From contig DATHAE010000134.1 of NCBI GenBank assembly GCA_035296805.1, forward strand, positions 1-47,739: a DNA stretch of 47,739 bases, in the 5' to 3' direction. The stretch's first letter is position 1. Each line of letters starts with the position of its first letter. The notes beneath the pieces are model-generated. The model searched no databases. It was not told the DNA's origin and was given only the letters and a program-made list of their open reading frames with translations. The position numbers and the translations under genes are program-made. Shown here piece by piece: positions 1-47,739 of the stretch. The DNA comes from Gaiellaceae bacterium. Lineage in GTDB: Bacteria; Actinomycetota; Thermoleophilia; Gaiellales; Gaiellaceae.

Positions 1-590
1 CGCGCGCGCAGCCCGTCGGGGAGCAGCCGCGCGTACGGGTCGAGCTGAGCCAGGAAGTCCTCGCGGATCGAGAGGACGACGCGCAGCAGCGGGTCGTCAC
101 GGAGCGCGCCGCCGAGGTCCTCGAAGAATCCGGGCCGGTCCTCCCAGCGGTCGGGGTACGCGGTGAAGAGCTCCTCGAACTGGTCGATCACGAGCGCGCG
201 CGGCGCGGGGAAGCCGTCGGAGGTGTCCGGATGCTCGCGCTCTTGCAGGTGGCCGCGGAGCGACGCAGCGCTCGATTCGCCGCCCGCGAGGTGCGAGACG
301 ACGGCGGCGACGAAGACGTTGCGGTCGGCGGCGACCTCCCCCTCGCGCAGGCCGACGACCCGTGCGACCGGGAGCACCTCGCACTCCTGGTCGTGCTCGA
401 GCCGGGCCACAACCGCGGCATTGAGCAGCGAGCTCTTGCCGGCGCCCGACGCCGCGTACAGCAGGACGATCGGGTTCGAGACGATCAGCGCGACGAGATC
501 ATGGATCTCGCGGTCGCGCCCGAAGAAGAAGCGCGCGTCGGCGCTCTCGAAGGGCCGCGGCCCGACGTAGGGGTTCTCGTCAGGCGGCAT
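1..590 (-). CDS. STAND-class P-loop NTPase, N-terminal 196 aa only (gene continues past the left edge of the window)
   Basis: Not in the ORF track because there is no stop inside the window. My own minus-strand translation from ATG 590-588 gives MPPDENPYVGPRPFESADARFFFGRDREIHDLVALIVSNPIVLLYAASGAGKSSLLNAAVV...RALVIDQFEELF...VLSIREDFLAQLDPY. Walker A (SGAGKS) lies at 432-452 and a Walker B-like hhhhDQFEE at 171-197. The N-terminal NPYxGxxxF...FFGRDxE signature is typical of STAND/NACHT-like NTPases. The ATG overlaps the 3' end of the upstream SIR2-like gene by 11 nt. Confidence 0.8.
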   Translation of the reverse strand, partial: MPPDENPYVGPRPFESADARFFFGRDREIHDLVALIVSNPIVLLYAASGAGKSSLLNAAVVARLEHDQECEVLPVARVVGLREGEVAADRNVFVAAVVSHLAGGESSAASLRGHLQEREHPDTSDGFPAPRALVIDQFEELFTAYPDRWEDRPGFFEDLGGALRDDPLLRVVLSIREDFLAQLDPYARLLPDGLRA

Positions 591-1647
591 GGGTCTCGGC
601 TGCGTGCTCGACCCATTTCTGGCGCAGCGTCTCCGCGAACTCGCTCGCGTCGCCCCAGTACACGATCACGCTCATCGCGTTGAAGTAGCGGCCGAGGTAG
701 GTGCGTGCCGTCTCGGAGTCGCGCGGCGGCAGTTGCACGGCGACGCTCAGGCGGCGCAGGCCCGGGGGTGAGGTGGCGACGAGGCCGCGGTGCAAGACGC
801 GGAAGTTGGCGTCGGCGAGGCTGTAGCCGAGGAAGAGCAGCGACGTGCTCGCGAGCGCGCTCTGGACCTGCAGCGGCAGCACGTTCTGGCGCCGCGAGAC
901 CGAGACGAGGAAGTCGAGGTAGTCGTCCTCGGTGAGCACGATCGACTCGGGCACGTCGAGCGTCCCGTGGAGGTGGTAAACGACGGGCTCGTCGACCGAC
1001 GGCACGAAACCGCCGGCGGCGTCGAACACGCTCGGAGTGCCGTCGAGGAAGTCGTTCCAGCGGCAGAGCTCGCGGTGCGGCGTCTTGCCCGCGCGGCGGA
1101 GCGCCTGGACCATGAAGTCGTCGTAGTTCGTCGTCACGAAGATGCGGATCGGAAGCTCCGCGAGCACCGCATGCGGCTCGCCCGGGCGGTCGAAGTCGGG
1201 CGGTCCGATCCCGCGCAGCTCGCTGCAGATCTTCTCCTTCGGCCACATCGGATCGCCGTTCACGCTCACGAACTGCGCCACGCGCGGCAGGTCCCAGTCG
1301 TCGTCCAGCGGGTACCCCTCCTCCTGCGCCCAGCGCCGCGCGACGTCGCCGCCGAGCGGGAGCGTCCCGGCGCACGCGCCGGCGCCGAGGAACGGCGTGC
1401 AGTGACCGCCGCCGACGCGCGCGAGCAGGCGTTGCCATTCGCGTGGCGTGATGTGCGCGTTCAGGGGAGGAACGTTCGCGGCGACAGCTTCGATTGTGCG
1501 CCCGCGACCGGTGCGTTGTCCAGCCTCGAATACGGTTCGGCCGGTGAAGGTGTTCTCCGTGGTCGGGAACCGGCCGCAGTTCGTCAAGTCCGCGCCGCTC
1601 TCGCTCGCGCTTCGCACCGCCGGGATCGAGGAGGTCGTGCTGCACAC
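580..1647 (-). CDS. SIR2-like (SIR2_2 / ThsA-type sirtuin-fold) protein, putative NAD-consuming effector
   Basis: ORF track 580..1647. Motifs are FLGAGAC (1372-1392), VTTNYD (1120-1137) and VYHLHGT (961-981). These match the Rossmann GAG, Asn/Asp and His positions of SIR2_2-family proteins. The conserved part begins near 1440. The only in-frame canonical starts upstream are TTG 1587, GTG 1617 and GTG 1647. All of them overlap the divergent wecB start (1544), so the 5' end is unresolved and the coordinates give the maximal ORF. Confidence 0.8.
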   Translation of the reverse strand: MCSTTSSIPAVRSASESGADLTNCGRFPTTENTFTGRTVFEAGQRTGRGRTIEAVAANVPPLNAHITPREWQRLLARVGGGHCTPFLGAGACAGTLPLGGDVARRWAQEEGYPLDDDWDLPRVAQFVSVNGDPMWPKEKICSELRGIGPPDFDRPGEPHAVLAELPIRIFVTTNYDDFMVQALRRAGKTPHRELCRWNDFLDGTPSVFDAAGGFVPSVDEPVVYHLHGTLDVPESIVLTEDDYLDFLVSVSRRQNVLPLQVQSALASTSLLFLGYSLADANFRVLHRGLVATSPPGLRRLSVAVQLPPRDSETARTYLGRYFNAMSVIVYWGDASEFAETLRQKWVEHAAETHAA

Positions 1648-2575
1648 GGGGCAGCACTGGGACCGCGAGATGTCGCACGTCTTCTTCGACGAGCTCGGCC
1701 TCGCCGAGCCGCGCTACCGCCTCGACCTGCACACGCGCGACGTGGACGCGATGCGAGCTCCGATCGGAGAGGCGGTCGCGCGGGAGCACCCCGACTGGCT
1801 GCTCGTGTACGGCGACACGAACTCGACCCGCGCCGGCGCCGAGGCCGCGGGCAAGGTGCCGGTCGCGCACGTCGAGGCAGGGCTGCGCAGCTTCGACCTC
1901 TCGATGCCCGAGGAGCACAACCGGATCGCCGTCGACCGGACGGCGGCGCTCCTCCTCTGCCCGGACGAACGGTCGGCGCGGCAGCTCGAGTCGGAGGGCG
2001 TACGCGGGCGCCGCGAGGTCGTCGGCGACGTGATGGCCGACGCGACGCGCGTCTTCGCACCGATTGCGCGCGAGCGGTCGTGCGTGCTCGACCGGCTCGG
2101 CCTCCGCCCCCGTGAGTACGTGCTGGCGACGATCCACCGCGAGGGGAACGTCACGACCGCCGATCGACTGAAGGCGATCGCACACGGGCTCGCGTCGCTC
2201 GAGAACCGCGTCGTCTTCCCCGCACACCCACGGACGCGCGCGGCCCTCGAGCGCCTCGGCCTCGACCTCCCGACGATCGAGCCGCTCGGCTACCTCGACT
2301 TCGCGGCGCTCGCGTCGCAGGCGAGGACGATCGTCACCGACTCGGGCGGGCTCCAGAAGGAGGCGTACTGGTACCGCGTCCCGTGCGTCACGGTGCGGTC
2401 CTCGACCGAGTGGGTCGATACCGTGGCGGCCGGCGCGAACGTCCTCGTCGAGCCGGACGAGATCTCGCCGGCGGTCACCGCGGCGCGGTTTCCGAAGGAC
2501 GTACCGCCGCTCTATGGCGACGGCCACGCGAGCGAGCGCGTCGCAGCCGCTCTGTACGCTACGCCGCCGTCATGA
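1544..2575 (+). CDS. wecB: UDP-N-acetylglucosamine 2-epimerase, non-hydrolysing (WecB/WbpI type)
   Basis: ORF 1448..2575 trimmed to GTG 1544 (VKVFSVVGNRPQFVKSAP...), which matches the canonical N-terminus of this family. Motifs HTGQH, HVEAGLRS and DSGGLQKEA are present. Stop TGA 2573-2575 overlaps the next ATG (ATGA). Confidence 0.9.
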   Translation: MKVFSVVGNRPQFVKSAPLSLALRTAGIEEVVLHTGQHWDREMSHVFFDELGLAEPRYRLDLHTRDVDAMRAPIGEAVAREHPDWLLVYGDTNSTRAGAEAAGKVPVAHVEAGLRSFDLSMPEEHNRIAVDRTAALLLCPDERSARQLESEGVRGRREVVGDVMADATRVFAPIARERSCVLDRLGLRPREYVLATIHREGNVTTADRLKAIAHGLASLENRVVFPAHPRTRAALERLGLDLPTIEPLGYLDFAALASQARTIVTDSGGLQKEAYWYRVPCVTVRSSTEWVDTVAAGANVLVEPDEISPAVTAARFPKDVPPLYGDGHASERVAAALYATPPS

Positions 2576-3828
2576 CCTGGGACGTCGCAGTCATCGGCGC
2601 CGGCTACGTCGGCGTCCCCCTCGCGTATACCTTCGCCGACGCCGGAAAGCGCGTCCTGCTCGTCGACGTGCAGCCCGGCCTCGTCGAGGCGCTCAATCGC
2701 GGAGAGAGCCACATCGAGGACGTCCCCTCGGAGAAGCTGAAGCCGTTCACGGACTCGGGCGCGATCACGGCGACGACCGACTACGAGCAGCTGAGGAACG
2801 CGCGAGCCGTCCTGATCGCGCTGCCGACGCCGCTGTCGATGCAGCGCGAGCCGGATCTCTCGATCATCGAGGGAGCAGCGCGGACATTTGCACCGTTCGT
2901 GCAGCGCGACCAGGTGATCGTGCTCGAGTCGACGACGTGGCCGGGAACGACCCGCGAGGTGCTGCAGCCGATCCTCGAGGAGGGCAGCGGCCTGAAGGCC
3001 GGCGACGACTTCCACCTCGCGATGTCTCCCGAGCGCGTCGACCCGGGCCGCGAGGACTGGACGACGAAGACCACGCCGAAGATCGTCGGTGGGATGACCG
3101 CTGCGTGCGGTGAGGCGGCGGCGGATGTGTACCGCGGCGCCATGGACACCGTGCACGTCGTCTCGACCCCGGACGCGGCGGAGCTCTCGAAGCTGCTCGA
3201 GAACATCTTCCGCGCCGTCAACATCGCGCTCGTCAACGAGCTCGCACAGCTCACGGACAGGATGAACATCGACGTCTGGGAGGTGGTCGAGGCCGCGGCG
3301 ACGAAGCCGTTCGGCTTCATGTCGTTCAAGCCCGGGCCCGGCCTCGGCGGCCACTGCATCCCGATCGACCCCTTTTACCTCACGTGGAAGGCGCGCGAGT
3401 TCGACTTCTCGACCCGCTTCATCGAGCTCGCGGGCGAGGTGAACAACAACATGCCGTACTTCTGCCGCTCCGTGATCTCGCAGGCGATGAACCACGGCGC
3501 GCGGAAGTCGCTCAGCGGCTCGCGGATCCTCGTCCTCGGCGTCGCCTACAAGGCCGACATCGGCGACATGCGCGAGTCTCCCGCGGAGAAGATCATCCAC
3601 CTGCTGCAGAACGCCGGCGCGAATGTCGACTACCACGACCCGCACGTGCCGCAGTTCGACGGCCGCCGCTCCGTCGCGCTCCGCCCGGAGGACTACGACT
3701 GCGTCGCGATCGTGACCGCGCACTCGTCGGTCGACTACGGCGACGTCGTGCGGCGCGCGAACCTCGTCGTCGACTTCCGCAACGCGACCAAGGGACACGA
3801 GGTCGACGGCAAGGTCTGGAAGCTGTGA
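2572..3828 (+). CDS. UDP-N-acetyl-D-hexosamine 6-dehydrogenase (nucleotide-sugar dehydrogenase, WecC/WbpA family)
   Basis: ORF 2383..3828 trimmed to ATG 2572 (MTWDVAVIGAGYVGVPLA, an NAD Rossmann motif). The catalytic-Cys motif GLGGHCIPIDP is present, followed by LTWKA and a C-terminal UDP-binding domain (GVAYKADIGDMRESP). GTGA overlap with the next gene. Confidence 0.9.
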   Translation: MTWDVAVIGAGYVGVPLAYTFADAGKRVLLVDVQPGLVEALNRGESHIEDVPSEKLKPFTDSGAITATTDYEQLRNARAVLIALPTPLSMQREPDLSIIEGAARTFAPFVQRDQVIVLESTTWPGTTREVLQPILEEGSGLKAGDDFHLAMSPERVDPGREDWTTKTTPKIVGGMTAACGEAAADVYRGAMDTVHVVSTPDAAELSKLLENIFRAVNIALVNELAQLTDRMNIDVWEVVEAAATKPFGFMSFKPGPGLGGHCIPIDPFYLTWKAREFDFSTRFIELAGEVNNNMPYFCRSVISQAMNHGARKSLSGSRILVLGVAYKADIGDMRESPAEKIIHLLQNAGANVDYHDPHVPQFDGRRSVALRPEDYDCVAIVTAHSSVDYGDVVRRANLVVDFRNATKGHEVDGKVWKL

Positions 3829-4799
3829 CGAAGCTCGGCCAGGTCGGCCTCGGCTACTGGGGCAAGAACCTCGTGCGGAACTTCGACGAGCTGGCCGAGC
3901 TGACGTGGCTGTGCGACTCGGCGCCCGACCTGCGCGAGGAGTTCGCGCGGCGCCACCCGCAGGCGCGCGTGACCGAATCGTTCGACGACGTGCTCGCTGA
4001 CGACGGCGTCGAGGCGGTCGTGATCGCGACCCCGGTGCCGACCCACCACGAGCTGGCGCTCCGCGCGCTCGAGGCGGGCAAGCACGTGTTCGTCGAGAAG
4101 CCGCCGGCGATGCGCGAGACGGAGATGGACGAGCTGGTCGCGGCAGCGGAGGAGCGGCACCTGACGCTCATGCCTGGGCACCTGCTCCTCTACCACCCCG
4201 GCGTGCTCAAGCTGAAGGAGCTCGTCGACGCGGGCGAGCTCGGCGAGGTTCTGTGCGTCTACGGCAACCGCCAGAACCTCGGGATCATCCGCCAGAACGA
4301 GAACGCGCTCTGGTCGCTCGGCGTGCACGACCTGTCCGTGATCCTCTACCTCGTGGGCGAGGACCCGGTCGAGGCGGTCGCGCACGGCCGCGACTTCCTC
4401 ACGCCGGGAGTCGAGGACGTCGTCTTCTGCTACCTCCGCTTCCCGTCGGGGAAGATCGCGCACATGCACCTGTCGTGGCTCGACCCGCACAAGATGCGGA
4501 AGATGACCGTGGTCGGGACCGAGAAGATGGCGGTGTTCGACGACATGGAGCTCGAGCGCAAGGTCACGATCTACGACAAGGCGCCCGAGCAGCCGTCGGC
4601 GACCTACGGCGAGTGGCGCACGCGGACCGGCGACATCTTCAGCCCGAAGATCCCGAACACCGAGCCGTTGCGCCTCGAGTGCCAGGCGTTCCTCGACCTC
4701 GTCGGCGGCGACGGCGCCGACCGCTCGCGCGTCGCGCGCGACGGCGCCCGCGTGGTGCGCGCGCTCGACATGCTGACGGAGTCGCTGCGTGGCGGCTGA
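3825..4799 (+). CDS. Gfo/Idh/MocA-family NAD-dependent oxidoreductase (WbpB-like UDP-sugar 3-oxidase candidate)
   Basis: ORF 3384..4799 trimmed to GTG 3825 (VTKLGQVGLGYWGKNLVRNF...). It has the N-terminal Rossmann fold, the EKP motif (HVFVEKPPA) and a C-terminal alpha/beta domain. It sits in an operon with the dehydrogenase and acetyltransferase. Confidence 0.85.
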   Translation: MTKLGQVGLGYWGKNLVRNFDELAELTWLCDSAPDLREEFARRHPQARVTESFDDVLADDGVEAVVIATPVPTHHELALRALEAGKHVFVEKPPAMRETEMDELVAAAEERHLTLMPGHLLLYHPGVLKLKELVDAGELGEVLCVYGNRQNLGIIRQNENALWSLGVHDLSVILYLVGEDPVEAVAHGRDFLTPGVEDVVFCYLRFPSGKIAHMHLSWLDPHKMRKMTVVGTEKMAVFDDMELERKVTIYDKAPEQPSATYGEWRTRTGDIFSPKIPNTEPLRLECQAFLDLVGGDGADRSRVARDGARVVRALDMLTESLRGG

Positions 4800-5439
4800 G
4801 GTCCACCCGACGGCGACGGTCTACCCCGGGACGGTGCTCGGCGAAGGTGCGAAGGTGCTCGAGAACGCCGTCGTCGGGAAGCAGCCGACGCTCTCGCCGC
4901 GCTCGACCGCGAAGCGCGAGCCGCTTCCGCCGGCGGAGATCGGCGACGGGACGATCGTCTCGACCGGCGCGATCCTCTTCGCCGGGACGCGGCTCGGCGC
5001 GCGCGTGATCCTGGGCGACCAGGCGTGCGTGCGCGAGCGCTGCGTGATCGGGGACGACGTCGTGGTCGGCCGCGGCTCGCTGGTCGAGAACGACACGACG
5101 ATCGGAGCGCTGACGAAGATCCAGGCGGACGCGTACGTGACCGCGTACTCGACGCTCGAGGAGAACGTGTTCATCGCGCCGTGCGTCGTGACGACGAACG
5201 ACGACTTCATGGGGCGGACGGAGCGCCGCCACGACCGGATCAAGGGGCCGACGATCCGACGCGGCGCGCGCATCGGCGGCGGCGCGATCCTCCTCCCCGG
5301 AGTGGAGATCGGCGAGGAGGCGTTCGTCGGCGCCGGGGCGGTGGTGACGAAGGACGTCCCGCCGCGCAAGCTCGTCGTCGGCAATCCGGCGCGCGTCCTG
5401 CGCGACGTGCCGGACGACGAGCTGCTCGAGAGCCAGTAG
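4789..5439 (+). CDS. Hexapeptide-repeat (left-handed beta-helix) N-acetyltransferase, WbpD-like
   Basis: ORF track 4789..5439 with a GTG start that overlaps the preceding gene by 11 nt. Repeated [LIV]G-x4 hexapeptide pattern (IGDGTIV, LGARVILGD, IGDDVVVGRGS, IGGGAILLPGVEIGEEAFVGAGAVV). Confidence 0.85.
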   Translation: MAAEVHPTATVYPGTVLGEGAKVLENAVVGKQPTLSPRSTAKREPLPPAEIGDGTIVSTGAILFAGTRLGARVILGDQACVRERCVIGDDVVVGRGSLVENDTTIGALTKIQADAYVTAYSTLEENVFIAPCVVTTNDDFMGRTERRHDRIKGPTIRRGARIGGGAILLPGVEIGEEAFVGAGAVVTKDVPPRKLVVGNPARVLRDVPDDELLESQ

Positions 5440-5454
5440 CGGCGGCGGCTCCCG

Positions 5455-6441
5455 TCAGTTGATCCTGCAGCGGCCGGTCGGGCCGGCGAGCTCGCGCTGC
5501 AGCGTGTTCATTCGCGCCTCCAGCGCGACGTGCGCCGGGTTCGACGGCTCGAAGTCCGGCAGACCCGCGCCCTCCCAGGTGACGAGCGGCGTCACGCCGG
5601 GACCCTTCGCCGTCACGCGGTAGCGCGTGCCGTTGCCCTCGGGGCGCGTGCCGACGTCGGGGTAGCCCCCGTACGGCGCGTGCGGGTAGAAGCCGTAGCA
5701 GAAGCTCCCGCTCCCGGTCTGCGCCAGGAAGCTGTTCTCGCGCCTCCACCCGGCGCCGTAGGCGGAGTCGAACGTATCGAGGAAGACGTTGCGGCCGAAC
5801 GAGTCGAGCGGCACGCCGGTCGACGTCGACCGGAACCCGTACACCGGCAGGCCGCGATAGGTGTAGCGGCCGAACAGATGGTGGAAGTGCTTCGGGTACA
5901 CCCAGTCCGTGTAGATCCCGAGCTTCGCGAGCTCGCCACTCCAGTGCGAGAGGTGCAGCTCGTGAACGCCGAGCTTTCGCGTCCAGGGCGCGAGGCCGAG
6001 GTTCGGCAGCATCCGCTGCCACGACTGGAGCGCCCAGTACGAGCCGTCGGGCGCCTTGCACGCAGCGACGAACCACGCGAGCGCGGGGCCGTCGTAGCGG
6101 CGGCATCTGTTCAGAAACGAGGAGGCATACGACGGCGCGCGGTACTTGCCCCAGCCGCCGGCGTAGTCGAGCCGGAAGGAGACCTGCGCGCGCGCGGTCG
6201 TCGGCGCAATCGCGTTCACGGCGCCCCACGCGAGCAGCTTCCTCGCCCTCCCGGCCTCCGTGTAGGAGACGAGCGCCTCCCCTTTCGCGTTCACGCGAAG
6301 CGTCACGTTCGTCGCGTCGCGCGCGAGAATCTCGCTCGCCGCCGCGCGCTGCGCCGCCACGGCGAACGCGCAGGCGGCGGCCGCGAGAACGAGGACGCTC
6401 CTCGCGCACGCGCACGCCTTCGCCGCAGATCCGCCTCCCAT
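5455..6441 (-). CDS. Secreted hypothetical protein (signal peptide, no domain I recognise)
   Basis: ORF track 5455..6441. It has a hydrophobic N-terminus (SVLVLAAAACAFAVAAQRAAA) and a Trp/Tyr/Gly-rich mature part. It lies 38 nt downstream of the S8 protease gene on the same strand. Confidence 0.7.
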   Translation of the reverse strand: MGGGSAAKACACARSVLVLAAAACAFAVAAQRAAASEILARDATNVTLRVNAKGEALVSYTEAGRARKLLAWGAVNAIAPTTARAQVSFRLDYAGGWGKYRAPSYASSFLNRCRRYDGPALAWFVAACKAPDGSYWALQSWQRMLPNLGLAPWTRKLGVHELHLSHWSGELAKLGIYTDWVYPKHFHHLFGRYTYRGLPVYGFRSTSTGVPLDSFGRNVFLDTFDSAYGAGWRRENSFLAQTGSGSFCYGFYPHAPYGGYPDVGTRPEGNGTRYRVTAKGPGVTPLVTWEGAGLPDFEPSNPAHVALEARMNTLQRELAGPTGRCRIN

Positions 6442-6479
6442 CGGACGCGTCCGACCCTAACGCCTCCGGATGGGAAATC

Positions 6480-8084
6480 CTAGTGGGCGGGCTGTGAGTT
6501 CTTCGTCGCGAGCGCGAGCGTGTAGAGCGCGGGGATCGTCGTCGCGCCGAGCACCTTCACCTCGACGTACCAGCGGCCCGTCACCGGCACGGTGTAGGCG
6601 ATCCGCTCCTGCGCGCCGACCCGCGCCGACTGCGCCGCAAGCAGCGAGCGCGACGCGGTGACGCCCTCGACGCGCTGCGTACCGGGCCGCCACAGCGTCA
6701 TCTTCATCCCGATCCGGCCGGGCCGCGTCAGCCGCGCAAAGACCCGCTGACCCTTGCGCAGCTGCACCGAGTAGACGTCGATCCGGTCGTCCCAGTAGTC
6801 GACGGTCGCGACGATCGAGCGGGGCGGGCCGAACGCGCGCGCCCACCCGCCCGCCTCGTCGTTGGGCTCGAAGCCGTCCCGGTGCGGGAGCGCCGACCCG
6901 GCGGTGAGGCGGTTGAGCGCCGCGAGCACGTTCAGGCTCCCCCACCCGGAGAGCGCGTCGCGGCCGTTGGCGCAGTTCGGACAGCCGTTGGAGGGGTTGA
7001 CGTCGTCGGCGCTCCGCTCGAGCAGCCACGCCACCTGCTCCGGCTTCAGCGCCGGGTTCTGGCCGATGAGGAGCGCGGCCGCAGCCGCCACCTGCGGCGC
7101 CGAGAACGAGGTGCCGATCGCGTTCTGGAACTCAAACGGCCCGCAGTCGGAGTAGGGGCCCGCGACACAACCGGCCGTGGCGCGTTGGCGCGGAATCGTC
7201 GAGTAGATCGCGTCCCCGGGCGCGGTGACGTCGTTGTAGATCGAGTCGCGGTTCGAGTACTCGGGGATCGACCCATCCTGGCGCAGCGCGCTGACACCGA
7301 TCACGTGCGGCAGCGCCGCCGGGTAGTTTGCGTTGTTCCACGGCGTCGCCGGCGACTGCGAGCCGTTCCCCACCGCCGCGACGACGACTGCGCCGCGCGC
7401 GTAGGCGTAGTTGACCGCGGCCTGCTCGAGCGGCGAGTACGTGTCGGCCTTCGGGTTCTGCGGGTCGCGCACGCCGCCGAGGCTGAGGTTGATCACGCGC
7501 GCGCCCTGGTCGACGGCCCAGCGGATTGCCTCCACCTCGCCCTGCAGCGAGACCGAGCCGTCGGGCTGCACCACCTTCGCCACGACGAGTCGCGCGTTGA
7601 CGCCGATTCCGGCGATCCCCTCGCCGTTGAAGGGGTTGGCAGCGATCTCGCCCGCCACGAAGGTGCCGTGGCCCTCGGTGTCGTCGTAGGGCGAGCCGCC
7701 GACGAAGCTCTTCGCCGCGACGACGCGACCGAAGAACTCCGGGTGGCCGCCGTCGATCCCGGAGTCGATCACGGCCACGCGCGTCGTGAAGAGCTTCGGC
7801 GGCTCGGCCCAGAACTCCCACGCGTGGTCGCGCTGGAGGTACCACTGCTTCGCGGCGAGCGGCTCCGTGTTGTCGAACGCGAGGCGCCGCTTGCCGTCGA
7901 GCCGCTCCACGAACGCCGCCCCCGGCACACGCGGACGCGTGGGCGATTCGAGGACGACGGCCTTCCCGGGCACGATCGTCCTCGCGCCGGGAAGCGAGGG
8001 GACGCCGACGGCCCAGGTGCCGGCAGCGGCACTGCTCGGCGCGCCGAGCGCCACAACGGCGACTGCGAGCGCGACCCGTCTCAT
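6480..8084 (-). CDS. Secreted subtilisin-like serine protease (peptidase S8) with a C-terminal pre-peptidase/PPC-like domain
   Basis: Giant ORF 6480..10073 trimmed to ATG 8084 (MRRVALAVAVVALGAPSSAAA, a signal peptide). Catalytic triad motifs are VAVIDSGID (Asp), HGTFVAGEIA (His) and GTSFSAPQVAAAAAL (Ser). The ATG overlaps the SpoIID gene stop (ATGA). Confidence 0.9.
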   Translation of the reverse strand: MRRVALAVAVVALGAPSSAAAGTWAVGVPSLPGARTIVPGKAVVLESPTRPRVPGAAFVERLDGKRRLAFDNTEPLAAKQWYLQRDHAWEFWAEPPKLFTTRVAVIDSGIDGGHPEFFGRVVAAKSFVGGSPYDDTEGHGTFVAGEIAANPFNGEGIAGIGVNARLVVAKVVQPDGSVSLQGEVEAIRWAVDQGARVINLSLGGVRDPQNPKADTYSPLEQAAVNYAYARGAVVVAAVGNGSQSPATPWNNANYPAALPHVIGVSALRQDGSIPEYSNRDSIYNDVTAPGDAIYSTIPRQRATAGCVAGPYSDCGPFEFQNAIGTSFSAPQVAAAAALLIGQNPALKPEQVAWLLERSADDVNPSNGCPNCANGRDALSGWGSLNVLAALNRLTAGSALPHRDGFEPNDEAGGWARAFGPPRSIVATVDYWDDRIDVYSVQLRKGQRVFARLTRPGRIGMKMTLWRPGTQRVEGVTASRSLLAAQSARVGAQERIAYTVPVTGRWYVEVKVLGATTIPALYTLALATKNSQPAH

Positions 8085-9829
8085 CTCGGCAGCACCGACG
8101 CGGACAAGCCCGGCACCAACCCTCGTCCGGGTGCCGCGCGGACGCGGTAGACGGACCCGGCCGCGTTGGCGACGGCGAGCGAGAACGAGCCCGAGGTGTC
8201 GGTCACGCCGGAGGCGACGGTCCTCCACGTGGTGCCGGTCTGCCGCTGGAGCTGCACCGCCGCGCGCGGGAGCGCGGGCCGGATGTTGCCGGTCACCGAC
8301 CCTGCACCGAGCTGCGCGGTCACACGCGGGGCGACGCCGACCTTCACGACCGCAGCGCGGACGGCGGCGGTCGCGAGCCTGTACTCGGTCGTCACCCGAG
8401 GCCTGACGATCGCAGCGAACGAGCCGTTCGCGGCGGGCGCGACGGCGCGGACCGTCTGCCACAGCCCTCCGACGGGGCGCGCCTCGAGCATCGCCGCGCC
8501 GACGCTGCGCGCGATGCCCTTGACCGAGCCGGCGCCGCCGTAGGTGACGGGCGCCTTCGGCGGCGCGAGCGACAGCCAGCCGACGGTGAACCACGTCGAG
8601 TCCAGCCCGAGCAGGGTCCGGAGCTGCGAGCCGGTGAACGACCTCTCGCCGAGCGGCGTCACGGCCGCGACGCGCTGCACGCGCGCGGACGGGCCGAGCG
8701 TCGTGCGCAGGTCGAGCACCGCCGGCACGCTCAGGCGCTTCGCGACCTGCGCCGCGTCGAACACGACCGGGCCCCAGTTGTGATGGGGCGAGGCGTCGTC
8801 GAAGGGGTCCGGGACCGAGACGAGGTACGGGATCGAGCGACCGGTCGCCTCGAGCGCGGAGGCGGTCCGGCCGCCCGAGGTCGAGAAGAAGTACGTCGTG
8901 GCGACCTTGCCGTCGTACAGCACGACCTCGCCCGCGGTCGCGTCGATCGCGGCGCTCGCCGACGCGGCCTCGGCCGCCATCCCGCCGTAGACCTGGCTGC
9001 GCACGTCGCTGTAGAGGTCGTACGTGCGGCCCTTCGCCAGGTTGGCGAGCGCGTACGACCGCGCCGCGACCGCCTGCGCCTTCAGTGCCTCGGGCGGCCA
9101 CGCCGACGGCATCTCGGACGGGACGACTCCCTTCAGGTACGCCTCGACGGCGAGCGAGTTCACGACCACGAGCTTCCTGTTCTCGACGGAGACGACGAGG
9201 TTGCCGCGGTACTGCTTGCCGCCGACGGTGAGGACGCCGGCGACCGGCGAGAACGTCACCGGCGGCGCGAGCGTCAGGTTCTTGTACTTCAGTGCCGTGG
9301 TGAGCGGGATCTTCGCGGCGGGGAGGTCGACGGTCACGCCGTCTGCGCCCGTGGCGCGCCACGCCTTCGTTGAGCCGAGCACCAACGTCTTCGCGCCCTC
9401 GAGCAGGAGGACGCGGACGCGCGCGACCGGCGCGGGCCCGAGCTTCGTGGAACGGTAGTAGTGGGCGAGGATCCGGTCGTACGTCCAGCCGTGCTGCGCG
9501 AATCCGTTGGCGCCCCACTGGCTCATCCCGAGGCCGTGGCCCCAGCCGTGCCCGCTGAGGACGATCGCGGTGCGCGCGGCGACGGTCGCGGTGGTCGTCG
9601 TCGTTGTCGTGGTGCCGGTGGTCGTCGTAGTGGTGGCGGTTGTCGTCCTCGCGGTCGCCGTCGTCGCCGGCCTCGTCGTCGCGACGGTCGTCGTCCCCGT
9701 CGTTCCCGTCGTCGTCGTCGTCGACGTCGTCGCGCCGGCCCCCGCCGGGGTCGTCGCGAGGAACGCGGAGGCGGCGCCTGCGAGCGCGAGCGCGGCGGCG
9801 GCCGCTGCGAGCAGGGCACGCGTCAGCAC
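8081..9829 (-). CDS. SpoIID/LytB-domain protein (cell-wall glycan-strand processing family), secreted, with a Thr-rich N-terminal linker
   Basis: ORF 8081..10918 trimmed to GTG 9829 (VLTRALLAAAAAALALAGAASA, a signal peptide). SpoIID-type motifs are YLKGVVPSEMP, EALKAQAVAARSYAL, YFFSTSGGRTAS and PHHNWGP. The C-terminal ~170 aa are unassigned. Confidence 0.85.
   Translation of the reverse strand: MLTRALLAAAAAALALAGAASAFLATTPAGAGATTSTTTTTGTTGTTTVATTRPATTATARTTTATTTTTTGTTTTTTTTATVAARTAIVLSGHGWGHGLGMSQWGANGFAQHGWTYDRILAHYYRSTKLGPAPVARVRVLLLEGAKTLVLGSTKAWRATGADGVTVDLPAAKIPLTTALKYKNLTLAPPVTFSPVAGVLTVGGKQYRGNLVVSVENRKLVVVNSLAVEAYLKGVVPSEMPSAWPPEALKAQAVAARSYALANLAKGRTYDLYSDVRSQVYGGMAAEAASASAAIDATAGEVVLYDGKVATTYFFSTSGGRTASALEATGRSIPYLVSVPDPFDDASPHHNWGPVVFDAAQVAKRLSVPAVLDLRTTLGPSARVQRVAAVTPLGERSFTGSQLRTLLGLDSTWFTVGWLSLAPPKAPVTYGGAGSVKGIARSVGAAMLEARPVGGLWQTVRAVAPAANGSFAAIVRPRVTTEYRLATAAVRAAVVKVGVAPRVTAQLGAGSVTGNIRPALPRAAVQLQRQTGTTWRTVASGVTDTSGSFSLAVANAAGSVYRVRAAPGRGLVPGLSASVLPR
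9584..9730 (-). repeat. Low-complexity Thr-codon tract (about 49 codons, mostly ACN) inside the SpoIID-like gene
   Basis: Translates to TTSTTTTTGTTGTTTVATTRPATTATARTTTATTTTTTGTTTTTTTTAT. On the + strand it appears as runs of GTC/GTG/GGT triplets. Confidence 0.8.
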
Positions 9830-9846
9830 CGGGCCAAGGTAGCGAA

Positions 9847-9874
9847 AGGCCGCTACGACCGTTTTTCGCGGCCT
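9847..9874. promoter_or_regulatory. 7-bp perfect inverted repeat (AGGCCGC-N14-GCGGCCT) in the 66-nt divergent spoIID-like / kinase intergenic region
   Basis: Read directly: 9847-9853 aggccgc pairs with 9868-9874 gcggcct, and the loop contains gttttt. Its position between two divergent start codons (9829 and 9896) suggests an operator or 5'-UTR structure. Confidence 0.3.
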
Positions 9875-9895
9875 GGAACCGGCTACCGTCCCCGC

Positions 9896-11356
9896 GTGCT
9901 CCCCGACCGGTACACCGACGTCGAGCCGATCGCGAAGGGCGGCATGGGCGAGGTCTTCCGCGCGCGCGACACCGAGCTCGGGCGGCAGGTGGCGGTGAAG
10001 GTGCTGTTCGCGAACTTCGCGCGCGACGACGCGCTGCGGCAGCGGTTCCAGCGCGAGGCCCTGGCAGCGGCAAGGCTCTCGGGCGAGCCCAACATCGTCA
10101 CGATCTTCGACGTCGGCGAGTACGACTCGCGCCCGTTCATCGTCATGGAGTACCTCCGCGGCGGGTCGCTGGCGGATCGCGCACGCGGCGCGCCGACGCC
10201 GCCCGCGCAGGTGCTCGAATGGCTCTCCGATGCCGCCTCTGCGCTCGACGCGGCGCATGCCGCCGGAGTCGTGCACCGCGACGTCAAGCCGGCGAACCTG
10301 CTCCTCGACGATCGGGGGCACGTACGGGTCGCGGACTTCGGGATCGCAAGCGCCGCCGGGCTCGACTCGTTCACGCAGACGGGGACGGTGCTCGGCACCG
10401 CCGGCTACCTCGCGCCCGAGCAGGCGCGGGGCGAGCGCGCGACGGCGGCGACCGATCTCTACGCGCTCGGGGTCGTCGCGTTCGAGCTGCTGACGGGCCG
10501 CCGCCCCTTCCGGGCCGACACGGCGACCGCGGAGGCCGCGGCGCACATCCACGCGCCGGTGCCGTCGCTGCACGAGGCGAACCCGTCGCTGCCGCCCGAG
10601 CTCGACCCCGTCTTCGCGCGCGCCCTCGCCAAGGACCCGGCTGCGCGTTACGCGAGCTCGGCCGAGTTCGTCGCCGACCTTCGGGGTGCGCTGGACGACG
10701 CGGCGGGCGCGACGAGCGTTCTCGCGGCGGCGCCGACGCGCCCACTGACGGCGCCGACGCGACGCGACGCACCGGACGAACGGCGCGTCGCGCGAGGCGG
10801 GCGCCGGTGGTTGATCCCGGCCCTGCTGGCCTTGATGATCGCCGGCGGCATCCTGGCCGCGGTGCTTGCGACCCGCGACGGCGACAACACCGCGGCGACG
10901 ACGGCCGCAACGACCCACCCACCGGCGACGACGTTCGTCAAGACGGTCACCCAGCCGGGCACGACGCTCGAGCGGACGGTCACGGCGCAGCCTCCACCGC
11001 CGCCGACGACCCAGGCCGAGCCGACGACGACCGAAGCGACGACGACCGAAGCGACGACGACGAACGAGACCGCACCCGCCGGTCAGAGCGGGTCCGACCT
11101 CAACGACGCGGGGTTCGCGAGCATGCAGGCGGGCGACTACGAATCGGCGCTACCGCTCCTCGAGCAGGCCGTCACAAAGCTCCAGGGGACGGGTTCGCTG
11201 ACGGAGGCATACGCCGACTACAACCTCGCCTACACGCGGTACGCGCTCGGCAGCTGCGAAGGCGTCGAGGACCTGCTGAAGAACTCGGAGCGCATCCAGG
11301 GTCACCGCGAGGAGATCAAGGACCTCCAACGGCAGGCGCACAAGACTTGCAAATGA
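9896..11356 (+). CDS. Hanks-type Ser/Thr protein kinase, single-pass membrane protein with a Thr/Pro-rich linker and small Cys-containing TPR-like ectodomain
   Basis: ORF 9461..11356 trimmed to GTG 9896 (VLPDRYTDVEPIAKGGMGEVFRA). Motifs are VAVK, HRDVKPANLLL, DFG and GTAGYLAPE. A TM segment (WLIPALLALMIAGGILAAVLA) follows, with no PASTA repeats. Confidence 0.9.
   Translation: MLPDRYTDVEPIAKGGMGEVFRARDTELGRQVAVKVLFANFARDDALRQRFQREALAAARLSGEPNIVTIFDVGEYDSRPFIVMEYLRGGSLADRARGAPTPPAQVLEWLSDAASALDAAHAAGVVHRDVKPANLLLDDRGHVRVADFGIASAAGLDSFTQTGTVLGTAGYLAPEQARGERATAATDLYALGVVAFELLTGRRPFRADTATAEAAAHIHAPVPSLHEANPSLPPELDPVFARALAKDPAARYASSAEFVADLRGALDDAAGATSVLAAAPTRPLTAPTRRDAPDERRVARGGRRWLIPALLALMIAGGILAAVLATRDGDNTAATTAATTHPPATTFVKTVTQPGTTLERTVTAQPPPPPTTQAEPTTTEATTTEATTTNETAPAGQSGSDLNDAGFASMQAGDYESALPLLEQAVTKLQGTGSLTEAYADYNLAYTRYALGSCEGVEDLLKNSERIQGHREEIKDLQRQAHKTCK
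10880..11075 (+). repeat. Thr/Pro-rich low-complexity tract including a direct TTTEA-TTTEA codon repeat
   Basis: Translates to NTAATTAATTHPPATT...PPPPPTTQAEPTTTEATTTEATTTNET. The 15-nt unit acgacgaccgaagcg occurs twice in tandem near 11030-11060. Confidence 0.7.
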
Positions 11357-11357
11357 G

Positions 11358-11380
11358 GGCGACCGCACTTGTGCGTCGCC
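11358..11380 (+). terminator. GC-rich hairpin immediately after the kinase stop codon (terminator-like, no U tract)
   Basis: Sequence ggcgaccgca-cttg-tgcgtcgcc. It forms a 6 bp + 3 bp stem with one bulged C and starts 2 nt after TGA 11354-11356. It lies in a 162-nt convergent intergenic region. Confidence 0.4.
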
Positions 11381-11518
11381 GCCAGCAGACGATCGCCACA
11401 CTCACTGGTCGCAGAACTGATCGCCGAGATCGGCAACCTGACGAACGCAGGGGCAGAACTCGCGCCGGGTCTTTGCCCACCACGCGACGTGCGCGGGATG
11501 AGACGCGGGTCCGCCCGG

Positions 11519-12511
11519 CTACGCGCCGAGTCGAGCCGCGTACTGCTGCTCGTAGTACGCGCGGTAGTCGCCCGACTTGATCGGCTCCCACCACTCCCGG
11601 TTTGCGCGGTACCACTCGACCGTCGCGGCGAGGCCGCCCGCGTCGAACGAATGCTTCGGCGACCACCCGAGCGCGCGCAGCTTGGAGGAGTCGACGGCGT
11701 AGCGGCGGTCGTGGCCCGGGCGGTCGGCGACGTGGCGGACGAGGTCGGGCGAGCCGCCCGTGAGGTCGAGGATCCGGCGGACGACCTCCATGTTCTCCCG
11801 CTCCTGGCCGCCGACGTTGTAGACCTCGCCGGCGCGGCCCTCGCGCAACGCGAGCTCGATCCCGGCGCAGTGGTCCTCGACGTGCAGCCATTCCCGGCGC
11901 TGGCGGCCGTCGCCGTAGACGGGGAGATGCTCGCCGTCGAGCGCGTTCGTGATGAAGAGCGGTAGGAACTTCTCCGGGTACTGGCGCGGCCCGTACGTGT
12001 TCGCGCCGCGCGTGATCAATGCGTCGACGCCGTAGGTGCGTACGTAGGCGAGCACCTGCAGGTCGCCGCCCGCCTTCGACGCCGAGTACGGGCTCGACGC
12101 CCGCAGCGGCGACTCCTCCGTCGCCGCCGGCGCGTTCGGCGCGATGTCGCCGTAGACCTCGTCGGTCGAGACCTGGAGATGACGCAGTCCGTGGTGGCGC
12201 GCGTGGTCGAGCAGGACCTGCGTACCGAGGACGTCGGTGAGGATGAAGTCGGCCGGCCCGAGGATCGAGCGGTCGACGTGCGTCTCCGCCGCGAAGTTGA
12301 CGATCGCGTCGCATCCGGCCGCGGCCTCCGCGACGACGTCGGCGTCCGCGATGTCGCCACGGCGGAACTCGTGCTCCACGGCGTCGAGGTTCGCCTGGTT
12401 GCCCGCGTACGTGAGCTTGTCGAGGACGACGACCTCGTCGCCCGCCGCCGCGAGCCGCCGGACGAAGTGCGAGCCGATGAATCCGGCCCCGCCGGTGACG
12501 AGCACACGCAT
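11519..12511 (-). CDS. rfbB: dTDP-glucose 4,6-dehydratase
   Basis: ORF 11519..12736 trimmed to ATG 12511 (MRVLVTGGAGFIGSHFV). Motifs are VSTDEVYG, YSASKA (YxxxK) and the conserved RmlB C-terminus (WYRANREWWEPIKSG). Confidence 0.93.
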   Translation of the reverse strand: MRVLVTGGAGFIGSHFVRRLAAAGDEVVVLDKLTYAGNQANLDAVEHEFRRGDIADADVVAEAAAGCDAIVNFAAETHVDRSILGPADFILTDVLGTQVLLDHARHHGLRHLQVSTDEVYGDIAPNAPAATEESPLRASSPYSASKAGGDLQVLAYVRTYGVDALITRGANTYGPRQYPEKFLPLFITNALDGEHLPVYGDGRQRREWLHVEDHCAGIELALREGRAGEVYNVGGQERENMEVVRRILDLTGGSPDLVRHVADRPGHDRRYAVDSSKLRALGWSPKHSFDAGGLAATVEWYRANREWWEPIKSGDYRAYYEQQYAARLGA

Positions 12512-12526
12512 CGGGGACAGGCTACC

Positions 12527-12883
12527 GTGGCGCGCGTGGCGCTTCTCCGAGGGCACCGCAAGCGGCAGCTCGTAACGGCCGCGGTCGCGGCGGCCGCGGT
12601 CGCGCTCTTCGTACTGCAGTGGGCGCAGGCGCCGCGCGTCCAGGCGAGCCCTGCGGCGACGCGGCAGCTCCCGACCGTCCGGGGCGAGCTCTACCTCGGG
12701 GAGACTTTCGAAGGGCTCGCCCTGCGCCGCGTGCACCCGTTCCTCTACAGCACGTGCGAGCCCGGGAAGCGCAAGACGATGCCCGTGCGCTGCGAATGGG
12801 TGCGGGTCGACGGCGGCCGCGTCTCCGGCGGCGACCCGCAGCAGGTCGCGCGGGCGCGCGCATCACTGCGCCCGGTGGACTGA
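12527..12883 (+). CDS. Hypothetical membrane-anchored protein (118 aa), possibly the 5' part of an interrupted gene
   Basis: Tail of ORF 12179..12883 trimmed to GTG 12527. It has one hydrophobic segment (VTAAVAAAAVALFVLQW). Third codon positions are strongly G/C, consistent with coding. It ends at TGA 12881-12883, after which the same frame continues to look coding. Confidence 0.45.
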   Translation: MARVALLRGHRKRQLVTAAVAAAAVALFVLQWAQAPRVQASPAATRQLPTVRGELYLGETFEGLALRRVHPFLYSTCEPGKRKTMPVRCEWVRVDGGRVSGGDPQQVARARASLRPVD

Positions 12884-12928
12884 CGGCAGCCTGGCCGGAA
12901 GGACGCGTGCCGACGCCCAATCGGCGCG

Positions 12929-13051
12929 GTGACGGCGGCTTGGGAGGCGGCGCTCGACGCCCCCGACGGGCCGGACCAGACGAACACCGTCCTCGTCTGC
13001 GAGGGCGAGCGGTGGCTCGCGGAGGTGCTCGGCGACACCGGGACGGGATGA
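12929..13051 (+). CDS. Possible 40-aa ORF, or the 3' continuation of 12527..12883 across an in-frame TGA
   Basis: Below the ORF-track size cut-off. My translation is VTAAWEAALDAPDGPDQTNTVLVCEGERWLAEVLGDTGTG*. It is in the same frame as the preceding ORF and nearly all third positions are G/C. Confidence 0.3.
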   Translation: MTAAWEAALDAPDGPDQTNTVLVCEGERWLAEVLGDTGTG

Positions 13052-13060
13052 CACGCCGCC

Positions 13061-14083
13061 TCAGCCTTGGCGCGCGCGGAGCCAGCGATCCTCGGCCGCG
13101 TAGTCGAAGAACGGCGCGAACTCGTCGTCGAGGCGCGTCGGATCGCCTTCGCGCGCGAGCGACACGAGCCACTCGACCTCGTCCGCGACCGTGGCCGCGT
13201 AGTCGCCTGCGGCGACGTATCCGACAGCGCGCGCAGCGCTCGTGTCCAGCACGATCGGGTGTCGCCTGTCCCACGGGTGGCGGCCGAGCGACTCGTCTTC
13301 TCGCTCGTCGAGCGGCACCTCCTCCCAGTCGTGGTCGAGCAGCCGCGCGATCGTGCGCGCGATCTCGAGCCCGCTCGGCGCGTCGGGGTCGGCGCTGTTG
13401 ACGATTCGCGGCCCTGGTCTCGCAGCGAGCACCTCGACGAGCGCGGCGATGTTCGCCGCCGCCGTCGGGTGGTCGACGCCGACGCCGCGGCGGGCGAGGA
13501 ACACGGCGGGGCGGCGGTCGAGGACGCGCTTGACGAAGACCCACTCGCGCGGCGTGACCGCGCCGCGCCCGTGGACCTTCGACGGCCGGAGGACGCTCAC
13601 CGGAAGGCCGCTGTCGAGCAGCACCCGCTCGGCCGCGACCTTGTTCGCCCCGTACCCCTCGCGCGTCGCGTAGTCGCCGTCGCCGGGCGCCATCGTCGGC
13701 TGCGTCTCGCGGATCGGCCCGTCGAACCGCGGCGGGACGTCCGAGTTGGAGTGGTTGCCGGCGCCGTCGACGTAGACGGCCTTGCTCGAGACCATCACCG
13801 TGGAGCCCGCCTCGCGCGCGAGCGGCAGCAGCCGCGTCGCGTCAGCGGCCGTGTAGCAGATGCAGTCGAGGAGCAGGTCGGCGCCGGCGCCCAGCGCCGC
13901 GGCGAGCTGACCGGAGTCGGCGCGGTCCGCGGCGACGAATCTCGCTCCCGCAGTCGCGGCGTCGGCCGGCATCCGCGCGGCGTCGCGCCCCGTCAGATCG
14001 ACGTCCCAGCCCGCGGCGAGCAGGCGCCGCGCGGTTGCGAGGCCGATCTGGCCGGTGCCGCCGAGGACGAGGGCGCGGGACAC
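13061..14083 (-). CDS. NAD-dependent epimerase/dehydratase family protein (extended SDR)
   Basis: ORF 13061..14428 trimmed to GTG 14083 (VSRALVLGGTGQIGLATARRLLAAGWDV, a Rossmann motif). A YGANK (YxxxK-like) motif is present. Confidence 0.8.
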   Translation of the reverse strand: MSRALVLGGTGQIGLATARRLLAAGWDVDLTGRDAARMPADAATAGARFVAADRADSGQLAAALGAGADLLLDCICYTAADATRLLPLAREAGSTVMVSSKAVYVDGAGNHSNSDVPPRFDGPIRETQPTMAPGDGDYATREGYGANKVAAERVLLDSGLPVSVLRPSKVHGRGAVTPREWVFVKRVLDRRPAVFLARRGVGVDHPTAAANIAALVEVLAARPGPRIVNSADPDAPSGLEIARTIARLLDHDWEEVPLDEREDESLGRHPWDRRHPIVLDTSAARAVGYVAAGDYAATVADEVEWLVSLAREGDPTRLDDEFAPFFDYAAEDRWLRARQG

Positions 14084-14134
14084 GCGGCGGAACCTAGCTG
14101 CGCGGGCGCGCTGCGATGATGGCGGCGCCGAGCG

Positions 14135-15217
14135 ATGACGAACCTCAGAGATCTCCTCGAGCTCCTGTACCTGGCGCGGACGCGGTGGAAGACGGCGCGC
14201 TTCGCGATGGACGACTGGACGCACCTCGATCGCCAGCAGGACGCGTACGAGCGCTCGCTCGGGCTCGAGGGATCCTCGCCGCCGCACTCCTACGGGGAGA
14301 TTGCGGGCGCCTCGCGCACCTGGATCGCCGCCGACGGACGATTCCGGCAGGAGCGCGAGCGCATGACGCTCGTGTACGACGGCACGCGGACGTGGATCGC
14401 GACCCCCGAGAGCGGCGTCGTCGAGCACGAGTCGCGGACGACGCGGCCGATCGGCGAGGAGTTCCTCGACTCGGCGGTGTTCCTCCCGGGGTTCGACCTT
14501 CGCATCGCGGGAGAGGCAAAGGCGGCGGGACGGCGGGCGCTCGCGGTCGACGCGACGCCGCGGCCGCGGGGCCCGGGTCCGGTCGAGCTCTTTCCCTACG
14601 GCGCGGACGCGCTCTCACTCGCCGTCGACCGCGAGCTCGGCGTGATCCTCCGCTTCGAGGCGAGCGCCGCGGCCGAGCCGATCCGCCGGCTCGAGGTGAC
14701 CGAGATCGCGTTCGACGAGCCGCTCGGCGACGGGCTCTTTGCCGCCCCCGCCGGTGACGTCCGCTCCGCCGACGAGGCGTACCCGGTGCGTCACGTCACG
14801 CTCGAGCAGGCGGCGCGCGACACGTCGTTCCAGCTCTGGGCGCCCGCGCACCTCGCGGGCCGCTGGCACCTGAACGTGATCCACCGGCCGGAGACAACGG
14901 GCCCGTGGGTGCCCGAGAGCGTGATCCTGATGCTGTACGACAGCGAGTCGCTCCACGACTTCGTCGTCGAGCAGGCGGGCGAGCCACTGCTCGGGTGGCG
15001 CACCGGCGAGGAGGAGCGGACGGTCGAGGTCGACGGCGTCCAGCTCCGCGTGATCGGCGGGAACCGCCTGCCGGGACCGCCGCTCGAGGTGCAGCTCGTC
15101 CGCGGCGGTACGCACATCCGCGTCTACTCGCACAACCTCGACGAGGACGCGCTCGTCGAGCTTGCCACCGCGCTCGAGCCGGCCCCGACGGAGGGGCCAC
15201 CGCTCACCGACCGCTGA
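14135..15217 (+). CDS. Hypothetical protein; N-terminal half LolA/RseB-like, C-terminal half resembles DUF4367-type domains (assignment tentative)
   Basis: ORF track 14135..15217, 360 aa, with coding-like composition and no signal peptide. The domain calls come from remembered sequence patterns only. Confidence 0.6.
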   Translation: MTNLRDLLELLYLARTRWKTARFAMDDWTHLDRQQDAYERSLGLEGSSPPHSYGEIAGASRTWIAADGRFRQERERMTLVYDGTRTWIATPESGVVEHESRTTRPIGEEFLDSAVFLPGFDLRIAGEAKAAGRRALAVDATPRPRGPGPVELFPYGADALSLAVDRELGVILRFEASAAAEPIRRLEVTEIAFDEPLGDGLFAAPAGDVRSADEAYPVRHVTLEQAARDTSFQLWAPAHLAGRWHLNVIHRPETTGPWVPESVILMLYDSESLHDFVVEQAGEPLLGWRTGEEERTVEVDGVQLRVIGGNRLPGPPLEVQLVRGGTHIRVYSHNLDEDALVELATALEPAPTEGPPLTDR

Positions 15218-16070
15218 CTGTCGCGCCGAGTCGCGCGAGGCACTCCCGCAGGCCGTCGCGCCAGTGCGGGAGCTGCGGCGCAGCCTTCTCGCTGCGCAGG
15301 ACCGAGTATGCGGGACGCGGTGCCCGCGCGCCGAGCTCGCGGGACGTGATCCTGCGCACGCGGCATGAGACGCCGGCCTCCTCGAAGATCGCCTCGGCGA
15401 AGTCGGCCCACGTGCAGTCGCCGCTTGCAGCGACGTGGTACACGCCGAACGGCAGCGGCACGAGCTCGTGCGTCGCGTGTGCGAGATGCGCGACGTAGGT
15501 CGGCGAGCCGCGCTGGTCGTCGACCACCGCGACCTCGTCCCGCTCCACGCCCAGCCGGAGCATCGTGCGGACGAAGTTGTGCCCGGTCGGCCCGAAGAGC
15601 CACGAGCTGCGGACGATCCATGCCTCCTCGCCCGCGGCCGCCTCACCGTGCAGCTTCGTCCTTCCATACGCGCCGAGCGGCGACGGCGCGTCCGACTCGA
15701 CGTACGGCTCGCGCTTCGAGCCGTCGAAGACGTAGTCGCTCGAGTACGCGACGAGGGGTGCGCCGAGCGACGCGGCGTTCGCGGTCCCGCTCACGTTGAC
15801 GGCAGCGGCGCCCTGCGGGTCGTCCTCGGCGCCGTCGACGTCCGTCCACGCCGCGGCGTGCAAGACGAGGTCGGCCTCGAGCCCGGGCGGCGGCGGGAAG
15901 GCGACGTCCCAGTCCGCGCGCGTCAGCGCCCGAGCCCCGGGGAACGCCTCCGCGAGCGCCCGGCCGAGCTGGCCGCCGGCGCCGGTGATTACAGCGCGAC
16001 CGAGCGGTCGCGTTCCGAGAGGATCGGCGATCGCGTGCTCCAGAGGTCGACGACGCGCGGGTCGTTCCAC
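15204..16070 (-). CDS. rfbD: dTDP-4-dehydrorhamnose reductase
   Basis: ORF 15204..16274. The conserved core starts at VITGAGGQLG (about 15993), with SSDYVFDG and YGRTKLHGE (YxxxK) motifs. No ATG/GTG/TTG lies near the core. The nearest in-frame GTG is 16070, which overlaps rfbC by about 80 nt. An ATC directly overlaps the rfbC TAA. The start is therefore uncertain. Confidence 0.8.
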   Translation of the reverse strand: MERPARRRPLEHAIADPLGTRPLGRAVITGAGGQLGRALAEAFPGARALTRADWDVAFPPPPGLEADLVLHAAAWTDVDGAEDDPQGAAAVNVSGTANAASLGAPLVAYSSDYVFDGSKREPYVESDAPSPLGAYGRTKLHGEAAAGEEAWIVRSSWLFGPTGHNFVRTMLRLGVERDEVAVVDDQRGSPTYVAHLAHATHELVPLPFGVYHVAASGDCTWADFAEAIFEEAGVSCRVRRITSRELGARAPRPAYSVLRSEKAAPQLPHWRDGLRECLARLGATVSGR

Positions 16071-16447
16071 GGCACGCCGTGCTCGTCGGGGGCGGCCGAG
16101 TCGTACTCCTCGGTGACGAAGTAGCAGAAGAGGCAGTCCGTCAGCGCCTCGTAGCCGTGCGCATGGGAGCCCTCGACGTAGATCGCGACGGGATTGTCGT
16201 CGCCGATGTCCTCGGTGAACGTCTCGCCGGACTCGCGGTTCAGGACCACGACGCGCACCATCCCCTGGAGGCACGCGAAGAGGTCGTCCTGGCCACGCTC
16301 GTGGTAGTGGAGCGCGCGGATGACGCCGCGTCTCGAGGAGGCGAGGTTGGCCTGGCGGATCGGCTTCGGGAGCGCGCTCGCCCGCGCGAGCTCCATGAAC
16401 CAGCCGCGGTCGTCCGCATACCGCGTCAACGGGATTCGGCGAATCAC
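15989..16447 (-). CDS. rfbC: dTDP-4-dehydrorhamnose 3,5-epimerase (short form)
   Basis: ORF 15989..16873 trimmed to GTG 16447 (VIRRIPLTRYADDRGWFMEL...). It shows the cupin pattern RALHYH...HAHGYEAL. GTGA overlap with the rfbA stop. Confidence 0.85.
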   Translation of the reverse strand: MIRRIPLTRYADDRGWFMELARASALPKPIRQANLASSRRGVIRALHYHERGQDDLFACLQGMVRVVVLNRESGETFTEDIGDDNPVAIYVEGSHAHGYEALTDCLFCYFVTEEYDSAAPDEHGVPWNDPRVVDLWSTRSPILSERDRSVAL

Positions 16448-17211
16448 TTGTTCACCCCGGTGTCCTCGATCAGGCGCCCGACGTCGGCGAGGTCGCCCCA
16501 GTGCTTGCCGCCGTCGTGCCACCAGCCCTCGACGCGCCGTACCGCGAGCTGGCCGCGCCGCGCGTACTCGCGGTTGACGTCGGTGATCTCGAGCTCGCCG
16601 CGCCTCGACGGCTCGAGCGTCTCGATGATCTCGAAGACGTCGGGCGGGTAGCAGTAGAGGCCGACGACCGCGTCGCTCGACGGCGGCGCGTCGTAGCGCG
16701 TGTCGACGACGCCCGCCTTCTCGACGATGTCCACGACGCGGCCGTCCCCGTCGTAGGCGACGACGCCGAAGCTCTCCGGATCGGGAACCTCCTTGGCGAA
16801 GACGAGGGCGCCCGAGTCCCACGAGCGGATCGCGTCCGTCTGCGAGTACTGGAAGATGTTGTCGCCGAGGCACACGACGAGCTTCTCGCCGCGCGCGAAG
16901 TCGCGCGCCATCCCGACGACCTGCGCGATTCCGCCCGGCTCGACCTGCACCTTGTAGGTCAGGTCGACGTCGAACAGGAGCTCGTCGCCTCGTCTCGCCC
17001 GCACCCGCCCGTCGCCGAGCAGGTCGATGAAGTCGCCCGCGTGCTGCTGGCCCGTCACGAGGAGGACGTCGCGCACGCCGACGCGCTCCAGCAGCTGGAG
17101 CGGGTAGTAGACCATCGGCCAGCGCCCGACCGGGAGCAGGTGCTTGTTGGTGACGCGCGTGAGCTCCTCGAGCCGCGTCGCCGAACCGCCCGCGCAGATC
17201 AGGCCCTTCAC
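16444..17211 (-). CDS. rfbA: Glucose-1-phosphate thymidylyltransferase-type sugar nucleotidyltransferase
   Basis: ORF track 16444..17211, starting MKGLICAGGSATRLEELTRVTNKHLLPV (G-x-G-T-R-L signature). It is in an operon with rfbC and rfbD. Confidence 0.88.
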   Translation of the reverse strand: MKGLICAGGSATRLEELTRVTNKHLLPVGRWPMVYYPLQLLERVGVRDVLLVTGQQHAGDFIDLLGDGRVRARRGDELLFDVDLTYKVQVEPGGIAQVVGMARDFARGEKLVVCLGDNIFQYSQTDAIRSWDSGALVFAKEVPDPESFGVVAYDGDGRVVDIVEKAGVVDTRYDAPPSSDAVVGLYCYPPDVFEIIETLEPSRRGELEITDVNREYARRGQLAVRRVEGWWHDGGKHWGDLADVGRLIEDTGVNK

Positions 17212-17221
17212 AGCGACTCCA

Positions 17222-18454
17222 TCACGTGGTCGATGCTATGGGCTCGGGCGCGGGAACGCGCCGGCCCCGCACGGCCGCCGCGCCGGTGAGTCCGGCGACG
17301 ACGGAGATCGCGGCCACGACCGCCCACATCGTGTTGTCGCCCCAGTTCGTGCGCACCTGCAGACCGAGGAACGGGCCCAGCGCCCAGGCCACCGACCACG
17401 AGCCGCCGAAGACGCCCATGTACGCGCCGCGGATGTCGGCGGGCGCGAACGAGGCGACGGCGGCCTGCGAGGTCGGGATCCAGAGCATCTCGCCGATCAC
17501 GAAGACGGTCACGACGACGACCACGACCGGGATCGCGGCGCTGAACGGCAGGAGGAGGAACGGCAGCCCCATCAGCGGCATCGCGATCCCGAGCTTCACC
17601 GCCGCGGGCACGCCGACCGTCCACCGGATGAGGCGCAGCTGGAAGACCGTCACGAACAGGGGGTTCACGATCACGAGCACGCCCCAGAGCGCCGGCTCCA
17701 GGCCGTAGCTCGTGACGAGCGAGATCGGCAGCAGGACCTCGTAGGCGACGTAGGTCATCGACGCGAGGACCGAGGAGCCGAGGAAGAGAAGGAACGGGCT
17801 GTCGCGCCTGATCGCGCCGAACGACCCGCGCTGGGGCGGCTCGTCCGGCGCGTACGCGCCCGTGCGCGGGACGAAGCGCCACGCGACCAGCGAGGCGCCC
17901 GCAGCGAGCGCGGCAGCGCCGACGAAGAAGAACGGCCAGCTGTGCGCGAGCAGCAGCAGCCCGCCGATCGGCGGCCCCATCGTCACGCCCAGGTTCGACG
18001 CCACGCGCACCGCGGCGTACCCCTTCTCGTGGCGCTCGGGCGAGACGAGATCGGCGACCATCGCGTTGTCGGCGGCGCCGCCGACCGCGCCCGCCGCCGG
18101 CGCGAGCGCCGCGAACACGAGCCCCGCCGTCGTATGCCCGCCGACGAGCGCGAAGCCGAGCAGCATCAGCGTCTGGCCGCCCCACCCCGCGAGGATCAGC
18201 GGCCGCCGGCCGACGTGATCGGAGATGTGCCCGCCGGCATATGCGGAGACGCCGGCGACGAGCGCCCCGACCAGAAACGTCAGGCCGAGCTGCGTGTCGG
18301 TCGCGTGCAGCTCCTTCTTGGCCCAGATGCCGATGAACACCCACGACGCCGACGCCGCCGTCGAGCCGACGAGTGCGACGGCGAGCACCGGCCGCAGCGC
18401 GCGGTCGACGTCGTCGCCCCACACGAGGCGGAACAGCCGGGAGAACACCCGCAC
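17222..18454 (-). CDS. MFS transporter
   Basis: ORF track 17222..18454, 410 aa, about 12 hydrophobic segments, MFS loop motif GHISDHVGRRPL. It ends 10 nt upstream of rfbA. Confidence 0.85.
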   Translation of the reverse strand: MRVFSRLFRLVWGDDVDRALRPVLAVALVGSTAASASWVFIGIWAKKELHATDTQLGLTFLVGALVAGVSAYAGGHISDHVGRRPLILAGWGGQTLMLLGFALVGGHTTAGLVFAALAPAAGAVGGAADNAMVADLVSPERHEKGYAAVRVASNLGVTMGPPIGGLLLLAHSWPFFFVGAAALAAGASLVAWRFVPRTGAYAPDEPPQRGSFGAIRRDSPFLLFLGSSVLASMTYVAYEVLLPISLVTSYGLEPALWGVLVIVNPLFVTVFQLRLIRWTVGVPAAVKLGIAMPLMGLPFLLLPFSAAIPVVVVVVTVFVIGEMLWIPTSQAAVASFAPADIRGAYMGVFGGSWSVAWALGPFLGLQVRTNWGDNTMWAVVAAISVVAGLTGAAAVRGRRVPAPEPIASTT

Positions 18455-18489
18455 CTGTCGAGGGTACCGACGTCTGTAGCGTTCGCCGC

Positions 18490-19086
18490 GTGGGTACCCG
18501 CGAGCCTCTGAACATCGGAATCTTCCTCTTCGACGGCGCCGAGGAGCTCGACTGGGCCGGGCCGTGGGAGGTGCTGTCGGCGTGGGCGCGGCGCTGGCCC
18601 GACGACGGCGTCACGGCCTTCACCGTGGCCGAGAGCACGGACGGCCCGGTGGCGTGCGCGAAGGGGCTCCGCGTGCTCGCCGACCACGCGTGGGCGGACG
18701 CGCCGCCGATCGACGTGCTGCTCGTTCCGGGCGGCGACACGCGCGCCGTCAGCGCCGACGACCGCGTGCTCGCGCGCGTGCGCGACCTCGCCTCGGCCGA
18801 CAAGCTCGTCACCAGCGTCTGCACCGGCGCGTTCGTGCTCCAGGCTGCGGGCCTCCTCGAAGGTCGCCCCGCGACCACGCACTGGGGCTCGACCGACGCC
18901 CTCCGCAGCCTCGGCGTGGAGGTGCGGCCGGACGACCGCTTCGTCGACGCCGGTGCGGTCGTCACCGCCGCGGGAGTCTCGGCCGGGATCGACATGGCGC
19001 TCCATCTCGTCGCTCGTCTACATTCACGGGAACGCGCGCAGGAAGTCCGGCGCTACATCCAGTACGACCCGGAGCCGCCCGTATGA
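18490..19086 (+). CDS. DJ-1/PfpI family (class I glutamine amidotransferase-like) protein
   Basis: ORF 18373..19086 trimmed to GTG 18490. The nucleophile-elbow motif SVCTGAFVLQAAGLL is present, followed by ATTHW. Confidence 0.85.
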   Translation: MGTREPLNIGIFLFDGAEELDWAGPWEVLSAWARRWPDDGVTAFTVAESTDGPVACAKGLRVLADHAWADAPPIDVLLVPGGDTRAVSADDRVLARVRDLASADKLVTSVCTGAFVLQAAGLLEGRPATTHWGSTDALRSLGVEVRPDDRFVDAGAVVTAAGVSAGIDMALHLVARLHSRERAQEVRRYIQYDPEPPV

Positions 19087-19108
19087 CCGTTCACCCGAAG
19101 GTTCGCCG

Positions 19109-19366
19109 ATGAGCGAGATCGAGAGCGACAGAGTCCCCCAGCACGATCCGCCTGCCGAGGCTGACCTCGTCCAGCCCGAGGTCGACGAGCGCGACGACTC
19201 GCTGATCGTCGAGGGCGACGACCGCGACCACGTGCTGCCGCCGACCGAGCTCGACCCGTACACGCCGGACGTCTCACCGCCGCAGCGCGCGCGCACCGCG
19301 ATGTTGGCCGCGGTCGCGATCCTGCTCGTCGTCGTCGCAATCGTCGTGTACGCCGCCGTCCGCTGA
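19109..19366 (+). CDS. Small hypothetical protein (85 aa), acidic N-terminus with a C-terminal TM anchor
   Basis: ORF 18953..19366 trimmed to ATG 19109 (MSEIESDRVPQHD...MLAAVAILLVVVAIVVYAAVR). Confidence 0.5.
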   Translation: MSEIESDRVPQHDPPAEADLVQPEVDERDDSLIVEGDDRDHVLPPTELDPYTPDVSPPQRARTAMLAAVAILLVVVAIVVYAAVR

Positions 19367-19383
19367 GGCCGAGCCTGGCGCAG

Positions 19384-20091
19384 GTGGTCGCGGCGCCCGC
19401 ACCGACTTCGGTGCCGGAGGCGATCGCGCGGCTGCGGGCGATCGACGGGGCGCTGCCGACGCGTGACGGGATCGCGTGGTTCACGAAGCTCTACCTCGGC
19501 GTCACCGAGGCGGTGGCCGAGGAGCTGCCGCGGGCGACGTTTGCAGACGCGGCGTTCGTAGCGCGGTTCGACGTCGCCTTCGCGAACCTCTACTTCGGCG
19601 CGTTGAAGACGTTCCTCGCCGACCCGGCACGTACGCCGCGCGCGTGGGCGCCGCTCTTCGCGTGGCGCCGCCGCCGGCGCGTCGCCCCGATCCAGTTCGC
19701 GCTCGCTGGAATGAACGCGCACATCAACTACGACCTGCCGGCGGCGCTCGTCTCGACGTGCCGCGCGTCGGGGATCGACCTCCTGCGCGCGCGCCGCCAG
19801 CATCGGGATTTCCTGGCCGTGAACGCGATCCTCGAGCGAACGGAGGCGAGCGTGAAGCGGTGGTTCAGCACGGGCTTCGCAGGCGTCGTCGACGAGGCAC
19901 TCGGCCGCGACGACGACCGGATCGCGATGTGGAACGTGCGCCGGGCGCGCGACGCGGCCTGGGTGAACGCGCAGACGCTCTGGACGCTCGGACGGTTCCC
20001 GACGCTACAGAAGCGGTTCCTCGCGACCCTCGACCGAACCGTCGGCTTCGCCGGCCGCGGCCTCCTCGTTCCGCTCGACCCCGGGTCATGA
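19384..20091 (+). CDS. Hypothetical protein, DUF5995-like (family call from memory)
   Basis: ORF track 19384..20091 with a GTG start. It contains the conserved-looking block FALAGMNAHINYDLPAAL. Confidence 0.65.
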   Translation: MVAAPAPTSVPEAIARLRAIDGALPTRDGIAWFTKLYLGVTEAVAEELPRATFADAAFVARFDVAFANLYFGALKTFLADPARTPRAWAPLFAWRRRRRVAPIQFALAGMNAHINYDLPAALVSTCRASGIDLLRARRQHRDFLAVNAILERTEASVKRWFSTGFAGVVDEALGRDDDRIAMWNVRRARDAAWVNAQTLWTLGRFPTLQKRFLATLDRTVGFAGRGLLVPLDPGS

Positions 20092-20640
20092 TCCGACGAC
20101 GGCGCAGATCGCCCACGCCTCGATCTCCCAGACTCCGTCGTAGGGCTTCACCTCCATCGCCTTCACGATCCACGCGGACGCGGCCGGTGCCGGCCCCGAC
20201 TCCGTCATCGCGACGTAGCCGTCGGGCAGGTGCCGGTTGGGCACGAAGCCGCCGCCGACCAGCTTCTTTCCCTCGGGGCACGTCGCGCGCGCCTCCGCGC
20301 GGTCGTTGACGTCCGAGTCGCCGAGCCCGTACACGAACTGGAGTCCGGAGACGCCCGGCGGCCCCTGCTGACCGGCTGGCCCGCCCGGCCCGGCCGGCCC
20401 GACCGCGCCGATCGTCGCCGGGAGCCTCCCGTTCGCGCCGAGCGGCACCAGCTTGCCCGCGGTCGGCCGGCGCGCAGCCTTGATCCCGGTCACGGCGCCG
20501 GCGTTCGTCGCGTAGCCGGATCTGTTCGCGTACGGGACGACCTTCGACGCGACGGAACCCGCAGCGTGCCCGAGCGGAGTCACGCCGAGCAGCGCCACGA
20601 CGAGCGCCGTCGAGGACAGGATGAGCGACAGTCGTTGCAT
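20086..20640 (-). CDS. Secreted protein with a short collagen-like Gly-X-Y stretch and a C-terminal globular domain
   Basis: ORF 20086..21183 trimmed to ATG 20640 (MQRLSLILSSTALVVALLGVTPLGHAAG, a signal peptide). SD aaaggag lies upstream. It carries 7 consecutive G-X-Y triplets (GAVGPAGPGGPAGQQGPPGVSG). Confidence 0.75.
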   Translation of the reverse strand: MQRLSLILSSTALVVALLGVTPLGHAAGSVASKVVPYANRSGYATNAGAVTGIKAARRPTAGKLVPLGANGRLPATIGAVGPAGPGGPAGQQGPPGVSGLQFVYGLGDSDVNDRAEARATCPEGKKLVGGGFVPNRHLPDGYVAMTESGPAPAASAWIVKAMEVKPYDGVWEIEAWAICAVVGS

Positions 20641-20664
20641 GTGCGCACTCCTTTCATTCGCGTC

Positions 20665-20690
20665 GCGGCGGCGGCGCGGGCCGCCGCCGC
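20665..20690 (-). terminator. Perfect 11-bp GC hairpin (gcggcggcggc-N4-gccgccgccgc) between the SnoaL-like gene and the collagen-like gene
   Basis: Pairing 20665-20675 with 20680-20690 verified base by base. It starts 9 nt downstream of the SnoaL-like stop (20700-20702), with no U tract. The SD and ATG of the next gene follow. Confidence 0.5.
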
Positions 20691-20699
20691 TTGCGCGCG

Positions 20700-21119
20700 T
20701 CAGCTGATGGCCGGCTGCGGGAGCGCCCCGACCTGCCCCAGCAGGCTCACCGTGTCGGTGAGCTCCCACTCCTCCGCGATCTTGCCGCCCTCGCACCGGC
20801 TGATCGTGATTCCGGTGAAGGCGACGTCCTTGCCGGTCGGAGGCGTTCCCATCAGGTCGCCGTCGTGGGTGCCGCGGATCGTGAAGCGCGTCGCGACGTA
20901 GTCGCCGTCGGCGAACTGCTGGTCGATCGCGACGCGCAGGCCGCTCAGCGCGTCGCGGTAGCCCTCGACGACCTCGCGCAGCCCGTCGACGCCGCGCGCC
21001 TCCTCCGGGTGCAGGACGTAGCCGGGGGCGACGATCTCGTCGAGCGCGCCGAAGTTCCCGCGCGCCGCATTCTCGAAGCAGGCCCGGACTGCTGCCTTGT
21101 TCTCCTCGCTGCCGCTCAT
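20700..21119 (-). CDS. SnoaL-like / predicted ester cyclase family protein
   Basis: ORF track 20700..21119, 139 aa. The pattern NKAAVRACFENAARGNFGALDEIVAPGYVLH...F..GDYVATRFTIRGTH.G...G.PPTGK is typical of the NTF2-like ester-cyclase family. Confidence 0.8.
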   Translation of the reverse strand: MSGSEENKAAVRACFENAARGNFGALDEIVAPGYVLHPEEARGVDGLREVVEGYRDALSGLRVAIDQQFADGDYVATRFTIRGTHDGDLMGTPPTGKDVAFTGITISRCEGGKIAEEWELTDTVSLLGQVGALPQPAIS

Positions 21120-21122
21120 GGT

Positions 21123-21158
21123 CTCTCCTCTCGTCGGACTTCGGGGCTGGAGAGAGGA
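21123..21158 (-). promoter_or_regulatory. Pyrimidine/purine inverted repeat able to sequester the Shine-Dalgarno of the SnoaL-like gene
   Basis: On the mRNA strand, UCCUCUC(UCC) lies about 20 nt upstream and pairs with GAGAGGA(GAG), which is the SD ending 4-6 nt before AUG 21119. Two registers of 6-7 bp are possible (21126-21132/21152-21158 or 21123-21128/21149-21154). Confidence 0.35.
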
Positions 21159-21195
21159 TCGCGGGGCGCGCCGCCGGCAGCATCGGTAGGGCTAC

Positions 21196-22848
21196 CTACT
21201 CCACTACGGGTCTCGTAGCGGCGTCGCGCAAGGCATAGGCGGCGGCCTCCGAGCGCGTGCGCAGGTTCAGCTTCGAGAGGATGCTCGCGACGTGGTGCTC
21301 GGCGGTGCGGCGGCTGATCACGAGGCGTCCGGCGATGTCGGCGTTCGAGCACCCGGCGGCCAGCAGCGACAGCACCTCCGTCTCCCTTTTCGTCAGCGCG
21401 CCGTAGGCCTTCGGCCACGCGCGGCCGCGCGCGCCGAGCCCGCGGAGGAAGGCGCTCGCGGAATCGGCGTCGCCGGTGGCGCCGATCCGCTCGAACGCCG
21501 CGAGCGCGAGCCTGGCCTCGGCGATCGCGGCCTCGGGAGCCGTCCCGGCGAGCGCCCGTGCCAGCTCGAGCTGCGCCCGCGCCGCCTCGAGGGGCGAGTC
21601 GAGGCTCGCGAAGCTCCGGAGCGCGGCCTGGAGGCGGCTCGCGGCCCGCTCGTCCCCGCGTGCCGCCTCGACGCGGCCCGCCGCGAGATCGGCGAACGCA
21701 GCTGCGCGGCCGTCCCCGGAGGCTGACGCGATGTCCGCCAGGCGTGCGGCCGCCTCGGCGGCGGCGGCGGCGTCCCCTCGCGCGAGCCGGACCTGCACGA
21801 GCAGGTCGAGCGCCGGCGCACACGCGGGATCCGATCCGCCGGCCCCCTCGAGGCACAGGCGCACGAGGTCCTCGGCGAGCGCGGTCTCGCCGCGCGCGAG
21901 GGCGATCGTCGCGAGGGCGCGCCGCGCGACCGGGTGGAACTCGCTCCCCTCGAGGAGGTGCCGCGCCTCGTCGAGTCGTCCCTGCCGCACGCGCAGGTCG
22001 GCGAGCTTGACGAGCGGCGACCCGCGCATCGCCCGATAGCCGCTCTCGAAGGTGCGAATCGCTGCGAGCAACTCGGCCTCGGCCTCGGCCCAGCGGCCGA
22101 CCGCGACGAGGATGCCGCCGTAGTGGTTGCGGCACACGGGCGAGACGAAGTCGCTCCACGCCTCGAACTGTCCCGCCACCGACATCCACTGCTCCGCGCG
22201 CACGACGTCGAGCGCGATCTCGCACGCGCTCAGCAGGCGGCAGAAGATGTCGCCGACCGGGACGACGCCCGTCACCTCCCCCGCCGAGACGGCGGTCATC
22301 GCCTCGTCGATCAGCTTCATCCCCGCGTCGACGCGCCCACCGGCGACGTGCGCCTCGCCGAGCAAGGCGAGCGCGTCGTACTCGAGGTCGGCGTCGCCGT
22401 GGCGGCGCGCGATCGCGAGCGCCGACGCTGCGAGCCGCTCGCGGTCCGCTGCGTCGTCAGTGAACGGCGCGCGGTCGAGCACGAGCCAGCCGTGCCCGGC
22501 GCACTCCTCAGCGTCGGCCAGGAGCGTCTCCGCGCGCGCCATCCAACCGCTCGCGACGGCCATGTTCCCGTTGATCGTGCCGTGGAGGAACGCGAGCCGG
22601 CGCGCCGTGTCGGCCGCCTCCACCACCCGCCCGAGCTCCCGGTATGCGACGAACGCCCGCTCGGTCAGCTCGATCGCCTGCGGGTAGTCGCGCTGGAAGT
22701 GGAGCGCCCGGCTCAGCCCGTCCAGCACGTCGGGGCGCTCGCCCAGGTCGCGGGCCTGCTCGAAGCAGGAGCGCGCGTGGCCCCAGTCGGCCGCCGCGAG
22801 CGCGTCGCAGCCTTCCCGCACGAGCTCGTCCTGAGCCCCGGCCGTCAC
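21196..22848 (-). CDS. LuxR-family transcriptional regulator with an N-terminal TPR-like helical repeat region (no ATPase domain seen)
   Basis: ORF track 21196..22848. The C-terminal HTH is LTKRETEVLSLLAAGCSNADIAGRLVISRRTAEHHVASILSKLNL. The upstream ~480 aa are Ala/Leu-rich helical repeats. Confidence 0.85.
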   Translation of the reverse strand: MTAGAQDELVREGCDALAAADWGHARSCFEQARDLGERPDVLDGLSRALHFQRDYPQAIELTERAFVAYRELGRVVEAADTARRLAFLHGTINGNMAVASGWMARAETLLADAEECAGHGWLVLDRAPFTDDAADRERLAASALAIARRHGDADLEYDALALLGEAHVAGGRVDAGMKLIDEAMTAVSAGEVTGVVPVGDIFCRLLSACEIALDVVRAEQWMSVAGQFEAWSDFVSPVCRNHYGGILVAVGRWAEAEAELLAAIRTFESGYRAMRGSPLVKLADLRVRQGRLDEARHLLEGSEFHPVARRALATIALARGETALAEDLVRLCLEGAGGSDPACAPALDLLVQVRLARGDAAAAAEAAARLADIASASGDGRAAAFADLAAGRVEAARGDERAASRLQAALRSFASLDSPLEAARAQLELARALAGTAPEAAIAEARLALAAFERIGATGDADSASAFLRGLGARGRAWPKAYGALTKRETEVLSLLAAGCSNADIAGRLVISRRTAEHHVASILSKLNLRTRSEAAAYALRDAATRPVVE

Positions 22849-22885
22849 GGCCCGATCATCGCACTGCGCCGGCGCGACGGCGCGC

Positions 22886-25090
22886 CTACTCGCCCACGAG
22901 CGCCGGCCGCGGCTCGCGGTCGACGAGCGGTGACGGCGCGACGCGCACGACGCGGGCGACGCGCTTGGGCAGCCACCAGTTCCAGCGCCCGAAGAGCTTC
23001 ATCAGCGCCGGCACGAGGATCGCGCGGATCAGCGTCGCGTCGATGAAGATCGCGATCGCGAGCCCGAGGCCGAACTCCTGCAGGCCGACGATCGACCCCG
23101 CGGCGAAGCCGGCGAACGCGGCGCACATGATGATCGCCGCCGCGGTCACGATGCGGCCGGTCCGCTCGAGCCCGTGCGCCACCGCCTCCTCGTTCGTGTA
23201 CCCCTCGTCCCAGAACTCGCGCATCCGCGAGACCAGGAAGACCTCATAGTCCATCGAGAGGCCGAACAGCATCGCGAACAGGAAGATCGGGATCCAGCCC
23301 TCGACCTGGTCGAACTGGTAGAGGCCGAAGAGGTCGGCGCCGACGCCGTACTTGAACACGATCACGAGCAGGCCGTAGGTGGCGCCGATCGCGAGCAGGT
23401 TCAGCAGCACGGCCTTCAACGGCAGGATCAGCGACCTGAACGCTCGCATCAGCGTGAGGTAGGTCAGGACGAGCACCGCGATCACGAGCCACGGGAAGGC
23501 GCCGTACGAGCGGTCGAGGAAGTCGATCCCCTGCGGCGGGCCCCCGCCGGCGAGCACGCGTGTGCCGGGTGGGAAGTCGACCGACGGGACGATCTCGCTT
23601 CTCAGCCTGCGCGCGAACTGCTGCGCCTCGTGCGCGCCGTATTCGTGGCGGCCGGCAACGCTGACGTAGCCGTAGCGGCCGCCCGGCAGCACATACGGCG
23701 GGCGTGGCGCGAATTCGACCCGCGCCACCTCCGGGTCGCGCCGGACGCGCGCGACCAGCTCCGCGAGCGCGCCCTCGTGGCGTGCGTCGACGACGCTCCC
23801 GCCGCGCGCCTCCACCACGATCTGGGTCGGCGCGAGCGCACCCGGACCGACCGCGCGCCGCAGCACGTTGAAGCCGCGGATCGACTCGGGCGACTGCGGC
23901 GTCCCCGACGCCGACCCCGGCGTCAGCTCGAGATCGAGCACCGGCACGGCCGCGGCGACGAGGACGGTGGCGCCGACCGCGAGGTAGGCGACCGGCGTGC
24001 GCATGATCGACCGCGCGAGCCGCGCCCAGAAGCCGCGCTCGGGATCGGCCGCTCCCGCGAGTCGCGGCAGGGGCACGCGCAGCCGGTCGCGCACGAAGTC
24101 GGCGACGTGGAGACGCCTCGTCCCGCGCCGCCCGAAGACCGAGAGCAGCGCGGGCTGGAGCGTCGAGGCTGCGACGATCGACATCAGCGGGATCAGGAAT
24201 CCGCCCACGCCCATCGACTGCATGAACGGCAGCGGCATGAAGAGGAGCAGCGCGAGCCCGATCGCGACCGTCGCGCCCGAGAACACGACCGCGCGTCCGG
24301 CGGTCGCCATCGTCTGGACGATCGCCTCGTCCTTCGACTCGGTGCGCGCGAGCTCCTCGCGGAAGCGGTAGACGACGAGCAGCGAGTAGTCGATCGCGAT
24401 CCCGAGCCCGATCAGCTGCACGAGGTTCGTGACGTAGATCGCCGTCGTCATGTAGTGCGCGACGATCCAGACGATCCCGAGGGTCGCCGTGATCGTGCAC
24501 GCGGCCATCGCGAACGGGATGAGGACGGCGAGCGAGAGGCCGAACACCGCGAGCAGGACGATCAGCGCGACGGGGAGCGCGATCGCCTCGCCCTTGAGCA
24601 GGTCGTCCGCGAAGATCGGGTCGAGGTCGGCCTGGATCGCGGGCGTCCCGCTGACCCACGTCTCCGCGTCGGCCGGCCGACCGACGGCGCGCCGCACCGC
24701 GGGGGTCGCACGCTTCCCCTCCGTCAGCTCGAGCGGCGAGCCGATCGTGCCGAAGACGACGGTCCGGCTCGCGGTCTGGAGCGGTTGTGCGCGTCCGCCC
24801 TCGACGGCCGTGGCGCCGCGGCGCAGCGCGGCCCGGAGCGCGCCCCTCGTCGCCGGGTCGGTCGAGTCGGGGACGCGGAAGACGACGAGGAACGAGCCGT
24901 CGTCGCGCTGGCCGAACCGCTCCCGCATGATCGTCCGCGCCTCCTCGGAGTCCGTGCCGGGGACGGTGAACTCGTTCGAGAGCAGCTTGCTGAGGCCGGA
25001 GCTCGCCGCGCCGCCGGCCAGCAGCACTGCCAGCCAGGCCCCGAGCACGATCCAGCGGTGGCGGAGGACGAAGCGCGTCCAGACGACCAT
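22886..25090 (-). CDS. MMPL-family (RND superfamily) membrane transporter
   Basis: ORF track 22886..25090, 734 aa. It has two 6-TM bundles, each preceded by a soluble loop. The N-terminus MVVWTRFVLRHRWIVLGAWLAVLLAGG...FTVPGTDSEEA is typical of MMPL proteins. Confidence 0.88.
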   Translation of the reverse strand: MVVWTRFVLRHRWIVLGAWLAVLLAGGAASSGLSKLLSNEFTVPGTDSEEARTIMRERFGQRDDGSFLVVFRVPDSTDPATRGALRAALRRGATAVEGGRAQPLQTASRTVVFGTIGSPLELTEGKRATPAVRRAVGRPADAETWVSGTPAIQADLDPIFADDLLKGEAIALPVALIVLLAVFGLSLAVLIPFAMAACTITATLGIVWIVAHYMTTAIYVTNLVQLIGLGIAIDYSLLVVYRFREELARTESKDEAIVQTMATAGRAVVFSGATVAIGLALLLFMPLPFMQSMGVGGFLIPLMSIVAASTLQPALLSVFGRRGTRRLHVADFVRDRLRVPLPRLAGAADPERGFWARLARSIMRTPVAYLAVGATVLVAAAVPVLDLELTPGSASGTPQSPESIRGFNVLRRAVGPGALAPTQIVVEARGGSVVDARHEGALAELVARVRRDPEVARVEFAPRPPYVLPGGRYGYVSVAGRHEYGAHEAQQFARRLRSEIVPSVDFPPGTRVLAGGGPPQGIDFLDRSYGAFPWLVIAVLVLTYLTLMRAFRSLILPLKAVLLNLLAIGATYGLLVIVFKYGVGADLFGLYQFDQVEGWIPIFLFAMLFGLSMDYEVFLVSRMREFWDEGYTNEEAVAHGLERTGRIVTAAAIIMCAAFAGFAAGSIVGLQEFGLGLAIAIFIDATLIRAILVPALMKLFGRWNWWLPKRVARVVRVAPSPLVDREPRPALVGE

Positions 25091-25127
25091 GTGGGTAAAC
25101 GCTAGTCGCAGGGGTACGGTTCACCGG

Positions 25128-25550
25128 ATGGCTGACCGCCGCGAGGAGATCGAGGAGCTGTTCGCCGACCTGTGGCAGGTCCCGCGGTTCGCGGGGCTTC
25201 GGCACGGGTTCCGGCCCAACGTCGACTGCTACCACACCGACGACCCGCACGCGCTCACGGTCGTCGTCGAGCTGCCGGGCGTCGACCCGGAGAGCGTGAC
25301 GGTGGTGGCGGCGGAGCGGGCGCTCCTCGTCCAGGGCGAGCGCGTGCGGCCGAAGGGCGACGGGCGGGTCTACCAGCAGATGGAGATCGAGTACGGCCCG
25401 TTCCAGCGCAAGGTTCGTCTCGCCGAGGACGTCGACCTCGAACGGGCCGACGCACGCTACGACCGCGGCGTCCTGACGGTGACGCTGCCGGTCGCCGAGA
25501 AGGCGCCGGCGCGCGGACGCGTCCTGATCCGGGTCGAGCGGGCCACGTGA
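25128..25550 (+). CDS. Hsp20/alpha-crystallin family small heat-shock protein
   Basis: ORF 24489..25550 trimmed to ATG 25128 (MADRREEIEELFADLW...). Alpha-crystallin domain pattern P.VD.Y...D...L.VVVELPGVD.E.V.V......L.V.GER......F.R...L...VD...A.A.YD.GVLTVTLP. The stop overlaps the lon start (GTGA). Confidence 0.85.
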   Translation: MADRREEIEELFADLWQVPRFAGLRHGFRPNVDCYHTDDPHALTVVVELPGVDPESVTVVAAERALLVQGERVRPKGDGRVYQQMEIEYGPFQRKVRLAEDVDLERADARYDRGVLTVTLPVAEKAPARGRVLIRVERAT

Positions 25551-27970
25551 CAGAGATCAGCTTCGATCCGCCGGCGGCGGCGGAGGACCAGCTCGTGTTT
25601 CCGGCCACGCTGCCGCTCCTGCCGCTGAAGGAGACGGTCGTCTTCCCGCAGTCGATGACGCCGCTCGCGATCGGCCAGGAGCGCTCGGTGCGCCTGATCG
25701 ACGACGTCGTCTCGGGCGATCGGCTGCTCGCGCTCCTGACTGCGCGCGACGGATCGGTGGACGCACCCGACTGGGACGACCTCTACGAGGTCGGCACCGC
25801 GGCCGTGATCCACAAGATGATCAAGGTCCCCGACGGGACGCTCCGGATCCTCGTCCAGGGGCTGCAGCGGATCGATCTCGTCGAGCGCGTGACGGAGACG
25901 CCGTACCTGCTCGGCACGTTCGGCGAACTGCCCGACCTGCTGGCGGAGACGCCCGAGCTCGAGGCGCTGACGCGCAACGTCCAGGGCCTCTTCGCGCGCA
26001 TCATCGGCCTCGCCCCCTACCTGCCGGAGGAGCTGCAGATCGCGGCCGCGAACGTCGACGATCCGAGCGCGCTCTGCCACCTCGTCGCATCGACGCTGCG
26101 AACGATCAAGACTGAGGAGCGCCAGGAGATCCTCGAGCAGATCGACGTCGAGGCGCGCCTGCGGCAGGTCTCGGCGATCCTGAACCGCGAGCTGGAGGTG
26201 TTCGAGCTCGGCTCGCGGATCCAGTCGCAGGTCCAGTCGGAGATGGAGAAGGGCCAGCGCGAGTACTTCCTGCGCCAGCAGCTGAAGGCGATCCAGCAGG
26301 AGCTCGGCGAGGCCGACCCGGAGCAGGCGGAGGTCGCGGAGCTCCGCGAGCGGATCGACGCACTCGGCGAGCTGCCCGAGGAGGTGCGAAAGGCCGTCGA
26401 CCGCGAGCTCGCGCGGCTGGAGAAGCTGCCGCCCGCCGCCGCCGAGTACGGGGTCATCCGCACGTACCTGGAGTGGATCCTCACGCTGCCCTGGAACTCG
26501 CTCACCGACGACAACCTCGACCTCGACCACGCGCGCGGCGTCCTCGACGAGGACCACTTCGACCTCGAGAAGGTGAAGGACCGGATCATCGAGTACCTCG
26601 CGGTCGCGAAGCTGCGCAACGAGATCTCGGGGCAGATCCTCTGCTTCGTTGGTCCGCCCGGCGTCGGCAAGACGTCGCTCGGCCACTCGATCGCGCGCAC
26701 GCTCGGGCGCAAGTTCCAGCGCATCTCGGTCGGCGGCGTCCGCGACGAGGCGGAGGTCCGCGGCCACCGCCGCACCTACATCGGCGCGATGCCGGGGACG
26801 ATCATCCGCGCGCTCCGCGACGCCGAGTCCACGAACCCGCTGCTCCTGATCGACGAGATCGACAAGATGGGCGCCGACTTCCGCGGCGACCCGGCTTCCG
26901 CGATGCTCGAGGTGCTCGACCCGGAGCAGAACCGGGCGTTTCGCGACCACTACCTCGACCTCCCGTTCGACCTCTCGAAGGTGCTGTTCATCTGCACCGC
27001 CAACACGCTCGACACGATCCCGGGCCCGCTCCTCGACCGCATGGACGTGATCCAGCTGTCCGGGTACACCGAGGACGAGAAGCTCGGGATTGCGAAGCGC
27101 TACCTGCTCCCGAAGCAGCGCGAGGCGCACGGCCTGCAGCGCTCGCAGCTGACCGTGTCGGACACGATCCTGCGCACGATCATCCGCGAGTACACGCGCG
27201 AGGCGGGCGTGCGCAACCTCGAGCGGCGGCTCGCCGACGTCTGCCGGAAGGCGGCGACGCAGGTTGCGAAAGGGAAGGCGAAGCGGATGCGCGCCGACGA
27301 CGCGAAGCTGCGCGAGTGGCTCGGCTCGAGGCGCTTCTCGGGCGAGGTGCGGAAGCGGACCTCGGACGCGGGCGTCGCGACGGGGCTCGCCTACACGGCC
27401 GTGGGCGGCGACGTCCTGTTCATCGAGGCGACGGCCTATCCGGGGAAGGGCCGGCTGACGATCACGGGCCAGCTCGGCGAGGTGATGCAGGAGTCGGCGC
27501 AGGCGGCCCTGTCCTGGGTGCGTGCGCACACGGAGACGCTGGGGCTGCCGGAGGACTGGTTCGCGACGCACGACGTCCACGTGCACGTGCCGGCAGGCGC
27601 GGTGCCGAAGGACGGACCGTCGGCGGGGGTGACGATGGCGACGGCGCTCGCGTCGCTCGTGCTCGGCGAGCCCGTCTCGGACGAGGTCGGGATGACCGGC
27701 GAGATCACGCTCACCGGCCAGGTGCTCCCGATCGGCGGGCTGCGCGAGAAGACGCTCGCGGCCCAGCGCGCGGGCCTCAAACGCGTGATCTTCCCGCGCG
27801 AGAACGAGCCGGAGCTCGCCGAGCTGCCCCCGGAGACGCGGCAGGCGATCGAGTTCGTCCCGGCGGACACGATCGAAGAGGTGTTCGACGCCGCCTTCGA
27901 CGGCAAGCGCCGCGCCCGGCGCAGGCCGACCGCCGTCGGCCGCACGCCGCAGGCCGCCCGTGGCGCGTAG
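25547..27970 (+). CDS. lon: ATP-dependent Lon protease (LonA type)
   Basis: ORF 25172..27970 trimmed to GTG 25547. It has the LON N-domain ([19 protein letters not shown]), Walker [10 protein letters not shown] and Walker [10 protein letters not shown]. The S16 catalytic Ser is in [10 protein letters not shown] and the Lys in [10 protein letters not shown]. Confidence 0.95.
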
Positions 27971-27982
27971 CGCGTAGCGCGT

Positions 27983-29437
27983 CTACTCGGGCTCGTTGCC
28001 GCTACCGGTGCCCATCCGGTACGGCGTGTGGACGCCCTCGTAGGCGAGATGCGTGACGAGTCCCTTCGCGGCGTGCGGGAGGTTGTGGCAGTGCAGCATC
28101 CAGATCCCCGGGTTGTCGGTGCGGAACGCGACGTCCCATTGCTCGCCCGAGCGAATGTCGAGCGAGTCGACGAGCCACGGCGTCGTGACGGGGCGGCCGT
28201 TGCGCGCCAGGACGAGCATGTGGTGGCCGTGCAGGTGCATCGGGTGCGGCGAGCCCGAGCGGTTGACGAACACGATCCGGTCGACCTCGCCCTCGGCGAC
28301 CATCAGCATCGGCATGTGGGGGTGGATCCTCCCGTTGATCGACCACTGGCGGCCGAGCTTCACGCCCCCGTGGAAGAACCCGAGCTTCCGCCCGAGCTCG
28401 ATGCGAAAGGTGCGGTCGAAGCGCGTCGGCACGGCAGGTGCGCGCGCGCGGTAGGTCGTCAGGTCGAGCATTCGCGAGAAGTCGACGGTCGCCTCGCCGT
28501 CACCGAGCGAGATCCGGTCGCCCGAGCCGTTCGCGGCGAGCGTCACGGGAGAGCGGGGCATCGCGAACGCGACGTCGTAGCGGCCGCCGGCGGGCACGGC
28601 GAGCGTCTGTGCGCGCACGACCTCCGGCGCCTCCAGCTCGCGGCCGTCGATCCCGACGACGCGGAACGCCGTCCCGCCGAGGCCGAACTCGTGGACGTGG
28701 TCGTCCGCATTCAGCAGCCGCAGGCGGACGGGCGTTCCAGGCGCGACCCGGCGGTGCATCCGGCCGCCGGACGGGAGGAGCGCGACCGGCCCGCCGAAGC
28801 TGTGCGCCGCGACCACGAGGTCCTCGCCGGGCGGCGGGTCGCGCGGCTCGACGACGAGCGCGCCGAAGAGCCCGCGGCGCACCTCGTCGGCCGAGCGCTG
28901 GTGCGAGTGGTACCAGTACGTGCCGGCGTCCTCGGCGCGGAACCGGTACGTGAAGCGGCCGCCGACCGGAACCGCGTCCTGCGTCATCCCCGCGACGCCG
29001 TCCTCCCCGTTCGGCACGTCGACGCCGTGCCAGTGGATCGAGACGCCGTCGCGGATGTCGCGGTTCACGAGCGTCACCTCGACGACATCGCCCTGCCGCA
29101 CGCGCAGCTCCGGGCCGGGAATGCGTCCGTCGAACGCGAGCCCGTCGAGCACGCGCCGCGACGGCAGCCGGACGGTCGCGTGGGCGGCGGTCAGCGTGAA
29201 GCGGACATCCGGCGTCCCGCGCTCGCGGAGCGCGGCGACGCTGACGCCGTCGACGGCGGCGCCGTCATGGTGGTGGACCGGCGGCGCGCCGCCGAGGTCG
29301 ACGGGGCCGAGCTCGGTCGCGTCGTAGCGCGCGGGGACGCGGCTCGCGTTCCACGCGCGCGCGGCCCACACGACGGCTGCGACGAGGACGAGCGTGACCA
29401 CGACCGCCGAGGCGGCCTGCAGTGCCCGCACGCCCAC
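27983..29437 (-). CDS. Multicopper oxidase (three-cupredoxin type), membrane-anchored or secreted
   Basis: ORF track 27983..29437. Copper-ligand motifs are HWHG, WYHSH, HPMHLHGH and HCHNLPH. Confidence 0.9.
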   Translation of the reverse strand: MGVRALQAASAVVVTLVLVAAVVWAARAWNASRVPARYDATELGPVDLGGAPPVHHHDGAAVDGVSVAALRERGTPDVRFTLTAAHATVRLPSRRVLDGLAFDGRIPGPELRVRQGDVVEVTLVNRDIRDGVSIHWHGVDVPNGEDGVAGMTQDAVPVGGRFTYRFRAEDAGTYWYHSHQRSADEVRRGLFGALVVEPRDPPPGEDLVVAAHSFGGPVALLPSGGRMHRRVAPGTPVRLRLLNADDHVHEFGLGGTAFRVVGIDGRELEAPEVVRAQTLAVPAGGRYDVAFAMPRSPVTLAANGSGDRISLGDGEATVDFSRMLDLTTYRARAPAVPTRFDRTFRIELGRKLGFFHGGVKLGRQWSINGRIHPHMPMLMVAEGEVDRIVFVNRSGSPHPMHLHGHHMLVLARNGRPVTTPWLVDSLDIRSGEQWDVAFRTDNPGIWMLHCHNLPHAAKGLVTHLAYEGVHTPYRMGTGSGNEPE

Positions 29438-29442
29438 GGCCG

Positions 29443-29865
29443 TCAGGCGGTCGTGACCGCCGCGGCGCGGTGGGCGCGCCAGAGCTGGCCCGACAGGTAG
29501 CCGAAGAGACCGAGGAGCAGGAATGCGTTCACGGGGTGGAGCGCGGCGACCCAGCGTCCGCCCTCGGGGAGGAGGAGCTGGATGAAGAGCAGGAACGGAA
29601 GGACGATCGAGATCACGCGCTGCCGCACGTTCGGCAGCCAGGCGAGGAGCGCGACGATCAGGAACAGGATCGCGCCGAACTGCCCGAAGATCCAGCCGAA
29701 GTCACGGTGAAGGGTCAGCTCGTCGGCGTCTTCGATCGGCGTGTCGCTGTCACGCGCGCCGAAGATGCCCTCGCCGGCGAGGTACACCTGCACGATGATC
29801 ATCAGCACGAGCAGCGGCGCGAGGTACCGCAGGATCGTACGTGCGACTCGCCGAACGCCTTCCAT
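29443..29865 (-). CDS. Small integral membrane protein (4 predicted TM; possibly DUF6220-like, tentative)
   Basis: ORF 29443..29976 trimmed to ATG 29865, which has a strong SD (gaggagg) 8 nt upstream. It ends 5 nt before the multicopper oxidase start. Confidence 0.65.
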   Translation of the reverse strand: MEGVRRVARTILRYLAPLLVLMIIVQVYLAGEGIFGARDSDTPIEDADELTLHRDFGWIFGQFGAILFLIVALLAWLPNVRQRVISIVLPFLLFIQLLLPEGGRWVAALHPVNAFLLLGLFGYLSGQLWRAHRAAAVTTA

Positions 29866-29999
29866 CCGATGCTCCTCCTCGCTTCGACCGCAGGTGCACG
29901 AATAGCAGCACATGCGCGGCCCGACTTCAAGACCTACGGTTTGCACCGGTCGGGGCCGGGTACAGTCCGCCCGCACGCGAGCGAAAGGATGCGACGAGC

Positions 30000-30431
30000 A
30001 TGGCGAGAGCGAAGGACAGGGTTTACGACACGGTCGGCGACGTGAGGCCGTACGTCGAGCGCGCGATGAAGGACGAGAAGCTGCGCGAGGACGTGATGAG
30101 CGCGTTCGGGACCGCCCGCGACCTCTACAACGAGCTGATCGGCGGCCGCGGCGCGGTCACGCTCGCCACGCGCGTCGCGACCGACGACGACATCCGCGAC
30201 CGCCTGAAGGAGGCCGTCGACGACCTGCGCAGCGCAGCCGACCGGCTCCAGGGCAGGAAGCCGCATTCGGGACGGAACACGACGCTCCTGATCGCGGGCA
30301 TCGCCCTCGGACTCCTGTTCAACCCGATCACGGGACCCGAGACGAGGCGCTGGGTCAAGGACATGATCGGCGGCGGCGACGACTTCGGCGGCGACTATCC
30401 GCCGTCGGGCAACAGCAACCCCGTCGCCTGA
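30000..30431 (+). CDS. Hypothetical protein with a helical N-terminal part and one TM segment (YtxH-like, tentative)
   Basis: ORF 29841..30431 trimmed to ATG 30000 with SD aaagga upstream. Sequence MARAKDRVYDTVGDVRPYVERAMKDEKLRED...TTLLIAGIALGLLFNPITGPETRRWV. Confidence 0.6.
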   Translation: MARAKDRVYDTVGDVRPYVERAMKDEKLREDVMSAFGTARDLYNELIGGRGAVTLATRVATDDDIRDRLKEAVDDLRSAADRLQGRKPHSGRNTTLLIAGIALGLLFNPITGPETRRWVKDMIGGGDDFGGDYPPSGNSNPVA

Positions 30432-30440
30432 GCGCGCGCG

Positions 30441-32222
30441 TCAGCGATAGGCGGCGGCCTGAAGCGCGAACAGGTCCGCGTAGATGCCGCGTTGGGCCAC
30501 GAGGTCGTCGTGCGTGCCGCGCTCGGCGATTCGCCCATCGTCCACGACGACGATCAGGTCCGCCATCCGAACGGTCGAGAAGCGGTGTGAGACGAAGACG
30601 GCGGTCGCGCCCGTCGCGCGGGCGACGGCGCGCGCCGAGGCGGCGTAGCGCTCGAACAGCTCGTGCTCCGCGTGCGCGTCGAGCGCGGAGGTCGGCTCGT
30701 CGAGGATGAGCAGGAGCGGCCGCTCACGCATCATCGCGCGCGCGAGCGCGATCTTTTGCCACTGGCCGCCGGAGAGCTCCACGCCGCTCGCGTGCGACAC
30801 GCCGAGGAGCGCGTCGAGTCCGTCGGGGAGCATCTCGATCACGTCGCCCGCCGCCGCGCGTCCGACCGCGGCGGCGACGGCGCGCCGGTCCTCGATCGCC
30901 GCGAGGTCGCCGACGCCGACGCTCTCGCGCGCGATGACCTCGAAGCGCACGAAGTCCTGGAACCCGGCGGCGATCTGCGCGCGCCATCGCTCGGGCGCAA
31001 TCCGCGCGAGGTCGACGCCGTCGACGGTGACGGCGCCTTGAGTCGGCTCGTAGAAGCGGCAGAGCAGCTTGACGAGCGTCGTTTTGCCGGCGCCGTTCTC
31101 GCCGACGAGGGCGACCGTCGAGCCCGCGGGAAGCTCGAGGTCGACGTCGCGGAGCACGTCCGAGTGCGTGCCGGGGTAGCGGAAGGCGACACCCTCGAAG
31201 CGGATCGCGTCCTCGAGCCGCACGGGCACGGGTGCGTCGTGAGCCCTCGGCGGGTAGAGCCCGCGCACGAGCCGACGCAGCGACGACACGCGCTCCATGG
31301 CCCGCGTGCTCCACTGCAGCGTCTGCGTGGTCTCGACGACGTTGAACACGAGCCGGTTTGCCTGAGCCGCGAGCGCGACCGCGAGGACGACGTCCCCCGG
31401 AGTCTGCGCGCCGTCGACCGCACCGCGCACGACCACCAGCAGTGCGCCGACGTAGCCGAGTGCAAACACGAGGTGCCCGGCCGACATCGCGACGACGCCC
31501 TCGAGCTGCGCCCGGAAGCGCGTTCGGCGGAGCTCGGTCCTCGTCTCGCGGAGCCGCCGGCCGAGCTCGTCCTCGAGCCCGAACACGCGCACCTCCTTGG
31601 CGGCGTCCGCGCGCAGTGCAAGGTCGACGAGATGCGTGGCGCGCCGCAGCGTGTCGGCGCGGCCGAGCCAGTACCGCTCGAACCGGCGCCACGACCAGCG
31701 GGTGCCGAGGAGCGGCGGCACCGCGAAGAGGAGCAGCAGCAGCAGCACCGGTTGGAGGCTCGCGAGCAGCACCACCGTGAGGACCAGCTGGATTGCGAGC
31801 CCGACTGTCCCCGTCGCCGCGCGCACCGCGTTGTACCGCCAGGCGCCCTCGTTCCGGATCAGCTCGAGCTGGTCGGCGTAGTCCGCGCGCTCGAGGTGGG
31901 CGAGTCCCCGCGGGCGCTGCGCGAGCTCCGCGGTCTCGGCCGTCACGTCGATCACGTTGAGGTCGGCGAGCTCGACGAGCATTACCTTCGAGACGTGCGT
32001 GCCTGTCTGCGTCAGGAGCGCGAGCAGCGGCAGGAACAGCGCTACGACGCTCGCGCCGTGAACGTCGCCGGCGACGACCGCGTCGGTCAGGTGCTTGAGC
32101 ACGAGCGGCGCGAGCGGCCAGCTCACGTAGTTGAGCACGACGAGCGCGAAGACGACGACCAGGCGCGCGGGGCTCACGCGCCAGGCTCCGACGAGGATCG
32201 TGACGAACCCCCGGACGGTCAC
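30441..32222 (-). CDS. ABC exporter, fused permease/ATPase (second subunit of a pair)
   Basis: ORF 30441..32531 trimmed to GTG 32222 (GTGA overlap with the upstream ABC gene). Motifs are Walker A GENGAGKTT, signature LSGGQWQK, Walker B LLILDEPTSALD and an H-loop in VFVSHR. Confidence 0.9.
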   Translation of the reverse strand: MTVRGFVTILVGAWRVSPARLVVVFALVVLNYVSWPLAPLVLKHLTDAVVAGDVHGASVVALFLPLLALLTQTGTHVSKVMLVELADLNVIDVTAETAELAQRPRGLAHLERADYADQLELIRNEGAWRYNAVRAATGTVGLAIQLVLTVVLLASLQPVLLLLLLFAVPPLLGTRWSWRRFERYWLGRADTLRRATHLVDLALRADAAKEVRVFGLEDELGRRLRETRTELRRTRFRAQLEGVVAMSAGHLVFALGYVGALLVVVRGAVDGAQTPGDVVLAVALAAQANRLVFNVVETTQTLQWSTRAMERVSSLRRLVRGLYPPRAHDAPVPVRLEDAIRFEGVAFRYPGTHSDVLRDVDLELPAGSTVALVGENGAGKTTLVKLLCRFYEPTQGAVTVDGVDLARIAPERWRAQIAAGFQDFVRFEVIARESVGVGDLAAIEDRRAVAAAVGRAAAGDVIEMLPDGLDALLGVSHASGVELSGGQWQKIALARAMMRERPLLLILDEPTSALDAHAEHELFERYAASARAVARATGATAVFVSHRFSTVRMADLIVVVDDGRIAERGTHDDLVAQRGIYADLFALQAAAYR

Positions 32223-34060
32223 GACCCGAACCTCGCGGCCTGCAGGCGGAAGAGCCGCGCATACCCTCCGTCGGCGGCGACGAGCTCTGCGTGCGTCCCG
32301 TCCTCGACGACCCGTCCCTCCTCGAGCACGACGATCCGGTCGGCGCGGCGGACGGTCGAGAAACGATGCGAGATCAGGATCGTCGTCAGCCCGCGGGTCA
32401 GCTCGAGAAAGCTGTCGAAGAACTCCGCCTCCGCCCGCACGTCGAGGTTCGCCGTCGGCTCGTCGAGCACGAGAACGCCCGCCCCGCCCTCGACCGCCAT
32501 CAGCGCGCGCGCGATCGCGATCCGCTGCCACTGCCCGCCCGAAAGCTCGACGCCGTCGGCGTACTCCCGCGAGAGCGTCGTCTCGAGGCCGCGCGGCAGC
32601 CGTTCGACCAGCTTCAGGGCATCCGCGCGCGCGAGCGCCGAGCGAAGCCGGCCGTCGTCGTGCAGGAGCTGCGGCGCGCCAAAGCCGACGTTGTCACGCA
32701 CGGAGAAGTCGTAGTGCACGAAGTCCTGGAAGATCGCCCCGAGGCGCCGACGCCAAGCGCGGACCGGGAACGAGCGCAGGTCGGTGCCGTCGACGGTGAT
32801 CCGTCCCGCCTGCGGCTCGTAGAGGCGGGCGAGGAGCTTGACGAGCGTCGTCTTGCCGGCGCCGTTCAGGCCGACGATCGCGAGCGAGCGCCCGGCGGGG
32901 ATCGTCAGGTCGAGGTCGCGCAGCACCGGGCGGCCGCCTTCGCCGTAGGCGAAGCTCACGCCCTCGAAGCGGATCTCGGCGCGAGGCGCCGTCGACGGGT
33001 CCGCCGTCTCCTCCGCCTCCCCCCGCTCGGCGGCGGCCGCGACCCGTTCCTCGAACCGCTCGAGCCCGCGGTACGCGCGCAGGCCGAGCTCGATCTGCCA
33101 ATCGGCCTCGTTGATGAACGTCCCGATCGACCCGACGAGCACGATTCCCTGGAGCACGTAGACCAGCTCGCCCAGCGTGAGATCGCCGGCGGCCGCCGCG
33201 CGGGCCGCGCCGACGGTCGCGGCGCCCGAGAGCAGCAGCCACGCCGGCGCCGAGATGAGATAGCGGCCGTAGATGTACCGCCGCCGCGCCTTCCAGACCG
33301 GCAGGACGGCGGCGAGCGCGTGCGCCGCGTACCGGTCGCGGAGCCAGTCGAGGAGGCCGAAGACGCGGATTTCCTTCGCGGCGCCGCCCGAGGTCAGGAG
33401 GTTGCGGTAGTAGTCGCGGCGGCGGCGGTCCGGCGCGAAGCCCTGCTCGACCTCGCCGAGCCGCCCGATCCCGGACCGGATCCCCGCGCGCAGGGCGAGC
33501 GCGCCCGCGGCGGTCGCGACGGCGGCCCACCACGTGTAGACGACGCCGATGAACGCGGCCGCGACAGCGCACTGGATGTAGCGCGCGAGCAGGAAGAGCA
33601 TCCCCGAGCACGCCGCGCCGGGGGAGAATCCGACGCCACGGCGCGGGTCGGCGATGTCGGCGAGCATGTCGAGCGTCTCCTGGTCCTCCAGCGCGGCGAT
33701 CCCGGGCGGGCGGAACGACGCGTCCGCTGCGCGCTCGCGGAGCCGGTCGTCGACGCGCCACGCGACCAGCTCTCCGACCGCCCACTCGAGCGGCGCCAGC
33801 ACCTGCTGGACGACGAAGAGCGCGCCGGCGACGACCAGGGCGTCGCGGAGGGAGCGCCATTCGGGCGAGTCGAGTCCCTCCGCGACGGCGTCCGGCACGC
33901 GGCCGACGACCGCGCTCGTGGCGACGATGAACGCCACGGGCGCGAGTCCTGTGAACACCTGGAGCAGCGCCGCGAGCGCCAGCACGCCCTTCCCGGCGTA
34001 CGGCAGGATCCGGAAGATCGTCAGCCGCAGCGCGACGCGCTCGCGGAGGCGGCGCGTCAC
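32219..34060 (-). CDS. ABC exporter, fused permease/ATPase (first subunit of a pair)
   Basis: ORF track 32219..34060. Motifs are Walker A GLNGAGKTT, signature LSGGQWQR and Walker B VLVLDEPTANLD, with a 6-TM N-terminal domain. Confidence 0.9.
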   Translation of the reverse strand: MTRRLRERVALRLTIFRILPYAGKGVLALAALLQVFTGLAPVAFIVATSAVVGRVPDAVAEGLDSPEWRSLRDALVVAGALFVVQQVLAPLEWAVGELVAWRVDDRLRERAADASFRPPGIAALEDQETLDMLADIADPRRGVGFSPGAACSGMLFLLARYIQCAVAAAFIGVVYTWWAAVATAAGALALRAGIRSGIGRLGEVEQGFAPDRRRRDYYRNLLTSGGAAKEIRVFGLLDWLRDRYAAHALAAVLPVWKARRRYIYGRYLISAPAWLLLSGAATVGAARAAAAGDLTLGELVYVLQGIVLVGSIGTFINEADWQIELGLRAYRGLERFEERVAAAAERGEAEETADPSTAPRAEIRFEGVSFAYGEGGRPVLRDLDLTIPAGRSLAIVGLNGAGKTTLVKLLARLYEPQAGRITVDGTDLRSFPVRAWRRRLGAIFQDFVHYDFSVRDNVGFGAPQLLHDDGRLRSALARADALKLVERLPRGLETTLSREYADGVELSGGQWQRIAIARALMAVEGGAGVLVLDEPTANLDVRAEAEFFDSFLELTRGLTTILISHRFSTVRRADRIVVLEEGRVVEDGTHAELVAADGGYARLFRLQAARFGS

Positions 34061-34076
34061 GGCGAAGCCCTGAGCG

Positions 34077-35582
34077 TTAGCTGCGCCCGAGGTCGCCCGC
34101 GGGCGGGACGGTCGTCGGCACGCCGCTCGGCGGCAAACCGTCGAGGTTCGTCTTCGGCGGCGCGAGCGCGCGCCGAAGCGAGGCGGGGTCGAGCCCGTCG
34201 GCGGACGAGATGTCGCTCATCGCGAGCAGCATCGCCCCCGCCTGCGGCGCGGGCAGGCGCGAGGACGAGCCCTTGCCGCCGAAGGCCGCGAGCCACGCGG
34301 TCGCGATCGGGAACGGCAGGTCCTCGAGCCGCTGCCACGCCTGGACGTAGGGGTACGGGTCGACGGCGCCGTCGTAGCCGAGGTACAGGCGCGACACCGG
34401 GTGCACCTCGAAATGGAGGTGGTAGGGCGTCGCCTCGGCGTCGCCCGTGTTGCCCATGAAGCCGACCACCTGGCCTGCCTTCACGTGCGCGCCGTCGACG
34501 GCGAGGGTCGAGAAGGCGGAGAGGTGCGCGTAGTAGAACTCGTTGCCCTTCTCGTCGCGGAGCCACAGCCGGTTGCCGCCGAGGCGGTTCCAGCCGACGG
34601 AGAAGATCGTCCCGTCGGCGACGGCGAGCAGCGGCTGCCCGAGCTGGCCGAAGACGTCGACGCCGTGGTGGTAGGAGACGTCGGCGCGCGGGAAGCCGTA
34701 GGAGTCGCTGTACGACGACGGGCCGTAGACGGGGAACACGTACCGGCGCCCCGTCAGCGGCGGGTGGACGCGCGGCGCCTCGCGGAAGGTCGGAGCGTGT
34801 CCCGGCTTCGCCTTCGCGCGCGCCTGCGGCCGGTCGGCCGGCACCGGATCGGCCGGGGTGGGCGTCGAGGTCGTGGTGGTGGCGGCGGTCGTGGTGGTCG
34901 TCGTCGTCGTCGCCGCGGTCGTGGCCGGGGGCGGCGGCGGCGGCGCCGTCTGCGCGGCGGCCTCGGCGTGGCCGATCTGGATCTCACTCCCAGCCGGCAG
35001 CCCGCCGTGGTCGGCGTTCAGGTGGATGACCAGCGTCGTAACGGAGCCGCGGAAGCCGTGCCGCCCCGCCGGGGCCGAGGCGTCGGAGGTCTGCGCGTTG
35101 ACGATCGCATAGCCCCAGTCGCCGAGGTTGACGCGGCCCCCCGAGGCACCCTGCCCGAGCGCCTGAAAGCCCGAGACGCCCGTGCCGTTGAAGTCCCCGG
35201 CGGCGCCGCCCGCCTGCGCGCCCGCCTGCGCGCGCGCGGAGACGGCCGAGGCCGTGATCTCGCCGCCGAAGATGCTGATCGAAGAGACGTCCGACGATCC
35301 GCGCGCAACCGCGTTCGTGTCGCCGATCGTGGTCGAGGCCGACGCGGAGGTCGCGCCGGTCGAGATGACCGAGCCGTCGCCCGGGTACGCGAACCCGCCC
35401 GTGTAGGCGGGGCCGGTCGACGGCGGAGCCTGCACGGCGGTGGTGCCGCCGCCCGTCGTGAGGCGAATCGCCCACGCACCGGCCGAGGCGGTGGGCGTCT
35501 GGTCGGCGCCCGTCGCGGACGCGCCGCCCGCCGCGGCGACGACCGCAAGCAATCCGAGCATGGCAAGGAGACGGCGAGACAC
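34077..35582 (-). CDS. Secreted M23 (LytM-type) metallopeptidase with an unassigned ~250-aa N-terminal region and a Thr/Pro linker
   Basis: ORF track 34077..35582 with a GTG start and a signal peptide (LLAMLGLLAVVAAAGGASA). M23 motifs are HHGVDVF (HxxxD) and YHLHFEVH (HxH). It ends 16 nt upstream of the ABC gene. Confidence 0.88.
   Translation of the reverse strand: MSRRLLAMLGLLAVVAAAGGASATGADQTPTASAGAWAIRLTTGGGTTAVQAPPSTGPAYTGGFAYPGDGSVISTGATSASASTTIGDTNAVARGSSDVSSISIFGGEITASAVSARAQAGAQAGGAAGDFNGTGVSGFQALGQGASGGRVNLGDWGYAIVNAQTSDASAPAGRHGFRGSVTTLVIHLNADHGGLPAGSEIQIGHAEAAAQTAPPPPPPATTAATTTTTTTTAATTTTSTPTPADPVPADRPQARAKAKPGHAPTFREAPRVHPPLTGRRYVFPVYGPSSYSDSYGFPRADVSYHHGVDVFGQLGQPLLAVADGTIFSVGWNRLGGNRLWLRDEKGNEFYYAHLSAFSTLAVDGAHVKAGQVVGFMGNTGDAEATPYHLHFEVHPVSRLYLGYDGAVDPYPYVQAWQRLEDLPFPIATAWLAAFGGKGSSSRLPAPQAGAMLLAMSDISSADGLDPASLRRALAPPKTNLDGLPPSGVPTTVPPAGDLGRS
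34853..34948 (-). repeat. Pro/Thr codon tract in the M23 peptidase gene
   Basis: Translates to PPPPPPATTAATTTTTTTTAATTTTSTPTP. On the + strand it appears as GTC/GTG/GGC triplet runs. Confidence 0.75.
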
Positions 35583-35583
35583 C

Positions 35584-35628
35584 CCGCTCCCATTATGGCC
35601 ACGAATCGGGACAACCGCCCGGGAGCGG
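35584..35628 (-). promoter_or_regulatory. 8-bp perfect inverted repeat pairing an upstream CCGCUCCC with the SD region GGGAGCGG of the M23 peptidase gene
   Basis: Plus-strand ccgctccc at 35584-35591 is the exact reverse complement of gggagcgg at 35621-35628. On the mRNA the 3' arm ends 1 nt before GUG 35582. The loop is 29 nt. Confidence 0.4.
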
Positions 35629-35654
35629 CGGCCAGGGTCTGACTCTCCAAGCGG

Positions 35655-36410
35655 CTACGACGGGACGCGGCGCGCGAGGATCTGCATCCGCCAGGTGTCG
35701 ATACTGAACTCGGCACCGTCGAACCCGCCCCAGTCGGCGACGGGCTCGAGGCCGGCGCGCAGCAACATCGCTGCCAGCTCCGGGTAGGTGTACGCGCGCA
35801 CCGAGTGCCGGAGCTCGCGCCGGTCGTCGCCGACGAGCGTCCAGACGGCGTTCGACCGGCCTGTGCGTACGTCGTACTCGCGGGACTCGAGCAGCACGCG
35901 CCCGTCCGCGAGGTCGCTCCACCCCTGTGGCCGGAACCCCTTCACGAGCGCGGTCGGGTTGAACGTGTCGATGAAGAACGAACCGCCGGGCCGAAGCGCG
36001 CGCGCGACCGCCCGCAGCGCACGCTCGTCCTCGCTCTCCTCCGCGAAGTAGCCGAACGCCGTGTAGAGGTTGATCGCGGCGTCGAACTCGTCGGCCGACG
36101 GAAGCTCCCGCATGTCGCCTTGCACGTACTCGATCTCGACGCCGGCGTCGGCCGCCGCGAGGCGCGCGTGCGCGAGCGACGACTCGGACGCGTCGATCCC
36201 CGTGACGCGCAAGCCGCGCTGCGCGAGCCGCAGCGCGTGCCTCCCGTGCCCGCACGCGACGTCGAGGACGCGCGCACCGGGCTCCAGCCCGAGGCGCTCG
36301 ACGATCGCGTCGACCTGCTCGGGCGTCCGCTGGTCGTCGTGCCCGAGAGCGATGACGAGCCAGTCGTCGTCGAAGAACGACTCGTACCAGCGCGGATCGG
36401 CTTCGATCAC
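35655..36410 (-). CDS. Class I SAM-dependent methyltransferase (small-molecule type)
   Basis: ORF track 35655..36410. It has motif I VLDVACGHGRH and a post-I acidic residue (VTGIDAS). No DNA-methyltransferase catalytic motifs (DPPY/NPPY, PC) are present. Confidence 0.85.
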   Translation of the reverse strand: MIEADPRWYESFFDDDWLVIALGHDDQRTPEQVDAIVERLGLEPGARVLDVACGHGRHALRLAQRGLRVTGIDASESSLAHARLAAADAGVEIEYVQGDMRELPSADEFDAAINLYTAFGYFAEESEDERALRAVARALRPGGSFFIDTFNPTALVKGFRPQGWSDLADGRVLLESREYDVRTGRSNAVWTLVGDDRRELRHSVRAYTYPELAAMLLRAGLEPVADWGGFDGAEFSIDTWRMQILARRVPS

Positions 36411-36799
36411 GCCCCGAGGCGCTCGCGCGCGAAGGCGCGAAACCGCGCGCGGGCTTCGTCGTCCGGGCCCATCGGCTCCTCGGCCGCGAGCCGCTCGTCG
36501 GCGGCGACCTCCTCGGCGACGGCGCGGATCTCGCGCGCGACGGCGTCGTGGTGGCGCGGATCGCGCAGGATCGAGTCGATCCAGGTCTCGCTCCCGTCGT
36601 ACTCGCCGATGTCGTGCTCGACGAGCAGCTGCCCGAGGAGCAGGCCCACCCGGATGTACGCGAAGGTGCGGAACGCGAGGATCCGGCGCGGCGAGTCGAC
36701 GAGCTCGGCGACCTCGGGGCTCTCCTCCACGATCTGCGTCACGATCGAGCCGATCGGCTCGTCGACGAGCGGGATCCAGACTTCCTCCAACTCGGCCAT
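36407..36799 (-). CDS. Hypothetical protein (130 aa)
   Basis: ORF 36407..37003 trimmed to ATG 36799 (MAELEEVWIPLVDEPIG...). ATGA overlap with the methyltransferase start. Confidence 0.6.
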   Translation of the reverse strand: MAELEEVWIPLVDEPIGSIVTQIVEESPEVAELVDSPRRILAFRTFAYIRVGLLLGQLLVEHDIGEYDGSETWIDSILRDPRHHDAVAREIRAVAEEVAADERLAAEEPMGPDDEARARFRAFARERLGA

Positions 36800-36813
36800 C
36801 GGCGAAGTGTGAA

Positions 36814-37179
36814 CTATGAGCGGCTCGTGCGCCAGACCAGGTGTACCGCGGTCAGGAGCAGGAACGCGCCGAAGAGTCGTCGCAGCACGTCCTCCGGCAG
36901 CGACGTCGCGACGACCGCGCCGAACTGGACGCCGACGACGCTCCCGACGCCGACGATGCCGGCCGCGCGGAGGTCGACGTTGCCGTAACGGTACTGGCGC
37001 CACGATCCGACGGCCGCGGTCGGCAGGATCGCGAGCAGCGACGTCGCCTCCGCCTCGAGCTGCGAGAGTCCGAGCCCGAGCGCGAGCGTCGGGACGAACA
37101 CGATCCCGCCGCCGACCCCGAAGAGACCGGCGAGGACGCCGCCGACGAGCCCGACGACGATCACCAGCGCCGTCGTCAT
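36814..37179 (-). CDS. TauE/SafE-family anion exporter, half-size unit (121 aa, 4 TM), downstream half
   Basis: ORF 36814..37425 trimmed to ATG 37179 (MTTALVIVVGLVGGVLAGLFGVGGGIVFVP...). ATGA overlap with the upstream half. Confidence 0.75.
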   Translation of the reverse strand: MTTALVIVVGLVGGVLAGLFGVGGGIVFVPTLALGLGLSQLEAEATSLLAILPTAAVGSWRQYRYGNVDLRAAGIVGVGSVVGVQFGAVVATSLPEDVLRRLFGAFLLLTAVHLVWRTSRS

Positions 37180-37520
37180 GCGATCAGCAGCCTCCCGGCG
37201 ACGATCACGAGCAGCGCGGCGAAGGCGTAGGAGAGGCCGCGGACCGGGATCCGCTGCTGCAGCGACGTGCCGGCGACGACGCCGACCACCGCAGGAATGC
37301 CGACGAGCGCGGCGGCGCCGGGATCGACCGCGCCGTGGAAGGCGTAGGTGATCGATCCCGTGATCGCCGTCACCATCACCGCCGTCAACGAGGTCGCAGC
37401 GGCGCGCCTGGCCGCGAACGCGCACAGGATCGTCAGCGCCGGAACGATCACGATCCCGCCGCCGACGCCGAACAGAGCGCCGAGGAAGCCGGCGGCAAGC
37501 CCGATCAGGAGCAGGCGCAC
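37176..37520 (-). CDS. TauE/SafE-family anion exporter, half-size unit (114 aa, 4 TM), upstream half
   Basis: ORF 37176..37694 trimmed to GTG 37520 (VRLLLIGLAAGFLGALFGVGGGIVIVP...). Confidence 0.75.
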   Translation of the reverse strand: MRLLLIGLAAGFLGALFGVGGGIVIVPALTILCAFAARRAAATSLTAVMVTAITGSITYAFHGAVDPGAAALVGIPAVVGVVAGTSLQQRIPVRGLSYAFAALLVIVAGRLLIA

Positions 37521-37537
37521 CCGTCTACTGTACGGCC

Positions 37538-38242
37538 GTGGACGCGCTGGCACGCCTCGCCTCAGAGCCGGAGCGCGCCGCCCTCTTCCTCGACATCGAC
37601 GGCGTCCTCGCGCCGATCGTCGCCGACCCCGACGACGCGCGCGTGCCCGACGAGACGCGGGCCGTCCTGCGTGAGTTGGCGACGCGCTACGCACTCGTCG
37701 CGTGCGTCACGGGCCGCGCCTCCGAGGTCGCGCGCGCGATCGTCGGCGTCCCGGAGGTGACCTACGTCGGCGAGCACGGCCTGGAGCTGGAGCCGGAGGC
37801 GGCGGAGTGGGGCAAGCGGATCCGTGCGTTCGCGGCCCGCGCCCGGTGGCCGGCCGAGGACAAGCCGCTCACGGCCGCGTTCCACTACCGCACCGCCGAG
37901 CGGCCCGCCGAGGCGCGGGAGGTGCTCGAGGAGGTGGCCGCCGAGGCGCTCGGCGAGGGCTTCCGGACGCGCTGGGGGCGGATGGTGCTCGAGGTTCTGC
38001 CGCCGGTCGACGCGTCGAAAGGGACCGCGGTGCGCCGGCTGCTGGAGCGGGACGGACTGGGGCGCGCGCTCTACGCCGGCGACGACACGACCGACCTCGA
38101 CGGCTTCGCGGCGCTCGACGGCCTCGAGGCCGCGGTGCGGGTCGCGATCGCCTCGCCGGAGGGCCCGACGGAGCTCGGCGAGCGCGCCGACGTCGTCCTG
38201 GGCTCGCCTGCGGCCCTGGTCGAGTTGCTACGGCAACTGTAG
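37538..38242 (+). CDS. otsB: Trehalose-6-phosphate phosphatase (HAD-IIB)
   Basis: ORF track 37538..38242 with a GTG start. Motifs are LFLDIDGVLAP (DxDG), VTGR and YAGDDTTDLDGF. Confidence 0.85.
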   Translation: MDALARLASEPERAALFLDIDGVLAPIVADPDDARVPDETRAVLRELATRYALVACVTGRASEVARAIVGVPEVTYVGEHGLELEPEAAEWGKRIRAFAARARWPAEDKPLTAAFHYRTAERPAEAREVLEEVAAEALGEGFRTRWGRMVLEVLPPVDASKGTAVRRLLERDGLGRALYAGDDTTDLDGFAALDGLEAAVRVAIASPEGPTELGERADVVLGSPAALVELLRQL

Positions 38243-39637
38243 AGCGTTCGCGTAGATCTCCTCGCCGAGCGAGCCGAGGCGCCGCGAGTCCGTCCAGATC
38301 GGATGGGCGACCCCGGCCGCGGCCGCGACTCCCGCGTAGTCGCCGTACTGGAAGGGAGAGGCGGCGCGCGCCGTCTCGTCGGAGAAGGCGTGGGCGGCCC
38401 GCCGCGGCAACGTCCACGTCGTGCCGCCGTCGGCCGACGACGAGCAGGTGTAGCGCGCGCGCCGGCGTGTGGGGTCGCCTCTCGTGTCGTACCAACAGGC
38501 CCAGAGGCGGCCCGTCGTCGCGTCCACGGTCGAGGCCGGGAGGAACTGGTCGGAGGGCGCGCGCCCGTCGGGCGGATTGACGCGGCGGCGGGTTCCGAGC
38601 GCGCTCAGCGTCGCGGCGTCGAACGACCTCACCCAGACGTCCTGGCCGGTTCCGCCGGGCGTGCGCGCGGCGTAGGTCACGTGGACGCGGCCGTGGGCGG
38701 CGTCGGCGGTCACCTGCGGCGCCGGCGCCGCGCACCGCGTCGCCTGCGCGGGGATCGCCGAGCCGGCGAACGGGCACGACGCGCCCGTGAAGGGCAGCGT
38801 CGCGATCGGGAGGTCGCGCCGGAAGTGATCGCCGCCGTCGTCCGAGCGGTCGAGGAGCACGCGCCCGTCCTCGGTCAGCCACGCGACGTACAGCGTCCCG
38901 TCGTCGCCGACGGCGAGGCTCGCGTAGGTCTGGTAGGTCCGGCGTGCGCCGCTGACGCGGACGGCGCGCGACCACGTCGCACCGTCGTCGTCGCTGTGTG
39001 AGACCACCACTTCGTACGACGCCGTCGGCGCGAACAGGCGGCTCCAGGCGAGGTAGAGGCGCCCGGCGTATGGGCTCGCGGCGGACACGTCGACGGCCAG
39101 CGCGTTCTTGTCGCTCATGGCAGTCGCCCCCTCGATCCGCAGGAGGCGGGACGACCACGGCGCCCCGGCCCGACGCCGAGTCGCGAGGGCCAGCGAGATG
39201 CGCTCGGACTGCCCGTCGCACGAGCCGGCGAGGAACGCGTAGAACTGGCGGCCGTCCGGACCGATCGCCACCGCGGGGTCGCCGTAGGAGCAGGTGCCGC
39301 GCGGCGGCGGCAGCGGGCGCGACGTCCACGTCCTCCCGCCGTTGGCCGAGCCGTAGACGCGACTCGCCGACGCGTACGACGCCGACCCGGCCACGAGCAC
39401 GGCCGGGCGGGAGGGGTCGACCGCGATCGCGACCTCGGCCTGCGCGCCCCTCGCGCGCGAGACGTTGACGTCGCCGCGCACGCCGCGGCCGCGAACGCGC
39501 ACCGCCGCGCCCGAGGCCGCCACGCGGTGCGGCGCGAGCGACCGCCCCGCCGGACGCCGCTCGGCGCGCTCGACGGCGACGGGCAACGCGAGAGCCGCCG
39601 ACGCGGCGAGCGCCACCGGTGCGAGCCGCCGCGTCAC
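38228..39637 (-). CDS. Secreted BNR-repeat (sialidase/exo-alpha-sialidase-like beta-propeller) protein
   Basis: ORF track 38228..39637 with a GTG start and a signal peptide. BNR/Asp-box motifs are SANGGRTW, SDDDGATW, SDDGGDHF and SADGGTTW. The start overlaps the response-regulator stop (GTGA). Confidence 0.8.
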   Translation of the reverse strand: MTRRLAPVALAASAALALPVAVERAERRPAGRSLAPHRVAASGAAVRVRGRGVRGDVNVSRARGAQAEVAIAVDPSRPAVLVAGSASYASASRVYGSANGGRTWTSRPLPPPRGTCSYGDPAVAIGPDGRQFYAFLAGSCDGQSERISLALATRRRAGAPWSSRLLRIEGATAMSDKNALAVDVSAASPYAGRLYLAWSRLFAPTASYEVVVSHSDDDGATWSRAVRVSGARRTYQTYASLAVGDDGTLYVAWLTEDGRVLLDRSDDGGDHFRRDLPIATLPFTGASCPFAGSAIPAQATRCAAPAPQVTADAAHGRVHVTYAARTPGGTGQDVWVRSFDAATLSALGTRRRVNPPDGRAPSDQFLPASTVDATTGRLWACWYDTRGDPTRRRARYTCSSSADGGTTWTLPRRAAHAFSDETARAASPFQYGDYAGVAAAAGVAHPIWTDSRRLGSLGEEIYANALQLP

Positions 39638-40347
39638 AGGCGCAGCCGCTCGCGCAGCTGGCGCGACTGGCGGCGCGCCACGTCGAGCTCCGTCCGCTCG
39701 GCGTCGGCGAGCGCGAGCCTGATCCGGTCCGGGCCGGCGCGCTTCACGGCCGCCACCTTCGCGAGGTTGACGAGGTGCGAGCGGTGGATGCGCGCGAAGC
39801 GATGACCCGGCAGCTTCTCCTCCAGCTCGCCGAGCGATGCGGTGCAGAGGTAGGAGCGGTCGTAGGTGTGGACGCGGCTGTAGTCGCCGTCGGCCTCCAC
39901 GTAGTGGATCGCCTCGTAGTCGACGAGCTCTGTGCGGCCGCCGGCGACGACCGGGATCTTCTCCACCGGCGGCGCCTGCGGCGTCACCCGCTCGGCCAGC
40001 CGCTCGAGCACGCGCGCCAGACGCTCGGGATCGACCGGCTTCAGCAGGTAGTCGAACGCCTCGACGGCGAACGCGTCGACGGCGTACTCCGGATGTGCCG
40101 TCACGAACACGACCGCGGGCGGCTCGCGTTGCTCGCGCACGAGCGGAGCCGCCTCGAGCCCGGTCAGGCCCGGCATCTGCACGTCGAGGAAGACCACGTC
40201 GTAGTGGACGGCCTTCGCGAGCGCGAGCGCCTCCGCCGCTCCGGCAGCCTCGCCGACGACCTCGACGCCTTCGTGCGCGTCGAGCAGGTAGCGCAGCTCC
40301 GATCGCGCCGGCGCCTCGTCGTCGACGATGAGGGCGCTGATGGTCAC
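39634..40347 (-). CDS. LytR/AlgR-family response regulator (receiver + LytTR DNA-binding domain)
   Basis: ORF 39634..41127 trimmed to GTG 40347 (VTISALIVDDEAPARSEL...VVFLDVQMPG...). LytTR block FARIHRSHLVNL. GTGA overlap with the kinase stop. Confidence 0.9.
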   Translation of the reverse strand: MTISALIVDDEAPARSELRYLLDAHEGVEVVGEAAGAAEALALAKAVHYDVVFLDVQMPGLTGLEAAPLVREQREPPAVVFVTAHPEYAVDAFAVEAFDYLLKPVDPERLARVLERLAERVTPQAPPVEKIPVVAGGRTELVDYEAIHYVEADGDYSRVHTYDRSYLCTASLGELEEKLPGHRFARIHRSHLVNLAKVAAVKRAGPDRIRLALADAERTELDVARRQSRQLRERLRL

Positions 40348-41432
40348 GCCGCCGGCACCTCGAGGCGCACGACCGTCCCGAACGGGAAGGAGCGCAGCTT
40401 CACGCCCTCGCCGTAGAACGCCGTCAGCCGGTGGTGCACATTTGCGAGCCCGAGCCCCGTCCCTGCCGACTCGCCCTCCGACACACCGGGCTCGAGCACG
40501 CGCTCGAGCGCCTCGCGGGCGATCCCGCGCCCGTCGTCGCGGACGGTGACACGCAGGCGGCCCCGGCGGACGCGGGCGCGCACGAGCAGGTGCAGGGGCC
40601 GCTCGGTCTTGCCGTGCTTGACCGCGTTCTCGACCAGCGGCTGGACGAGGAACGGCGGCAGCCGCACCGCGCGCGCCTCGGGCGACGCGACGACGGTGAC
40701 CTCGAGCTGCGAGCCGAAGCGCGCCTGCTCGAGCGCGAGGTAGCTCTGCACGTGGCGCAGCTCCTCGTCGAGCGTGACGAAGTCGCCCGGGCGCGACAGC
40801 TTCCACCGTGTGTAGTCGGCGAATGCCCGCACGAGGTCGCGCGCGCGGTCGGGATCGGTGCGGATCAGCGACGCGATCGTGTTCAGCGCGTTGAAGACGA
40901 AGTGCGGCTCCATCTGCGCCTGCATCGCGGTCGTGGTCGCCGTCGCGAGCTGGGAGAGCTGGAGCTGCGCCGAGAGCTGGTCGCCGAGCCGCTCGAGCGT
41001 CGCCACCGTCTCCTCGTGGAGCGGCGACCCGTCGGTCGCGTAGGCGACGACGGCCCCGGCGACGCCGTCCGAGAGCCGCAGCGGGACGACGGCCGCGGCA
41101 CCGAGCGGGCACGCCGGGTGGCCGCACTCGACGCGCAGCGCAAGCGGCGCGAGCAGCGGGCGGTCCTGAGCGAGCGCCTCGAACACCGGGCGGATGGCGG
41201 CGTCGCCGGCGGCGTGGTGGTCGGCGCCGGCGCCGACGAACGCCAGCACGTGCCGCCGGTCGGTGACCGCGACCGCGCCGACGCCGAGCTTCTCGAACAG
41301 CTCGTAGGCGACGGTGCGCGCGGCGCTCTCGGACAACCCGCGGCGGAGCTCCGGAAGCGTGGCCGCCAGAAGCTCGAGCGTCGCCGTCTCGCGCCTCGCG
41401 CGCCGGTGTCTCGGCATGATCGGATCATGCAC
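40344..41432 (-). CDS. LytS/BtsS-type sensor histidine kinase lacking the membrane 5TM receptor domain (GAF-like + His_kinase + HATPase_c)
   Basis: ORF track 40344..41432 (GTG); an alternative ATG lies at 41417. Motifs are H-box EPHFVFNALNTIASL, N-box LVENAVKHG, and G-boxes DDGRGI and GTGLGLANV. No hydrophobic segments are present. Confidence 0.88.
   Translation of the reverse strand: MHDPIMPRHRRARRETATLELLAATLPELRRGLSESAARTVAYELFEKLGVGAVAVTDRRHVLAFVGAGADHHAAGDAAIRPVFEALAQDRPLLAPLALRVECGHPACPLGAAAVVPLRLSDGVAGAVVAYATDGSPLHEETVATLERLGDQLSAQLQLSQLATATTTAMQAQMEPHFVFNALNTIASLIRTDPDRARDLVRAFADYTRWKLSRPGDFVTLDEELRHVQSYLALEQARFGSQLEVTVVASPEARAVRLPPFLVQPLVENAVKHGKTERPLHLLVRARVRRGRLRVTVRDDGRGIAREALERVLEPGVSEGESAGTGLGLANVHHRLTAFYGEGVKLRSFPFGTVVRLEVPAA
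41414..41430. promoter_or_regulatory. 17-nt perfect palindrome gcatgatc-g-gatcatgc containing both divergent start codons (kinase ATG 41417 and Nudix ATG 41427) and two GATC sites
   Basis: Verified base by base (41414-41421 pairs with 41423-41430, centre 41422). It is locally AT-rich relative to the surroundings. Confidence 0.6.
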
Positions 41433-41996
41433 GTCACGGACGCCGTCCTGAAGCCGCTCCGCAAGCGGTACGGCGAGCCGGCGCTGCTCGAGTGGGAGGG
41501 CGAGATCTCACCAACCGAGCACGCGCTCGCGACGTACGACCCGCGCCGGACGCACGACGTGACGCTCTTCATCCTGGATCCGCAGGATCGCCTGGCGCTG
41601 ATCCGCAAGCCGCACTTCGGCGAGGGCGTGTGGCGGCCGCCCGGCGGCGGGATCAAGGTCGACGAGGACTTCGAGGCCGGCGCGGTGCGGGAGGCGCTCG
41701 AGGAGACGGGGCTCGCCGTGCGCCTCGAGCGCTACCTCGTCGCCGCCGACGCGCGGTTTCTCTACGAGCCGCACGACGTCCCGTGGCGCACGCACGTCTT
41801 CCTCGCGCGGACGGACGAGACGGAGCTCGTGCCGGGCGACGTCGAGGAGATCGCAGGCGCGCGGTGGGGGACGCTCGACGAGCTCGCGGGGCCGATCCGA
41901 GTACGGCTGCTCGAGACGGGACGTGCGCTCTGGCGCTATCGCGTCGCGCTGCACGACGCGGCGCTTCAGGCGCTGCGCGGGAGCGCGAGCGAGTAG
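41427..41996 (+). CDS. Nudix hydrolase
   Basis: ORF 40431..41996 trimmed to ATG 41427. Nudix box GGGIKVDEDFEAGAVREALEETGL. Confidence 0.85.
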   Translation: MHVTDAVLKPLRKRYGEPALLEWEGEISPTEHALATYDPRRTHDVTLFILDPQDRLALIRKPHFGEGVWRPPGGGIKVDEDFEAGAVREALEETGLAVRLERYLVAADARFLYEPHDVPWRTHVFLARTDETELVPGDVEEIAGARWGTLDELAGPIRVRLLETGRALWRYRVALHDAALQALRGSASE

Positions 41997-42499
41997 CCGA
42001 CGTCGAGAGGGTGCGGCGGGTACTCGACGACCCTGGTGTCGCCGTTCAGCCGCCACCCTCGGCGCTCGTAGAAGCGCCGCGCCCGGTGGTTCTCCGTCAG
42101 GCACCACAGCTTCGCCTCGTCGTGCGCGGCGGCGATCGCCTCGACCGCCGCGTCGTGGAGGCGGGCGCCGGCGCCGCTCCCCCACTCGTCGGGGACGACG
42201 TACAGGCCGTGCAGCCACTCGCCTTCGATCGCAGCCACTCCGACGGGGCGGTCGTCGCGCTCCGCGACGAGGACGCGGCCGCCGAAGCCGCGCCACCGCG
42301 CGCGAACCTCGTCGTCGGGGTACGGGAACTCCGCGGGCGGAAAGATGTGCGCGAGCGCGCCGACCGACGCCTCGCGCTGGAGGGCGAAGTGCGTCTCCGC
42401 CTCGTGCGGCCCCGAGTCGCGGATCGTCAGCGCCGCAGGTGCTCCTCGATCGCCTCGCGCACGATCGTCGGGAAGTCGTACCGCGGGCGGAGGTTCCAC
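41966..42499 (-). CDS. GNAT-family N-acetyltransferase
   Basis: ORF track 41966..42499. It has the acetyl-CoA motif region (LYVVPDEWGSGAGARLHDAA) and ends ...RARRFYERRGW. The conserved domain starts near LTIRD. A CTG at 42430-42428 overlaps the upstream gene's stop (CTGA), so the real start may be 42430. Confidence 0.8.
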   Translation of the reverse strand: MEPPPAVRLPDDRARGDRGAPAALTIRDSGPHEAETHFALQREASVGALAHIFPPAEFPYPDDEVRARWRGFGGRVLVAERDDRPVGVAAIEGEWLHGLYVVPDEWGSGAGARLHDAAVEAIAAAHDEAKLWCLTENHRARRFYERRGWRLNGDTRVVEYPPHPLDVGYSLALPRSA

Positions 42500-43701
42500 T
42501 CGCGCTCGACGAGGCCGCCGTACGACTCCAGCTCGTAGTCGGTGGCGCCCACCACGTACTCGCGGCCGGCGTCGATCTGCGCGGGGTCGAGCCCGCTCAC
42601 GTGCAGCCGTTCGTGCGTGCGGCCGCGCAGCGGGCGGCGTCGCTCGTCGATCCAGGCCGGCGATCGCCCGACCTCGATCATGCGGCGCAGCCGCTCGCCC
42701 GAGATCGTGGCGACGCCGGGGTTGGCGGAGCTGTCGCAGACGTCCCAGAGCGGGCCGCGCACGACCGGCCCCGGCGGGAGTGGCTCACCCGACAGGACCT
42801 GCCCCGCGACCGCGAGCCCGACCTCGGCCGCCATCCGCTCGCGGAGCATGTCGGCGATCCAGTCGCCGTCGAGCGGACGGTCGACCTCGCCGAGCGTCTC
42901 GCCGAGGAATGCCTCGACCTCGGGCTCGATCCGCTCGGCTTCGGCGACGACGTCGGGGTGCGGCGGCGTCTCGTCGGGGACGGGAATCACGGTGACGCCG
43001 ATGCGGTCGCCGTCGATCTCGATCCGGCCGAGGTGCTGCGCGTACTCGCCGGCGCTCGCAAGCACGACGCCGCCGATGCGGTCGCCGGCCGGGAGGAGGT
43101 GGTGCGAGTGGGCGCAGATCACGAGATCGATCTGGCCGTCGAGCTCGTGCGCAAGCCGCTTGTCGTCGATCGGCGCCTCGTCGGCCTCGTAGCCGAGGTG
43201 CGAGAGAACGACGACGAGCTCGGCGCCGCGCCGTCGCAGGTCGCGCGCGAGCTCGCGGACGAGCGGAATCTCGGGCAGCGCCTCGATCCCGAACGAGATC
43301 GACTCGCCGAAGTAGCCCGCGAACGATGCCGTCACGCCGATCACGCCGACGCTCCCCAGCAGAACCGAGTCGTGCACGCCGTCGACCGGCTTCAGGTTGG
43401 CGAGCAGCAGCGGATACCGCGCAACGCGTGCGTGGTCGGCGATCACCTGCGGGCCGTAGCGCAACCAGGCTGCGTTGCCGACCGTCGCCGCGTCGCAGCC
43501 CGCGGCAGACAACAGCCGGTGCATGGCGGCGCCTTTGGTGATGTTCGAGAGGCGATTCGTCGTCTCCTCGACGTCGCCCGCGTCCAGGTAGAGCACCCGA
43601 TGCGGCGTCTCCTCTCGGACGCGCGCGACGAGTGTCGCAACGCGCGCGAGGCCGTCGATGCGGCCGTGGATGTCGTTCGTGTGCAGGATCGTCAGCCTCA
43701 C
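42427..43701 (-). CDS. Bifunctional metallophosphoesterase / 5'-nucleotidase-like protein (cytoplasmic, no signal peptide)
   Basis: ORF 42427..44217 trimmed to GTG 43701 (VRLTILHTNDIHGR...DAGD...). Calcineurin-like motifs are ILHTNDIHG, LDAGD, SHLG and CAHSHH. A C-terminal 5'-nucleotidase-type domain follows. GTGA overlap with the HAD stop. Confidence 0.85.
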   Translation of the reverse strand: MRLTILHTNDIHGRIDGLARVATLVARVREETPHRVLYLDAGDVEETTNRLSNITKGAAMHRLLSAAGCDAATVGNAAWLRYGPQVIADHARVARYPLLLANLKPVDGVHDSVLLGSVGVIGVTASFAGYFGESISFGIEALPEIPLVRELARDLRRRGAELVVVLSHLGYEADEAPIDDKRLAHELDGQIDLVICAHSHHLLPAGDRIGGVVLASAGEYAQHLGRIEIDGDRIGVTVIPVPDETPPHPDVVAEAERIEPEVEAFLGETLGEVDRPLDGDWIADMLRERMAAEVGLAVAGQVLSGEPLPPGPVVRGPLWDVCDSSANPGVATISGERLRRMIEVGRSPAWIDERRRPLRGRTHERLHVSGLDPAQIDAGREYVVGATDYELESYGGLVEREWNLRPRYDFPTIVREAIEEHLRR

Positions 43702-44345
43702 GCGAGCTCGAGCACCTCCGCGATCGAGCGGACGCGGAGGCCGTCCCACCCGTGGGCCTCCTGCCAGAACGGCTCGCGCCCGTCGGGGAGGATGAGCACG
43801 GGGGTCATCCCGACCCGCGCCGCGCCCGCGAGCTCGTCGTTCGCACCGTCGCCGACGTAGAGCACGTCCTGCGGCTCGACCCCGAGCGCGCGCACCGTCC
43901 GCAGGTAGATCTCGGGCTCGGGCTTCATCACGGCGCAGTCGGAGGAGAAGGTGGTGACGTCGAAGCGCGATGCGAGCGGCGTCCCGGGCCAGGCCGCGGG
44001 CACCTCCTCGGAGCAGACGCTGATCAGCCCCAGCCGGTGACCCCGCACGCGCAGCTCGTCCAGCGCCTCGAGTGCGCCCTCGCGCGGGACGAGCGACCGG
44101 CGCGCGAGGTCGTGGCGCGCCGCGACGTGGTCGGCGATGTGCTCGCGCGGCACGCCGAGCGCCTCGAACGCCGCCGCGAGCGGGCCTGTCTCGCGGCGGT
44201 GATAGTTCTCGTGCCAACGCCGCATGAACGCGTCCTCGTCGACGTCGAAGTGCGCCGCGATCCGCTCCGTCAGCTTGCGCGCCGCCTCGACCGGCCAGTC
44301 GACGAGCGTGTCCCAGAGATCGAAGATCACGGCGCGGTAGCGCAT
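43698..44345 (-). CDS. HAD-superfamily hydrolase (subfamily IA-like)
   Basis: ORF 43698..45584 trimmed to ATG 44345 (MRYRAVIFDLWDTLVDW). Motif IV is YVGDGANDELAGA. It overlaps the decarboxylase 3' end by 19 nt. Confidence 0.8.
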   Translation of the reverse strand: MRYRAVIFDLWDTLVDWPVEAARKLTERIAAHFDVDEDAFMRRWHENYHRRETGPLAAAFEALGVPREHIADHVAARHDLARRSLVPREGALEALDELRVRGHRLGLISVCSEEVPAAWPGTPLASRFDVTTFSSDCAVMKPEPEIYLRTVRALGVEPQDVLYVGDGANDELAGAARVGMTPVLILPDGREPFWQEAHGWDGLRVRSIAEVLELA

Positions 44346-45646
44346 TCGCGCAGCACCTCCCAGGCCCGCGAGACGTCGTCTTCCGTCGTCCGTGCGTTCC
44401 CGATCGCGAGTCTGATCGTCGGCACGCCGCGCAGCTTCGTCGTGGCGACGAAGATCTCTCCCGTCGCGGTCGCGCGGCGCGCGAGCTCGGCGTTGTCGGC
44501 GGTCCGGTGGCGAAAGCAGACGGTCGAGAACGGGTGTGGCGCGGCGATCTCCCACTCGTCGTCGGCCTCGACCCACGAGGCGAAGAGCTGCGCGAGGCGA
44601 ACGTGCTCGCGGATCAGCCCGCGCAGGCCTGCGGCGCCGTACATGCGCAGCACCGTCCAGAGCTTCAGCGCGCGGAAGCGGCGGCCGAGCGCGGGGCCGT
44701 AGTCCTTGAGGTCGACGGCGTCGGCAGTCGCGGCGAGATAGTCGGGGACGAGCGAGAACGCGCGGTGGAGCGCATCGGGCCGCCTCGTCCAGAGCGCCGA
44801 GCAGTCCATCGGCGTGAAGAGCCACTTGTGCGGGTTGACGACGACGGAGTCGGCACGCTCGCAGCCGTCGAGACACCAGCGCAATTCGGGACAGACGGCC
44901 GCGCTGCCGGCGTACGCGGCGTCGACGTGCAGCCAGACGCCGGCCTCCGCGCAGCGCGCCGCGAGCTCCGGAACGGGGTCGACGGCGGTCGTCCCCGTCG
45001 TGCCGACGGTGGCGACGACGGCCGTCGCGTCCGCGAGCGGGAAGTCGGCACGCATCCGGAACGTGTCGTCCGTCTCGACGGTGCGGAACTCGAGCCCGAC
45101 CAGCCGAGCCGCCTTCTCGACGCTGAAGTTCGCCTGCTCCGATGCGTAGACGACGCCTCCCGGCCGCAGCTCGCGCGCCGCCACGAGCGCCGCAACGGTC
45201 GACGTGGACGCTGTGTCCTCGAGGTGCCCGTGCCACTCGCGCGGCAGGCCGAGGAGCTGCGCGAGCCAGTCGAGCACCGTCGTCTCGAGCTCGGTCGCCG
45301 CGGGTGCGGCGAGCCACGTCATCGCGTTCACGTTGAGCGCTGCGATCAGCAGCTCCGCCAGGATCCCGGGCTCGGATCCGGTCGTCGCGAACCAGGCGAA
45401 GAACCGCGGGTGGTTCCAGTGCGTGATCGCCGGCAGGAGCTTCTCGTCGAGGTCGCGGAGGACGGCCGAGAACGGCTCCCCGCGCTCCGGCGGCGCCGCG
45501 GGCAGAGCCGCGCGCACGTCGCCGGGACGGGTCTCCGCCGCAACCGGAAGCTCGCCCACCCTGTCGAGATAGGACGCGGCCCATTCGGACGCTTCATGAA
45601 GGTCGTCGCGGAAGTTCATGAACGTGCTGGAACCTGTGCTGACCAC
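44327..45646 (-). CDS. PLP-dependent group II amino-acid decarboxylase (aromatic-L-amino-acid/DABA decarboxylase family)
   Basis: ORF 44327..45727. The PLP-lysine motif is VVNPHKWLF, with HWNHPRFFAWF and DAAYAG also present. The start is taken as GTG 45646, which has the SD ggagggg 3 nt upstream. The alternative is ATG 45619 (MNFRDDL...). Confidence 0.88.
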   Translation of the reverse strand: MVSTGSSTFMNFRDDLHEASEWAASYLDRVGELPVAAETRPGDVRAALPAAPPERGEPFSAVLRDLDEKLLPAITHWNHPRFFAWFATTGSEPGILAELLIAALNVNAMTWLAAPAATELETTVLDWLAQLLGLPREWHGHLEDTASTSTVAALVAARELRPGGVVYASEQANFSVEKAARLVGLEFRTVETDDTFRMRADFPLADATAVVATVGTTGTTAVDPVPELAARCAEAGVWLHVDAAYAGSAAVCPELRWCLDGCERADSVVVNPHKWLFTPMDCSALWTRRPDALHRAFSLVPDYLAATADAVDLKDYGPALGRRFRALKLWTVLRMYGAAGLRGLIREHVRLAQLFASWVEADDEWEIAAPHPFSTVCFRHRTADNAELARRATATGEIFVATTKLRGVPTIRLAIGNARTTEDDVSRAWEVLRECATAP

Positions 45647-45698
45647 GTACCCCTCCGGTGCCGCCCGGATAACCCTCCGCCCGCTGTTTGCAGGAACT

Positions 45699-47426
45699 TC
45701 ACGAGCGTCGTTTCCGCAGCCGCTCAACCTCGCGCCAGGGACGGGTGTTGAGGACGTCGTCCTTCGACAGCCACGCGCGACGCGCCTGGCCGATCCCGAA
45801 CTCGACGAAGTCGAGCGCGCCGACCTCGTGGCCGTCGGAGTCGATGACCACCTTCAGCCCCGCCTCGCGCGCCGCGCGCGCGTGCACGTCCGTGAGATCG
45901 AGCCGGTCCGGCTGCGAGTTGATCTCGAGGAAGGTCCCCGTCTCGAGGGCCTTCTCGACCACGCGCTCGATGTCGATCGCGGAAGGCGCGCGCTTGTTGA
46001 TCTTCCGGTTCGTGACGTGGCCGATGCAGTCGACGTACGGGTTGTCCATCGCCGCGAGCACGCGCGGCGTCGGATCGGTGTCGAACCCGTGATGGACCGA
46101 CGCGACAACCCAGTCGCGCGTCGCGAGGTCCTCGTCGGCGACGTCGAGCGCGCCGTCGCCGCGGATGTTCACCTCGATCCCCTTCAGGATCCGCATCGAG
46201 CCGACGGCGTCGTTGAGCTCGTCGATCCTGGCCGCCTGCTCCGCGAGCCGGTCGCCGCGCAGCCGCTGCGCGTGGTCGCAGACGGCGTAATAGGCGTATC
46301 CCTTCGCCGCGGCCCGCGCGACCATCTCCTCGAGCGTGTCCTTCCCGTCCGACCACGTCGTGTGGGTGTGCAGGTCGCCGCGGAGGTCGTCCAGCTCAAC
46401 GAGGTCGGGGAGTTCGGCGCGACGCGCCAGCTCGAGCTCGCCGAGCCCCTCTCGCATCTCGGGCGGGATCCAGTCGTAGCCGAGGAAGGCGTAGACCTCC
46501 TCCTCGTCCGCGAAGGCGTGCAGCTGCTCCGACTCCACCTCGGTGATCCCGTACTCGGAGACGGAGAGGCCCCGCCGAACCGCGGCCTCGCGCAGCGCCA
46601 CGTTGTGCGCCTTCGACCCGGTGAAGTGCTGGAGGAGGTTCCCGTACGACTCGGGAGGGACGACGCGCAGGTCGAACCGCAGCCCCTCGTGCGAGAGCAC
46701 CGTCGCCTTCGTGGTGCCGCGCGCGGCGACCTCTACGACCCAACGCAACGAACAGAAGTGGTCGATCAGCGCGGATGGATCCGAGGCCGTCGCGATGATG
46801 TCGAGGTCGCGCACAGTCTCGCGATACCGCCGTGCCGATCCCGCGACCGAGACCTTGTCCGCAGCCGGGTGCTCCGCGAGCACGTCGACGACGGCGCGCA
46901 GCTTCGGCAATGTCGTTCCCAGGAGCGCGCGTCGCGGCCCCTCCTCCGCCGCCGGCTTCGCCAACGCGGCGAGGATCTTCTCCTCCGAGCGCGCGCCGAG
47001 ACCTGAGAGCCCACGGAGCTGTTGCGCCTCGGCAGCCGCGCGCAGACCGGCCACCGTGGTGATCCCGAGCTCCTCCCAGATCCGGCGCGCGGTCTTCGGC
47101 CCGAGGCCCGGCAGCCGCATGAACGCGGCGAGCTCCGACGGCACCGTCGCCTTCTTCTTCGTGAGCGCGTGGATCTCGCCGTCCTCGACGATCTCGACGA
47201 TCTTGCCCTCAATCGTCTTGCCGATCCCCTGCAGGCCCTTGGCACGGCCGTCGAGCGCCATCTGCGCGACGGGGCCGGGCGTCTCGCGGATGCGCTGAGC
47301 CGCCTTCCGGTAGGCCGAGATGCGGAACGAGTCCGCGCCGTCGAGCTCCATCAGGTCGGCAAGCAGGTCGAACTGGTCCGCGACGTGCTCGTTCCTCGGG
47401 AGCGCGGCCGTCACGGCAGCGATCAT
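45699..47426 (-). CDS. polX: Family X DNA polymerase with a C-terminal PHP phosphoesterase domain (PolX)
   Basis: ORF 45699..47456 trimmed to ATG 47426. HhH motifs are GIGKTIEGKI and PGLGPKTARRIWE. The nucleotidyltransferase motif is GSARRYRETVRDLDII and the PHP motif is GDLHTHTTWSDG. Confidence 0.9.
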   Translation of the reverse strand: MIAAVTAALPRNEHVADQFDLLADLMELDGADSFRISAYRKAAQRIRETPGPVAQMALDGRAKGLQGIGKTIEGKIVEIVEDGEIHALTKKKATVPSELAAFMRLPGLGPKTARRIWEELGITTVAGLRAAAEAQQLRGLSGLGARSEEKILAALAKPAAEEGPRRALLGTTLPKLRAVVDVLAEHPAADKVSVAGSARRYRETVRDLDIIATASDPSALIDHFCSLRWVVEVAARGTTKATVLSHEGLRFDLRVVPPESYGNLLQHFTGSKAHNVALREAAVRRGLSVSEYGITEVESEQLHAFADEEEVYAFLGYDWIPPEMREGLGELELARRAELPDLVELDDLRGDLHTHTTWSDGKDTLEEMVARAAAKGYAYYAVCDHAQRLRGDRLAEQAARIDELNDAVGSMRILKGIEVNIRGDGALDVADEDLATRDWVVASVHHGFDTDPTPRVLAAMDNPYVDCIGHVTNRKINKRAPSAIDIERVVEKALETGTFLEINSQPDRLDLTDVHARAAREAGLKVVIDSDGHEVGALDFVEFGIGQARRAWLSKDDVLNTRPWREVERLRKRRS

Positions 47427-47436
47427 AGGCAGGCAC

Positions 47437-47739
47437 ATGCGCGCCACCGTCTGCATTCCGACCTACAACGAACGCGAGAACCTCGAGCCGATGCTCCGGA
47501 CGCTCGCCTCGACCCTCCGCGACGGCGACCGCGTGCTCGTGATCGACGACGCGTCACCGGACGGCACCGGCGAGCTCGCCGACCGGCTCGCGGCCGAGCT
47601 CCCGTTCGTCGACGTCCTCCACCGGCAGCGGAAGGAAGGGCTCGGGCCTGCATATCTCGCCGGCTTCCGGCACGTCCTCGAGACCGACGCCGAGCTCGTC
47701 CTCGAGATGGACTGCGACTTTTCGCACGACCCGAAGGAC
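47437..47739 (+). CDS. GT2-family polyprenol-phosphate mannosyltransferase-like enzyme (Ppm1/DPM1 type), 5' part only
   Basis: Not in the ORF track because it runs off the right edge. My translation from ATG 47437 is MRATVCIPTYNERENLEPMLRTL...VLVIDDASPDGTGELA...GLGPAYLAGF...LEMDCDFSHDPKD. Confidence 0.8.
   Translation, partial: MRATVCIPTYNERENLEPMLRTLASTLRDGDRVLVIDDASPDGTGELADRLAAELPFVDVLHRQRKEGLGPAYLAGFRHVLETDAELVLEMDCDFSHDPKD

What the first reader, a model, noticed from the sequence alone, without database searches (positions are those of the whole stretch)
1..1647. Split SIR2 effector + STAND NTPase gene pair, a candidate anti-phage module not matching a named system
Seen in sequence:
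- Two minus-strand genes overlap by 11 nt (SIR2-like stop TGA 582-580, next ATG 590-588), so they form one translationally coupled unit.
- The upstream product carries the SIR2_2 signature with all pocket motifs intact (FLGAGAC, VTTNYD, VYHLHGT).
- The downstream product opens with NPYVGPRPF-x6-FFFGRDRE, then Walker A GAGKSS and a hhhhDQFEE Walker B. This is the hallmark N-terminal core of STAND/NACHT-like NTPases.

Established knowledge:
- SIR2-like domains act as NAD+-depleting effectors in Thoeris ThsA, DSR1/DSR2, SIR2-HerA and SIR2-associated short pAgo systems. They also occur as fused N-terminal effectors of some Avs/STAND proteins.
- STAND NTPases are the sensor/switch of Avs-type immunity.

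Inference: here the effector and the STAND switch are separate polypeptides. I do not recognise this two-gene architecture as one of the named systems. The pair abuts a surface-polysaccharide operon, a typical variable neighbourhood.

Caveat: only 196 aa of the NTPase are visible. Its C-terminal sensor (WD40/TPR/other) and any further partner genes lie left of the window.
Basis: partly seen in the sequence, partly recalled or inferred. Interest (0 to 1): 0.8.

Follow-up and report, generated by a model that had tools for sequence, protein, structure and literature searches.

The report
SIR2 enzyme plus membrane-spanning STAND receptor
The window's left edge carries a widespread but undescribed gene pair: a SIR2-type enzyme of the kind that destroys NAD+, coupled to a switch protein that probably spans the membrane and senses the cell wall or exterior, so it looks like an outward-looking bacterial immune receptor.

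Summary
A SIR2_2 gene (580-1587, minus strand) overlaps by 11 nt the first 196 codons of a STAND NTPase of the Pfam nSTAND1 clade (590-1).

The pairing is not chance:
- All 80 best genome loci holding this SIR2 subfamily, from more than 10 bacterial phyla and two archaeal lineages, have an nSTAND1 gene directly downstream.
- 48 of the 80 have overlapping stop and start codons.
- The distance matrices of the two proteins correlate (r = 0.58).

A metagenome contig 98.5% identical to the window supplies the missing part. The NTPase there is 949 aa: NTPase module, Arg-rich stretch, one strongly hydrophobic helix, beta-propeller, beta-sandwich and a degenerate NlpC/P60-like domain.

Of the 120 closest relatives, 111 have the same single helix with a positive-inside charge bias. 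After it they carry PASTA, PG_binding, M23, NlpC/P60, lysozyme, periplasmic-binding, FGE-sulfatase, WD40 or TPR domains.

So this is not an Avs-type cytoplasmic sensor. It is most likely a single-pass transmembrane STAND receptor that activates a separate ThsA-like SIR2 NADase.

PADLOC-DB v2 has no model for the NTPase, and I found no paper describing the pair. Its function is inferred, not shown. I rate it a new variant of a known kind, interest 0.72.

The parts
580..1587 (-). SIR2_2-family gene (standalone, ThsA-like SIR2). The start is uncertain: TTG 1587 as called on near-identical contigs, the conserved core from 1464, and the outermost ORF start at GTG 1647. Stop is TGA 582-580.
   Evidence: Pfam SIR2_2 E = 1.9e-26. 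More than 3600 homologues of about 290 aa. Alignment A1 has invariant G27/G29, N113, D115 and H166 in core numbering. AF2 model has pLDDT 84.9. Foldseek gives SeThsA 7uxt with TMq 0.72, then KomC, DSR2 and EfAvs5.
1..590 (-). First 196 codons of an nSTAND1-clade STAND NTPase, cut by the window edge. The full length is 949 aa on contig L114, which is 98.5% identical in DNA.
   Evidence: Pfam nSTAND1 E = 4.9e-32. L086 and L114 extend it. P0249 is 97% identical over the 196 aa.
580..590 (-). 11-nt overlap between the SIR2 stop (TGA 582-580) and the NTPase start (ATG 590-588), suggesting translational coupling.
   Evidence: Sequence. The same 11-nt overlap occurs in L001-L005 and L114. Stop and start codons overlap in 48 of 80 genome loci.
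429..446 (-). Walker A motif GAGKSS (Lys52).
   Evidence: Sequence. G49, G51, K52 and S54 are invariant in A3.
171..194 (-). Walker B region LVIDQFEE (D136, Q137, E139, E140).
   Evidence: Sequence. These residues are invariant in A3.
1372..1392 (-). SIR2 Gly-rich NAD-binding loop FLGAGAC.
   Evidence: Sequence. Invariant F25 to A30 in A1.
1120..1134 (-). SIR2 TTNYD motif (catalytic Asn and Asp).
   Evidence: Sequence. Invariant T111, N113, Y114 and D115 in A1.
964..975 (-). SIR2 HLHG motif (catalytic His166 in core numbering, His227 counted from GTG 1647).
   Evidence: Sequence. Invariant H164, H166 and G167 in A1.
1465..1647 (-). Non-conserved 5' extension of the SIR2 ORF. It overlaps the start of the divergent WecB-like gene (about 1544, plus strand). 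It probably holds the real start or leader and the shared divergent promoter region.

Best explanation
This is a two-gene conflict or immunity module, sometimes three genes. In it a single-pass transmembrane STAND (nSTAND1) receptor controls a separately encoded ThsA-like SIR2 NADase.

Proposed mechanism:
1. The NTPase module sits in the cytoplasm.
2. An Arg-rich stretch and one hydrophobic helix carry the chain across the membrane.
3. The variable C-terminal domains lie outside and bind a cue at the cell wall or surface. In the window's lineage these are a beta-propeller, a CARDB-like beta-sandwich and an NlpC/P60-like domain that has probably lost its catalytic His.
4. Ligand-driven clustering lets the NTPase modules oligomerise in a nucleotide-dependent way.
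5. The oligomer recruits and assembles the co-translated SIR2 into its active multimer.
6. SIR2 hydrolyses NAD+ and stops growth or kills the cell, which limits spread of a phage or another attacker.

Shown here:
- family membership of both proteins;
- intact catalytic motifs;
- strict, deep synteny and co-evolution;
- a hydrophobic helix with positive-inside bias;
- extracytoplasmic-type domain families after that helix.

Inferred only: NADase activity, physical SIR2-NTPase contact, outside-in signalling, and the nature of the trigger.
For: Family assignment.

SIR2:
- Invariant catalytic residues.
- A confident model (pLDDT 84.9). Its best structural matches are defence NADases that work as oligomers or filaments: ThsA, KomC, DSR2 and EfAvs5.

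Synteny:
- 80 of 80 genome loci have the pair.
- 48 have overlapping stop and start codons and 20 more have gaps of 0-43 nt.
- 15 of 18 NTPase-centred loci carry SIR2, even at 24-27% NTPase identity.
- Mirror-tree r = 0.58, with 0 of 2000 permutations reaching it.
- A protein with both domains exists (P0360).
- Some relatives carry TIR in place of SIR2 (P0150, P0277).

Topology:
- The window-lineage NTPase reads RRSARRRRRG-LLAAALVAATAAAVAVAAVAISA.
- 111 of 120 closest relatives have one helix near aa 400 with Kyte-Doolittle score >= 1.8. Net charge is +5.5 before it and -0.05 after it. The NTPase modules average a maximum of 1.55.
- Domains after the helix include PASTA, PG_binding_1, Peptidase_M23, NlpC/P60, Phage_lysozyme, Peptidase_M14, Peripla_BP_6, CARDB, PD40, PQQ/BamB-like and FGE-sulfatase.
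- The AF2 model of P0242 shows the NTPase, a long helix, a low-confidence linker, a propeller and a C-terminal alpha+beta domain. Apaf-1 is the best whole-chain match.

Accessory character:
- Flanks differ even among close relatives.
- Some genomes hold several copies with different sensors.
- Integrase, transposase, toxin-antitoxin or patatin genes are occasional neighbours.
Against: - There is no experimental datum for any member.
- Topology rests on hydropathy, charge bias and domain types, not on a dedicated predictor or an assay.
- Canonical WD40 and TPR repeats are mostly cytoplasmic folds.
- A minority of partners lack the helix altogether: TPR forms in L031, L049, L057 and Nonomuraea L115. 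Outside sensing is therefore not universal.
- Only some of the 8 gene-called contexts contain defence-like or mobile neighbours, and others are ordinary metabolic surroundings.
- No relatives turned up in IMG/VR viral contigs or the phage collection, apart from two weak Streptococcus phage hits (E about 1e-6) over the C-terminal ~60% of the SIR2 query. That says nothing about phage as the trigger.
- The 80 loci are the best 80 of 269, found through two exact peptide patterns, so the most divergent members are under-sampled.
Confidence: 0.6

Rival explanations
1. Classical Avs-like cytoplasmic sensor. The STAND protein binds a phage protein inside the cell through its repeat domain. The hydrophobic helix is only a membrane tether, or is not membrane-inserted at all.
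For: - STAND, repeat domains and SIR2 are the parts list of Avs5, and EfAvs5 is among the structural matches of the SIR2 model.
- Helix-less TPR variants exist, in which sensing must be cytoplasmic.
- WD40 and TPR domains are typical cytoplasmic sensors.
Against: - 111 of 120 relatives have the helix with a strong positive-inside bias.
- The domains after it include PASTA, PG_binding_1, M23, NlpC/P60, GH24 lysozyme and periplasmic-binding folds, which act outside the cytoplasm.
- PADLOC Avs models do not match.
- The nSTAND1 profile finds no solved STAND, including Avs5, in the PDB at E <= 10.
Confidence: 0.1
2. An envelope-surveillance, cell-death or dormancy module that is not primarily antiviral. 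It would sense cell-wall damage, muropeptides, competitors' hydrolases, antibiotics or non-kin cells. This matches the programmed-death systems of multicellular or aggregating prokaryotes proposed by Kaur, Burroughs, Iyer and Aravind.
For: - The sensor repertoire is directed at peptidoglycan and the surface.
- Carriers are largely filamentous or aggregating lineages: Anaerolineae, Actinomycetota, anammox Planctomycetota, Methanoperedens and Methanosarcina.
- nSTAND1 was defined in that framework.
- Contexts are often not defence islands.
Against: - It shares all mechanistic steps with the best explanation and differs only in the trigger.
- I did not test lifestyle enrichment statistically.
- All characterised SIR2_2 effectors are anti-phage (established knowledge).
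Confidence: 0.22
3. Regulatory signalling. SIR2 acts as a protein deacylase or ADP-ribosyltransferase on specific targets, under a receptor analogous to PASTA kinases, and tunes cell-wall homeostasis rather than killing the cell.
For: - The architecture (outside sensor, transmembrane helix, cytoplasmic enzyme-controlling module) parallels PASTA Ser/Thr kinases.
- In the window the pair sits next to envelope sugar genes.
- Sirtuins in general can deacylate or ADP-ribosylate (established knowledge).
Against: - The SIR2 belongs to the SIR2_2/ThsA-like branch, whose solved members are NADases.
- The patchy, multi-copy, cross-domain distribution with swapped sensors and TIR alternatives is typical of conflict systems, not housekeeping.
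- The adjacency to WecB is not conserved beyond the 98%-identical contigs.
Confidence: 0.06
4. Reversed logic. The extracytoplasmic hydrolase domains (lysozyme, M23, NlpC/P60, M14) are the effectors, acting in autolysis or attack. SIR2 and the NTPase then form the cytoplasmic sensor or regulator, for example reading NAD+ status.
For: - Several partners carry enzymatic peptidoglycan-hydrolase families.
- Aravind-type systems often place effectors in variable C-terminal regions.
Against: - Most partners carry binding repeats (WD40, TPR, FGE-sulfatase, PBP, PASTA), not enzymes.
- In the window's clade the NlpC/P60-like domain has the canonical His replaced by Ala, Thr or Tyr.
- SIR2 keeps a complete catalytic set.
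Confidence: 0.05

Closest known systems
Avs5 / AVAST type 5 (SIR2-STAND), e.g. EfAvs5 (PDB 9jap)
   Same: A SIR2 NADase effector is governed by a STAND NTPase with a C-terminal sensor. The SIR2 folds are similar (Foldseek E = 9e-11). Activation by oligomerisation or filamentation is the obvious model (PMC11897194, listed).
   Different: - Avs5 is one cytoplasmic polypeptide, whereas here SIR2 is a separate, translationally coupled gene.
- Here the NTPase belongs to the nSTAND1 clade and shows no detectable sequence relation to solved STANDs.
- It carries a transmembrane helix and extracytoplasmic-type sensor domains.
- No PADLOC Avs model matches.
Thoeris ThsA (SIR2-SLOG)
   Same: It is the best sequence and structure match for the SIR2: PADLOC ThsA E = 1.7e-18, PDB 7uxt E = 6e-18, TMq 0.72. 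The same catalytic Asn, Asp and His are present.
   Different: There is no SLOG ligand-binding domain, since the protein is only about 290 aa. The constant partner is an nSTAND1 NTPase, not a ThsB TIR protein.
KomC of the KomBC (Kongming) complex; SIR2-HerA; DSR1/DSR2
   Same: These are standalone or fused SIR2_2 NADases switched on inside a larger assembly by a partner (PDB 9v0g and 8zsf, DSR2 entries).
   Different: The partner proteins (KomB, HerA, the DSR C-terminal domains) are absent here. The only NCBIfam hit is a sub-threshold Dsr2 match (E = 0.098).
nSTAND1 conflict systems (Kaur, Iyer, Burroughs, Aravind, eLife 2021, PMC8195603) and DGR-diversified nSTAND1-FGE sensors (PMC10907252)
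   Same: The NTPase clade is the same. Sensors are variable (WD40, TPR, FGE-sulfatase) and effectors are swappable, including TIR.
   Different: - Those descriptions couple effectors through shared adaptor domains (EAD, Death-like) or fuse them. Here neither protein has room for an adaptor.
- In the two eLife papers I searched, SIR2 is absent from one and is mentioned once in the other for a different system.
- The DGR paper does not mention SIR2 and describes its own nSTAND1 targets as likely cytoplasmic; none of the three discusses a transmembrane nSTAND1 with outside sensors.
Functional analogies only: Toll-like receptors and PASTA Ser/Thr kinases (PknB-type)
   Same: An outside ligand-binding repeat or peptidoglycan-binding domain, a single transmembrane helix, and a cytoplasmic signalling module activated by clustering. 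Some relatives even have TIR-nSTAND1-TM-propeller (P0277).
   Different: There is no homology of the signalling module. This is an analogy from established knowledge, not a tested relationship.

Membership tests
SIR2_2 (PF13289), defence-type SIR2 NADases | Profile match above the curated threshold | tested here: met
   93.3 bits against a cut-off of 24.5, E = 1.9e-26.
SIR2_2 (PF13289), defence-type SIR2 NADases | Gly-rich NAD loop plus catalytic Asn/Asp (TTNYD) and His (HLHG) | tested here: met
   All are present in the window and invariant in 22 diverse homologues.
SIR2_2 (PF13289), defence-type SIR2 NADases | Rossmann-type SIR2 fold resembling ThsA/DSR2 | tested here: met
   AF2 pLDDT 84.9. 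Foldseek gives 7uxt at E = 2.4e-13 and TMq 0.72, followed by KomC, DSR2 and Avs5.
SIR2_2 (PF13289), defence-type SIR2 NADases | NAD+ hydrolase activity | not testable with these tools
   Needs an enzyme assay.
nSTAND1 (PF20703) STAND NTPases | Profile match above threshold, including the N-terminal PYxGxxxF...FFGR motif | tested here: met
   112.4 bits against 27.1 on the 196-aa fragment, and 136.9 bits for the full-length proxy P0249.
nSTAND1 (PF20703) STAND NTPases | Intact Walker A and Walker B | tested here: met
   GAGKSS and hhhhDQFEE are present. G49, G51, K52, D136, Q137, E139 and E140 are invariant in A3.
nSTAND1 (PF20703) STAND NTPases | C-terminal repeat or sensor region on the same polypeptide | tested here: met
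   Met by proxy only, since the region lies outside the window. L114/P0249, 98.5% identical in DNA, has a propeller, a beta-sandwich and an NlpC/P60-like tail.
Avs5 / AVAST type 5 | SIR2 fused N-terminally to the STAND NTPase in one protein | tested here: not met
   The genes are separate with an 11-nt overlap, and separate in 80 of 80 loci.
Avs5 / AVAST type 5 | NTPase recognisably homologous to Avs-family STANDs | tested here: not met
   No PADLOC Avs hit. The nSTAND1 profile finds no solved STAND, including 9jap, at E <= 10.
Avs5 / AVAST type 5 | Soluble cytoplasmic sensor | tested here: not met
   A transmembrane helix with positive-inside bias occurs in the window lineage and in 111 of 120 relatives.
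Thoeris | ThsA with a SLOG domain plus a ThsB TIR partner | tested here: not met
   The SIR2 is about 290 aa with no second domain. The constant neighbour is nSTAND1.
SIR2-HerA / DSR1 / DSR2 / SIR2-pAgo | HerA, a DSR C-terminal domain or a short pAgo/APAZ partner | tested here: not met
   Neighbours are nSTAND1 only. PADLOC Dsr1 scores E = 0.0034 on the SIR2 core, and NCBIfam Dsr2 scores 10.6 bits against a cut-off of 1400.
EAD-coupled conflict systems (Kaur et al. 2020/2021) | Matching effector-associated adaptor domains on effector and NTPase | tested here: not met
   The NTPase Pfam match starts at residue 7. The SIR2 core starts about 8 aa after the homologues' start codons and ends at the C-terminus. 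No extra domain appears in either.

The most novel reading that the evidence does not exclude
Prokaryotes possess a large, unrecognised class of transmembrane NLR-like receptors: nSTAND1-TM-sensor proteins. These would survey the cell wall or exterior, for example for phage adsorption, virion-borne or competitor peptidoglycan hydrolases, or muropeptides. They would signal inwards to a trans-encoded SIR2 (or a TIR) NADase. That amounts to outside-in innate immune sensing which combines the logic of Toll-like receptors with an NLR switch. In about 12% of loci an additional conserved four-helix membrane protein appears as a third component.
Probability: 0.4. Interest if true: 0.85.

Novelty: new variant of a known kind. 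Interest (0 to 1): 0.72.

Why it matters
All characterised bacterial STAND immune receptors (Avs1-21, bNACHT) are soluble proteins that recognise phage proteins inside the cell. A family that places the sensor outside the membrane would show that bacteria can also couple surface or cell-wall surveillance to an NLR-type switch and NAD+ depletion. That would allow a response before or at genome entry, or a response to non-viral attackers.

The family is large: at least 1012 clusters at 50% identity with E <= 1e-30. It spans many phyla and archaea, and it is concentrated in poorly studied soil and sediment lineages. It has no solved structure for the NTPase clade.

It also gives a natural system for asking how a STAND oligomer activates an effector supplied in trans. 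Two cultured carriers make it experimentally reachable: Ensifer adhaerens M8 plasmid pB (the transmembrane form) and Nonomuraea gerenzanensis (the soluble TPR form).

Tried and rejected
- Looking up the 355-aa ORF from GTG 1647 in the contig index found nothing. The called product starts at TTG 1587.
- The protein search with the 196-aa NTPase fragment returned almost only short metagenomic fragments and told little about architecture. The search with the full-length L002 homologue was the useful one.
- PDB sequence searches for the NTPase, with a single sequence and with a profile, found no relative.
- NCBIfam gave no meaningful name for either protein.
- PADLOC gave only P-loop noise (mad8) for the NTPase and nothing for the accessory membrane protein.
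- IMG/VR and the phage collection hold no close relative of the SIR2, so I dropped a prophage-borne origin.
- No supplementary tables were held for the 2026 STAND survey, so I could not check whether this clade is among its 589.
- Literature searches for nSTAND1, SIR2 with STAND as a two-gene system, SIR2-STAND/Avs5 and transmembrane STAND found no description of this pair.
- I considered and rejected membership in Thoeris, SIR2-HerA, DSR, Avs5 and EAD-coupled systems (see the membership test).
- A weak PycTM hit of the accessory membrane protein (E = 0.0027, below threshold, one of three copies scanned against Pfam) is treated as a lead only.
- A whole-chain Foldseek search of the NTPase model was dominated by WD40 proteins. 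Apart from Apaf-1 at the top, it added little.
Full report
**What is in the window**

On the minus strand an ORF runs from at most GTG 1647 to TGA 582-580. A second ORF starts at ATG 590-588 and runs off the left edge after 196 codons, so the two overlap by 11 nt.

Pfam places the first product in SIR2_2 (E = 1.9e-26). It places the second in nSTAND1, 'Novel STAND NTPase 1' (E = 4.9e-32), with only sub-threshold hits to generic AAA models.

In PADLOC the SIR2 matches only the SIR2 part of ThsA (1.7e-18), with weaker hits to PDC-S25, LmuA and Dsr1. The NTPase matches nothing beyond a P-loop-level hit.

The window is 72.5% G+C. The genes to the right are a WecB-type UDP-GlcNAc 2-epimerase, a UDP-sugar dehydrogenase, a Gfo/Idh/MocA oxidoreductase and a hexapeptide acyltransferase. 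This confirms the 'surface-polysaccharide' neighbourhood.

**Start of the SIR2 gene**

Homologues are 285-300 aa, and their N-termini align with the codon at 1464-1462, which is CTG here. The only canonical in-frame starts upstream are TTG 1587 and GTG 1647. Both overlap the divergent epimerase gene, which starts at about 1544. Gene callers on two 98%-identical contigs chose TTG 1587. I therefore give 580-1587 as the gene and mark the start as uncertain.

**The pair is a conserved unit**

The SIR2 subfamily is large. More than 3600 hits appeared in the word-indexed search. The exhaustive search of 1.84 billion representatives found 5911, 2603 and 1012 clusters at E <= 1e-3, 1e-10 and 1e-30.

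A scan of 185,579 species genomes found 269 relatives, of which the best 80 were kept. They come from:
- Solirubrobacteraceae and other Actinomycetota;
- Anaerolineae and other Chloroflexota;
- Acidobacteriota, Verrucomicrobiota and anammox Planctomycetota;
- Desulfobacterota, KSB1, Rhodothermales and Proteobacteria;
- the archaea Methanoperedens and Methanosarcinaceae.

In all 80 an nSTAND1 NTPase follows on the same strand.
- In 48 the stop and start codons overlap, most often by 4, 8, 11 or 14 nt.
- In 20 the gap is 0-43 nt.
- In 12 the gap is larger. In at least 9 of those it is filled by a second SIR2 paralogue.

Starting instead from the NTPase, 15 of 18 metagenome loci with enough upstream sequence carry a SIR2, including NTPases only 24-27% identical to the query. 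Pairwise distances of the two proteins across 76 loci correlate (r = 0.58; 0 of 2000 permutations as high). One protein, P0360, contains both domains, and some relatives carry TIR instead. Chance adjacency and pseudogenisation are excluded.

**The part of the NTPase that the window lacks**

Contig L114 is 98.5% identical to window 1-1704. It carries the same SIR2, the same 11-nt overlap and a complete 949-aa NTPase, P0249, which is 97% identical to the window's 196 residues.

After the NTPase module, at about residue 390, comes RRSARRRRR followed by some 23 hydrophobic residues. An AlphaFold model of the homologue P0242 has mean pLDDT 81. It shows the NTPase and winged-helix region (1-370), a long helix (372-412), a low-confidence linker, a beta-propeller (about 459-760), a beta-sandwich and a C-terminal alpha+beta domain. 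Apaf-1 is the best whole-chain match.

Relatives of that tail score as CARDB and NlpC/P60. In the window's clade the Cys is kept, but the canonical His is replaced by Ala, Thr or Tyr. This suggests a binding module rather than a hydrolase, which is an inference.

**Topology**

Among the 120 closest full-length relatives, 111 have exactly one segment near residue 400 with a 19-residue Kyte-Doolittle mean of at least 1.8 (median 2.45). Three more are borderline. Net charge in the 15 residues before the segment is +5.5 on average, against -0.05 after it. The NTPase modules themselves average a maximum of 1.55. The same pattern holds in the genome loci.

The domains that follow the helix are largely families known to work outside the cytoplasm:
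- PASTA (P0357), PG_binding_1, Peptidase_M23, NlpC/P60 and GH24 Phage_lysozyme (L087, P0302, P0307);
- Peptidase_M14 (P0306), Peripla_BP_6, CARDB and the InlB-type B-repeat;
- PD40, a PQQ/BamB-like propeller (Ensifer), HemolysinCabind and FGE-sulfatase;
- many WD40 propellers and some TPR arrays.

Several TPR partners have no helix: L031, L049, L057 and Nonomuraea. Both soluble and membrane-spanning versions therefore exist. An ATP-dependent module must be cytoplasmic. Together with the charge bias and the domain repertoire, this makes an N-in, C-out single-pass topology the best reading. I estimate it at about 0.85. It has not been shown experimentally or with a dedicated predictor.

**The SIR2 effector**

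Alignment of 22 homologues sharing 54-83% identity shows invariant F25-A30 (the Gly-rich loop), T111, N113, Y114, D115, H164, H166 and G167. The AF2 model has pLDDT 84.9 and pTM 0.86. It matches SeThsA (TMq 0.72), KomC of the KomBC helical complex, DSR2 and the EfAvs5 SIR2-STAND filament, all at E <= 1e-10. Sequence searches of the PDB give the same order.

All of these are NADases that become active on assembly into oligomers or filaments (PDB titles; PMC11897194; otherwise established knowledge). The protein has no second domain. The NTPase has no N-terminal extension either, because its Pfam match starts at residue 7. The EAD-type adaptor coupling described for related conflict systems therefore does not apply. 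Contact must be direct, and coupled translation would supply roughly equimolar amounts (inference).

**Further components seen in relatives**

- A conserved protein of about 190-230 aa with roughly four hydrophobic helices lies just downstream of the NTPase in L114. Its motifs are G..G.LVH..RS...YVGNR.L.WSW and SP.GF...L.GLFSE. In 11 other distinct loci, including the archaeal L057, it lies next to a SIR2-nSTAND1 module, in most of them immediately upstream of the SIR2. It has no Pfam or PADLOC family, and one copy gives a sub-threshold PycTM hit.
- The second SIR2 paralogue often has a degenerate Gly loop and lacks the catalytic Asn, reading TTAYDD or TTGYDD.
- Some loci carry two modules (L089, L112), or a patatin gene directly after the NTPase (L088).

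**Genomic context**

Contexts differ even between close relatives; L002 and the window share no flanking genes. They range from ordinary metabolic surroundings (L087, L111, L113) to toxin-antitoxin, transposase, integrase or patatin neighbourhoods (L088, L112). Several MAGs carry two or more copies. No relative occurs in IMG/VR, and only weak partial hits occur in phage genomes. The picture is of an accessory, horizontally mobile module. I did not measure defence-island enrichment.

**Comparison with what is known**

The closest named system is Avs5 (SIR2-STAND). However, three of its defining features fail here: fusion, Avs-type NTPase and a soluble sensor.

Thoeris, SIR2-HerA, DSR and SIR2-pAgo fail on their partners.

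The NTPase clade was named by Kaur et al. 2021 and appears as a DGR target. Neither those papers, nor Kaur et al. 2020 (no mention of SIR2), nor the 2026 STAND survey text, nor the Avs5 paper whose text I searched describe a SIR2 partner in trans or a transmembrane nSTAND1. PADLOC-DB v2 has no model for it.

My literature access is limited to open-access text, and I could not run DefenseFinder. Prior description therefore cannot be fully excluded.

**Verdict**

The main addition is that the switch is most likely a membrane-spanning receptor with an outward-facing sensor.

The best explanation is an outside-in STAND receptor that activates a trans-encoded SIR2 NADase (confidence 0.6). The main open question is the trigger: phage, envelope damage or non-kin cells. 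I class it as a new variant of a known kind, with interest 0.72.

Noticed in passing
window 1465-1647 (minus) versus about 1544 onward (plus): The only canonical SIR2 starts (TTG 1587, GTG 1647) overlap the 5' end of the divergent WecB-like gene by 44-104 nt. The conserved SIR2 core begins at a CTG (1464). This may reflect a non-canonical or leaderless start, or a lineage-specific N-terminal extension.
   Followed up: partly
L114:4021-4518 (left of the window by homology); also L002:1708-2400, L088:9406-9996, L112:14720-15412, L019, L057, L061, L071, L010: A conserved membrane protein of about 190-230 aa with roughly four helices and no known family accompanies the SIR2-nSTAND1 pair in about 12 of roughly 100 loci. 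It usually lies just upstream of SIR2, but downstream of the NTPase in the window's lineage. One copy gives a sub-threshold PycTM hit (E = 0.0027).
   Followed up: partly
L034, L035, L047, L060, L065, L070, L075, L077, L078 (between SIR2 and the NTPase): A tandem second SIR2 paralogue is present. It often has a degenerate Gly loop (CTPILGPETPRG) and has lost the catalytic Asn (TTAYDD or TTGYDD). This suggests an active/inactive SIR2 hetero-oligomer.
   Followed up: partly
P0360 (770 aa); P0365, P0369, P0380, P0417, P0439, P0475, P0480: P0360 has nSTAND1 at the N-terminus and SIR2 at the C-terminus, with no transmembrane helix, so SIR2 occupies the sensor position. Several other long proteins (about 780-1055 aa) end in this SIR2. 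I did not examine their N-terminal parts.
   Followed up: partly
L089:10001-19027 and L112:10001-20005: Two SIR2 + nSTAND1-WD40 modules lie on one contig: convergent in L089, tandem in L112 directly after a tyrosine-recombinase gene. L088 has a patatin gene 4 nt after the NTPase, with PIN/MazE/PemK toxin-antitoxin genes and a DDE transposase nearby.
   Followed up: no
L116 (Ensifer adhaerens M8 plasmid pB, 1599189-1600076 and downstream) and L115 (Nonomuraea gerenzanensis record NZ_LT559118.1, 854049-854903 and downstream): Two cultured organisms carry the pair. Ensifer has an nSTAND1-TM-PQQ/BamB-like propeller protein (1289 aa) on a conjugative megaplasmid. Nonomuraea has a soluble nSTAND1-TPR protein (545 aa). 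Both are candidates for experiments.
   Followed up: partly
window 7054-7144 (+): ARAGORN calls a 91-nt tRNA-Gly(GCC), which is unusually long. Rfam's tRNA model does not reach its gathering score anywhere in the window, so this is probably a false call or an aberrant gene.
   Followed up: partly
window 8084-11149 (-): A very large ORF (about 1000 aa) has a SpoIID (lytic transglycosylase-like) domain only at residues 657-745. The rest has no Pfam match.
   Followed up: no
window 38228-41432 (-): A secreted protein with repeated SxDxGxTW (Asp-box/BNR-like) motifs (38228-39637) lies next to what look, by eye, like a LytTR-type response regulator and a LytS-like histidine kinase (about 39634-41432). 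I did not run profile searches on these.
   Followed up: no
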